Below are positions 1 through 32,000 of a stretch of 32,000 nucleotides of DNA, piece after piece. Location of the stretch: assembly GCF_002803295.2 (NCBI RefSeq), contig NZ_PGGB02000013.1:5826-37825 (forward strand), read 5' to 3'. The translations under genes were made by a program, and so were the position numbers. Positions within the stretch are counted from its first letter, which is position 1. Each line of letters opens with the position of its first letter. Below the pieces are notes generated by a model. The model made no database searches and was not told the DNA's origin. It saw only the letters and a program-made list of their open reading frames with translations. This DNA comes from Caedibacter taeniospiralis. Lineage in GTDB: Bacteria; Pseudomonadota; Gammaproteobacteria; Francisellales; Francisellaceae.

Positions 1-805
1 AGATAATGGTCTGAAGGAAAGTGAGATTAGTATTGCCGATAAAGTCATTGAAGATATTATTCGTTACTATACGCGTGAAGCGGGTGTACGTCGTTTGCAG
101 CAAGAGCTCAACAAGCTGTGTCGCAAAGCAGTGAAGCACATCTTACTGACCAAAGATGGCAAGAAGGTTTCCATTAATAGTAAGAATCTTGAGAAATATC
201 TAGGTGTCAGGCGTTATGATTTTGGCTTGGTGCAACAGCAGGATAAGGTGGGACAGGTCACGGGTCTTGCGTGGACGGAAGTCGGAGGAGATTTATTGAC
301 TATCGAGGCAGTTGCAACGATTGGCAAGGGCAAGCTTAAGACCACAGGAAAACTGGGGGATGTGATGCAGGAGTCTATCCATGCGGCTTTAACCGTTGTG
401 CGAACCATTGCAAAGAACTACGGCATTGAAGATGATTTTTATGAGAAAAAAGATTTTCATATCCATGTGCCAGAAGGGGCTACTCCTAAGGATGGACCAA
501 GTGCAGGGGTTGCGATGTGCACAGCGGTACTGTCATCATTGACGAGTATTCCAGTCAGAAGAGATGTTGCGATGACAGGCGAGATCACCTTGCGCGGCGA
601 TGTGCTACCCATTGGTGGCTTAAAAGAAAAATTATTGGCAGCACTTCGTGGTGAAATCAAGACTGTGTTAATTCCTTATGATAATAAAAAGGATTTGCAG
701 GAGATTCCGCAGAACGTTAAAGATGGCCTTGAAATTATTACCGTTAAGCGTATTGACGAGGTTTTAGAACGTGCTCTTTTGGTGAAAAAAGGCAGAAAAA
801 GTTAA
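1..805 (+). CDS. lon: Lon protease, C-terminal part (5' end lies outside the window)
   Basis: The frame is open from base 2 ([36 protein letters not shown]...). The YTREAGVR motif and the proteolytic-domain motif [11 protein letters not shown] (catalytic Ser) are present, and the gene sits upstream of hupB-ppiD as in other gammaproteobacteria. Stop is TAA at 803-805. Confidence 0.9.
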
Positions 806-853
806 AAAAAACCAAAAAAACGTTAAAAAATCGCGAATTAGCAATAAACCGTG

Positions 854-882
854 TTGACGTGAGATAGCGCGCTTGCTATAAC
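854..882 (+). promoter_or_regulatory. Candidate sigma70 promoter for hupB: TTGACG, 17-nt spacer, TATAAC
   Basis: The -35 TTGACG is at 854-859 and the -10 TATAAC at 877-882, with an exact 17-nt spacer, about 70 nt upstream of the hupB GTG. An AGAGGA Shine-Dalgarno sits at about 938-943. Confidence 0.45.
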
Positions 883-950
883 TTAGGCGACTTAAGCGGC
901 AAGGCTTCGCTTAAATTAAGAGTTATTCAACAACGAAAGAGGAAAACATC

Positions 951-1223
951 GTGAATAAGAGTGAACTAGTAAAAGCAATCGCAGAAAAAGCTGATGTAAC
1001 GAAGGACGTCGCTCAGCGCACGTTAGATGCAACGACTGAAGCAGTAACGGAAGCATTAAAATCAGGTCAAACGGTCACTTTGGTTGGATTTGGTTCATTC
1101 CAGGTTCGTGACAGGGCTGCTCGTGAGGGTCGTAACCCTAAGACAGGTCAAAAGATGAAGATTAAAGCTTCTAAGTCCCCTTCATTTAAAGCGGGAAAAT
1201 TATTGAAAGACGCAGTGAACTAA
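951..1223 (+). CDS. hupB: DNA-binding protein HU-beta
   Basis: The 90-aa product [13 protein letters not shown]...[45 protein letters not shown] is a canonical HU/IHF fold sequence. It has a GTG start preceded by a Shine-Dalgarno and lies in lon-hupB-ppiD synteny. Confidence 0.92.
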
Positions 1224-1242
1224 TATATAGTTTCGCACTCGT

Positions 1243-1321
1243 GGAAGTGCTTGGCTTAACTGCGAGAGCATCGCCCTTGCAGGGCGATGGGTCGGCGGTT
1301 CGACCCCCCGAGCACCCACCA
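1243..1321 (+). tRNA. tRNA-like element, a degenerate tRNA-Ala(UGC)-like cloverleaf; probable pseudogene or tRNA-derived structure
   Basis: D-arm GCTT/AACTGCGA/GAGC; anticodon arm TCGCC/CTTGCAG/GGCGA with anticodon TGC; T-loop GGTTCGACC; 3' end AGCACCC-A-CCA. However, the acceptor stem pairs only 5 of 7 positions (an AA interrupts GG-GTGCT), the T-stem has 2 mismatches, and the variable loop is 6 nt. A terminator follows immediately. Confidence 0.35.
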
Positions 1322-1331
1322 CACATTTAAA

Positions 1332-1361
1332 GGCATGTTTCAAGCATGCCTTTTTTATTTT
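1332..1361 (+). terminator. Rho-independent terminator after hupB and the tRNA-like element
   Basis: Stem GGCATG (1332-1337) pairs with CATGCC (1345-1350) around a 7-nt loop, followed by TTTTTTATTTT. Confidence 0.6.
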
Positions 1362-1432
1362 CGCTCCAGCATCTGCCATGCTAAGATGCGGCGACTTGGT
1401 TTAAGCTTAATGGAAACGGGTAGTGGCGTCAT

Positions 1433-3163
1433 ATGTTACAGTTGATAAATGACAAATTTAAAGGTTGGGTTACGTGGATCATTATCATCGCGGTAAGTGC
1501 CGTATTTGTACTAACAGGGATCAGTTATTTTTTTGTATCAAGTGGTGTGTCAGCTCAATCAGTGGCTAAAGTAGGTGATGTGCAGATTTCACAAAATAGT
1601 TATCAGCAGGCACTATCGCAGAACATACAGGTGCAACCTTCGCTGGGTCAAAAAACTTTGCAGCAAAAAACCCTGGATCAGCTTGTTGATCAAACGCTTT
1701 TGCAGCAGGATGCTAAAGCATCACATATTGTGGTTACAAACTCAGCAGTGTCCTCTGCGATTTTCCAAAACCCTGCATTTACTGAAAATGGTCAGTACTC
1801 AGCAAAACGCTTTGATGAGCTTGCCAAACTTTATGGTAGTGCCTCAAGTATTAAAGCGCTCATTGCAAATAATATACTCATCTCAAGCATTGTTACTCCT
1901 GTAATGCAAAGTCAGTTTGTATTGTCAAATGAGCGCAAAACCTTAAGCGCACTCATGGGGCAAAAACGTGAAATCAGCTACTATGAGTTTGCAGCAAGTG
2001 ACTATGCTAAAAAATTAAAACCCACAGAAAAAGAGCTTGAGGCTTATTATGATCAGCATAAAGCGCAATATGAACAACTTGAGCAGGCGATCATCTCTTA
2101 TGTGAAACTCTCATCACAAGACTTTGTCACGAACGAGGTTTTGTCGCAAGATGACATCAATAGCTATTACCAGGCTAATAAAGACGCGCTCATGAGTCCA
2201 GAGTTAAGATCAGGTGAGGTAATCAGTGTTAAGAAAGATGCAAAAAATCGCAATGCCATCATTGAGAGACTTAAAGCGAACCAGGAATTAACGCCAGATG
2301 AGTTAAAAGGAGTTAATATTGAAGCAATCAAACCCTTATCACCATCTCAGGCTTCAAGCTTTACGCAATTCGCATTGTTTAACTTAACGATGGAGTTGCC
2401 TATCAAAGAAACTTCTGATAATGAATTTGTGAAATTGACGAAAATTACGCCTCCAGCACCCATGGCATTGAATGATGCGAAACCAGTCATTGAAAAAATT
2501 CTCAAAAATCGTGCGGCACTGACCAGGTTTAATGAGGTGTTGACGAGTATTAACAGCAATAGTTTTGATCAGGTAGTAAAAACGAACAAGCTTAAAGTTA
2601 ATGTGACTAAAGCCTTTGACAAAAATACCATGGATTCAGGTGTTGAAGGCAATGCAAAGTTGCAGGAAGCGGTATTTGATCAGCATAAAACGCAAGGTTT
2701 TATCGCGCAAGGTCAAACGGATGGCTTGATCTATAAGGTGGATAAAATCATTCCTAAGCATACTTTGTCTTTTGTTGAAGTTAAAGACAAAATTAAGGCA
2801 GCCTATGTTGATGAAAAGTCATTGAGTCTTGCCAAAGAACATGCTGATCAGGCGCTACAGACTTTACAAAAAGGTAAGACGCTGACCGCTGTAAAAGCAA
2901 AAACAGAGGAAATTACACGGGGCGACTTTGCCTTAGATTCTACGTTGAAAACGGCAATATTTAGTTATGCTCCAAAAGTCTATCAGCTGGCGCAAAATGG
3001 TCAGGCATATTGGGTTTACGAGGTCACAAAAGTGATAGACGGAAGCGATCAGCTACCAGCGCAGGTTTTGCAAAATAACTATACCAATGCTGAGCTTAAT
3101 GATTATCTGGTTGCACTTAAAAAACAATATCCCATTGAGATCAATCATCAATTGATTCAGTAA
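1433..3163 (+). CDS. ppiD: Periplasmic chaperone / peptidyl-prolyl isomerase PpiD
   Basis: 576 aa with an N-terminal single TM anchor (GWVTWIIIIAVSAVFVLTG) followed by a long soluble SurA-like region. The position directly downstream of lon-hupB is conserved. Confidence 0.8.
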   Translation: MLQLINDKFKGWVTWIIIIAVSAVFVLTGISYFFVSSGVSAQSVAKVGDVQISQNSYQQALSQNIQVQPSLGQKTLQQKTLDQLVDQTLLQQDAKASHIVVTNSAVSSAIFQNPAFTENGQYSAKRFDELAKLYGSASSIKALIANNILISSIVTPVMQSQFVLSNERKTLSALMGQKREISYYEFAASDYAKKLKPTEKELEAYYDQHKAQYEQLEQAIISYVKLSSQDFVTNEVLSQDDINSYYQANKDALMSPELRSGEVISVKKDAKNRNAIIERLKANQELTPDELKGVNIEAIKPLSPSQASSFTQFALFNLTMELPIKETSDNEFVKLTKITPPAPMALNDAKPVIEKILKNRAALTRFNEVLTSINSNSFDQVVKTNKLKVNVTKAFDKNTMDSGVEGNAKLQEAVFDQHKTQGFIAQGQTDGLIYKVDKIIPKHTLSFVEVKDKIKAAYVDEKSLSLAKEHADQALQTLQKGKTLTAVKAKTEEITRGDFALDSTLKTAIFSYAPKVYQLAQNGQAYWVYEVTKVIDGSDQLPAQVLQNNYTNAELNDYLVALKKQYPIEINHQLIQ

Positions 3164-3176
3164 TTGTTTTTCTTTC

Positions 3177-4115
3177 ATGAATTCATTTTCTAAAGATATC
3201 TACGCTTTGGCAGGACCTACTGCCTCAGGTAAAACCGCATTATCGATTGAATTAGCTAAAAAGATGAATGCCGAAATTATCAGCGTTGATTCGGCTTTGA
3301 TCTACAAACGACTGAATATTGGCTCGGCTAAGCCCACCGTACTGGAGATGGATGGCGTTACCCATTACCTGATTGATATTATCGAGCCCTGGTTAGCTTA
3401 TTCAGTGAATGATTTTTTGGTTGATGCTAAAAGATTAATCACAGAGATTCATGCGCAAGGCAAAGAAGTCCTGTTAGTCGGTGGCACGATGATGTATTTC
3501 AAGGCGCTGCAAGAAGGAATTTCCAGGCTACCAGAGGCTGACGAAGCTGTAAGGATGCAGATAAAGCAAAGGTCTTTGGAATACTGGTATCAGTTTTTGC
3601 AACAGCAGGATCCTAAAACTGCGGTAAAACTTAATCCTAATGATCGGCAGCGCATTGAGCGCGCGACAGAGGTGATATTGCTAACTGGGAAAGCTTATTC
3701 CAAGATGGTGGTACAAAATGCAAAAGAGGGTGGCTTAGGAGATTCACTCAAGCTTTGTGCGTTAGTACCAAGGGATCGTAAAGCTCTCCACCAGCTGATT
3801 GAAAAACGCTTTTTGAGCATGCTTGAAAAAGGTTTTTTAGATGAAGTTCGTGGGTTAAAGCAGCTCAAGAATATGCACGCTGATTTGCCATCCATGCGTA
3901 GTGTGGGTTATCGTCAGGCCTGGCAGTATCTTAATGGTGAGTATGACTATCATGAATTTGTAGCTAAAGGGGTAGCAGCGACACGTCAGCTCGCCAAAAG
4001 GCAGCTAACCTGGATTCGCAATTGGCATAAGCCAATTTACCTGGTTGATGCCAATCAAAATTCTCAAATGAAGTTTGATCAGATTAAGGTGTTCTTCGAT
4101 TGGGAGAGCTTTTAG
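3177..4115 (+). CDS. miaA: tRNA dimethylallyltransferase
   Basis: P-loop GPTASGKT, then ISVDSALIYKRLNIGSAKPT, with the typical MiaA length of 312 aa. Confidence 0.9.
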   Translation: MNSFSKDIYALAGPTASGKTALSIELAKKMNAEIISVDSALIYKRLNIGSAKPTVLEMDGVTHYLIDIIEPWLAYSVNDFLVDAKRLITEIHAQGKEVLLVGGTMMYFKALQEGISRLPEADEAVRMQIKQRSLEYWYQFLQQQDPKTAVKLNPNDRQRIERATEVILLTGKAYSKMVVQNAKEGGLGDSLKLCALVPRDRKALHQLIEKRFLSMLEKGFLDEVRGLKQLKNMHADLPSMRSVGYRQAWQYLNGEYDYHEFVAKGVAATRQLAKRQLTWIRNWHKPIYLVDANQNSQMKFDQIKVFFDWESF

Positions 4116-4225
4116 GATGAGGCTTGCAATATAAGTTCAATTGGTAAGATGCTTTGTAGGTTTTATGCTGTACATTTATATCAAATTCTTGGATCATATC
4201 TGGCGTTTAAACAGCAAGATAATAA

Positions 4226-5257
<1,032 letters not shown>

Positions 5258-5278
5258 AACAAACCTCAAGGAGTTGCA

Positions 5279-6541
5279 GTGATCAAACGAATAACTGCGT
5301 TAGCAAGCGTGTTATTATTATCTGGTTGTAGTGCGATTAATCAATTCTTCAATGCCAAGCAGCAAAGTGCCCCAGTTAAAAATATGCCGATACAACAAAC
5401 GTATTATACGGTTCAAACAGGGGATACTTTGTATGAGTTATCGCGCCGATTTAATGTTACAGAGCGCACACTCATTTTATGGAATCATTTGAAGTCTCCT
5501 TTTGTATTAAACCCTGGGAAAACCGTTCGAGTGGGTCCGTTGCCTGGTGAGAAAATTTCACGTGATGGTTATGTTTACACCTATCAAACAGGCAATGCAA
5601 TGTATACGAAAGAAGCTGCCAGCGCGAGGGGCTTCAGTGATCAAGCAAAAATATCGGCATATATTGAGCGTGATAATAATTTGCCAATGGTTGATCCTAA
5701 TGCTGCTCCTGTAGGGGGGCAGGCAGTGCCAATTCCAGTACCAGACAAGGAGGTTGATCTTCACAACTTGGCACAGCAAAGCGATAGTGCTGCGCCGGCC
5801 CATCGAATTCAAAAGAGTACGACAGGATACTACACGGTACAAAGTGGTGATTCACTGCTTGAAATTGCTCAGGCAAATGAAGTGAGTTTCTCCGATCTGC
5901 AAGCATGGAATGATATTAAAGAACCCAGTGTACTTTATGTGGGTAAGCGTCTGCGTGTCAGGGCTCCAGTTAAGGAAACTAAAGGATTATCAGTAGCAGT
6001 ACCAACGCCAGCAATGCTGAAGCCTGTAAACCTAAAACAGGAAAATAGTGCCTTAACAAAAGCGCCTCCAGAGACACAGAAAAACACCACAAAAGCTGTA
6101 TCTGTAGCTAATAGATCAGATACTAATGTAACGGAAAAAGCTTCCATTACGGATAAAACGATTCCTTTGGGTCAAACAGTTGCTGGAATTTCCTGGAAAT
6201 GGCCATTGAAAATGATTGGTGACTTTGGCAAAGAAGGTGTTGACAATGAGCATGAGCTTGAAGTACCGGTCAATACCCCAGTGTATGCAGCAGCAAATGG
6301 TGATGTGCTTTACGCAGGGGTGGGCATGGGGGGCTACGGTAAGATGGTGATTATTAATCACAAAGACGGCTACATCTCAGCATACAATAATCTTTTAGAT
6401 ATTAGTGTTGATGAATCTCAGGGTGTCAGTCAAGGGCAAGCCATAGGCGTTGTCGGTAAGTTTAATGGGAAAAGTGTCTTGGGATTCGAAATCAGACAAG
6501 AGGGTAAAGTGCAAAAACTTTCTGATTTTTATACGTTTTAA
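5279..6541 (+). CDS. nlpD: NlpD-like lipoprotein: two LysM domains plus a C-terminal LytM/M23 domain with apparently degenerate metal ligands
   Basis: Lipobox LLSGC; two LysM repeats (YYTVQTGDTLYELSRRF... and YYTVQSGDSLLEIAQAN...); C-terminal M23-like core (PVYAAANGDVLYAG...GYGKMVIINHKDGYISAYNNL) lacking an obvious HxH motif. Confidence 0.8.
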   Translation: MIKRITALASVLLLSGCSAINQFFNAKQQSAPVKNMPIQQTYYTVQTGDTLYELSRRFNVTERTLILWNHLKSPFVLNPGKTVRVGPLPGEKISRDGYVYTYQTGNAMYTKEAASARGFSDQAKISAYIERDNNLPMVDPNAAPVGGQAVPIPVPDKEVDLHNLAQQSDSAAPAHRIQKSTTGYYTVQSGDSLLEIAQANEVSFSDLQAWNDIKEPSVLYVGKRLRVRAPVKETKGLSVAVPTPAMLKPVNLKQENSALTKAPPETQKNTTKAVSVANRSDTNVTEKASITDKTIPLGQTVAGISWKWPLKMIGDFGKEGVDNEHELEVPVNTPVYAAANGDVLYAGVGMGGYGKMVIINHKDGYISAYNNLLDISVDESQGVSQGQAIGVVGKFNGKSVLGFEIRQEGKVQKLSDFYTF

Positions 6542-6622
6542 TGATGGGTTATGACTTATACTCACTGGCTCTCATGTTGCATAGCCAAGGTCTGAAAATT
6601 ATCATTATTGGATGAAAATTTG

Positions 6623-6782
6623 GGCTCCGACCATCTTCCCGCCCACTGTCACCCTGTGCGAGGTTGCAGGAGTCATTTAAAAGCTGGATTCCCGCCTTCG
6701 CGGGAATGACCGTGACTTTTGTTTGGGCGGAAAATTTGCCTAAGCCAAAATTTGATTATGTAGGGGCGTATTGCATACGCCC
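6623..6782. repeat. MITE-like repeat, copy A (TIR family GGCTCCGACCATCTTCCCGCCCA), with an appended GGGCGTAT/ATACGCCC hairpin module
   Basis: Left TIR at 6623-6645. Internal palindrome ATTCCCGC-cttc-GCGGGAAT at 6688-6707. Short right TIR TGGGCGG at 6724-6730. Shared tail AAATTTGCCTAAGCCA. An 8-bp hairpin at 6764-6782. Homologous to copies at 20156-20284 and 23908-23996. Confidence 0.65.
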
Positions 6783-6835
6783 ATCCGGAAAGAAGCGGGG
6801 TAAATAAAAATAAAGAAACGCAAGGAGCTAGGTGC

Positions 6836-8215
6836 ATGAAAACGCGTAAAGAAACTGACAGCATGGGAGAGATTGAGGTTGATAATAGCAAATATTGGGG
6901 GGCGCAAACCGAGCGCTCCTTAGTCTATTTTTCTATTGGCAAGGAACGTATTCCCCACGAAGTTATCAAGGCGCTTGCTATCATAAAAAAAGCCTCAGCA
7001 ATGGCAAATGCTGATCTGGGTATTTTGCCTGAGAATAAAAAGATCTTAATCACTCAAGCAGCCGATGAAGTTATTGAGGGTGAGCATGAGGATCAGTTTC
7101 CGCTTCATGTATGGATGACTGGCAGTGGCACGCAGTCTAACATGAATGTCAATGAAGTCATTGCTAATCGGGCGATTGAAATCGCTGGAGGTACCTTAGG
7201 CAGTAAAAATCCAATCCACCCAAATGACCATGTGAATATGTCGCAATCCTCTAACGACACCTTCCCAACGGCGATGTATGTCGCCGCAGCGATTGGTCTG
7301 AAAAAAACCTTAATCCCTGCAATCAATTTGATGTATGAAGGGCTTAACAAGAAAGCCAAAGAATGGGAAAAAATCGTTAAAATTGGGCGCACGCATATGC
7401 AGGATGCGGTGCCCCTGACCTTGGGGCAAGAGTTTTCAGGTTACGCTGAGCTGTTACATCAAAATATTAAGCGCTTAGAGTATGCACTTTTAGATGTCTA
7501 TCAACTAGCCATGGGTGGTACAGCAGTGGGGACGGGGTTAAATGCACCAAAAGGATTTGCAGAAAAAGCATGTCAGCATATTGCTAAGATGACTGGTCTG
7601 CCTTTTGTGTCAGCTCAGAATAAATTTGCCGTACAAGGTTCACACGATGCGCTTGTTGCGATGATGGGACAAATTAAGGTGTTGGCAAATTCATTATTTA
7701 AAATCGCTAATGATATTCGCCTCTTAAGCTGTGGTCCTCGAGCTGGCTTTTATGAGTTGTTGATCCCCTCCAATGAGCCAGGCTCATCGATTATGCCAGG
7801 CAAAGTGAATCCTACTCAGTGCGAGGCGATAACTATGGCATGTGTGCAAGTCTTTGGACTAGAGCTTGCGGTGAGTATTGGAGGGAGCGCTGGTTATTTA
7901 GAGATGAACGTTTATAAGCCGATGATCATTTATAATATTTTGCAGTCGATTACACTTCTAGCTGATAGTTCGATTAACTTCACCCGATTCTTGTTAGAGG
8001 GCACCAGACCAAATAAGAAAAAAATCGATGAATATCTGCATAATTCCTTAATGCTGGTGACTGCATTAAGCCCTGTCATTGGATATGATAAGGCATCACA
8101 ACTCGCGCATTATGCGGATGAGCACGATGCGTCACTAAGTGAAGCAAATAAGGTATTGAAGTTTTTATCACAACAGGAATTTGATCAAGTGGTTGATCCT
8201 TATAAGATGGTTTGA
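6836..8215 (+). CDS. fumC: Class II fumarate hydratase
   Basis: Near-colinear with the remembered E. coli FumC sequence: [35 protein letters not shown], the signature [16 protein letters not shown], and SLMLVTAL. 459 aa with a TGA stop. Confidence 0.94.
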
Positions 8216-8218
8216 GTT

Positions 8219-8356
8219 ATGAAAGAAAAAAGGAGTATTGTTGAGTCTGTAAACAAGCAAAAATATTTATTAAGTGACTGGCTGACTGAAGTGACTGAAG
8301 AAAACTTGCAATCCGAAGTCGATTTTGGTCGTGAGCTGGATAATGGAAAATGGTAA
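8219..8356 (+). pseudogene. Remnant of a MazE/PemI-type (AbrB/SpoVT) antitoxin, C-terminal half only (45 codons)
   Basis: I translated this ORF myself, as it is too short for the track: MKEKRSIVESVNKQKYLLSDWLTEVTEENLQSEVDFGRELDNGKW. It aligns with the E. coli MazE C-terminal half (..[42 protein letters not shown]). The N-terminal DNA-binding half and any cognate toxin are missing. Confidence 0.45.
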
Positions 8357-9276
8357 CACGCACTTTATTCTATCTCTTTAAGTATTTTATATTTTCTACT
8401 GTTCTAATTTTTGGTGCTCTACAATTGAGATGGTTATATGCTAATAACTCTAAAGCATTTAGAGTGATCTCTTTATCACCCAATACCACTGCAATTATCC
8501 ATGATGTGATTGAACTCGCGCATAAAGCTAATGAGCAGAGTACTAAGCTTATTGGCAGCATCTATTATAGAGGGCAGCCTGCGTATTACCAAAACTATCA
8601 AAACATTGGGTCTTTTCAAGCACTGAATGTAGAGCGGATTTTAAGTCTTACCCCCGATTTGGTGATTTCTTGGCAAGGACAGACGCAACCGCAAACCATT
8701 GAAGTATTAAAGCACTTTGGAGTTAAAGTTGCGATTTTTAGCGCTAATGACTTAGTGCAATTAGCAGATTCCTTTGTTGAAATTGGGCAAGCAATACATC
8801 TTAAAAATGCGGGAAAACAATTGCAACAAAACTTTTTAACTACACTAGATAAAATAATCAAAGAAAGCACAAATAATGTAACAAGCATTGATGCAGAAAA
8901 GCCCAAAGTACTTCTGCAATTGGCAGAGAAGCCGATATTTGTCGCAGGTGGGCACAGTATTTTGAATGATATTATTATGCGTTGTGGCGGGGTTAGTATT
9001 TTCCAATCATTGAAGAAAGCGAGCTTTGAAACAGATATAAATGCAGTGCTAGAGAAAAATCCGGCTGTAATTATTATGATATCAGATTCAGATGGTTGGC
9101 GTAGGACATCGTCATCTATGTGGCAGCATTGGTCAAGTTTATCTGCGGTTAAAAATAAACATATTTTTCAATTAAGCTCAGATGGTATCTCGCAATTTTC
9201 CCCACAAATCCTCTCGGGGGTGAAAAATATTTGTGATATATTGAGTGCCGTCAATTCAGCGGCTATCAAAAAGTGA
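8350..9276 (+). CDS. BtuF-like (cluster A, class 8) periplasmic substrate-binding protein for cobalamin/iron-complex, with no adjacent ABC permease or ATPase
   Basis: RVISLSPNTTAII...NVERILSLTPDLVISWQG...KPKVLLQLAEKPIFVAGGHSILNDIIMRCGG resembles the BtuF/FhuD-type layout. An N-terminal hydrophobic anchor is present. Confidence 0.6.
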   Translation: MVTRTLFYLFKYFIFSTVLIFGALQLRWLYANNSKAFRVISLSPNTTAIIHDVIELAHKANEQSTKLIGSIYYRGQPAYYQNYQNIGSFQALNVERILSLTPDLVISWQGQTQPQTIEVLKHFGVKVAIFSANDLVQLADSFVEIGQAIHLKNAGKQLQQNFLTTLDKIIKESTNNVTSIDAEKPKVLLQLAEKPIFVAGGHSILNDIIMRCGGVSIFQSLKKASFETDINAVLEKNPAVIIMISDSDGWRRTSSSMWQHWSSLSAVKNKHIFQLSSDGISQFSPQILSGVKNICDILSAVNSAAIKK

Positions 9277-9290
9277 CAGGAGGATAATAA

Positions 9291-10028
9291 ATGTTACATT
9301 GTGCTTTTTCTGGGGAATTATTGGGATGCCTTGTTCTGATATTATTGGGTGGCGGGGTGGTTGCTGGTGTTTTACTCAAACAGTCAAAAGCAGAAAATAG
9401 CGGCTGGATGGTTATTACCGCGGGTTGGGGATTTGCAGTGATGATGGCAGTGTTTGTGGCGCAAGCGGCAGGATCGCCACAAGCGGATATTAATCCTGCG
9501 GTAACCCTTGAGAAATACCTGCTAGGTGATATTTATTCATCTTTTCTGCAAGTGATTTGGTTATGGCTGGCTCAGGTTATTGGCTGCTTTTTAGGGGCTG
9601 TGCTGGTCTGGCTTGCCTACTATACTCATTGGCAATATACCGAAAACGCCCATTTTAAATTAATGATTTTTTCCACTTATCCAGCTATGCGCCATAAGGG
9701 CAGCAATTTTGTCACTGAACTTATTGCCACGACTTTGCTTATTGTGTTTGTTGGAGCATTGATCAGTTATGGCAACCAATTACCATTTGCTAATGGTTCA
9801 TTACCTTATGTCTTTGGTTTTGCCGTTTGGGGAATTGGTTTATCTTTAGGTGGTCCCACGGGTTACGCGATTAATCCCGCGCGTGATTTAGGACCCCGAA
9901 TTGCCCATGCCCTATTGCCAATTAAAGGCAAAGGTTCAAGTGACTGAAGTTACGCATGGGTCCCGATATTGGCACCCTTAGCAGGAGCAGTGATTGGGTT
10001 TGTATTAATTCGGCTTTTTATGTTTTAA
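9291..10028 (+). pseudogene. glpF: MIP-family aquaglyceroporin (GlpF-like) interrupted by an in-frame TGA at 9945-9947
   Basis: Both NPA boxes are present (INPAVTL and INPARDLGPRIAH). The ORF track stops at ...KGKGSSD*, but the same frame continues as SYAWVPILAPLAGAVIGFVLIRLFMF* to 10028, which is the conserved last TM helix. The TGA sits where the family has Trp (SDWSYAWVP). Confidence 0.75.
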
Positions 10029-10210
10029 AGCAAAGTAGGGGCGAAAAATGTTTCGCTTTTTATTAAATCTTCTTCCAGTGCGAGCAATGCCTTCTCAAAA
10101 TTAATGACAAGAATTCCATCACTAAGATATCGATCTTCCTTGCCCATATAGAGAATCGTGCACTTAGCCATAGGGTAATCCTGTTTAAAATGCTTAAGAC
10201 CTGTTGGCAT
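10025..10210 (-). pseudogene. C-terminal remnant resembling DUF4143-type AAA+ ATPases
   Basis: GLKHFKQDYPMAKCTILYMGKEDRYLSDGILVINFEKALLAL resembles the conserved C-terminal tail of DUF4143 ATP-binding proteins. No upstream ATPase domain is present. Confidence 0.35.
10036..10061. repeat. Truncated copy of the GGGGCGAAA...TTTCGCCCC palindromic element; on the plus strand it also forms a weak hairpin plus T-run downstream of the full-length glpF frame
   Basis: AGGGGCGAAAAATGTTTCGC matches the reverse complement of the hairpin at 23810-23837 in 20 of 21 positions. The GCGAAA/TTTCGC stem is followed by TTTTT. Confidence 0.45.
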
Positions 10211-10575
10211 TCTGCAGAAATGACGGGGTCAGGGCTGATTTTCGCACACTACCCCCAACAATATAATAATTGGAAAGTTTAAGTCGATCGATGAATTCAA
10301 TCAAAACATCAGTAAAACCCTTTATGCTGTAGTACCAAGCATATTGATGGCAATCAACGTAGTTTGATAAACCATGTCCAGGAAAATCGAGGCAAACCAA
10401 GTTGTACTGCTTTTAATAAATCGCAAAGTGGTTCATATGATGTTGTCGATGAATGAAAAGCATGTAATAACAGCAAAGTTGTATTTTTCCCAGATATGGC
10501 ATTTGAGTAGTGTAGATTTCCAAATTTAAAATTCATAATATCTGACTGCATACTGATTAATTTTTTTACTGTCAT
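10194..10575 (-). pseudogene. Alpha/beta-hydrolase pseudogene, frameshifted and 3'-truncated
   Basis: Two overlapping ORF fragments together give an alpha/beta-hydrolase N-terminal half: ...TTLLLLHAFHSSTTSYEPLCDLLK / (frameshift) / VCLDFPGHGLS...YYIVGGSV (nucleophile elbow). The sequence breaks off there. The start ATG overlaps the nupC stop (ATGA at 10572-10575). Confidence 0.6.
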
Positions 10576-11759
10576 ATGACCGCTCCCGCGATTAATGCCG
10601 ATAAAAAGCTGACCATAGTGGCACCATATACTAAGCGCCAGCCATGGCGCGATACAAATTTAGCGCGTTCGCTATTTAGTGCAGCTACTGCGCCAACGAC
10701 GATACCAATTGAGCTAAAGTTGGCAAAAGAAACCAGAAAGATCGAGATAATCGCAACGCTATGTGAAGAGAATTGCGTTAAGTGTTCTTTTAAGTAAAGC
10801 ATTGCCACAAACTCATTTGAGACGAGCTTAGTTGCTATAATCCCACCTGCTTGTACCATTTCATTAGCGGAGATTCCAAGTAGCCAGGCTAAGGGTGAGA
10901 AGATCAATCCTAAAAGTGACTGAAAGGTGAGACCAAAAATTCCGTTAAAAATCCCATTTAGCATGCTGATTAAGGCAATGAAGCCGATAAGCATGGCGCC
11001 AACAATAATCGCTACTTTAAAGCCGTCTAACGTATATTCACTTAGCACTTCAAAAAACGTTTGCTTCTTACCAGAATGCAAACTCATATCTTCAAAACTT
11101 TGTTCTTGGCTTTGCTCATAGGGATTTAAAATATGCAATACAATAAACGTGCTGAGCATATTAAGGATGAGTGCGGCGATGATATATTTTGAGTCCAATA
11201 TTTGCATATAAGAACCAACAATTCCCAGTGAAACGGTTGACATGGCAGTTGCCGCCATCGTGTACATTCGGCGTTCCGAGATTTGCGAGAGAATGTTTTT
11301 ATAGGCAATAAAGTTCTCAGATTGCCCTAGAATCAAGGAGCTTAACGCATTAAAAGACTCAAGCTTACCCATACCGTTAATTTTTGATAAAATCCAGCCT
11401 CCACCGCGAATAATAAGTGGCAGAATTTTAAGATATTGCAAAATCCCGATTAATGCCGAAACCAGAACGATTGGCATAAGCACATTGAAGAAAAAGACAA
11501 AATTATCAGGCACGACTGAGCCAAAGACAAATTTAGTTCCTTCCATGGCGTATTGCATGATATATTCAAAGCCCAGAGAGATAACATGAATACTGTTGGC
11601 GCCTGCTTCTGACTTTAAGAGAAAATAAGCAACAACAATTTCAATAATAATCAGTTGGATAACAAACCTGAATTTGATCTCTTTACGACTCATGCTGGTA
11701 AAATACAGCGCGGTGACCAGAATAATAAACGCAAGCAAAAAGTGTAGCAGTTTGGACAT
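10572..11759 (-). CDS. nupC: Concentrative nucleoside transporter, NupC family
   Basis: 395-aa polytopic membrane protein. The N-terminus MSKLLHFLLAFIILVTALYFTSMSRKEIKFRFVIQLIIIEIVVAYFLLKS...EGTKFVFG is colinear with E. coli NupC. Confidence 0.85.
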   Translation of the reverse strand: MSKLLHFLLAFIILVTALYFTSMSRKEIKFRFVIQLIIIEIVVAYFLLKSEAGANSIHVISLGFEYIMQYAMEGTKFVFGSVVPDNFVFFFNVLMPIVLVSALIGILQYLKILPLIIRGGGWILSKINGMGKLESFNALSSLILGQSENFIAYKNILSQISERRMYTMAATAMSTVSLGIVGSYMQILDSKYIIAALILNMLSTFIVLHILNPYEQSQEQSFEDMSLHSGKKQTFFEVLSEYTLDGFKVAIIVGAMLIGFIALISMLNGIFNGIFGLTFQSLLGLIFSPLAWLLGISANEMVQAGGIIATKLVSNEFVAMLYLKEHLTQFSSHSVAIISIFLVSFANFSSIGIVVGAVAALNSERAKFVSRHGWRLVYGATMVSFLSALIAGAVI

Positions 11760-11925
11760 TCCTTATTTTTCCTTCAGGTTGATTTGGTGTGATAAATAAA
11801 TTTAACCGCGCGCATGTTAATACTTTTGGATCAAATTGTCATGTAATTTAGGATGCAAGAGCACGATTAAAAGTGTTAGTTTTTTGAGTGCTCGGCGACA
11901 TTGCCTTTCCCCTTGCCTTACCTTA

Positions 11926-11987
11926 CCTTACCACTCTAGAGAGGAGTGGTAAGGCTTGTGGGAGAGGTCGCCTTGCCAAGCAAGGCG
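11926..11987. repeat. Two perfect hairpins plus a (CCTTAC)x3 microrepeat spanning the stop codon of the DUF2063 gene
   Basis: CCTTACCACTC-tagagag-GAGTGGTAAGG at 11926-11954 (11-bp stem; the stop codon lies at the loop edge). CGCCTTGC-caa-GCAAGGCG at 11969-11987. Direct repeat CCTTGCCTTACCTTACCTTACC at 11911-11932. Confidence 0.55.
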
Positions 11988-12736
11988 GGTGGGGGGTAGA
12001 TTACCCCTTCATTTAATAAATTCCACATTAAAGTCCGATTGCTTGCCATTACTTTTGCTACTTCCTTCTTATCCTTGATAAGCATTACTTGTCCAAGCGC
12101 CTGCTTGAGCGTTTGAGGTGTCTGTTTTAAATGCTGTAAAAATCTTGCGGTTAGCGCATTTAATTCAAGGGATTGAACTGCGTCTTTGCTATTGCGATAA
12201 ATGCAAAAAAAAGTGGGCTTTTGATCCCCTATCTCAGGCAAAAATGTCGCGCTAATTTGATGCACAGGATAATGATAAGCGACAATTTCAGCGACATCAG
12301 ACACAGAATATATCGTGTGATTATCATCAATTTCTCGAGTCATTAAAGTCGATGGCGCCTCGCCTTCAGCCATTTCAATGACCATTTCCATCCACTCATA
12401 ATGCGCAAGCTCCATTAAGAAAGGGTAATCTGTTTGCCACAGCATTTTATGGTGCAGTAAGAATTCAACAAAGCTTTGAGGAATTTCATAGAAGAAGGGG
12501 GATTGGCATGGATGCTCAGCATAGAATTGTGTGACTATTTCGTGCCACTTTTTTGAGGGTAGTGCATTTATACAGATTGGAAAACAATTACTCAGCAATT
12601 CATTTATTCCGTTAAAAAAAGATTGCTCATACACTTGCATCCTTTGAAGCGGAATACCTTCAGGCAGAGGCACTCTATCTTTGTGACGTATGCGTCTGGC
12701 AAAGCTTTTTTGGGTGGCTTGAAATTCAAATGGCAT
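11936..12736 (-). CDS. DUF2063-family RiPP maturation partner (HvfC/BufC-like)
   Basis: 266 aa starting MPFEFQATQKSFARRIR. The start overlaps the stop of the upstream DUF692 gene by 11 nt. Size, position and general N-terminal character fit the DUF2063 proteins that accompany DUF692 enzymes. Confidence 0.7.
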   Translation of the reverse strand: MPFEFQATQKSFARRIRHKDRVPLPEGIPLQRMQVYEQSFFNGINELLSNCFPICINALPSKKWHEIVTQFYAEHPCQSPFFYEIPQSFVEFLLHHKMLWQTDYPFLMELAHYEWMEMVIEMAEGEAPSTLMTREIDDNHTIYSVSDVAEIVAYHYPVHQISATFLPEIGDQKPTFFCIYRNSKDAVQSLELNALTARFLQHLKQTPQTLKQALGQVMLIKDKKEVAKVMASNRTLMWNLLNEGVIYPPPALLGKATSPTSLTTPL

Positions 12737-13571
12737 AAGCTTTCCCCTCTATAAAACGCTGTTGTAATTGCTGAAGTTGCTTTGTCTCTTGTAGCAAAAC
12801 CTCTAATTGAGGGACTTCATTATCGCGCTCAAGCAAAGTAGGCAAGAGCCCATGCTTTTGATAGGTGTAATTGAGCAGTTGCCAAACAGGCTCGATTACC
12901 TCATCACCATGGGTATCAATAATCAAATCGGGAGCCTTTTGCCAATGCCCTGCGATGTGGATATAGGCTATTTTATTCGTTGGCATTTGATCGATAAATC
13001 GGTAAGCGTCATAGCCATGATTAACGCTATTGACGTACACATTATTCACATCGAGTAACAACAAACAATCCCCTTCACGAAGAATTGCGTTGATAAAGTC
13101 CGCCTCTGACATATCTCCCTTGGGTAAGGCGTAATAAGAGATGTTTTCCAAAGCAATGCGCTGCTGTAACGCTTCTTGGACCTGTTTAATCCGCTTGACC
13201 ACATAACTCACCGCTTCTTCTGTGAAAGGAATAGGCATCAAATCATATAGCTGCCCCTGGCTGTCACTGCAAAAACTCAAGTGTTCACTGTAAAGTTGAA
13301 TCTTGTGGTTGTGGAAAAATCTTTTTAAAGATTCAATGAAACTTATGTCCAGTGGAACCAATCCACCAATAGACAACGACAAACCATGGCAGATCATGGG
13401 ATATTGCTCGCTATAGGCACGGAGTATTTTTTGGCGCTTGCCACCAATTCCCAGCCAGTTTTCAGGAACAATCTCAAGAAAATCAACAGGATGTGGCTTC
13501 ATTGCTAATAATGGACCCATAAACTGGCGTCTTAAACCAAGACCGCATGTGCCAATATTGTCTAGTGACAT
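12726..13571 (-). CDS. DUF692 / MNIO-family (MbnB-like) RiPP maturase (HvfB-like)
   Basis: GLGLRRQF...DFLEIVPENW...HGLSLSIGG...SEHLSF...LYDLMPIPFTEE...LENISYY...LLLLDVNNVYVNSVNHG...YIHIAGH...IDTHG...PTLLERDNEVP follows the UPF0276/DUF692 TIM-barrel motif series. I prefer the start at MSLDNIG (13571, preceded by a GGGAAG Shine-Dalgarno-like sequence) over the track start at 13592. Confidence 0.85.
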   Translation of the reverse strand: MSLDNIGTCGLGLRRQFMGPLLAMKPHPVDFLEIVPENWLGIGGKRQKILRAYSEQYPMICHGLSLSIGGLVPLDISFIESLKRFFHNHKIQLYSEHLSFCSDSQGQLYDLMPIPFTEEAVSYVVKRIKQVQEALQQRIALENISYYALPKGDMSEADFINAILREGDCLLLLDVNNVYVNSVNHGYDAYRFIDQMPTNKIAYIHIAGHWQKAPDLIIDTHGDEVIEPVWQLLNYTYQKHGLLPTLLERDNEVPQLEVLLQETKQLQQLQQRFIEGKAYAI

Positions 13572-13591
13572 AGTAACTTCCCTGCAACACA

Positions 13592-13921
13592 CTATTGGTC
13601 AGTATTGCTCGCACCGCAAGAACCGTCACTATCTTTCATGTTTGAGCCGCAAGCACCATCACTGTCTTTCATGTTGGCGCCACAAGATCTGTCTGCTTTA
13701 TTACCCATTGAATCAGCACTTGCCCCATCCATGTTTTTCTGTTGCGTGCCCATTTTGTTTGCGCCGCATTTTCCAGCACCACATTGACCATCTGCTTTTT
13801 GCATGAATTGTCCTGAGCCCATTTGCGTAGCCTGCATAGTATTGGAGTCAGCATAACTTGCGCTCATTGCAAGACTCAAAGCTAACCCTGTTCCCATAGC
13901 GATTAATGATTTTTTATCCAT
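13592..13921 (-). CDS. Secreted Cys-Gly-repeat RiPP precursor (HvfA-like metallophore precursor)
   Basis: I prefer the start MDKKSLIAMG at 13921, which is preceded by AAAGGAGAAAATAAA. There is a Sec signal ending SYA/D. The 85-aa mature region has exactly five Cys, all in C-G-[AS] context, plus eight Met, many Asp and no aromatic core. It lies immediately upstream of the DUF692 and DUF2063 genes. Confidence 0.7.
   Translation of the reverse strand: MDKKSLIAMGTGLALSLAMSASYADSNTMQATQMGSGQFMQKADGQCGAGKCGANKMGTQQKNMDGASADSMGNKADRSCGANMKDSDGACGSNMKDSDGSCGASNTDQ
13611..13690. repeat. 33-bp (11-codon) tandem repeat, about 2.4 copies, inside the precursor gene
   Basis: CCGCAAG/CCGCAAG/CCACAAG recur at 13614, 13647 and 13680, exactly 33 nt apart. 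They encode CGANMKDSDGA / CGSNMKDSDGS / CGAS. Confidence 0.8.
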
Positions 13922-14102
13922 TTTATTTTCTCCTTTAATTACAGTTATGTAAAGAATCACACCAATGATGCAAGTGAAGGCGCACGCTTAGAGTGATCAT
14001 TCCGAGCATTAGGCTATTATGATATTTTTTGATTTGCAATGGAAATACAAATTTATTTCAAGGTGATTGGTGAACTATGGGATAAAGATGAAAGGACGAG
14101 GC

Positions 14103-14302
14103 GAAACTTTATAGTGCCACCCATAACTGCCGCTGCTTACATGGCTCTTGAACCCTCAAGAACCAAGTGGGTGCGCTCGCTGTTTCTTGGGCTTCTCAGT
14201 CATGCTGAGCATGCACGCCAAAACAAGTACTACGCTCCCGATATTTATACATCGGCTCAAGAATGTAAAGACTGGCTAACAGCACAGGCGACACTAAACT
14301 TC
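14103..14302 (-). ncRNA. ssrS: 6S RNA (ends approximate, +/- 15 nt)
   Basis: The minus-strand sequence shares blocks, in the same order, with the remembered E. coli 6S RNA: CCAGUC, UGAGCCGAU, GCAUGCUC(A)G...CUGAGAAGCC (CUCAG/CUGAG hairpin), UCUUGA-GGGU-UCAAGA hairpin (GGGUUCAAG), and GCAGCGGCA. The 5' and 3' ends can form a long imperfect closing helix. The locus is adjacent to ygfB, as in E. coli. Confidence 0.78.
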
Positions 14303-14422
14303 GACTTAGATCATAGAAGTATCCGTGCTTGAGTGCAAGCGATTTGTCGTAAAAAAAATTTAGATAAAAATAAACGACAATGATACGATGGGCGCATGCT
14401 GATTTTAATGACTTAAATAATA

Positions 14423-14998
14423 ATGGAAACAATACAAAAATATAGCTTATCTGATTATCAGGAAATTACGTATGCCTTAAGAAAAATAAACGCGCTGTCA
14501 GAGGCTTCGGAAGCACATGCTTTACTTTGTGCCTTGTTCACAGGTGGAGCTGAGGTTCGCATTCAAGCATGGATGGACTCTCTCATGGCTGAGCCCATTG
14601 AAGAGGGTGATGTTGTTGCAGAAGCTGCATTAAAAGTACTAAGCAATATGTATCAAGCAACCAAGGCGCAGTTTTTAGCGCATGATATGCAGTTTGATTT
14701 GTTATTGCCAAGTGATGAAGAAAAGTTTTATGTGCGCATAGATGCGCTTGCAATGTGGTGCCAGGGCTTTTTGTCTGGACTTGGGTTAATGGAAATCAAC
14801 TACACCAAAGGATCTGCTGAAGTCCAAGAGGCGATTACAGATTTAATTGATATGTCGCGCTTGCAGTATGATGGTGAGATTACAGGGCAGGAAGAGGAAG
14901 AAAAAGCCTATACCGAACTTGTCGAATACACTAAAGTTGCGGTACTTCTTATCCACAGTGAGTTTGGGTTAAAGCGCTCATATGCAGAAAGCCAATGA
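14423..14998 (+). CDS. ygfB: YgfB/UPF0149 family protein
   Basis: 191 aa. LSEASEAHALLCALFTGG... and WCQGFLSGLGL plus an acidic C-terminus are typical of YgfB. It lies immediately upstream of ubiH, as in E. coli. Confidence 0.8.
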   Translation: METIQKYSLSDYQEITYALRKINALSEASEAHALLCALFTGGAEVRIQAWMDSLMAEPIEEGDVVAEAALKVLSNMYQATKAQFLAHDMQFDLLLPSDEEKFYVRIDALAMWCQGFLSGLGLMEINYTKGSAEVQEAITDLIDMSRLQYDGEITGQEEEEKAYTELVEYTKVAVLLIHSEFGLKRSYAESQ

Positions 14999-16229
14999 AA
15001 TGAGTACGGATCATAAAGAGATTGTCATTATTGGTGGTGGCGCCGTTGGAATGCTTATGGCATTGGCGTTATCAAGCTTAGATAAAAAAATTACTTTAAT
15101 TGAAAAACAATCAGTGTTGCAATCAGATAAAGTTGATAATCGTTCAATTGCACTTTCGTATACCTCAGTATGTGTGCTTAATGCCTTAGGTGTCTGGCAG
15201 AAAATTGAGCAGGATGTTGAACTAATCAAACAGGTACACGTATCGGATAAAAGGGGTTTCAGCCAAACTAATTTATTCGCTAAGGACGAAGGTTTACCTT
15301 TTCTGGGTTGCGTTGTTAAACTAAGGCATTTAGTGCCAGTGCTTTTTGAATTACTGCAAAATCAGATGCAACTAGAGATATGGCAAGACACTGAGGTGGT
15401 TGATCTATGTGAACAAGGAGATGGTGAGTTTCAGTTATTGATAGCGAAAACGGGGCAAGAAACCAAAGTAAATGCCAGACTGATTGTTGCTGCGGATGGA
15501 GCTTGGTCGAAGCTTCGGACTAAAGCGGGCATTGCATCGACTGAATATGATTATCAGCAAAGCGCGTTGGTATTTGATATTCAGCTGCAAAAGTCACATC
15601 AGAATATCGCGTATGAGCGTTTTATTCATGACGGAGTTATGGCGATGTTGCCTGTGACCAAAAAGCAGATGGCGTGCGTTTGGAGTGTGGATCGTGAAAA
15701 AGTAGCGTACTGGCATCAGCAGAGTAAAAGCACTATTTTAAAGGAAGTTCAGCGCATTTTCTCCTATCGCTTGGGGCGTTTTGTAGATATCGGTGAGATC
15801 AGCAGTTTCCCACTATCCTTGATTCAAGCACAATCGCTTTTTTGTAAAAATTTACTGGTATTTGGTAATGCCTCTCATTTTTTGCATCCTATTTCTGGGC
15901 AAGGATTGAATTTGAGTATTCGTGATATTGGCATTTTGTATGATTTACTAAAGCAAGAGCACCATTTCTCGCATGAGAGCATTGAAAATATGCTGGCAGC
16001 ATATCAGCGGCTAAGGCAATTTGATCACAAACGCACGGCGATGCTAACACACACTATGCTTCAGGTTTTTAATCAATCCTCAATGCCGATAAAATTGTTC
16101 CGTGGTGTTCTGCTTCACTGTTTAGAACGTGATCAAATTTTTAAAAAGACATTTAGTAGACTGATGATGGGCAAATATAATTATGGATCAACCTTGGCTC
16201 AGCAGGTGAATTTATGCAATATGAGGTGA
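14982..16229 (+). CDS. ubiH: FAD-dependent ubiquinone-biosynthesis hydroxylase (2-octaprenyl-6-methoxyphenol hydroxylase)
   Basis: The Rossmann motif VIIGGGAVGM, the ADGAWS motif and the GNASHFLHPISGQGLNLSIRD motif are present. An alternative start lies at 15000 (MSTDHKE). The gene overlaps its neighbours, so an operon is likely. Confidence 0.8.
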   Translation: MQKANEMSTDHKEIVIIGGGAVGMLMALALSSLDKKITLIEKQSVLQSDKVDNRSIALSYTSVCVLNALGVWQKIEQDVELIKQVHVSDKRGFSQTNLFAKDEGLPFLGCVVKLRHLVPVLFELLQNQMQLEIWQDTEVVDLCEQGDGEFQLLIAKTGQETKVNARLIVAADGAWSKLRTKAGIASTEYDYQQSALVFDIQLQKSHQNIAYERFIHDGVMAMLPVTKKQMACVWSVDREKVAYWHQQSKSTILKEVQRIFSYRLGRFVDIGEISSFPLSLIQAQSLFCKNLLVFGNASHFLHPISGQGLNLSIRDIGILYDLLKQEHHFSHESIENMLAAYQRLRQFDHKRTAMLTHTMLQVFNQSSMPIKLFRGVLLHCLERDQIFKKTFSRLMMGKYNYGSTLAQQVNLCNMR

Positions 16230-17386
16230 TTGTTGTTGGTGCTGGCATGGCGGGTCTTACGTGCGCGCTTGGCTTAGCGCAAAGTGGGTTTAAAGTGGCA
16301 ATTATTGAGGCAAATAAAATAGCTAAAGATTTTGAAATCACTCAATCGATTAAGCGTGTCAGTGCCATCAATCAGGACTCGCAGCAATTGCTGCGAAAAT
16401 TAAGTGTCTGGCAGGATATGATTGAGCTTAGAGCGAGTGATTACGTAGGCATGGAAGTATGGGATCAAAATTCATCCGCCAAACTTGAGTTTAAGGCGCA
16501 TGATTTTTCTTTGATGAGTTTAGGAACAATTATTGAGAATGATTTAATTGTCGCTAAGCTATATCAGCGTTTAAAGGCGATGGATGTCCATTTTTTTGAA
16601 GGAGTACATATTACTGAAGTTTCGCAATCTCACTATACAAACATGCTAAAGTTGGCAGATGATTTAATGCTTGAGTGTCAGTTAATCGTTGGGGCTGATG
16701 GGGCTCATTCTTTTATTCGTCAATTTTTTAGATTTAGTTGTAAACACATGCCCTACCAGCATCGTGCGATTGTTGCTAATATCAGGACACAAAAAAAACA
16801 TGCTAATATTGCCTATCAGCGATTCTTACGTAATGGAGTATTGGCGTTTTTACCATTATCTCAGCCAGATGTGTGCTCAATCGTTTATTCGGTTAATACC
16901 CAACAGGCAGGCGATTTTTTGGCAATGAATGATGCTGCTTTTAGTGATCATATCAGCATTGCTTTAGAGGGTCGCTTAGGCGAGCTTAAGACCCAAAGTC
17001 CGAGAATGAGTTTTGAATTAATAGAGCGTCATACAGAGCGCTACTGTCAGGATGGCGTCGTGCTCATTGCCGATGCTGCACATACGATTCACCCATTGGC
17101 AGGGCAGGGCATTAATCTTGGTTTTGCTGATGTTAAAGCATTGATTGATGTCTTAAACGAGGCTAAGGCTCAAAAGCGCAATATTGCAGCGATGAGTACT
17201 CTGGCAAAATATGAGCGCAAACGTAGATTTGATAATCAATTGATGATTGAAATGATGCGCGGTTTAAAGCGGCTTTTTTGTAATGATAATCTTTTGCTTC
17301 GACCATTAAGGGAGCTCGGTATGAATCCGGTGAATAACAACAGGCTGTTAAAGCGCTTTTTTATTGAAAGAGCAGCAGGTTTATAG
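16214..17386 (+). CDS. ubiI: FAD-dependent ubiquinone hydroxylase paralog (UbiI/VisC- or UbiF-like)
   Basis: VIVVGAGMAGL, GADGAHSFIR and IADAAHTIHPLAGQGINLGFADV are present. The gene directly follows and overlaps ubiH, as in E. coli ubiH-ubiI. Confidence 0.7.
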   Translation: MQYEVIVVGAGMAGLTCALGLAQSGFKVAIIEANKIAKDFEITQSIKRVSAINQDSQQLLRKLSVWQDMIELRASDYVGMEVWDQNSSAKLEFKAHDFSLMSLGTIIENDLIVAKLYQRLKAMDVHFFEGVHITEVSQSHYTNMLKLADDLMLECQLIVGADGAHSFIRQFFRFSCKHMPYQHRAIVANIRTQKKHANIAYQRFLRNGVLAFLPLSQPDVCSIVYSVNTQQAGDFLAMNDAAFSDHISIALEGRLGELKTQSPRMSFELIERHTERYCQDGVVLIADAAHTIHPLAGQGINLGFADVKALIDVLNEAKAQKRNIAAMSTLAKYERKRRFDNQLMIEMMRGLKRLFCNDNLLLRPLRELGMNPVNNNRLLKRFFIERAAGL

Positions 17387-17467
17387 AGCAGCTGGTTTTG
17401 CCAATGATTCAACTACAGTAATCGTGTAACGTTTTAAAAATTAGAGTTAGTCCTGCAAAAAAATAGC

Positions 17468-18460
17468 TTATCCCATTATGCTGTGATCGTTGCATTCTGA
17501 TTCCCCAGTAACCTCTGCGGTATGCTTGTACAAGTAGGCTAATAATGCCTTTTCTTGCGTCGTAAAGTTGAGTGGTGCTTTGTTAAAACTTGACCTGGTA
17601 TAGTAAGGCGTTACTTCTTTAATCCAGTGAGTCAGTTTCATATAGTGGTTTTGATCGTATGTATTAAGCTCAACGAGCTGACCGTTTTTAACTTCAAGAG
17701 AGAAGCTTATATTATTAAAAACAAAACGGCGACTAAAGGGCAAAGTTTTACCAAAACGCCATTGCCATGTGCGGAGAGTTTTTTGTTCTTTTACAATTAG
17801 GGGGTGGGATAGATTGTCTGGTAAATAGGTAATTTGCTGCTGAAATTGGTGTAGAAAGGCATTTTCAATAATGGCTATGGTTGTTTGTGTATTAATTTCA
17901 CTGAGATTAATTACCTTTGAGCGATTGGATGGAACGCCTTTTGATGTAAGTGAATCATCTATCGTGTGGTGCAGGTAGTTATATAGCTTGCTTGTATCTG
18001 CATTAATCAGTAGCGTGCCATGGTGAAAGGATTTATCTCTGGTTTCACGGAAAGCGCTGCCTGAGATTTTGTAGTCAGTATTCTTATACGTAACCAGAAT
18101 ATCATTGTGTGGTGAGGCATGGGCATTAATGCCACAACACCTTAGGATATCAATGATTAGTGCCAAATTAGCCTGTTTATTATAATCCTCTGATTTTGCC
18201 ATGATCGTATAGTTTAAATTACCCAGATCATGATAAACCGTGCCACCACCACTTTGACGGCGCACGATGGGGATACGATCTTTATTTAAGGCATCGATAT
18301 TACATTCACGCCATGGGTTTTGCGCGCGACCAATCACGACACAAGGGCTGTTTTGCCATAAATATAAAATAGGGGTGTCAGTCAGCATTTCACGAAATAG
18401 CCAGTTTTCAACAGCCAGGTTATAGAAAGGGTCACGACTTGTAGCGATATAGAGGTTCAT
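17468..18460 (-). CDS. lplA: Lipoate-protein ligase A
   Basis: Colinear with E. coli LplA from MNLYIATSRDPFYNLAVENWLF...VVIGRAQNPWRECN...RRQSGGGTVYHDLGN...KISGSAFRETRDKSFHHGTLL. I prefer the start at 18460. The 47-aa N-terminal extension in the track has no LplA counterpart. Confidence 0.85.
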   Translation of the reverse strand: MNLYIATSRDPFYNLAVENWLFREMLTDTPILYLWQNSPCVVIGRAQNPWRECNIDALNKDRIPIVRRQSGGGTVYHDLGNLNYTIMAKSEDYNKQANLALIIDILRCCGINAHASPHNDILVTYKNTDYKISGSAFRETRDKSFHHGTLLINADTSKLYNYLHHTIDDSLTSKGVPSNRSKVINLSEINTQTTIAIIENAFLHQFQQQITYLPDNLSHPLIVKEQKTLRTWQWRFGKTLPFSRRFVFNNISFSLEVKNGQLVELNTYDQNHYMKLTHWIKEVTPYYTRSSFNKAPLNFTTQEKALLAYLYKHTAEVTGESECNDHSIMG

Positions 18461-18611
18461 TTGTTTAGGTATTTTGTATTTTGAGGGTGGTAATTTTAGA
18501 GAAAAGTGAGAACTAAAGCCAATGTAAATTGGTTTAAACAAATATTCATGAATCGGAAGCTTTCCATAAAAGGCAACGTAAGGGTATTTTGGCGAAAGCA
18601 CATTAAGACCT

Positions 18612-18818
18612 TTATTTCAATTGTTTAAGCTCGTCCACACTTAAGCCAGTTGCTTTTGAGATTTGCTCATCTGTAAGACCCAATTGTTTTAAATTCTTCG
18701 CCACCTCAAATTTTCCCTTGAGAATCCCTTTTTCAATTCCTGTCTCTATGCCTTCTGCCCTGGCAAGCTCCATGTTCTGGATGTAGGCAGAATGCTCATC
18801 TTCGATTTTCTCATCTGC
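18612..18818 (-). pseudogene. C-terminal remnant of an Rpn/YhgA-like (PD-(D/E)XK) recombination-promoting nuclease / putative transposase
   Basis: My own translation gives ADEKIEDEHSAYIQNMELARAEGIETGIEKGILKGKFEVAKNLKQLGLTDEQISKATGLSVDELKQLK*. This matches the characteristic helical tail of that family. An in-frame stop lies immediately upstream and no nuclease domain is present. Confidence 0.5.
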
Positions 18819-18849
18819 TTATTTTTAGACCTGCTGGGTAGTTACGTTT

Positions 18850-20031
18850 TTATAAACTCCCCTCAATCATCGCATTTGCCGCCATTACCAAGGGTGAAAT
18901 AACCTCAGTAGCTCCAAGTGATCTGGCTTTTTGGATATTGTTTTTCTGATTGATACGTATGGTGATTTTAGCTTGGTTTGATCCTGGGTTAGCTTGAAAA
19001 AACTCATTAATACTAAGCAAGGTCAGAATATTATCTGCATCTTTCTCAGATCCAATAATAATTGCATGTGCATCTTTAAGGCTTGCTTTATCCAGGATTT
19101 CGGGATCATTCGCATTGCCATGCAGTGTTACAGCCCTAAGTTCAGCGGTGTCAGCGTTTTCATTGTGCTCGCTGTCAATAATTAGAAATTTTTTACTTTG
19201 GTGTAGTAACTCACGAACAATAATGTGAGTCAGATCATTTAAGCCACAAATAATAATATGATCTTTCATATGTTTTTTCCCCTTGTTAAATGTTTGAAAC
19301 AGGTTTTGCAAGCGATCAATAAACGCACTAACAATAAAAGTTAAAATGGCGGCAAAGGCGCCAAGACCAATAAAAATCATCGATATTACAAATAAACGGG
19401 CTTCATTTGTAATCGGGGTGATATCGCCGTAACCCACGGTACTAAAAGTGACGACAGTAAAATAAATGGCATCAGACCAATCCTTAATTCCATTGAATTG
19501 GTCACGCAATAAATAAGCTCCGATAACACCATATGAGAACGCAAAGATAAAAGACAGGATAACGATAAATTGTGGGTAACTGAGCTTTATGCTCTGTGAG
19601 TGGACATTAAAAACTTTCCAACTAACGGCAAGACCAAGTATTTCTATAAAGTAAAACCATGTCAAGAAACCTGAGCGTGAATAGACAAAAATATTAGTTA
19701 AAAATAAGGCGATAAGCATCAATAATGCCAGTATCCAGAAAAGTCGCAGGCGTCGGTATATACCTCGCCCAATGAGAAGCATTAAGTAACCAACAAGGCA
19801 TGAGATGAGGGTATTAAACTCTTTAAATTCCTGTTCTACGATAATGTGATCCACAAACCGTACTCCCTCATCATGAATGGCAGCTTTGATAAAAGGAAAA
19901 ACCCCAATTAAAATAGCAAAAATACCATTTAGAAACAGTAAGATGGCAAGGAACAAAGGAATGTTAAAACGTATGATTTTCTTTTGGCAGAAAGTCAGCA
20001 ATCTTTGCATAAGCGATCCTGGTTTGATCAA
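18850..20031 (-). CDS. Kch-like potassium channel: multi-TM pore domain plus a cytoplasmic RCK/TrkA-N domain
   Basis: Selectivity filter TVGYGD; about 6 predicted TM segments; C-terminal IIICGLNDLTHIIVRELL...IIIGSEKD Rossmann-like RCK with a degenerate glycine motif, as in E. coli Kch. Confidence 0.8.
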   Translation of the reverse strand: MIKPGSLMQRLLTFCQKKIIRFNIPLFLAILLFLNGIFAILIGVFPFIKAAIHDEGVRFVDHIIVEQEFKEFNTLISCLVGYLMLLIGRGIYRRLRLFWILALLMLIALFLTNIFVYSRSGFLTWFYFIEILGLAVSWKVFNVHSQSIKLSYPQFIVILSFIFAFSYGVIGAYLLRDQFNGIKDWSDAIYFTVVTFSTVGYGDITPITNEARLFVISMIFIGLGAFAAILTFIVSAFIDRLQNLFQTFNKGKKHMKDHIIICGLNDLTHIIVRELLHQSKKFLIIDSEHNENADTAELRAVTLHGNANDPEILDKASLKDAHAIIIGSEKDADNILTLLSINEFFQANPGSNQAKITIRINQKNNIQKARSLGATEVISPLVMAANAMIEGSL

Positions 20032-20155
20032 AATAGGTGTTTAATTGCCTTTATACCTTAGATAACTCTACGCTGAAGTCAATAAAGATGTGTGTTTACG
20101 GTTTGTATTTCTTGCGGTGATCAGTGTTTTATCGTATGGCGGTAAAATACTATAA

Positions 20156-20284
20156 CCATCTTCCCGCCCATTTTACTTTAAACACCCCGTCCGCACGCCT
20201 GACCACTTTGAAGTGGTCAGGCAAGTGTCCACCCCTCTTGGAAAGAGGGGAATTTAACGCAAGGGCGGGAAGACGGTCAGAGCC
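20156..20284. repeat. MITE-like repeat, copy B, with the best-preserved TIRs and two internal perfect hairpins
   Basis: Left CCATCTTCCCGCCCA at 20156-20170. Right GGGCGGGAAGACGGTCAGAGCC at 20263-20284; its reverse complement matches the copy A left TIR in 21 of 23 positions. Internal hairpins at 20198-20221 (11-bp arms) and 20232-20250 (8-bp arms). Confidence 0.7.
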
Positions 20285-20361
20285 AAATAACAAAACCTTA
20301 AAATTCAACGTACAGGTTGATAGCGCATGCTTTTGGTTGAATAGCTGCTGCTGTATCCCTA

Positions 20362-21825
20362 TTAATTCAACTGATGACCAAGTTTTGAAACAAACTGCTC
20401 ACTAGTGACTATCAGGAAAAAGACGATGGCAAGCATAATGGTCGCAATAATTGAACTGGCTACTAACATTAAAACCCATAAAAACAGGGTAAAGCTTAAT
20501 GCAAACCAGTTAAATCCACCTTGCTTTAGCTGCAATACTGCATAAACTGCCATCATGATCGTGATGGCTAAGTTATTTAGTAGAAAATCTTTTACAGGCA
20601 AAGTTGCCAATAGCAACGCTAAAACAACAAACACGAACAAGGTCATGAACTTGGTCGATATTTTTTTACTTCCTAAGACAGCAAGTGATAAGGGTGCTCC
20701 CATGTAGCCAAGGACGTTAAAAGCTGTGGTTATTACCATCAAAGATGCCCAGCTCGCTGAGTTTAGTAGAACAATAATGCCAATAATAAAGTTCAACAGT
20801 AGTGAACGCTTGGATAAGTGGTGCACAGGGCACAGCTTAGCGATCCAACGCGGCATTTGTCCTTTTTCTGCCATGGCATACAGCATTCTTGAGCATGATC
20901 CTAAATAAGTTAAGCCAGTGATGGATGGGCTGACAATAGAATCTGCGATCAATAAAATGGTCAAAAAGTTTAAGCCTAAAAGCATGGTTAAATTGACTAA
21001 AGGACTTGAGAAATTAAGAGCTGCCCAGCCTTTTTCTGCCACTTCCTGTGGCATTGCCGTCATAAAAGTAAACTGTAGCAGCATATAGAGTGCTAAAGTT
21101 ATGGCAATGGAAATAATAATCGCAAGCGGAATGTTGCGTGTTGGGTTTTTAATTTCACTGGCAAAGGACGCAACTACTTGAAAGCCATTAAAAGCGTAGA
21201 CAAGACCTGCGCCAATCAAGGCGGTTTGAATAGAGCTTGCGTTATAATGATTGACGGCAAGATCAAGGTTTGTAGCATCAAAGTGCGCTACTAATAAGAC
21301 AATGATGGTTAAGGTTGGAATGCTGATCTTGAAAACTGTCGAGACGTTATTGACATAGGCAAGCAACTTGATACCAAAATAATTGACAATAAAGTAGATT
21401 CCTAAGATAACAATGGCGAAAATCTTACCAGACCAGGTCAAACTGTTCCCGTGATATAGGGTTGTAAATTTAACAAAAGGGCTTAGATATTGTACCGTTG
21501 CTTGTGCTTCAGTGGGAATCATTGCCAATAAACCAAACCAGATAGCAAAGGCAAACACCATGCCAAAATCTTTACCATGACTTAAGGATACACATTTTGC
21601 ATTGAGTCCACGTTCTGGGAAAAGTGCACATAACCTGGCAAAGCACAACCCCACGATGATTGCAATAAACGCAGCAAGGATCCAGGCAATAAATGCGTAG
21701 TTTCCCGCAAGTTGCGCATTTAACTGTGCACTAAAAAGCCATCCTGAACCAACCATTGAGGTGACGGGAATGGCAATGGCTGAAAACAGCCCTATCTTGT
21801 GTCTTTGCATTGAATAATCTCCCAT
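20362..21825 (-). CDS. APC-superfamily amino acid permease
   Basis: 487 aa with about 12 TM segments. The N-terminal IGLFSAIAIPVTSMVGSGWLF is typical of the first APC TM helix. The start could instead be MQRHK at 21810. Confidence 0.75.
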   Translation of the reverse strand: MGDYSMQRHKIGLFSAIAIPVTSMVGSGWLFSAQLNAQLAGNYAFIAWILAAFIAIIVGLCFARLCALFPERGLNAKCVSLSHGKDFGMVFAFAIWFGLLAMIPTEAQATVQYLSPFVKFTTLYHGNSLTWSGKIFAIVILGIYFIVNYFGIKLLAYVNNVSTVFKISIPTLTIIVLLVAHFDATNLDLAVNHYNASSIQTALIGAGLVYAFNGFQVVASFASEIKNPTRNIPLAIIISIAITLALYMLLQFTFMTAMPQEVAEKGWAALNFSSPLVNLTMLLGLNFLTILLIADSIVSPSITGLTYLGSCSRMLYAMAEKGQMPRWIAKLCPVHHLSKRSLLLNFIIGIIVLLNSASWASLMVITTAFNVLGYMGAPLSLAVLGSKKISTKFMTLFVFVVLALLLATLPVKDFLLNNLAITIMMAVYAVLQLKQGGFNWFALSFTLFLWVLMLVASSIIATIMLAIVFFLIVTSEQFVSKLGHQLN

Positions 21826-21958
21826 ATGAATTTCTTACTCAGACGCTCATATACTAATGACAAATAAGGAAATTTCACTATAAATTTTGGTGTTTTTTTA
21901 CAAATATTCATGAGTGTATCTTAATTGTTCCTACCCATCTAGGTGGGCAGAAATTTAT

Positions 21959-23746
21959 TTAATTGCTTGCAATAATTTGCAACAGCCATTTTTTGTTTTT
22001 GTTTAATAGTTCATATTGACTCAGTGGTTGCTGGTAAGCGACACCCATATACTGCAAAGCTTGCTGTGCAATACTGGCAAACACAGGAGCCGCAGACACC
22101 CCGCCAAATTGGTAAAAGTGACTTCCTTTGGGATTGTTGATCCAGACAACAATAGCAAGCCTTGGATTGCTGACGGGCGCAATGCCCGCAAAGATCGCAT
22201 TGTATTGATCAACAAATTGACCATTGGCAACGCGATGTGAGGTCCCTGTTTTACCCGCAACCTCAAATCCTGGGATATTGGCAAGAATTCCCGTGCCATG
22301 AATGCTAACAACGGTTTGTAGCATGGCAAGTACTTCCTGGGCAATGTTTTCAGGGAGGACTTGTGGGCATGTTATATCGCCTCGATGTTTGAGTTTGATA
22401 AGACTTACAGGGCATAGCCTGCCATTGTTACCAAAAATAGTATAAGCATGGGCAAGTTGTAAGGCGGATGTGTTGAGTGCATAGCCAAATGAAAGAGTTG
22501 CAAATTCAAACTCGCTTAATGAATTTAAGGTGGGCAAATAACCGTTGGTTGCCCGTGGGAAATTAATGCCTGATGGTTGACCAAAGCCTAATGTGGAAAG
22601 AAAGTTATACATGGCTTCTTTGTCTAGTGTCATGGTTACCTTGCTAACACCAACATTACTGGACTTCTCTAGAATTTGAGAGAGGCTGATGTTGCCAAAG
22701 TTAGCGTCATCACGGATTCGGTGATGTTGCAAGAAATAGTAGCCTGGGTTGGTGTCGATGATACTATCAGGCGTGTATTTTCCTGACAAGAGTGCTTGTG
22801 AGATAAAAAATGGTTTAATGGTAGAACCTGGTTCAAACGTTTCGATGACAGGTTGCAAGGCAAGCGCATTACCTGTATGTTCATTGAAGTTGTTAGGATT
22901 AAAACTTGGGTAGCTGGCTAGTGCCAATATTTCACCGTTTTTTGGATCAATAACAACGGCAGCGCCGGCGTCCGCATTGGTATCGATGACACCTTGTTTA
23001 AGTGCATTATAAGCAAAACTTTGGATGTTGCTGTCTATGGTTAAATGAATATTTTTACCTAAGTGATAATGCTGAGCTGTCCCATCAAAGGTAATGGCAT
23101 GCGCTTTTCCATCTAACTCACTGGAAAGTGTACCTTGTTCCGCCTTAAGCTCAGTTTGATAAGCGAGCATCAGACCATCCTGTCCCTGATTGGCAATATC
23201 AGTAAAGCCTACTAAGGGGGCAATTTCATCGGCTTTGGGATAATAGGTCCTGTTTTGATCTTCGATTTGAACACCAGGTATGTGCAATACTTTTAAATCA
23301 TCAATTTTAGAAGGCTCGACAAATTGTGCTGCAATGTAATATGGTTTGTTGGGGTATTTTTGGATGAGCTCCTTTATGTCAGCAAGAGACAAGCCATCAA
23401 CATTGGCTTGATCAATTTTTTGGTAGTCATCAGGATGCTCTTTGAGGACCCTGATATCTAAAACGATCCTATAAAGGTTGGTACTCACTGCCAAGGGGAT
23501 GCCATTTCTATCGTAGATAATCCCATAGGTTGCATTTAGATCAATGGTGCGGTGACTTTCGCTGTAACCACGATCGTTTAGAAACTTTTTATCGGTCGTC
23601 GTTAGATAAAACAAGCGATAAACAAGTGCTAGGAAAATGCTCACAATGATCAAGAAAGTAAAAAAGAAGCGCCAAATGTGTCGTGGTTTTGGATTTTTTT
23701 GCAGTTTATTTATAGTTGTCGGGGAGCTTTTATACGCTTGCTTCAT
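21959..23746 (-). CDS. ftsI: Class B penicillin-binding protein, FtsI/PBP3-type transpeptidase
   Basis: N-terminal TM anchor; YDRNGIPLAVS dimerisation-domain motif; the catalytic triad of motifs SxxK (GSTIKP), SxN (KSSNVG) and KTG (GKTGTS). Confidence 0.85.
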   Translation of the reverse strand: MKQAYKSSPTTINKLQKNPKPRHIWRFFFTFLIIVSIFLALVYRLFYLTTTDKKFLNDRGYSESHRTIDLNATYGIIYDRNGIPLAVSTNLYRIVLDIRVLKEHPDDYQKIDQANVDGLSLADIKELIQKYPNKPYYIAAQFVEPSKIDDLKVLHIPGVQIEDQNRTYYPKADEIAPLVGFTDIANQGQDGLMLAYQTELKAEQGTLSSELDGKAHAITFDGTAQHYHLGKNIHLTIDSNIQSFAYNALKQGVIDTNADAGAAVVIDPKNGEILALASYPSFNPNNFNEHTGNALALQPVIETFEPGSTIKPFFISQALLSGKYTPDSIIDTNPGYYFLQHHRIRDDANFGNISLSQILEKSSNVGVSKVTMTLDKEAMYNFLSTLGFGQPSGINFPRATNGYLPTLNSLSEFEFATLSFGYALNTSALQLAHAYTIFGNNGRLCPVSLIKLKHRGDITCPQVLPENIAQEVLAMLQTVVSIHGTGILANIPGFEVAGKTGTSHRVANGQFVDQYNAIFAGIAPVSNPRLAIVVWINNPKGSHFYQFGGVSAAPVFASIAQQALQYMGVAYQQPLSQYELLNKNKKWLLQIIASN

Positions 23747-23809
23747 GTATGAATGGTATAGCTACTTGGTGTCGTTGGCACTGAGTGTACGGGAATTTGT
23801 GTCATATAG

Positions 23810-23837
23810 CCAGGGGCGAAATATTTTTCGCCCCTGG
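23810..23837. repeat. Perfect 12-bp-stem palindrome CCAGGGGCGAAA-tatt-TTTCGCCCCTGG
   Basis: Read directly from the sequence. It lies in the divergent ftsI/tyrS intergenic region. A truncated second copy is at 10036-10056. Confidence 0.7.
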
Positions 23838-23907
23838 CTCAGGTGGCAATTGCCTTTTGTGGCTAATCTTGGTATACATAAGGGCGAAATTGAGGGTGAA
23901 TAAAATC

Positions 23908-23996
23908 GCTCCGACCATCTTTCCACGCAGTGGATTCCCGTCTCCGCAGGAATGACCGTGAATATTTTGTTTGGGCGGGAAATTTGTCTAAGTCAA
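23908..23996. repeat. MITE-like repeat, copy C (short form), ending 29 nt upstream of the tyrS ATG
   Basis: GCTCCGACCATCTTTCCACGCA (a degenerate left TIR), TGGATTCCCGTCTCCGCAGGAATGACCGTGA (the same core as copy A), the right TIR TGGGCGGGAA at 23972-23981, and the shared tail AATTTGTCTAAGTCA. Confidence 0.6.
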
Positions 23997-24024
23997 TAAA
24001 ATAAAACGAAGGTGACATATATCT

Positions 24025-25224
24025 ATGTATAGTATTGAGCAAACATTAGCGGTGATTAAGCGTGGTGCAGAAGAGGTTTTGTTGGAAGAAGACTTAGTTG
24101 CTAAGCTCAAGAAAAAGAAACCGTTAGTTGTCAAATTTGGCTGTGATCCAACGGCACCTGATATTCATTTGGGGCACACGGTGGTGATTAATAAATTACG
24201 TCAGTTACAGGATTTAGGGCATGAGATCCATTTCTTAATTGGGAACTTTACCGCGCAAATTGGTGATCCAACGGGCAAAAATACGACTCGACCACCCTTG
24301 TCGACCAAAGAGGTTGAGGAAAATGCCAAGACGTATCAACAGCAGATTTTTAAAATTCTGGATCGTGAGAAGACCATCATTAAACGCAATGGTGACTGGT
24401 TTGATCAAATGAGTGCCAGTGACGTGATCAAATTGGCTTCCAGGCAAACGGTGGCAAGGATGCTTGAGCGCGATGATTTCTCTAAGCGCTATAAATCAGG
24501 ACAAGGCATTGCGATTCATGAGTTTTTATATCCGCTGGTGCAAGGATATGATTCGGTTGAGATGAAGGCAGATATTGAACTAGGAGGAACCGATCAGAAG
24601 TTTAATTTATTGATGGGTAGAGAGCTACAAAAACAGGCAGGACAAGAGCCACAGGTGATTATTACCATGCCGTTGTTAGCGGGTTTGGATGGCGTCAAGA
24701 AAATGTCTAAATCAGCGAATAATTACATTGGGATTGAGGAACCAGCAGATGAGATGTTTGGTAAAATCATGTCGATCTCGGATGAGCTTATGTGGCGTTA
24801 CTATGAACTGTTGAGCTTTAAACCCATGTCAGAAATCAATTATTTAAAACAAGCGGTGGCAGACGGCTATAATCCGCGGGATGTCAAGATTGCACTGGCG
24901 AAAGAGATCATTGCACGCTTTCATGATGAGGTGGCGGCGGAACAAGCCCATCAGCATTTTATTGATCGTTTTCAAAAGAATCAGATTCCGGAGGATTTGC
25001 CCGAGGAAACCATCCAGTTAGAAGAAGATAATATGCCGATTGCCAATGTGCTAAAGCTCGCAGGATTAGTTTCCAGCACATCAGAGGCGATTCGTATGAT
25101 TAAGCAGGGTGCGGTTAAAATCAATGGGGATAAAGTAGAGAACCCTCAGCTTGCATTAAAGCAAAAAACCTCGGATATTTATCAGGTAGGTAAGAGAAAA
25201 TTTGCCAAGATTACACTGTCATAG
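24025..25224 (+). CDS. tyrS: Tyrosine--tRNA ligase (short, type 2 form with a C-terminal S4 domain)
   Basis: HIGH motif (PDIHLGH), KMSKS motif and C-terminal S4-like [19 protein letters not shown]. 399 aa. Confidence 0.93.
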
Positions 25225-25232
25225 GAGAAAAA

Positions 25233-25430
25233 ATGGAAAAGTTTATTCAAGAAGTTCTCGTCGTCTTTACAGCATTAATCGCATTGGTGGTGTTGTATTA
25301 TGCGTTTGTTTTTTTATTCTGGATTTTATTAGTTGCCATAATGGTAACTGCAGTTTATCGCATTATTAAATTTATTGTTGGCTTATTTATGTCAAAGAGC
25401 AATCATGTGATTGAACATGAAGATCTATAA
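25233..25430 (+). CDS. Small hydrophobic protein of unknown function, with two predicted TM helices
   Basis: 65-aa ORF starting 8 nt after tyrS with a GGAGAA Shine-Dalgarno. It has two long hydrophobic stretches. I do not recognise a family. Confidence 0.4.
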   Translation: MEKFIQEVLVVFTALIALVVLYYAFVFLFWILLVAIMVTAVYRIIKFIVGLFMSKSNHVIEHEDL

Positions 25431-25448
25431 GCATTAAAAGAGGCATGC

Positions 25449-26081
25449 GTGATGAAGAAGTGCCACAGGCTGGTCTTAAGTGTATTGGTGATTATTCTTG
25501 CTGGTTGTGATAAGTATGAGCATAAGTTAGATAAAACAGACCTCAAAGAGGGTGAGTATGCCGATGAGATCCAAGCACACCTTAAGGTTCGTGAATCTCA
25601 GCTTGAGTTGTTATTTTCAAGCCAGCGTATTCTGCACACGCTTAAGCGCGCCAACGTGCGCTTGGCAGAAGAGACACCATTATCTATTGAGCGCTATCAA
25701 TCACTGGATCAAAGTATGCAAAAATCGCGCGATACTTTTAATGTTCAACTCTTGCTTTATAATGCGTGCGCTATTGAGCTTAAGCAGTTTCAAGCGGAAC
25801 ATTCCGCCTTTGTCGAAATCTTTGTGACGGATTTATCTGGAATGAATGTCTGCCAGACAAACATGACGACGGATTTTTATCAGGCGGATGAGAGGTGGTG
25901 GCAACAAGCCTATAATGAGGGCAAGGGAAAGATTTGTTACGGTGAGATTAGCTATGATGCCAGTGCAGCAGAGATTGTCGCACCGATTTATATGCCAATC
26001 TATGAAAAGCACAAATTGATTGGCTTGGCAAAGGCGTTGGTTTCTATTCATGACCTTTATAAAACTGAGTTTAGCCAGTAG
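25449..26081 (+). CDS. Lipoprotein with a Cache/PDC-like extracytoplasmic sensor fold and no output domain
   Basis: Lipobox ILAGC. The C-terminal half FVTDLSGMNVCQTNMTTDFYQADERWWQQAY..GKGKICYGEISYDASAAEIVAPIYMPIY resembles single-Cache/PDC sensor domains. Confidence 0.45.
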   Translation: MMKKCHRLVLSVLVIILAGCDKYEHKLDKTDLKEGEYADEIQAHLKVRESQLELLFSSQRILHTLKRANVRLAEETPLSIERYQSLDQSMQKSRDTFNVQLLLYNACAIELKQFQAEHSAFVEIFVTDLSGMNVCQTNMTTDFYQADERWWQQAYNEGKGKICYGEISYDASAAEIVAPIYMPIYEKHKLIGLAKALVSIHDLYKTEFSQ

Positions 26082-26136
26082 TAATTAATTTGACTCACGT
26101 CGAACTCAGGTTAGGTAATGATGTAATTCTAAAATA

Positions 26137-26186
26137 ATGACAAAAAGTCATGCAATTTTCTGGATTTTGAAATGACAATTTGTCAT
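26137..26186. promoter_or_regulatory. Two 15-bp palindromes, ATGACAAAAAGTCAT and ATGACAATTTGTCAT, that are candidate operators
   Basis: They lie at 26137-26151 and 26172-26186, 35 bp centre to centre, just upstream of the small ORF and higBA. The second overlaps a possible -10 CATACT. Confidence 0.4.
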
Positions 26187-26220
26187 ACTTTGGCAAGGTT
26201 TTTAAGAAAGGGGATTAGCG

Positions 26221-26403
26221 ATGCTAAAAAAAGGTAAATTAAACCCAGTAGCCAAAAGCTTGGTTAAGCTTAATTACAATGCAGGCGTTCATGGAAAAAC
26301 GAATAAAGCTAAAAGGATTAAAGACAAGCAAAAGCTTTTAAAATCGTTATCACGCGGTTTTGATAGCTATTTATTGAGTTTGTTTTTAAAGCAAGTTGAT
26401 TAA
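26221..26403 (+). CDS. Small, very basic protein with a hydrophobic tail; possible distant ArfA-like protein (tentative)
   Basis: 60 aa: MLKKGKLNPVAKSLVKLNYNAGVHGKTNKAKRIKDKQKLLKSLSRGFDSYLLSLFLKQVD. A GGGGA Shine-Dalgarno-like sequence lies upstream. Similarity to ArfA is limited to a K-G-K-x-N-P-V-A-K-x-L segment followed by a Lys/Arg-rich stretch. Confidence 0.3.
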   Translation: MLKKGKLNPVAKSLVKLNYNAGVHGKTNKAKRIKDKQKLLKSLSRGFDSYLLSLFLKQVD

Positions 26404-26426
26404 ATAGCTATTTAAGAAAACTGACC

Positions 26427-26750
26427 ATGATTGTGATGAACAAAGAGTTGATTGCAAAGTTTTGTAAAAAACATGCGCAAGTGAAAAAGAGTTTTGATCC
26501 ATTGCTCAAGATTTTAGAAGCTAATAACTTTAACGGGTTTAGAGATCTAGCGGAAATATTTAAAACGGCAGATTATGTTTATCATGTTTTTACGATCTTT
26601 GATGTTGCAGGCAACAATTATCGTATGGTAACCATTGTCGATTATGATTTTTCAGTGATTGATGTTCGCTATGTATGGACACATGAAGAGTACAATAAAA
26701 AGCAAGCGGTATTAAAGCGAGAGGCAAAGAAATATGTTAGCAATAAGTGA
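26427..26750 (+). CDS. higB: Type II toxin HigB (RelE-superfamily mRNA interferase)
   Basis: FDVAGNNYRMVTIVDYDFSVIDVRYVWTHEEYNK matches the HigB-family core (..GGNKYRLV..I.Y....V.I..V.TH.EYDK). The toxin-first gene order and 17-nt overlap with the HTH gene are typical of higBA. Confidence 0.8.
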   Translation: MIVMNKELIAKFCKKHAQVKKSFDPLLKILEANNFNGFRDLAEIFKTADYVYHVFTIFDVAGNNYRMVTIVDYDFSVIDVRYVWTHEEYNKKQAVLKREAKKYVSNK

Positions 26751-27135
26751 AATAAACAAATCCTGGTCGTTACTTATGCCATACATTGAAGCGTATAAAA
26801 CCAAAAAGCAATACGAGGAATCAAAAAAACTGTTGCGTGAGTTAATGAAATTGAGTGCAGATGAGAAGACACAAGAAATACAATCTTTTGCAAGAGCATT
26901 GGCTAAGCAGGTTAATAACTATGAAAGTAAACATTTTAGTTTTGAAAATAGTGCTAACGCCAAGGATGTTTTGCTATATCTGATTAAAATGTATGGTTTA
27001 ACACAAAAAGATTTACCTGAAATCGGGTCTCAATCACTGGTATCTAAGATTTTAAAAGGTGAGCGAGAGCTAACACTTGAACACATAAAGGCGTTATCCA
27101 AACGCTTTAATGTATCGGTCAATACCTGGTTTTAA
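26734..27135 (+). CDS. higA: HigA antitoxin (XRE-type helix-turn-helix)
   Basis: The C-terminal LIKMYGLTQKDLPEIGSQSLVSKILKGERELTLEHIKALSKRFNVSVNTWF is the typical HigA/XRE HTH. The gene overlaps higB. Confidence 0.8.
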   Translation: MLAISEINKSWSLLMPYIEAYKTKKQYEESKKLLRELMKLSADEKTQEIQSFARALAKQVNNYESKHFSFENSANAKDVLLYLIKMYGLTQKDLPEIGSQSLVSKILKGERELTLEHIKALSKRFNVSVNTWF

Positions 27136-27185
27136 AGGAAATTTTAGAATGGAAAGGATTTCTTGATTCTTGGATGCGTTGAATA

Positions 27186-27518
27186 TCATGCAATTCCCAA
27201 AAACACCGACAATAACCTTTCAATTTCTAACAGGTTATTCCTGCTCAATGCCCCAAATGGAATACCAATCTGTTCCCTTGCAACTGTATGTAATTTATCG
27301 ATCATTACCTGTGATACTCTATTTAATCCATTTATTTCACTAGGTTTGACAGTATATCTAAATAAAGGGGTTTCCCTTATTTCACTGGTTATAGGTAAAA
27401 TAGTGATTGACGGATGTTCTGAAAACAAATCTGATTGAATAACCACTGCTGGTCGAGGTTTTCCATAATCTCCTCGCAAAGAGACAGTGACAATATCGCC
27501 ACGTTTAATCATATCCAC
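27186..27518 (-). CDS. PemK/MazF-family type II toxin (endoribonuclease)
   Basis: RGDIVTVSLRGDYGKPRPAVVIQSDLF...ITILPITSE...SQVMIDKLHTV matches the PemK/MazF SH3-like fold subfamily that pairs with DUF3018 antitoxins. Confidence 0.85.
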   Translation of the reverse strand: MDMIKRGDIVTVSLRGDYGKPRPAVVIQSDLFSEHPSITILPITSEIRETPLFRYTVKPSEINGLNRVSQVMIDKLHTVAREQIGIPFGALSRNNLLEIERLLSVFLGIA

Positions 27519-27733
27519 CCTTTAGTGTCAGAGGCGTCACTAATCCAACCTATAACATCGTGTTCATGCTGGTCATTAGCCAAAAGCTTAGACTGTCTTA
27601 AACATTCTTGCTTAAATCCAGCCTTTCGTGTATCGGGAACCCAAATTTGGACAGGTCTTAGACCTTGTGCTTTTAATTCATCCCTGTGTTGTTTGACTCT
27701 TTCCTGAATTGTTTTTGCCATTTCAATCTCCAA
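27509..27733 (-). CDS. DUF3018-type (MazE-like) antitoxin
   Basis: RVKQHRDELKAQGLRPVQIWVPDTRKAGFKQECLRQSKLLANDQHEHDVIGWISDASDTKGW is the hallmark DUF3018 sequence. It overlaps the downstream toxin by 10 nt. The start may be MAKT at 27721. Confidence 0.8.
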   Translation of the reverse strand: MEIEMAKTIQERVKQHRDELKAQGLRPVQIWVPDTRKAGFKQECLRQSKLLANDQHEHDVIGWISDASDTKGWI

Positions 27734-27910
27734 TCACTTTGTTTCATGTAACAATTGTAGCCTGCATCTTCAATTTATACAACGAGTTCTATTGTCAAAA
27801 TTAAATCCCTATTCTGCGGGAGCGTGGGAACGAGGATAGCGCACCTCTTCGACTTAGCTTTGGTAGCAGTAGGAACCTTGAGCGAGGATGTGGATGTGAC
27901 CACAGCCGTT

Positions 27911-29335
27911 TTATTTTACTTGATTAATAAGATATTGCGTAAGCATTGGCACAGGACGACCAGTGGCTGTGGCTTTTTCAAAGCCTGTCATGGCAGAACC
28001 AGCTACATCGAGGTGTGCCCAGGTGTAGTTCTCAGTAAATTTAGATAAGAAAAGCGCTGCGGTAATGCTGCCAGCAGCAGGACCTCCAATGTTATTCATA
28101 TCGGCAACATCACTTTTTAGCAGTTCATGGTAAGGGGCATGTAAAGGCATGTGCCAGGCAGGATCATGACTCTCTTTAGAGGCAAGTTTAAGATCGCCTG
28201 CCAAGGTGTCATTGTTGGAAAAAAGACCCGTAAGATCACCACCTAAAGCGACGACCATAGCACCTGTCAACGTAGCGATATCAATGACGACTTTTGGCTT
28301 ATAGCGTTCAATATAAGTAAGGGTATCACAGAGTACCAAACGACCTTCTGCATCGGTGTTTCCGATTTCAACGGTAATTCCTTTCATGCTGGTAAGAACA
28401 TCGCCAGGGCGATATGAATTACCGTCCAGTGAGTTTTCTACTAAAGCAACGACACCAATAACATTGATAGGTAGTTTTAAGCGCGTAATTGCCTGTATGG
28501 TACCGAAAACTGAGGCCGCACCACCCATATCCATTTTCATGCTGCTCATGCTTTGCCATGGCTTTAAGCATAGCCCACCCGTGTCATACACCAGACCCTT
28601 ACCGACAAGGACAATTGGCTGATCTTCTTTTTTACCACCACGGTATTCCATACAAGCGATATAGCTGGGCATGGGAGAACCGCGCCCAACCGCACTAATG
28701 CAGCCCATGCCAAGTTTTAGCATTTCCTCTTCGCCAATATAGTGCAATGAGCAATGATCATTCGTTGCCACTAGTTTTTTTGCTTCATTTAACAGGTAAT
28801 CAGTTGAACAAATGTTGGCTGGAAGGTTTTTCAGATCTTTGGCATAGTTCTGAGCATTGGCAATCGCCTGGGAGATCTTAATGTCACGTGTAACTTCACT
28901 CACGCTTTGAGTGATAATATCAACCTGTTTTAATTTGAAAGTCTCTTTTTCAGATTTTAACTGGTCAAACACGTACGACGAATTAATAAGTGCTTCAACA
29001 AACAGGCGTGTGCAGTTATCGCCCAAAGTTGATGTATCAACAGCAAACGTATCGATACTCAGTGCTTTTAGTTGACTATAAAGCGTATTAAGTGCCTTGC
29101 GGATGCTATGTGCATTCAGTTTATCTTTTTTGCCTAAGCCGATGGCAAGATAATTTTTATTTTTGCCCTCGCCTAACGCAAAATAGCTACTTGCTGCTTT
29201 TGCAGTGAAAACTTCCTTGTCTTGCGCTTTTTTAATGACATCTATTGTACTTACTGAGTCTTCAAGCACAAAGACAACCTCAGTGGTGCACGGGCTTTGG
29301 TTTAGTGTATTAATCTGCATGTCATTCCTCATCAT
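27911..29335 (-). CDS. pepA: Leucyl aminopeptidase (M17)
   Basis: VGKGLVYDTGGLCLKP, NTDAEGRLVLCD signature and ATLTGA motif. 474 aa. Confidence 0.92.
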   Translation of the reverse strand: MMRNDMQINTLNQSPCTTEVVFVLEDSVSTIDVIKKAQDKEVFTAKAASSYFALGEGKNKNYLAIGLGKKDKLNAHSIRKALNTLYSQLKALSIDTFAVDTSTLGDNCTRLFVEALINSSYVFDQLKSEKETFKLKQVDIITQSVSEVTRDIKISQAIANAQNYAKDLKNLPANICSTDYLLNEAKKLVATNDHCSLHYIGEEEMLKLGMGCISAVGRGSPMPSYIACMEYRGGKKEDQPIVLVGKGLVYDTGGLCLKPWQSMSSMKMDMGGAASVFGTIQAITRLKLPINVIGVVALVENSLDGNSYRPGDVLTSMKGITVEIGNTDAEGRLVLCDTLTYIERYKPKVVIDIATLTGAMVVALGGDLTGLFSNNDTLAGDLKLASKESHDPAWHMPLHAPYHELLKSDVADMNNIGGPAAGSITAALFLSKFTENYTWAHLDVAGSAMTGFEKATATGRPVPMLTQYLINQVK

Positions 29336-29403
29336 TTAGATACTCTACCAGGCTGGCTAGTGTCGCATAGATAAAAGGCTTAAGGCAAGCTGCAAATAGC
29401 AGA

Positions 29404-29925
29404 TTAGAACTCGTAGCTTACCCCAAGGGTATAAGCATCTGCAAAAGGCTGTTTGCCACCGTTATCAAGGAAGTAACGGCTACTTTGGAAAAACAGGTTA
29501 AAGCCTAAGATTTGATAACCCACACCGATAGCAACCGCTGGGCGCCATAGCGTATTAGGAAATGGGCTTTCATCCACGCCACTAATTCGATTATAGGCAT
29601 AGCCTAGCTTAGCCATTAAATTTAAACCAAGTGGCAGATCCAGCTTGGCTGTGGCATATAAGGGGATAGTCGTTAAATTCCCCGTTTGATTATTCAGTTT
29701 GACGGTACTGTTGAGATAGTTAAGCTCAGTTTCCACACCAACCTTCAAAAAAGAAATTATCGGAAACTGATAACCGACAAGCAAACCTGTGGTGACGTTA
29801 TTATTGGCATTAAGCTCGCTTGATGAATGACTTACTCCTCCTTGAGCACCGATGTAAATCCCCGCATATGCTGAACCAGAAGCAATAAGACCTGCTACAG
29901 TCATAGATGCTAATATTTTTTTCAT
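29404..29925 (-). CDS. Small 8-stranded outer-membrane beta-barrel protein (OmpX/opacity-porin-like)
   Basis: Signal peptide ending SAYA/G; alternating amphipathic strands; C-terminal ...LGVSYEF with a terminal Phe typical of OMPs. Confidence 0.65.
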   Translation of the reverse strand: MKKILASMTVAGLIASGSAYAGIYIGAQGGVSHSSSELNANNNVTTGLLVGYQFPIISFLKVGVETELNYLNSTVKLNNQTGNLTTIPLYATAKLDLPLGLNLMAKLGYAYNRISGVDESPFPNTLWRPAVAIGVGYQILGFNLFFQSSRYFLDNGGKQPFADAYTLGVSYEF

Positions 29926-29948
29926 GATCTTAAATCCTTATAAAGTTA

Positions 29949-31400
29949 TTAAACATTGTACCCAGAAGAGGATACATGGGTATTTGAGCCAATCCAGTCA
30001 GTGTGGAAAAACTCACCACGCGGTTTATCCAGGCGCTCATAAGTATGTGCGCCAAAGTAATCGCGTTGTGCTTGTAACAGGTTTGCTGGTAATCTTCCTG
30101 TAGTGAACCCGTCAAAAAAGCTTAAGCTCGAAGTCAAGGCAGGCATCGTAATCCCCGCTTCAACCGCTTTTGCAACAATTCTTCTAACGCTGGGTAAAGC
30201 TTTCTTAAGAATCACGCTAAAGTAGTCATCAAATAGCAGGTTTTCTAATTTTGGGTTTTTAGCAAACGCTGCCTTGATTTTATCTAAAAATACACTGCGG
30301 ATAATACAGCCTTCACGCCACATCAAGGCAATATCACCGTAGTTCAAAGACCAATCGTGCTCTGTTGAGGCTTCTTGCATCAGCATATAACCTTGTGCAT
30401 AAGAAATAATTTTGGCAAATAAAAGTGCCTGTTGCAGATCGGATAACAGCTCATCTGAGGCACTAAGCTTGTGAAAGCTTTTCTTGCCATAAACGCTTTC
30501 CGCCTGTAAGCGAATAGCTTTTTGTGAAGAGATACAACGCGCAAAAACACTCTCGGCAATTAAGGTCAAAGGGATACCTAAATCCAGGGCATTAATGCCA
30601 GTCCACTTACCTGTGCCTTTTTGACCTGCGGTATCTAAGATGCGATCAATCACATAGCCTTCAGTATCCTTGAATTTCAAAATATTAGCAGTGATCTCAA
30701 TCAAATAACTATTAAGTTCTGTGTTATTCCATTGATTAAAGATTTCACTTAGGTTTTCGTTATCTAATCCAAGCAAATCTTTCATAAACTGATAGGCTTC
30801 ACAAATCAGCTGCATGTCACCATATTCAATGCCGTTGTGGACCATTTTGACAAAGTGTCCCGCGCCTCCACTGCCAACCCATTCGCAACAAGGCTCACCA
30901 TTGGGTGTTTTGGCGGCAATCGCCTGGAAAATTGGCTTAACAGCACCCCAGGCTTCAGTCATCCCACCAGGCATCATGGAGGGTCCAAAACGCGCCCCTT
31001 CTTCGCCCCCTGAAACCCCTGTGCCAATAAAATAAATGCCTTTTGCTTTAAGCACATGGGCACGGCGTTCAGTATCGGTAAAATTAGAATTACCGCCATC
31101 AATGATGATATCCCCTGTGTCTAAATGCGGGACTAAAGTATCAATAAACTGATCAATGACATCACCCGCTTTAACCATAAGCATGATTTTGCGCGGGCTT
31201 TTGAGTTTAGAAATCATATCTTCAATCGAGTAAGCCCCAATAATATTGGTCCCTTTGGCATTACCATTCAAAAACTCATCTACCTTACTGGTCGTACGAT
31301 TGTAGGCGACGACGTGAAAGCCGTGATCGTTCATGTTTAAGATAAGATTTTGACCCATCACTGCTAAGCCGATAACAGCGATATCCCCCTTTTGTTGCAT
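29949..31400 (-). CDS. gnd: 6-phosphogluconate dehydrogenase (decarboxylating)
   Basis: Colinear with E. coli Gnd from MQQKGDIAVIGLAVMGQNLILN... through GTGVSGGEEGA, KMVHNGIEYGDMQLI and QAQRDYFGAHTYER. I prefer the start at 31400. The 40-aa upstream extension in the track has no Gnd counterpart. Confidence 0.9.
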   Translation of the reverse strand: MQQKGDIAVIGLAVMGQNLILNMNDHGFHVVAYNRTTSKVDEFLNGNAKGTNIIGAYSIEDMISKLKSPRKIMLMVKAGDVIDQFIDTLVPHLDTGDIIIDGGNSNFTDTERRAHVLKAKGIYFIGTGVSGGEEGARFGPSMMPGGMTEAWGAVKPIFQAIAAKTPNGEPCCEWVGSGGAGHFVKMVHNGIEYGDMQLICEAYQFMKDLLGLDNENLSEIFNQWNNTELNSYLIEITANILKFKDTEGYVIDRILDTAGQKGTGKWTGINALDLGIPLTLIAESVFARCISSQKAIRLQAESVYGKKSFHKLSASDELLSDLQQALLFAKIISYAQGYMLMQEASTEHDWSLNYGDIALMWREGCIIRSVFLDKIKAAFAKNPKLENLLFDDYFSVILKKALPSVRRIVAKAVEAGITMPALTSSLSFFDGFTTGRLPANLLQAQRDYFGAHTYERLDKPRGEFFHTDWIGSNTHVSSSGYNV

Positions 31401-31622
31401 ATTGATGCTTCCGAAAATCATTGTGCCAGGCATTTTAAAGCTTTGCGCCAGCAAGATAAAGGCTTTTAGCAGAAAAGCAAACAGGTTGAGTATTGGTGGA
31501 TGCGCCTTTGGCTTATCCACCCTGCACTAAGTACGTTACCAAGTTGGCAATTCATCAGTTATAGAGTCATGTCAAAGTCAAAAATGGCTCACCTCAATTG
31601 ATGACTAAGGATTCATTACGCC

Positions 31623-32000
31623 TTAGGCTACCTGAAAAGCGGATTTGACAATCACTTGTTTATGATTAAACGCTAAACCAAGCTTCAATATGCGCTTTAC
31701 TTGAGATTGAGATGTTAGCTCAGTGCTGTAATTTTTAGCATCAATCTGGCTTAGCGCTTGCCTGGCAAGTTTGTCTAAGTTTTCACTGCCATCTTCCCTG
31801 GCATGCTTAAATTCCATCACTATGCCTAAATCGTGCTTTTGATTATTGGCTAAGGGATAAAGTAGCACATCGGGATAACCATCTCCCGATTCATGATTGG
31901 AGTGGATAATATGAGTTGATCTTAGGGAGGCGATTAAGCCCAACACCAGTCCATGATAAAACTTCTCGGCGGTATAGCCTGTGTCTCTGACACTTAAGGC
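31623..32000 (-). CDS. C-terminal PD-(D/E)XK nuclease domain of a DUF1703 / AAA-ATPase-like protein (5' part outside the window)
   Basis: The frame stays open to the window edge (..SVRDTGYTAEKFYHGLVLGLIASLRS...SNHESGDGYPDVLLYP...GIVMEFKHA...KLGLAFNHKQVIV). The E-S-G-x-G-x-x-D ... E-F-K pattern is that of the PDDEXK_9-type domain. Confidence 0.55.
   Translation of the reverse strand, partial: ALSVRDTGYTAEKFYHGLVLGLIASLRSTHIIHSNHESGDGYPDVLLYPLANNQKHDLGIVMEFKHAREDGSENLDKLARQALSQIDAKNYSTELTSQSQVKRILKLGLAFNHKQVIVKSAFQVA

Follow-up and report, generated by a model that had tools for sequence, protein, structure and literature searches.

An hvfABC-type operon for a putative copper-binding peptide in the Paramecium endosymbiont Caedibacter taeniospiralis

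Do three packed minus-strand genes of the Paramecium endosymbiont Caedibacter taeniospiralis (positions 11936-13921 of the window, the 32-kb stretch of DNA analysed here) encode a known type of modified peptide or a new one? A sequence-only reading had described them as an MNIO (DUF692) RiPP cluster with a DUF2063 partner and an exported, Cys-modified, probably copper-binding product, and the curated models agree with that description, the chemistry and the copper being carried over by homology. Judged from its sequence, the locus is an hvfABC operon (oxazolin/'captophorin', MNIO-PME1; Table 1), and an ordinary, already annotated one, all three of its proteins having been named by NCBI's pipeline. 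We put the probability that it is a functional operon making an exported thiooxazole copper-binding peptide at about 85%.

Operon layout and the maturation proteins

The precursor gene sits directly upstream of hvfB, with a gap of 20 nt between its stop codon and the hvfB ATG, and hvfC overlaps hvfB by 11 nt, an overlap that is also present in two related loci (L084 and L085). The ORF coordinates thus bear out every sequence statement that had been made about this packed minus-strand layout, and the strong Shine-Dalgarno reported before the precursor gene was located as well (AAAGGAGAA, identical in locus L081). Conservation of the 5' region of hvfA continues via the Shine-Dalgarno to the ATG, for a total of ~125 nt, even though the upstream genes differ between lineages. 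This region, which contains sigma-70-like hexamers (consensus matches at 14045-14016 and 13953-13925) and no significant RNA fold (z = -0.04), is presumed to be a promoter or leader. A perfect inverted repeat across the hvfC stop codon, with no T-run after it, may fold into a hairpin where the operon ends.

Table 1. Features of the hvfABC locus (positions in the window)
Feature	Position	Strand	Remarks
Presumed promoter/leader, hvfA 5' region	13937..14047	-	between-lineage alignment; sigma-70-like consensus matches
Shine-Dalgarno of hvfA, AAAGGAGAA	13928..13936	-	AGGAG core ends 8 nt before ATG
hvfA-like precursor	13592..13921 incl. stop	-	109 aa; signal peptide, N-terminal box, Cys-Gly repeat core
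Predicted Sec-type signal peptide, codons 1-24, MDKKSLIAMGTGLALSLAMSASYA	13850..13921	-	predicted cleavage after SYA, then D
N-terminal box, codons 25-41, DSNTMQATQMGSGQFMQ	13799..13849	-	counterpart of the family's conserved NPFxMxELSSGYM box (alignment)
Core with five Cys-Gly sites, codons 44-109	13595..13792	-	CGAGKCG pair and 3 single sites
33-nt tandem repeat encoding NMKDSDGxCG[AS] units	13614..13687	-	2.2 copies, 82% matches
hvfB, MNIO (DUF692) iron-dependent oxidase	ATG 13571 to 12726	-	281 aa; NF003818, PF05114, PDB 3BWW
HvfB codons R14-R15 (GLGLRR)	13527..13532	-	Arg pair; mapping to FonB inferred
HvfB codons E248-R249-D250-N251-E252	12816..12830	-	LLERD-N-E vs LLERD-F-N in most relatives
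hvfC partner, DUF2063 N-domain and NGO1945_C/RRE-type C-domain	11936..12736	-	266 aa; NF050145, PF09836, PF22106, PDB 3DEE
Perfect 11-bp inverted repeat, 7-nt loop	11926..11954	.	spans hvfC stop codon

The middle gene is, as had been claimed, a DUF692 protein: in the HMM searches it matched PF05114 (DUF692/MbnB_TglH_ChrH) with E = 1.5e-104 and exceeded the cut-off of the NCBIfam HvfB model (NF003818; 409.7 bits versus 360), covering positions 2-264 of 264. It also matched PDB 3BWW (E = 1.7e-68), a structure 72% identical to H. influenzae HvfB (bioRxiv 10.64898/2026.07.17.739211), with the metal-ligand motifs aligned; HGLSLS, SEHLSF, ENxSYY, LDVNNxYVN, HIAGH, DTHG and LLERD, which cover the His, Glu, Asp and Asn motifs, are all conserved. 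As a matter of motif mapping only, the counterparts of the HvfB site-3 ligands N175, D242 and H244 (bioRxiv 10.64898/2026.07.17.739211) fall in VNNVY and DTHG. By motif position, D250 would be the proposed catalytic base and N251 would take the place of the Phe with which FonB contacts its substrate (PMC12668002 for the roles of Asp249 and Phe250 in FonB). That Phe is found in 77 of 80 species-level relatives, as against Asn251 in the Caedibacter enzyme, and 35 of the 120 nearest protein clusters share such a replacement. With Asn in place of Phe, specificity is therefore not simply transferable from Phe-bearing enzymes. The GLGLRR Arg pair probably corresponds to R15 and R16 of FonB, which contact the acidic -3 residue of the substrate motif (PMC12668002). 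The third gene proved to be the DUF2063 partner that had been proposed, with Pfam matches to PF09836 (DUF2063) and PF22106 (NGO1945_C), a score well above the NCBIfam HvfC cut-off (NF050145; 232.4 bits versus 142, model positions 1-236 of 237) and a match to PDB 3DEE (E = 3e-8).

The sequence-only reading had found no DoxX, TonB-dependent receptor or exporter gene adjacent to the operon, and our searches agree. For the 27 window ORFs that reach 110 aa, Pfam gave no match to any of these or to copper-homeostasis genes. A DoxX profile derived from the relatives, applied to all window ORFs of 60 aa or longer, likewise returned no match with the threshold relaxed to E <= 1, and the window has no gene for copper resistance or regulation close to hvfABC. 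DoxX (HvfX) is frequent in such operons, though neither universal nor a defining feature: it is missing from 31 of 56 related loci too (about half), and PMC12452194 describes 'various combinations'. Elsewhere the window holds probable gene fragments, namely split ORFs at 10025-10575 and a short MIP channel gene.

The precursor and its relatives

The precursor carries a predicted Sec signal peptide in place of a RiPP leader. Judged by inspection, MDKKSLIAMGTGLALSLAMSASYA combines a Lys-Lys n-region with a hydrophobic core of 15 residues, and S-Y-A occupies -3 to -1; its alignment to the signal peptides of 58 family precursors holds in every column, which supports the earlier description of a Sec signal ending SYA/D before an 85-aa mature part; for HvfA itself, cleavage has been shown experimentally (PMC11252979). 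The alignment with these 58 precursors also takes in the N-terminal box and the first (D/E)GxCG site. The box, DSNTMQATQMGSGQFMQ, is a candidate recognition site for HvfC; its MQAxxMxSGY form is common to Caedibacter and its closest relatives (L084-L087) and is degenerate in L092.

The only Cys residues of the mature precursor, at positions 47, 52, 80, 91 and 102, lie in the contexts GQCGAG, GKCGAN, RSCGAN, GACGSN and GSCGAS, and the translation also yields eight Met (9% Met), 10 Asp and no Glu, confirming the five C-G-[AS] motifs, the eight Met and the many Asp first described. Cys47 and Cys52 make up a CGAGKCG pair, while Cys80, Cys91 and Cys102 are single sites spaced 11 residues apart. The view of the core as an 11-residue repeat, not of the DUF2282 type, also stands: a 33-nt tandem repeat was found in the gene, and the precursor had no Pfam match. 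Gly occupies +1 at each of the five sites and is followed by an uncharged residue, and Asp stands at -3 in four of them. EGKCG does not occur at any of the five, Lys stands at -1 in one, and two are paired; in relatives, Lys precedes 87% of Cys, and 76% of Cys are in i,i+5 pairs. The NCBIfam HvfA-family domain NF050137 recognizes the precursor (24.3 bits versus a cut-off of 19.5), covering 13 of 29 model positions across residues 44-56, the paired segment; the HvfA equivalog model NF050188 gave 22.2 bits against a cut-off of 95. An identical C. taeniospiralis precursor is already named HvfA family in NCBI. The sequence-only reading was thus right to name the Hvf maturases among the relevant enzymes, but it did not recognize the precursor as one of the HvfA/oxazolin (EGKCG, 'Lys-Cys') class, and it overstated the novelty of a protein that NCBI already names so.

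In the other Caedibacter lineage, the precursor variant (P0002) consists of five single-Cys units, the pair having been lost through a Cys to Tyr change and a deletion, and on the same contig hvfB is intact and the first part of hvfC is present. HvfB is 97% identical between the two lineages and is under purifying selection (21 synonymous versus 9 non-synonymous codon differences, pN/pS ~0.11). The precursor repeat is fast-changing between lineages; its copy number differs, and both variants keep exactly five Cys-Gly sites.

Single-Cys repeat precursors reappear sparsely in other lineages. The enzymes closest to Caedibacter HvfB (58-67% identity) form a sub-clade with the motif ERD[N/S][D/E], drawn from uncultured and isolate Thiotrichales (L084-L087, L092) and Legionella pneumophila (L091); within it, P0011 of L092 has an ERDNEVP motif identical to that of Caedibacter. 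Precursors of this sub-clade share a MDKK(T/S)LIA(M/L)GTGLALSL signal peptide with the Caedibacter precursor, and that of L092 has, like it, DG[HNS]CG single-Cys sites and a C-terminus ending in TDQ. Unlike Caedibacter, most of these relatives retain Lys at -1 and several CGxGKCG pairs. DoxX is present in L084 and L092, in contrast to the Caedibacter locus, and in the Legionella relative there are additional genes for anti-sigma-like, thioredoxin and DsbD proteins, with MerR/MerC neighbours. No experimental characterization of any sub-clade member was found in the searched literature. The earlier suggestion of an uncharacterized subclass holds narrowly, for the single-Cys DGxCG repeat variant, and fails in so far as this is a divergent corner of a known family with look-alikes elsewhere.

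Comparison with characterized systems

More than 24,000 MNIO-PME1 loci have been catalogued, and three members are chemically characterized: oxazolin (H. influenzae), fontiphorin and gonophorin. The HvfABC/oxazolin system of nontypeable Haemophilus influenzae (PMC11252979) has the same gene order of precursor, MNIO and DUF2063/RRE partner, and its precursor likewise starts with a Sec signal peptide, not a leader peptide, and bears repeated Cys-Gly sites. On the other hand, oxazolin is built on an AEGKCGEGKCG repeat with six modified Cys and two more in a disulfide, whereas the Caedibacter precursor has five Cys (one pair and three single), lacks the N-terminal disulfide Cys, contains no Glu and is rich in Asp, Ser, Asn and Met. 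The Caedibacter system further differs in having no DoxX (hvfX), in the Asn at the HvfB Phe site and in its failure against the HvfA equivalog model.

The Lys-Cys captophorins fontiphorin (FonABC of Fontimonas thermophila) and gonophorin (PMC12668002; PMC13097082) likewise combine an MNIO-PME1 pair with a Cys-rich precursor, and an odd number of sites is normal among them, fontiphorin carrying seven thiooxazoles. Caedibacter keeps the Cys-Gly dyad of the fontiphorin class, the acidic residue at -3 (Asp at four of five sites) and the enzyme Arg-Arg pair. It departs from that class in the scarcity of Lys at -1, in an 11-residue one-Cys unit rather than a 5-mer pair, and in the Asn of HvfB where FonB has a Phe contacting Lys3 and Gly5.

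Bufferins (BufABC; Buf1 = DUF2282, Buf2 = Cys-Lys type; PMC11626156, PMC12452194) belong to the same enzyme superfamily and to a closely related MNIO sequence cluster, also with a DUF2063 partner and a Sec-exported precursor, and the bufferin product bears thiooxazoles that buffer periplasmic copper. We rejected a bufferin identity: the precursor has no DUF2282 or other Pfam match and no Cys-Lys dyad, and the enzyme scores 284.5 bits against the BufB model NF050167, below its cut-off of 310. In methanobactin (MbnABC), too, a copper ligand arises from a ribosomal precursor through the action of an MNIO enzyme on its Cys. The system differs, however, in its MbnC partner, short leader/core peptide, oxazolone/thioamide groups and dedicated export and TonB-dependent uptake genes (MbnT, MATE), as opposed to the DUF2063 partner and 109-aa Sec pre-protein of Caedibacter. 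This identity was rejected too, given 50.5 bits against a cut-off of 325 for MbnB (TIGR04159), the DUF2063 partner and the lack of a receptor or exporter in the window.

Predicted product, alternatives and significance

We lean on the characterized homologues for the modification chemistry, for how many Cys are modified, for export, and for the identity of the metal and the physiological role; in these homologues, -4 Da per Cys, a 302-305 nm chromophore, 5-thiooxazole and Cu(I) binding have been found experimentally (PMC11252979; PMC12668002; bioRxiv 10.64898/2026.06.05.730506). By analogy, HvfA would first be made as a 109-aa pre-protein, and in the cytoplasm HvfC would bind it, probably through its RRE-type domain and the MQAxxMxSGxxM box, and offer the Cys-Gly sites to HvfB. 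With a mixed-valent di-iron cofactor and O2, HvfB would carry out a four-electron oxidation (-4 Da) of each Cys to 5-thiooxazole. The modified peptide would be exported by Sec and cut after SYA by signal peptidase I, giving an 85-residue acidic, Met-rich product that is periplasmic or released. Up to five thiooxazole thiolate/nitrogen donors would then bind Cu(I) and buffer copper stress, perhaps helped by the eight Met thioethers.

In a rival reading, only the CGAGKCG pair would be converted, with the three single-Cys sites remaining free thiols, disulfides or plain thiolate/Met metal ligands. Lys at -1 is indeed missing from four of the five sites, the family domain model matches the paired segment alone, and FonBC modifies several non-canonical motifs (AKCGA, GKCGT, NVCGG) just once. 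The same enzyme, however, requires a small residue at +1, accepts Ala, Thr or Arg at -1 and modifies DGKCG fully (PMC12668002), and the Asn/Ser enzyme sub-clade co-occurs with similar DGxCG single sites in L092. The other Caedibacter lineage, with its hvfB intact and under purifying selection, has lost the pair, so that the single-Cys repeats are the only possible substrate there. We therefore consider modification of the pair alone improbable. Methanobactin-like oxazolone/thioamide pairs are a good deal less probable still. The wording of the NCBIfam family names and the original 2024 HvfA assignment (PMC11252979) speak for them, but two groups, the original authors included, have reassigned HvfA to 5-thiooxazole (PMC12668002; bioRxiv 10.64898/2026.06.05.730506; 10.64898/2026.07.17.739211), and the match to the MbnB model is far below its cut-off. 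Of the two outcomes named in the sequence-only reading, oxazolone/thioamide or thiooxazole, the latter is thus retained as 5-thiooxazole and the former, for HvfA, is superseded.

The product could be made and yet serve something other than copper detoxification, such as copper acquisition (chalkophore-like), binding of another thiophilic metal (Au, Hg, Zn) or oxidative-stress defence inside Paramecium. Oxazolin physiology is still called unknown, with a chalkophore considered (PMC11252979), gold induction featured in the first description of related operons (PMC12452194), the Legionella relative adjoins MerR, MerC, thioredoxin and DsbD genes, and the window lacks copper genes. Nonetheless, all characterized members bind Cu(I) and the pathways are induced by metal excess, not starvation (PMC12668002; PMC11626156), and acquisition would sit poorly with the lack of a TonB-dependent receptor or re-import system nearby; a different role is unlikely, if less so than modification of the pair alone. 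That hvfABC is a decaying remnant of a reduced endosymbiont genome, no longer in use, we find the hardest of all to credit. The missing DoxX, the fast change of the precursor between lineages and the gene fragments in the window would fit decay, but the three ORFs are full length against the models, the Shine-Dalgarno and 5' region are conserved, hvfB has a low pN/pS, and exactly five Cys-Gly sites persist in both precursor variants.

The functional hvfABC operon that we favour adds little to the field, given the more than 24,000 MNIO-PME1 loci known and the names that NCBI already gives its three proteins. The two lineages do amount to a natural experiment in substrate tolerance, near-identical HvfB enzymes (97%) facing a pair plus three repeats in one and five repeats without the pair in the other, and the HvfB sub-clade with Asn or Ser at the published specificity-determining Phe could guide the engineering of site selectivity. 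A copper-peptide pathway kept in an intracellular protist symbiont fits the idea that such peptides protect bacteria within eukaryotic cells. None of these three points opens a long-standing question. We also entertain, as a doubtful extension, that the Caedibacter-type precursor together with L092 and P0125 represents a distinct, rapidly evolving captophorin sub-type: each 11-residue NMK-DSDG-x-CG-[AS] unit would carry one thiooxazole and bind Cu(I) with a neighbouring Met thioether or the next unit's thiooxazole, the pocket would be retuned (Phe to Asn, ERDNEVP) for residues other than Lys before Cys, and copy number would be adjusted between strains at a constant five sites, giving protection from host copper. 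If this were true, hvfABC, retained under purifying selection by an obligate endosymbiont of Paramecium, would protect the bacterium from the copper of its host, in parallel with the part that HvfA plays in H. influenzae virulence.

The HvfABC operon and its family

Three co-directional genes are packed at 11936-13921, encoding the precursor (hvfA), the MNIO (DUF692) enzyme (hvfB) and the DUF2063 partner (hvfC), and on re-reading of the open reading frames the layout given by the sequence-only reading, with 20 nt between hvfA and the hvfB ATG and an 11-nt overlap of hvfB with hvfC, was matched exactly. Its strong Shine-Dalgarno (AAAGGAGAA), SYA/D-type signal, 85-residue mature part and five Cys-Gly-[Ala/Ser] sites were likewise borne out. 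By its charge, hydrophobic core and small-x-small pattern the HvfA N-terminus, MDKKSLIAMGTGLALSLAMSASYA/D, is a putative Sec signal peptide. Mature HvfA contains eight Met, ten Asp and no Glu, and its Cys (47, 52, 80, 91 and 102) all precede Gly-Ala or Gly-Ser; the last three belong to an 11-residue unit, which at the DNA level is a tandem repeat of 33 nt.

Features of the hvf operon and its flanks (window positions)
Feature	Positions	Strand	Remarks
MIP/aquaglyceroporin-like gene	9291-9947	+	218 aa
Three consecutive short ORFs	10025-10575	-	73, 68 and 61 aa, different frames
Perfect 11-bp inverted repeat	11926-11936 / 11944-11954		straddles hvfC stop codon
hvfC	11936-12736	-	266 aa
Second palindrome, 8-bp	11969-11987		
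hvfB	12726-13571	-	281 aa
hvfA precursor gene	13592-13921	-	109 aa
33-nt tandem repeat in hvfA	13614-13687		
97-aa ORF	14039-14332	+	spurious (almost certainly)
6S RNA (ssrS)	14114-14293	-	Rfam RF00013, 107 bits (gathering score 46), full length
HTH_3 (Xre-type) gene	26734-27135	+	
MazF/PemK-type toxin gene	27186-27518	-	

HvfB scored 409.7 bits on the NCBIfam model 'HvfB family MNIO-type RiPP peptide maturase' (cut-off 360) and HvfC 232.4 bits on 'HvfC family RiPP maturation protein' (cut-off 142), with Pfam matches to PF05114 (DUF692) and to DUF2063 plus NGO1945_C respectively. These curated models are unambiguous: the second gene is indeed DUF692 and the third a DUF2063-type partner, as had been proposed, and the earlier interpretation as an MNIO RiPP cluster was right in outline. 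Membership of the bufferin and methanobactin groups is ruled out, as HvfB lies under the curated cut-offs for BufB (284.5 versus 310) and MbnB (50.5 versus 325), as well as those for ApyH and ChrH. The precursor reached 24.3 bits on the HvfA-family domain model KCGExKCG_twice (cut-off 19.5), a match limited to its paired segment and to model positions 1-13 of 29, and fell under the cut-off of the H. influenzae-type HvfA equivalog (22.2 versus 95). The same 109-aa protein (100% match) is already named HvfA family in NCBI under C. taeniospiralis, which is placed in the Fastidiosibacteraceae, order Thiotrichales. The closest solved structures are 3BWW for HvfB (E = 1.7e-68, all metal-ligand motifs aligned) and 3DEE/NGO1945 for HvfC, both attributed in the literature to an HvfABC-type RiPP system (PMC12668002).

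This family has received much attention. HvfABC of nontypeable H. influenzae brings about a loss of 4 Da at each of six Cys in AEGKCGEGKCG repeats, and its product binds Cu(I) (PMC11252979). More than 24,000 MNIO-PME1 loci (PME1 being a DUF2063-type partner), present in roughly half the reference genomes of Pseudomonadota, were catalogued by the Mitchell group, who call the products captophorins (PMC12668002), while a survey of the MNIO landscape lists about 2,000 Buf_EGKCG/oxazolin precursors, with RiPP, MNIO, DUF2063 and DoxX genes 'in various combinations' (PMC12452194). The locus belongs to a large family that has already been annotated and characterised.

An unusual precursor and its enzyme

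We compared the locus with 80 loci around the closest HvfB relatives (54-61% identity) in species-representative genomes, and precursor composition with that of 58 full-length related precursors. Among these relatives Gly stands at +1 of Cys in 99%, Lys at -1 in 87%, and 76% of Cys lie in i,i+5 pairs; the corresponding counts in HvfA here are 5/5, 1/5 and 2/5. HvfA has no Glu (relatives' mean 12%), about 8% Lys (17%), about 12% Asp (5%) and about 9% Met (4%), and Asp instead of Glu at -3 of four of its five sites. In the alignment, the family N-terminal box NPFxMxELSSGYM reads SNTMQATQMGSGQFM. The substrate rules mapped by the Mitchell group for FonBC, the enzyme and partner for the Lys-Cys captophorin fontiphorin, call for a small +1 residue, no charge after Cys and an acidic -3 residue (DGKCG is fully processed), with Ala, Thr or Arg accepted at -1 (PMC12668002). 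HvfA is a compositional outlier, yet to judge from its sequence it retains the features that FonBC requires. Nor is an odd number of sites anomalous, because fontiphorin carries seven thiooxazoles; the five Cys-Gly sites here are likewise odd in number.

Single-Cys repeats of this kind are rare. When 1.84 billion representative proteins were scanned exhaustively with HMMER, a profile built from three Caedibacter-type precursors gave only 18 matches at E <= 1e-3, and a word-indexed search for the precursor gave only three proteins. Several of the HMMER matches show this architecture in other lineages: P0125, which has an NPF box and then four SDSSCGANMKK units, P0128 and P0130 (ADGKCGADKK units), P0129 (SDGSCGADK units) and P0139, in which EGKCGDKKK and EGSCGDKKK alternate; among the 80 loci, L040 has ten Cys, eight of them single, and 13% Met. 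With P0125, P0128, P0129 and P0139 known, the precursor type is not unique, and the single-Cys architecture is a sparse, recurrent variant of the family, not a new class.

A protein database search brought up HvfB relatives that are closer (60-67% identical) and come from Thiotrichales, both uncultured ones and isolates. Precursors of this sub-clade have in common the signal peptide MDKK(T/S)LIAMGTGLALSL, and those of loci L084-L087 a box MQAxxMxSGY, which is degenerate in L092. The L092 precursor is the most similar, with four single DG[HNS]CG sites and one terminal CGMGKCG pair, and like HvfA here it ends in ...TDQ. Enzymes of the sub-clade read LLERD-[N/S/H]-[D/E/A]-x-P, and 77 of the 80 species-level relatives LLERD-F-N-[I/L]-P; the non-Phe form occurs in 35 of the 120 best protein clusters (27 of the 30 at the top), and ERDNEVP is common to HvfB here and the L092 protein P0011. 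In FonB, Asp249 is the proposed catalytic base, and Phe250 contacts substrate Lys3 and Gly5 and tunes -1 selectivity (PMC12668002); by motif position, we infer that the ERDN site of HvfB corresponds to this Asp249/Phe250 site. The Arg-Arg pair, which in FonB holds the acidic -3 residue, is present in HvfB here and in L084, where -3 is Asp/Glu; in L085-L087, with Ser, Ala or Gly at -3, only one Arg is left. Both correlations fit the published FonB model, on the basis of a handful of loci (about ten examined). A rule that Phe and Lys at -1 always covary is broken by L054, which has Ser at -1 throughout and retains Phe.

A Legionella pneumophila locus within the HvfB sub-clade (L091, 264-5173) is a larger cluster, holding genes for a Cys/His-rich 86-aa protein, precursor, HvfB, HvfC, thioredoxin and a DsbD-like protein, with MerR, MerC and CMD genes in divergent orientation, a context that points to mercury, gold or copper stress. 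At Methylophaga and Piscirickettsiaceae-type loci (L001, 3191-3946; L005, L006, L008, L012, L016) no EGKCG precursor lies directly upstream of HvfB; the gene there codes for a conserved, secreted product of about 250 aa that has one LLCGCPI motif, matches no Pfam family and may represent another kind of substrate for an HvfB-type MNIO, of protein size.

Flanking genes and regulatory elements

No DoxX, copper or transport gene was found in the whole 32-kb window, in line with the sequence-only reading, which saw no DoxX, TonB-dependent receptor or exporter gene adjacent; DoxX is adjacent in 25 and absent in 31 of the 56 related loci with enough flank, so the three-gene layout is ordinary. Upstream of hvfA by 193 nt, on the same strand, lies ssrS. 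The 97-aa ORF antisense to this full-length 6S RNA has no Pfam or NCBIfam match and can be dismissed as an operon regulator. A riboswitch or leader-type RNA element was likewise rejected for the hvfA 5' region, which folds with the same energy as shuffled sequences (z = -0.04). The HvfC model does not cover the 18 C-terminal residues of HvfC (PPPALLGKATSPTSLTTPL), whose codons lie in a GC-rich palindromic stretch (11926-11987). This stretch occurs once in the window and may be either a terminator-like hairpin or a small element that was inserted.

Farther away, the three short ORFs, one of which has GHGLS, resemble pieces of one alpha/beta-hydrolase-type gene, and singly have no Pfam match; a pseudogene is the probable reading and would be in keeping with the reduced genome of an endosymbiont. 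The MIP-like gene covers Pfam MIP positions 11-198 of 222, lies under all NCBIfam cut-offs and may be truncated or degraded. The adjoining MazF/PemK and HTH_3 genes may form a toxin-antitoxin or addiction module.

Variation within Caedibacter and proposed function

In further assemblies under the name C. taeniospiralis the precursor is a 124-aa variant (P0002, 'hypothetical protein' in NCBI), which has lost the CGAGKCG pair (Cys47 to Tyr plus a 5-residue deletion) and has five copies of the 11-residue unit, so that its Cys-Gly total is again five. On metagenome contig L088, a P0002-type 3' end is followed by a spacer with a 45-nt insertion flanked by CAGGGAAG, an 8-nt direct repeat, then by an intact hvfB, 97% identical to HvfB here, and the beginning of hvfC. 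The regions concerned are 1-161 of L088 and 5880-6406 of L081, a contig that stops inside the insertion (compare 13572-13591 of the window). The two hvfB genes differ synonymously at 21 codons and non-synonymously at nine (crude pN/pS about 0.11). The enzyme is conserved while its substrate repeat array turns over, an argument for taking the single-Cys units as genuine substrates and the locus as one in use. The other lineage has the module in a different setting: MurJ and LysM genes lie upstream, and 6S RNA is missing. Despite these different neighbours, a stretch of about 125 nt ahead of hvfA is conserved between the lineages, which suggests that the operon has its own promoter region. An 87-aa Caedibacter-like relative with two Cys-Gly sites (P0003) has an unrelated gene, not hvfB, downstream on two short metagenome contigs (L089, 268-1014; L090, 133-930), and may be a precursor copy that is orphaned or in decay.

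By analogy with characterised homologues, HvfC would bind the HvfA pre-protein, and HvfB would use O2 and a mixed-valent di-iron centre to oxidise each Cys-Gly site to 5-thiooxazole. The product would be exported by the Sec system, cut by signal peptidase and, being acidic and Met-rich, would bind Cu(I) in the periplasm. That only the CGAGKCG pair is modified is quite unlikely, since the P0002 lineage has dispensed with it, and decay of the locus is scarcely credible given purifying selection on hvfB. As for the chemistry, the HvfA modification was originally named oxazolone/thioamide and reassigned to 5-thiooxazole by two groups (PMC12668002; bioRxiv 10.64898/2026.06.05.730506), which makes oxazolone/thioamide here very improbable. 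We also think it rather doubtful, though less so, that the product has a role other than copper detoxification.

Caedibacter taeniospiralis is an R-body-producing killer endosymbiont of Paramecium, and our literature search found no paper tying Caedibacter to an HvfABC-type system. Four oddities set the locus apart: no EGKCG, single-Cys 11-residue repeats whose copy number varies, Asn in place of Phe at the specificity site, and an endosymbiont host. These are minor variations, which suggest experiments and overturn nothing.
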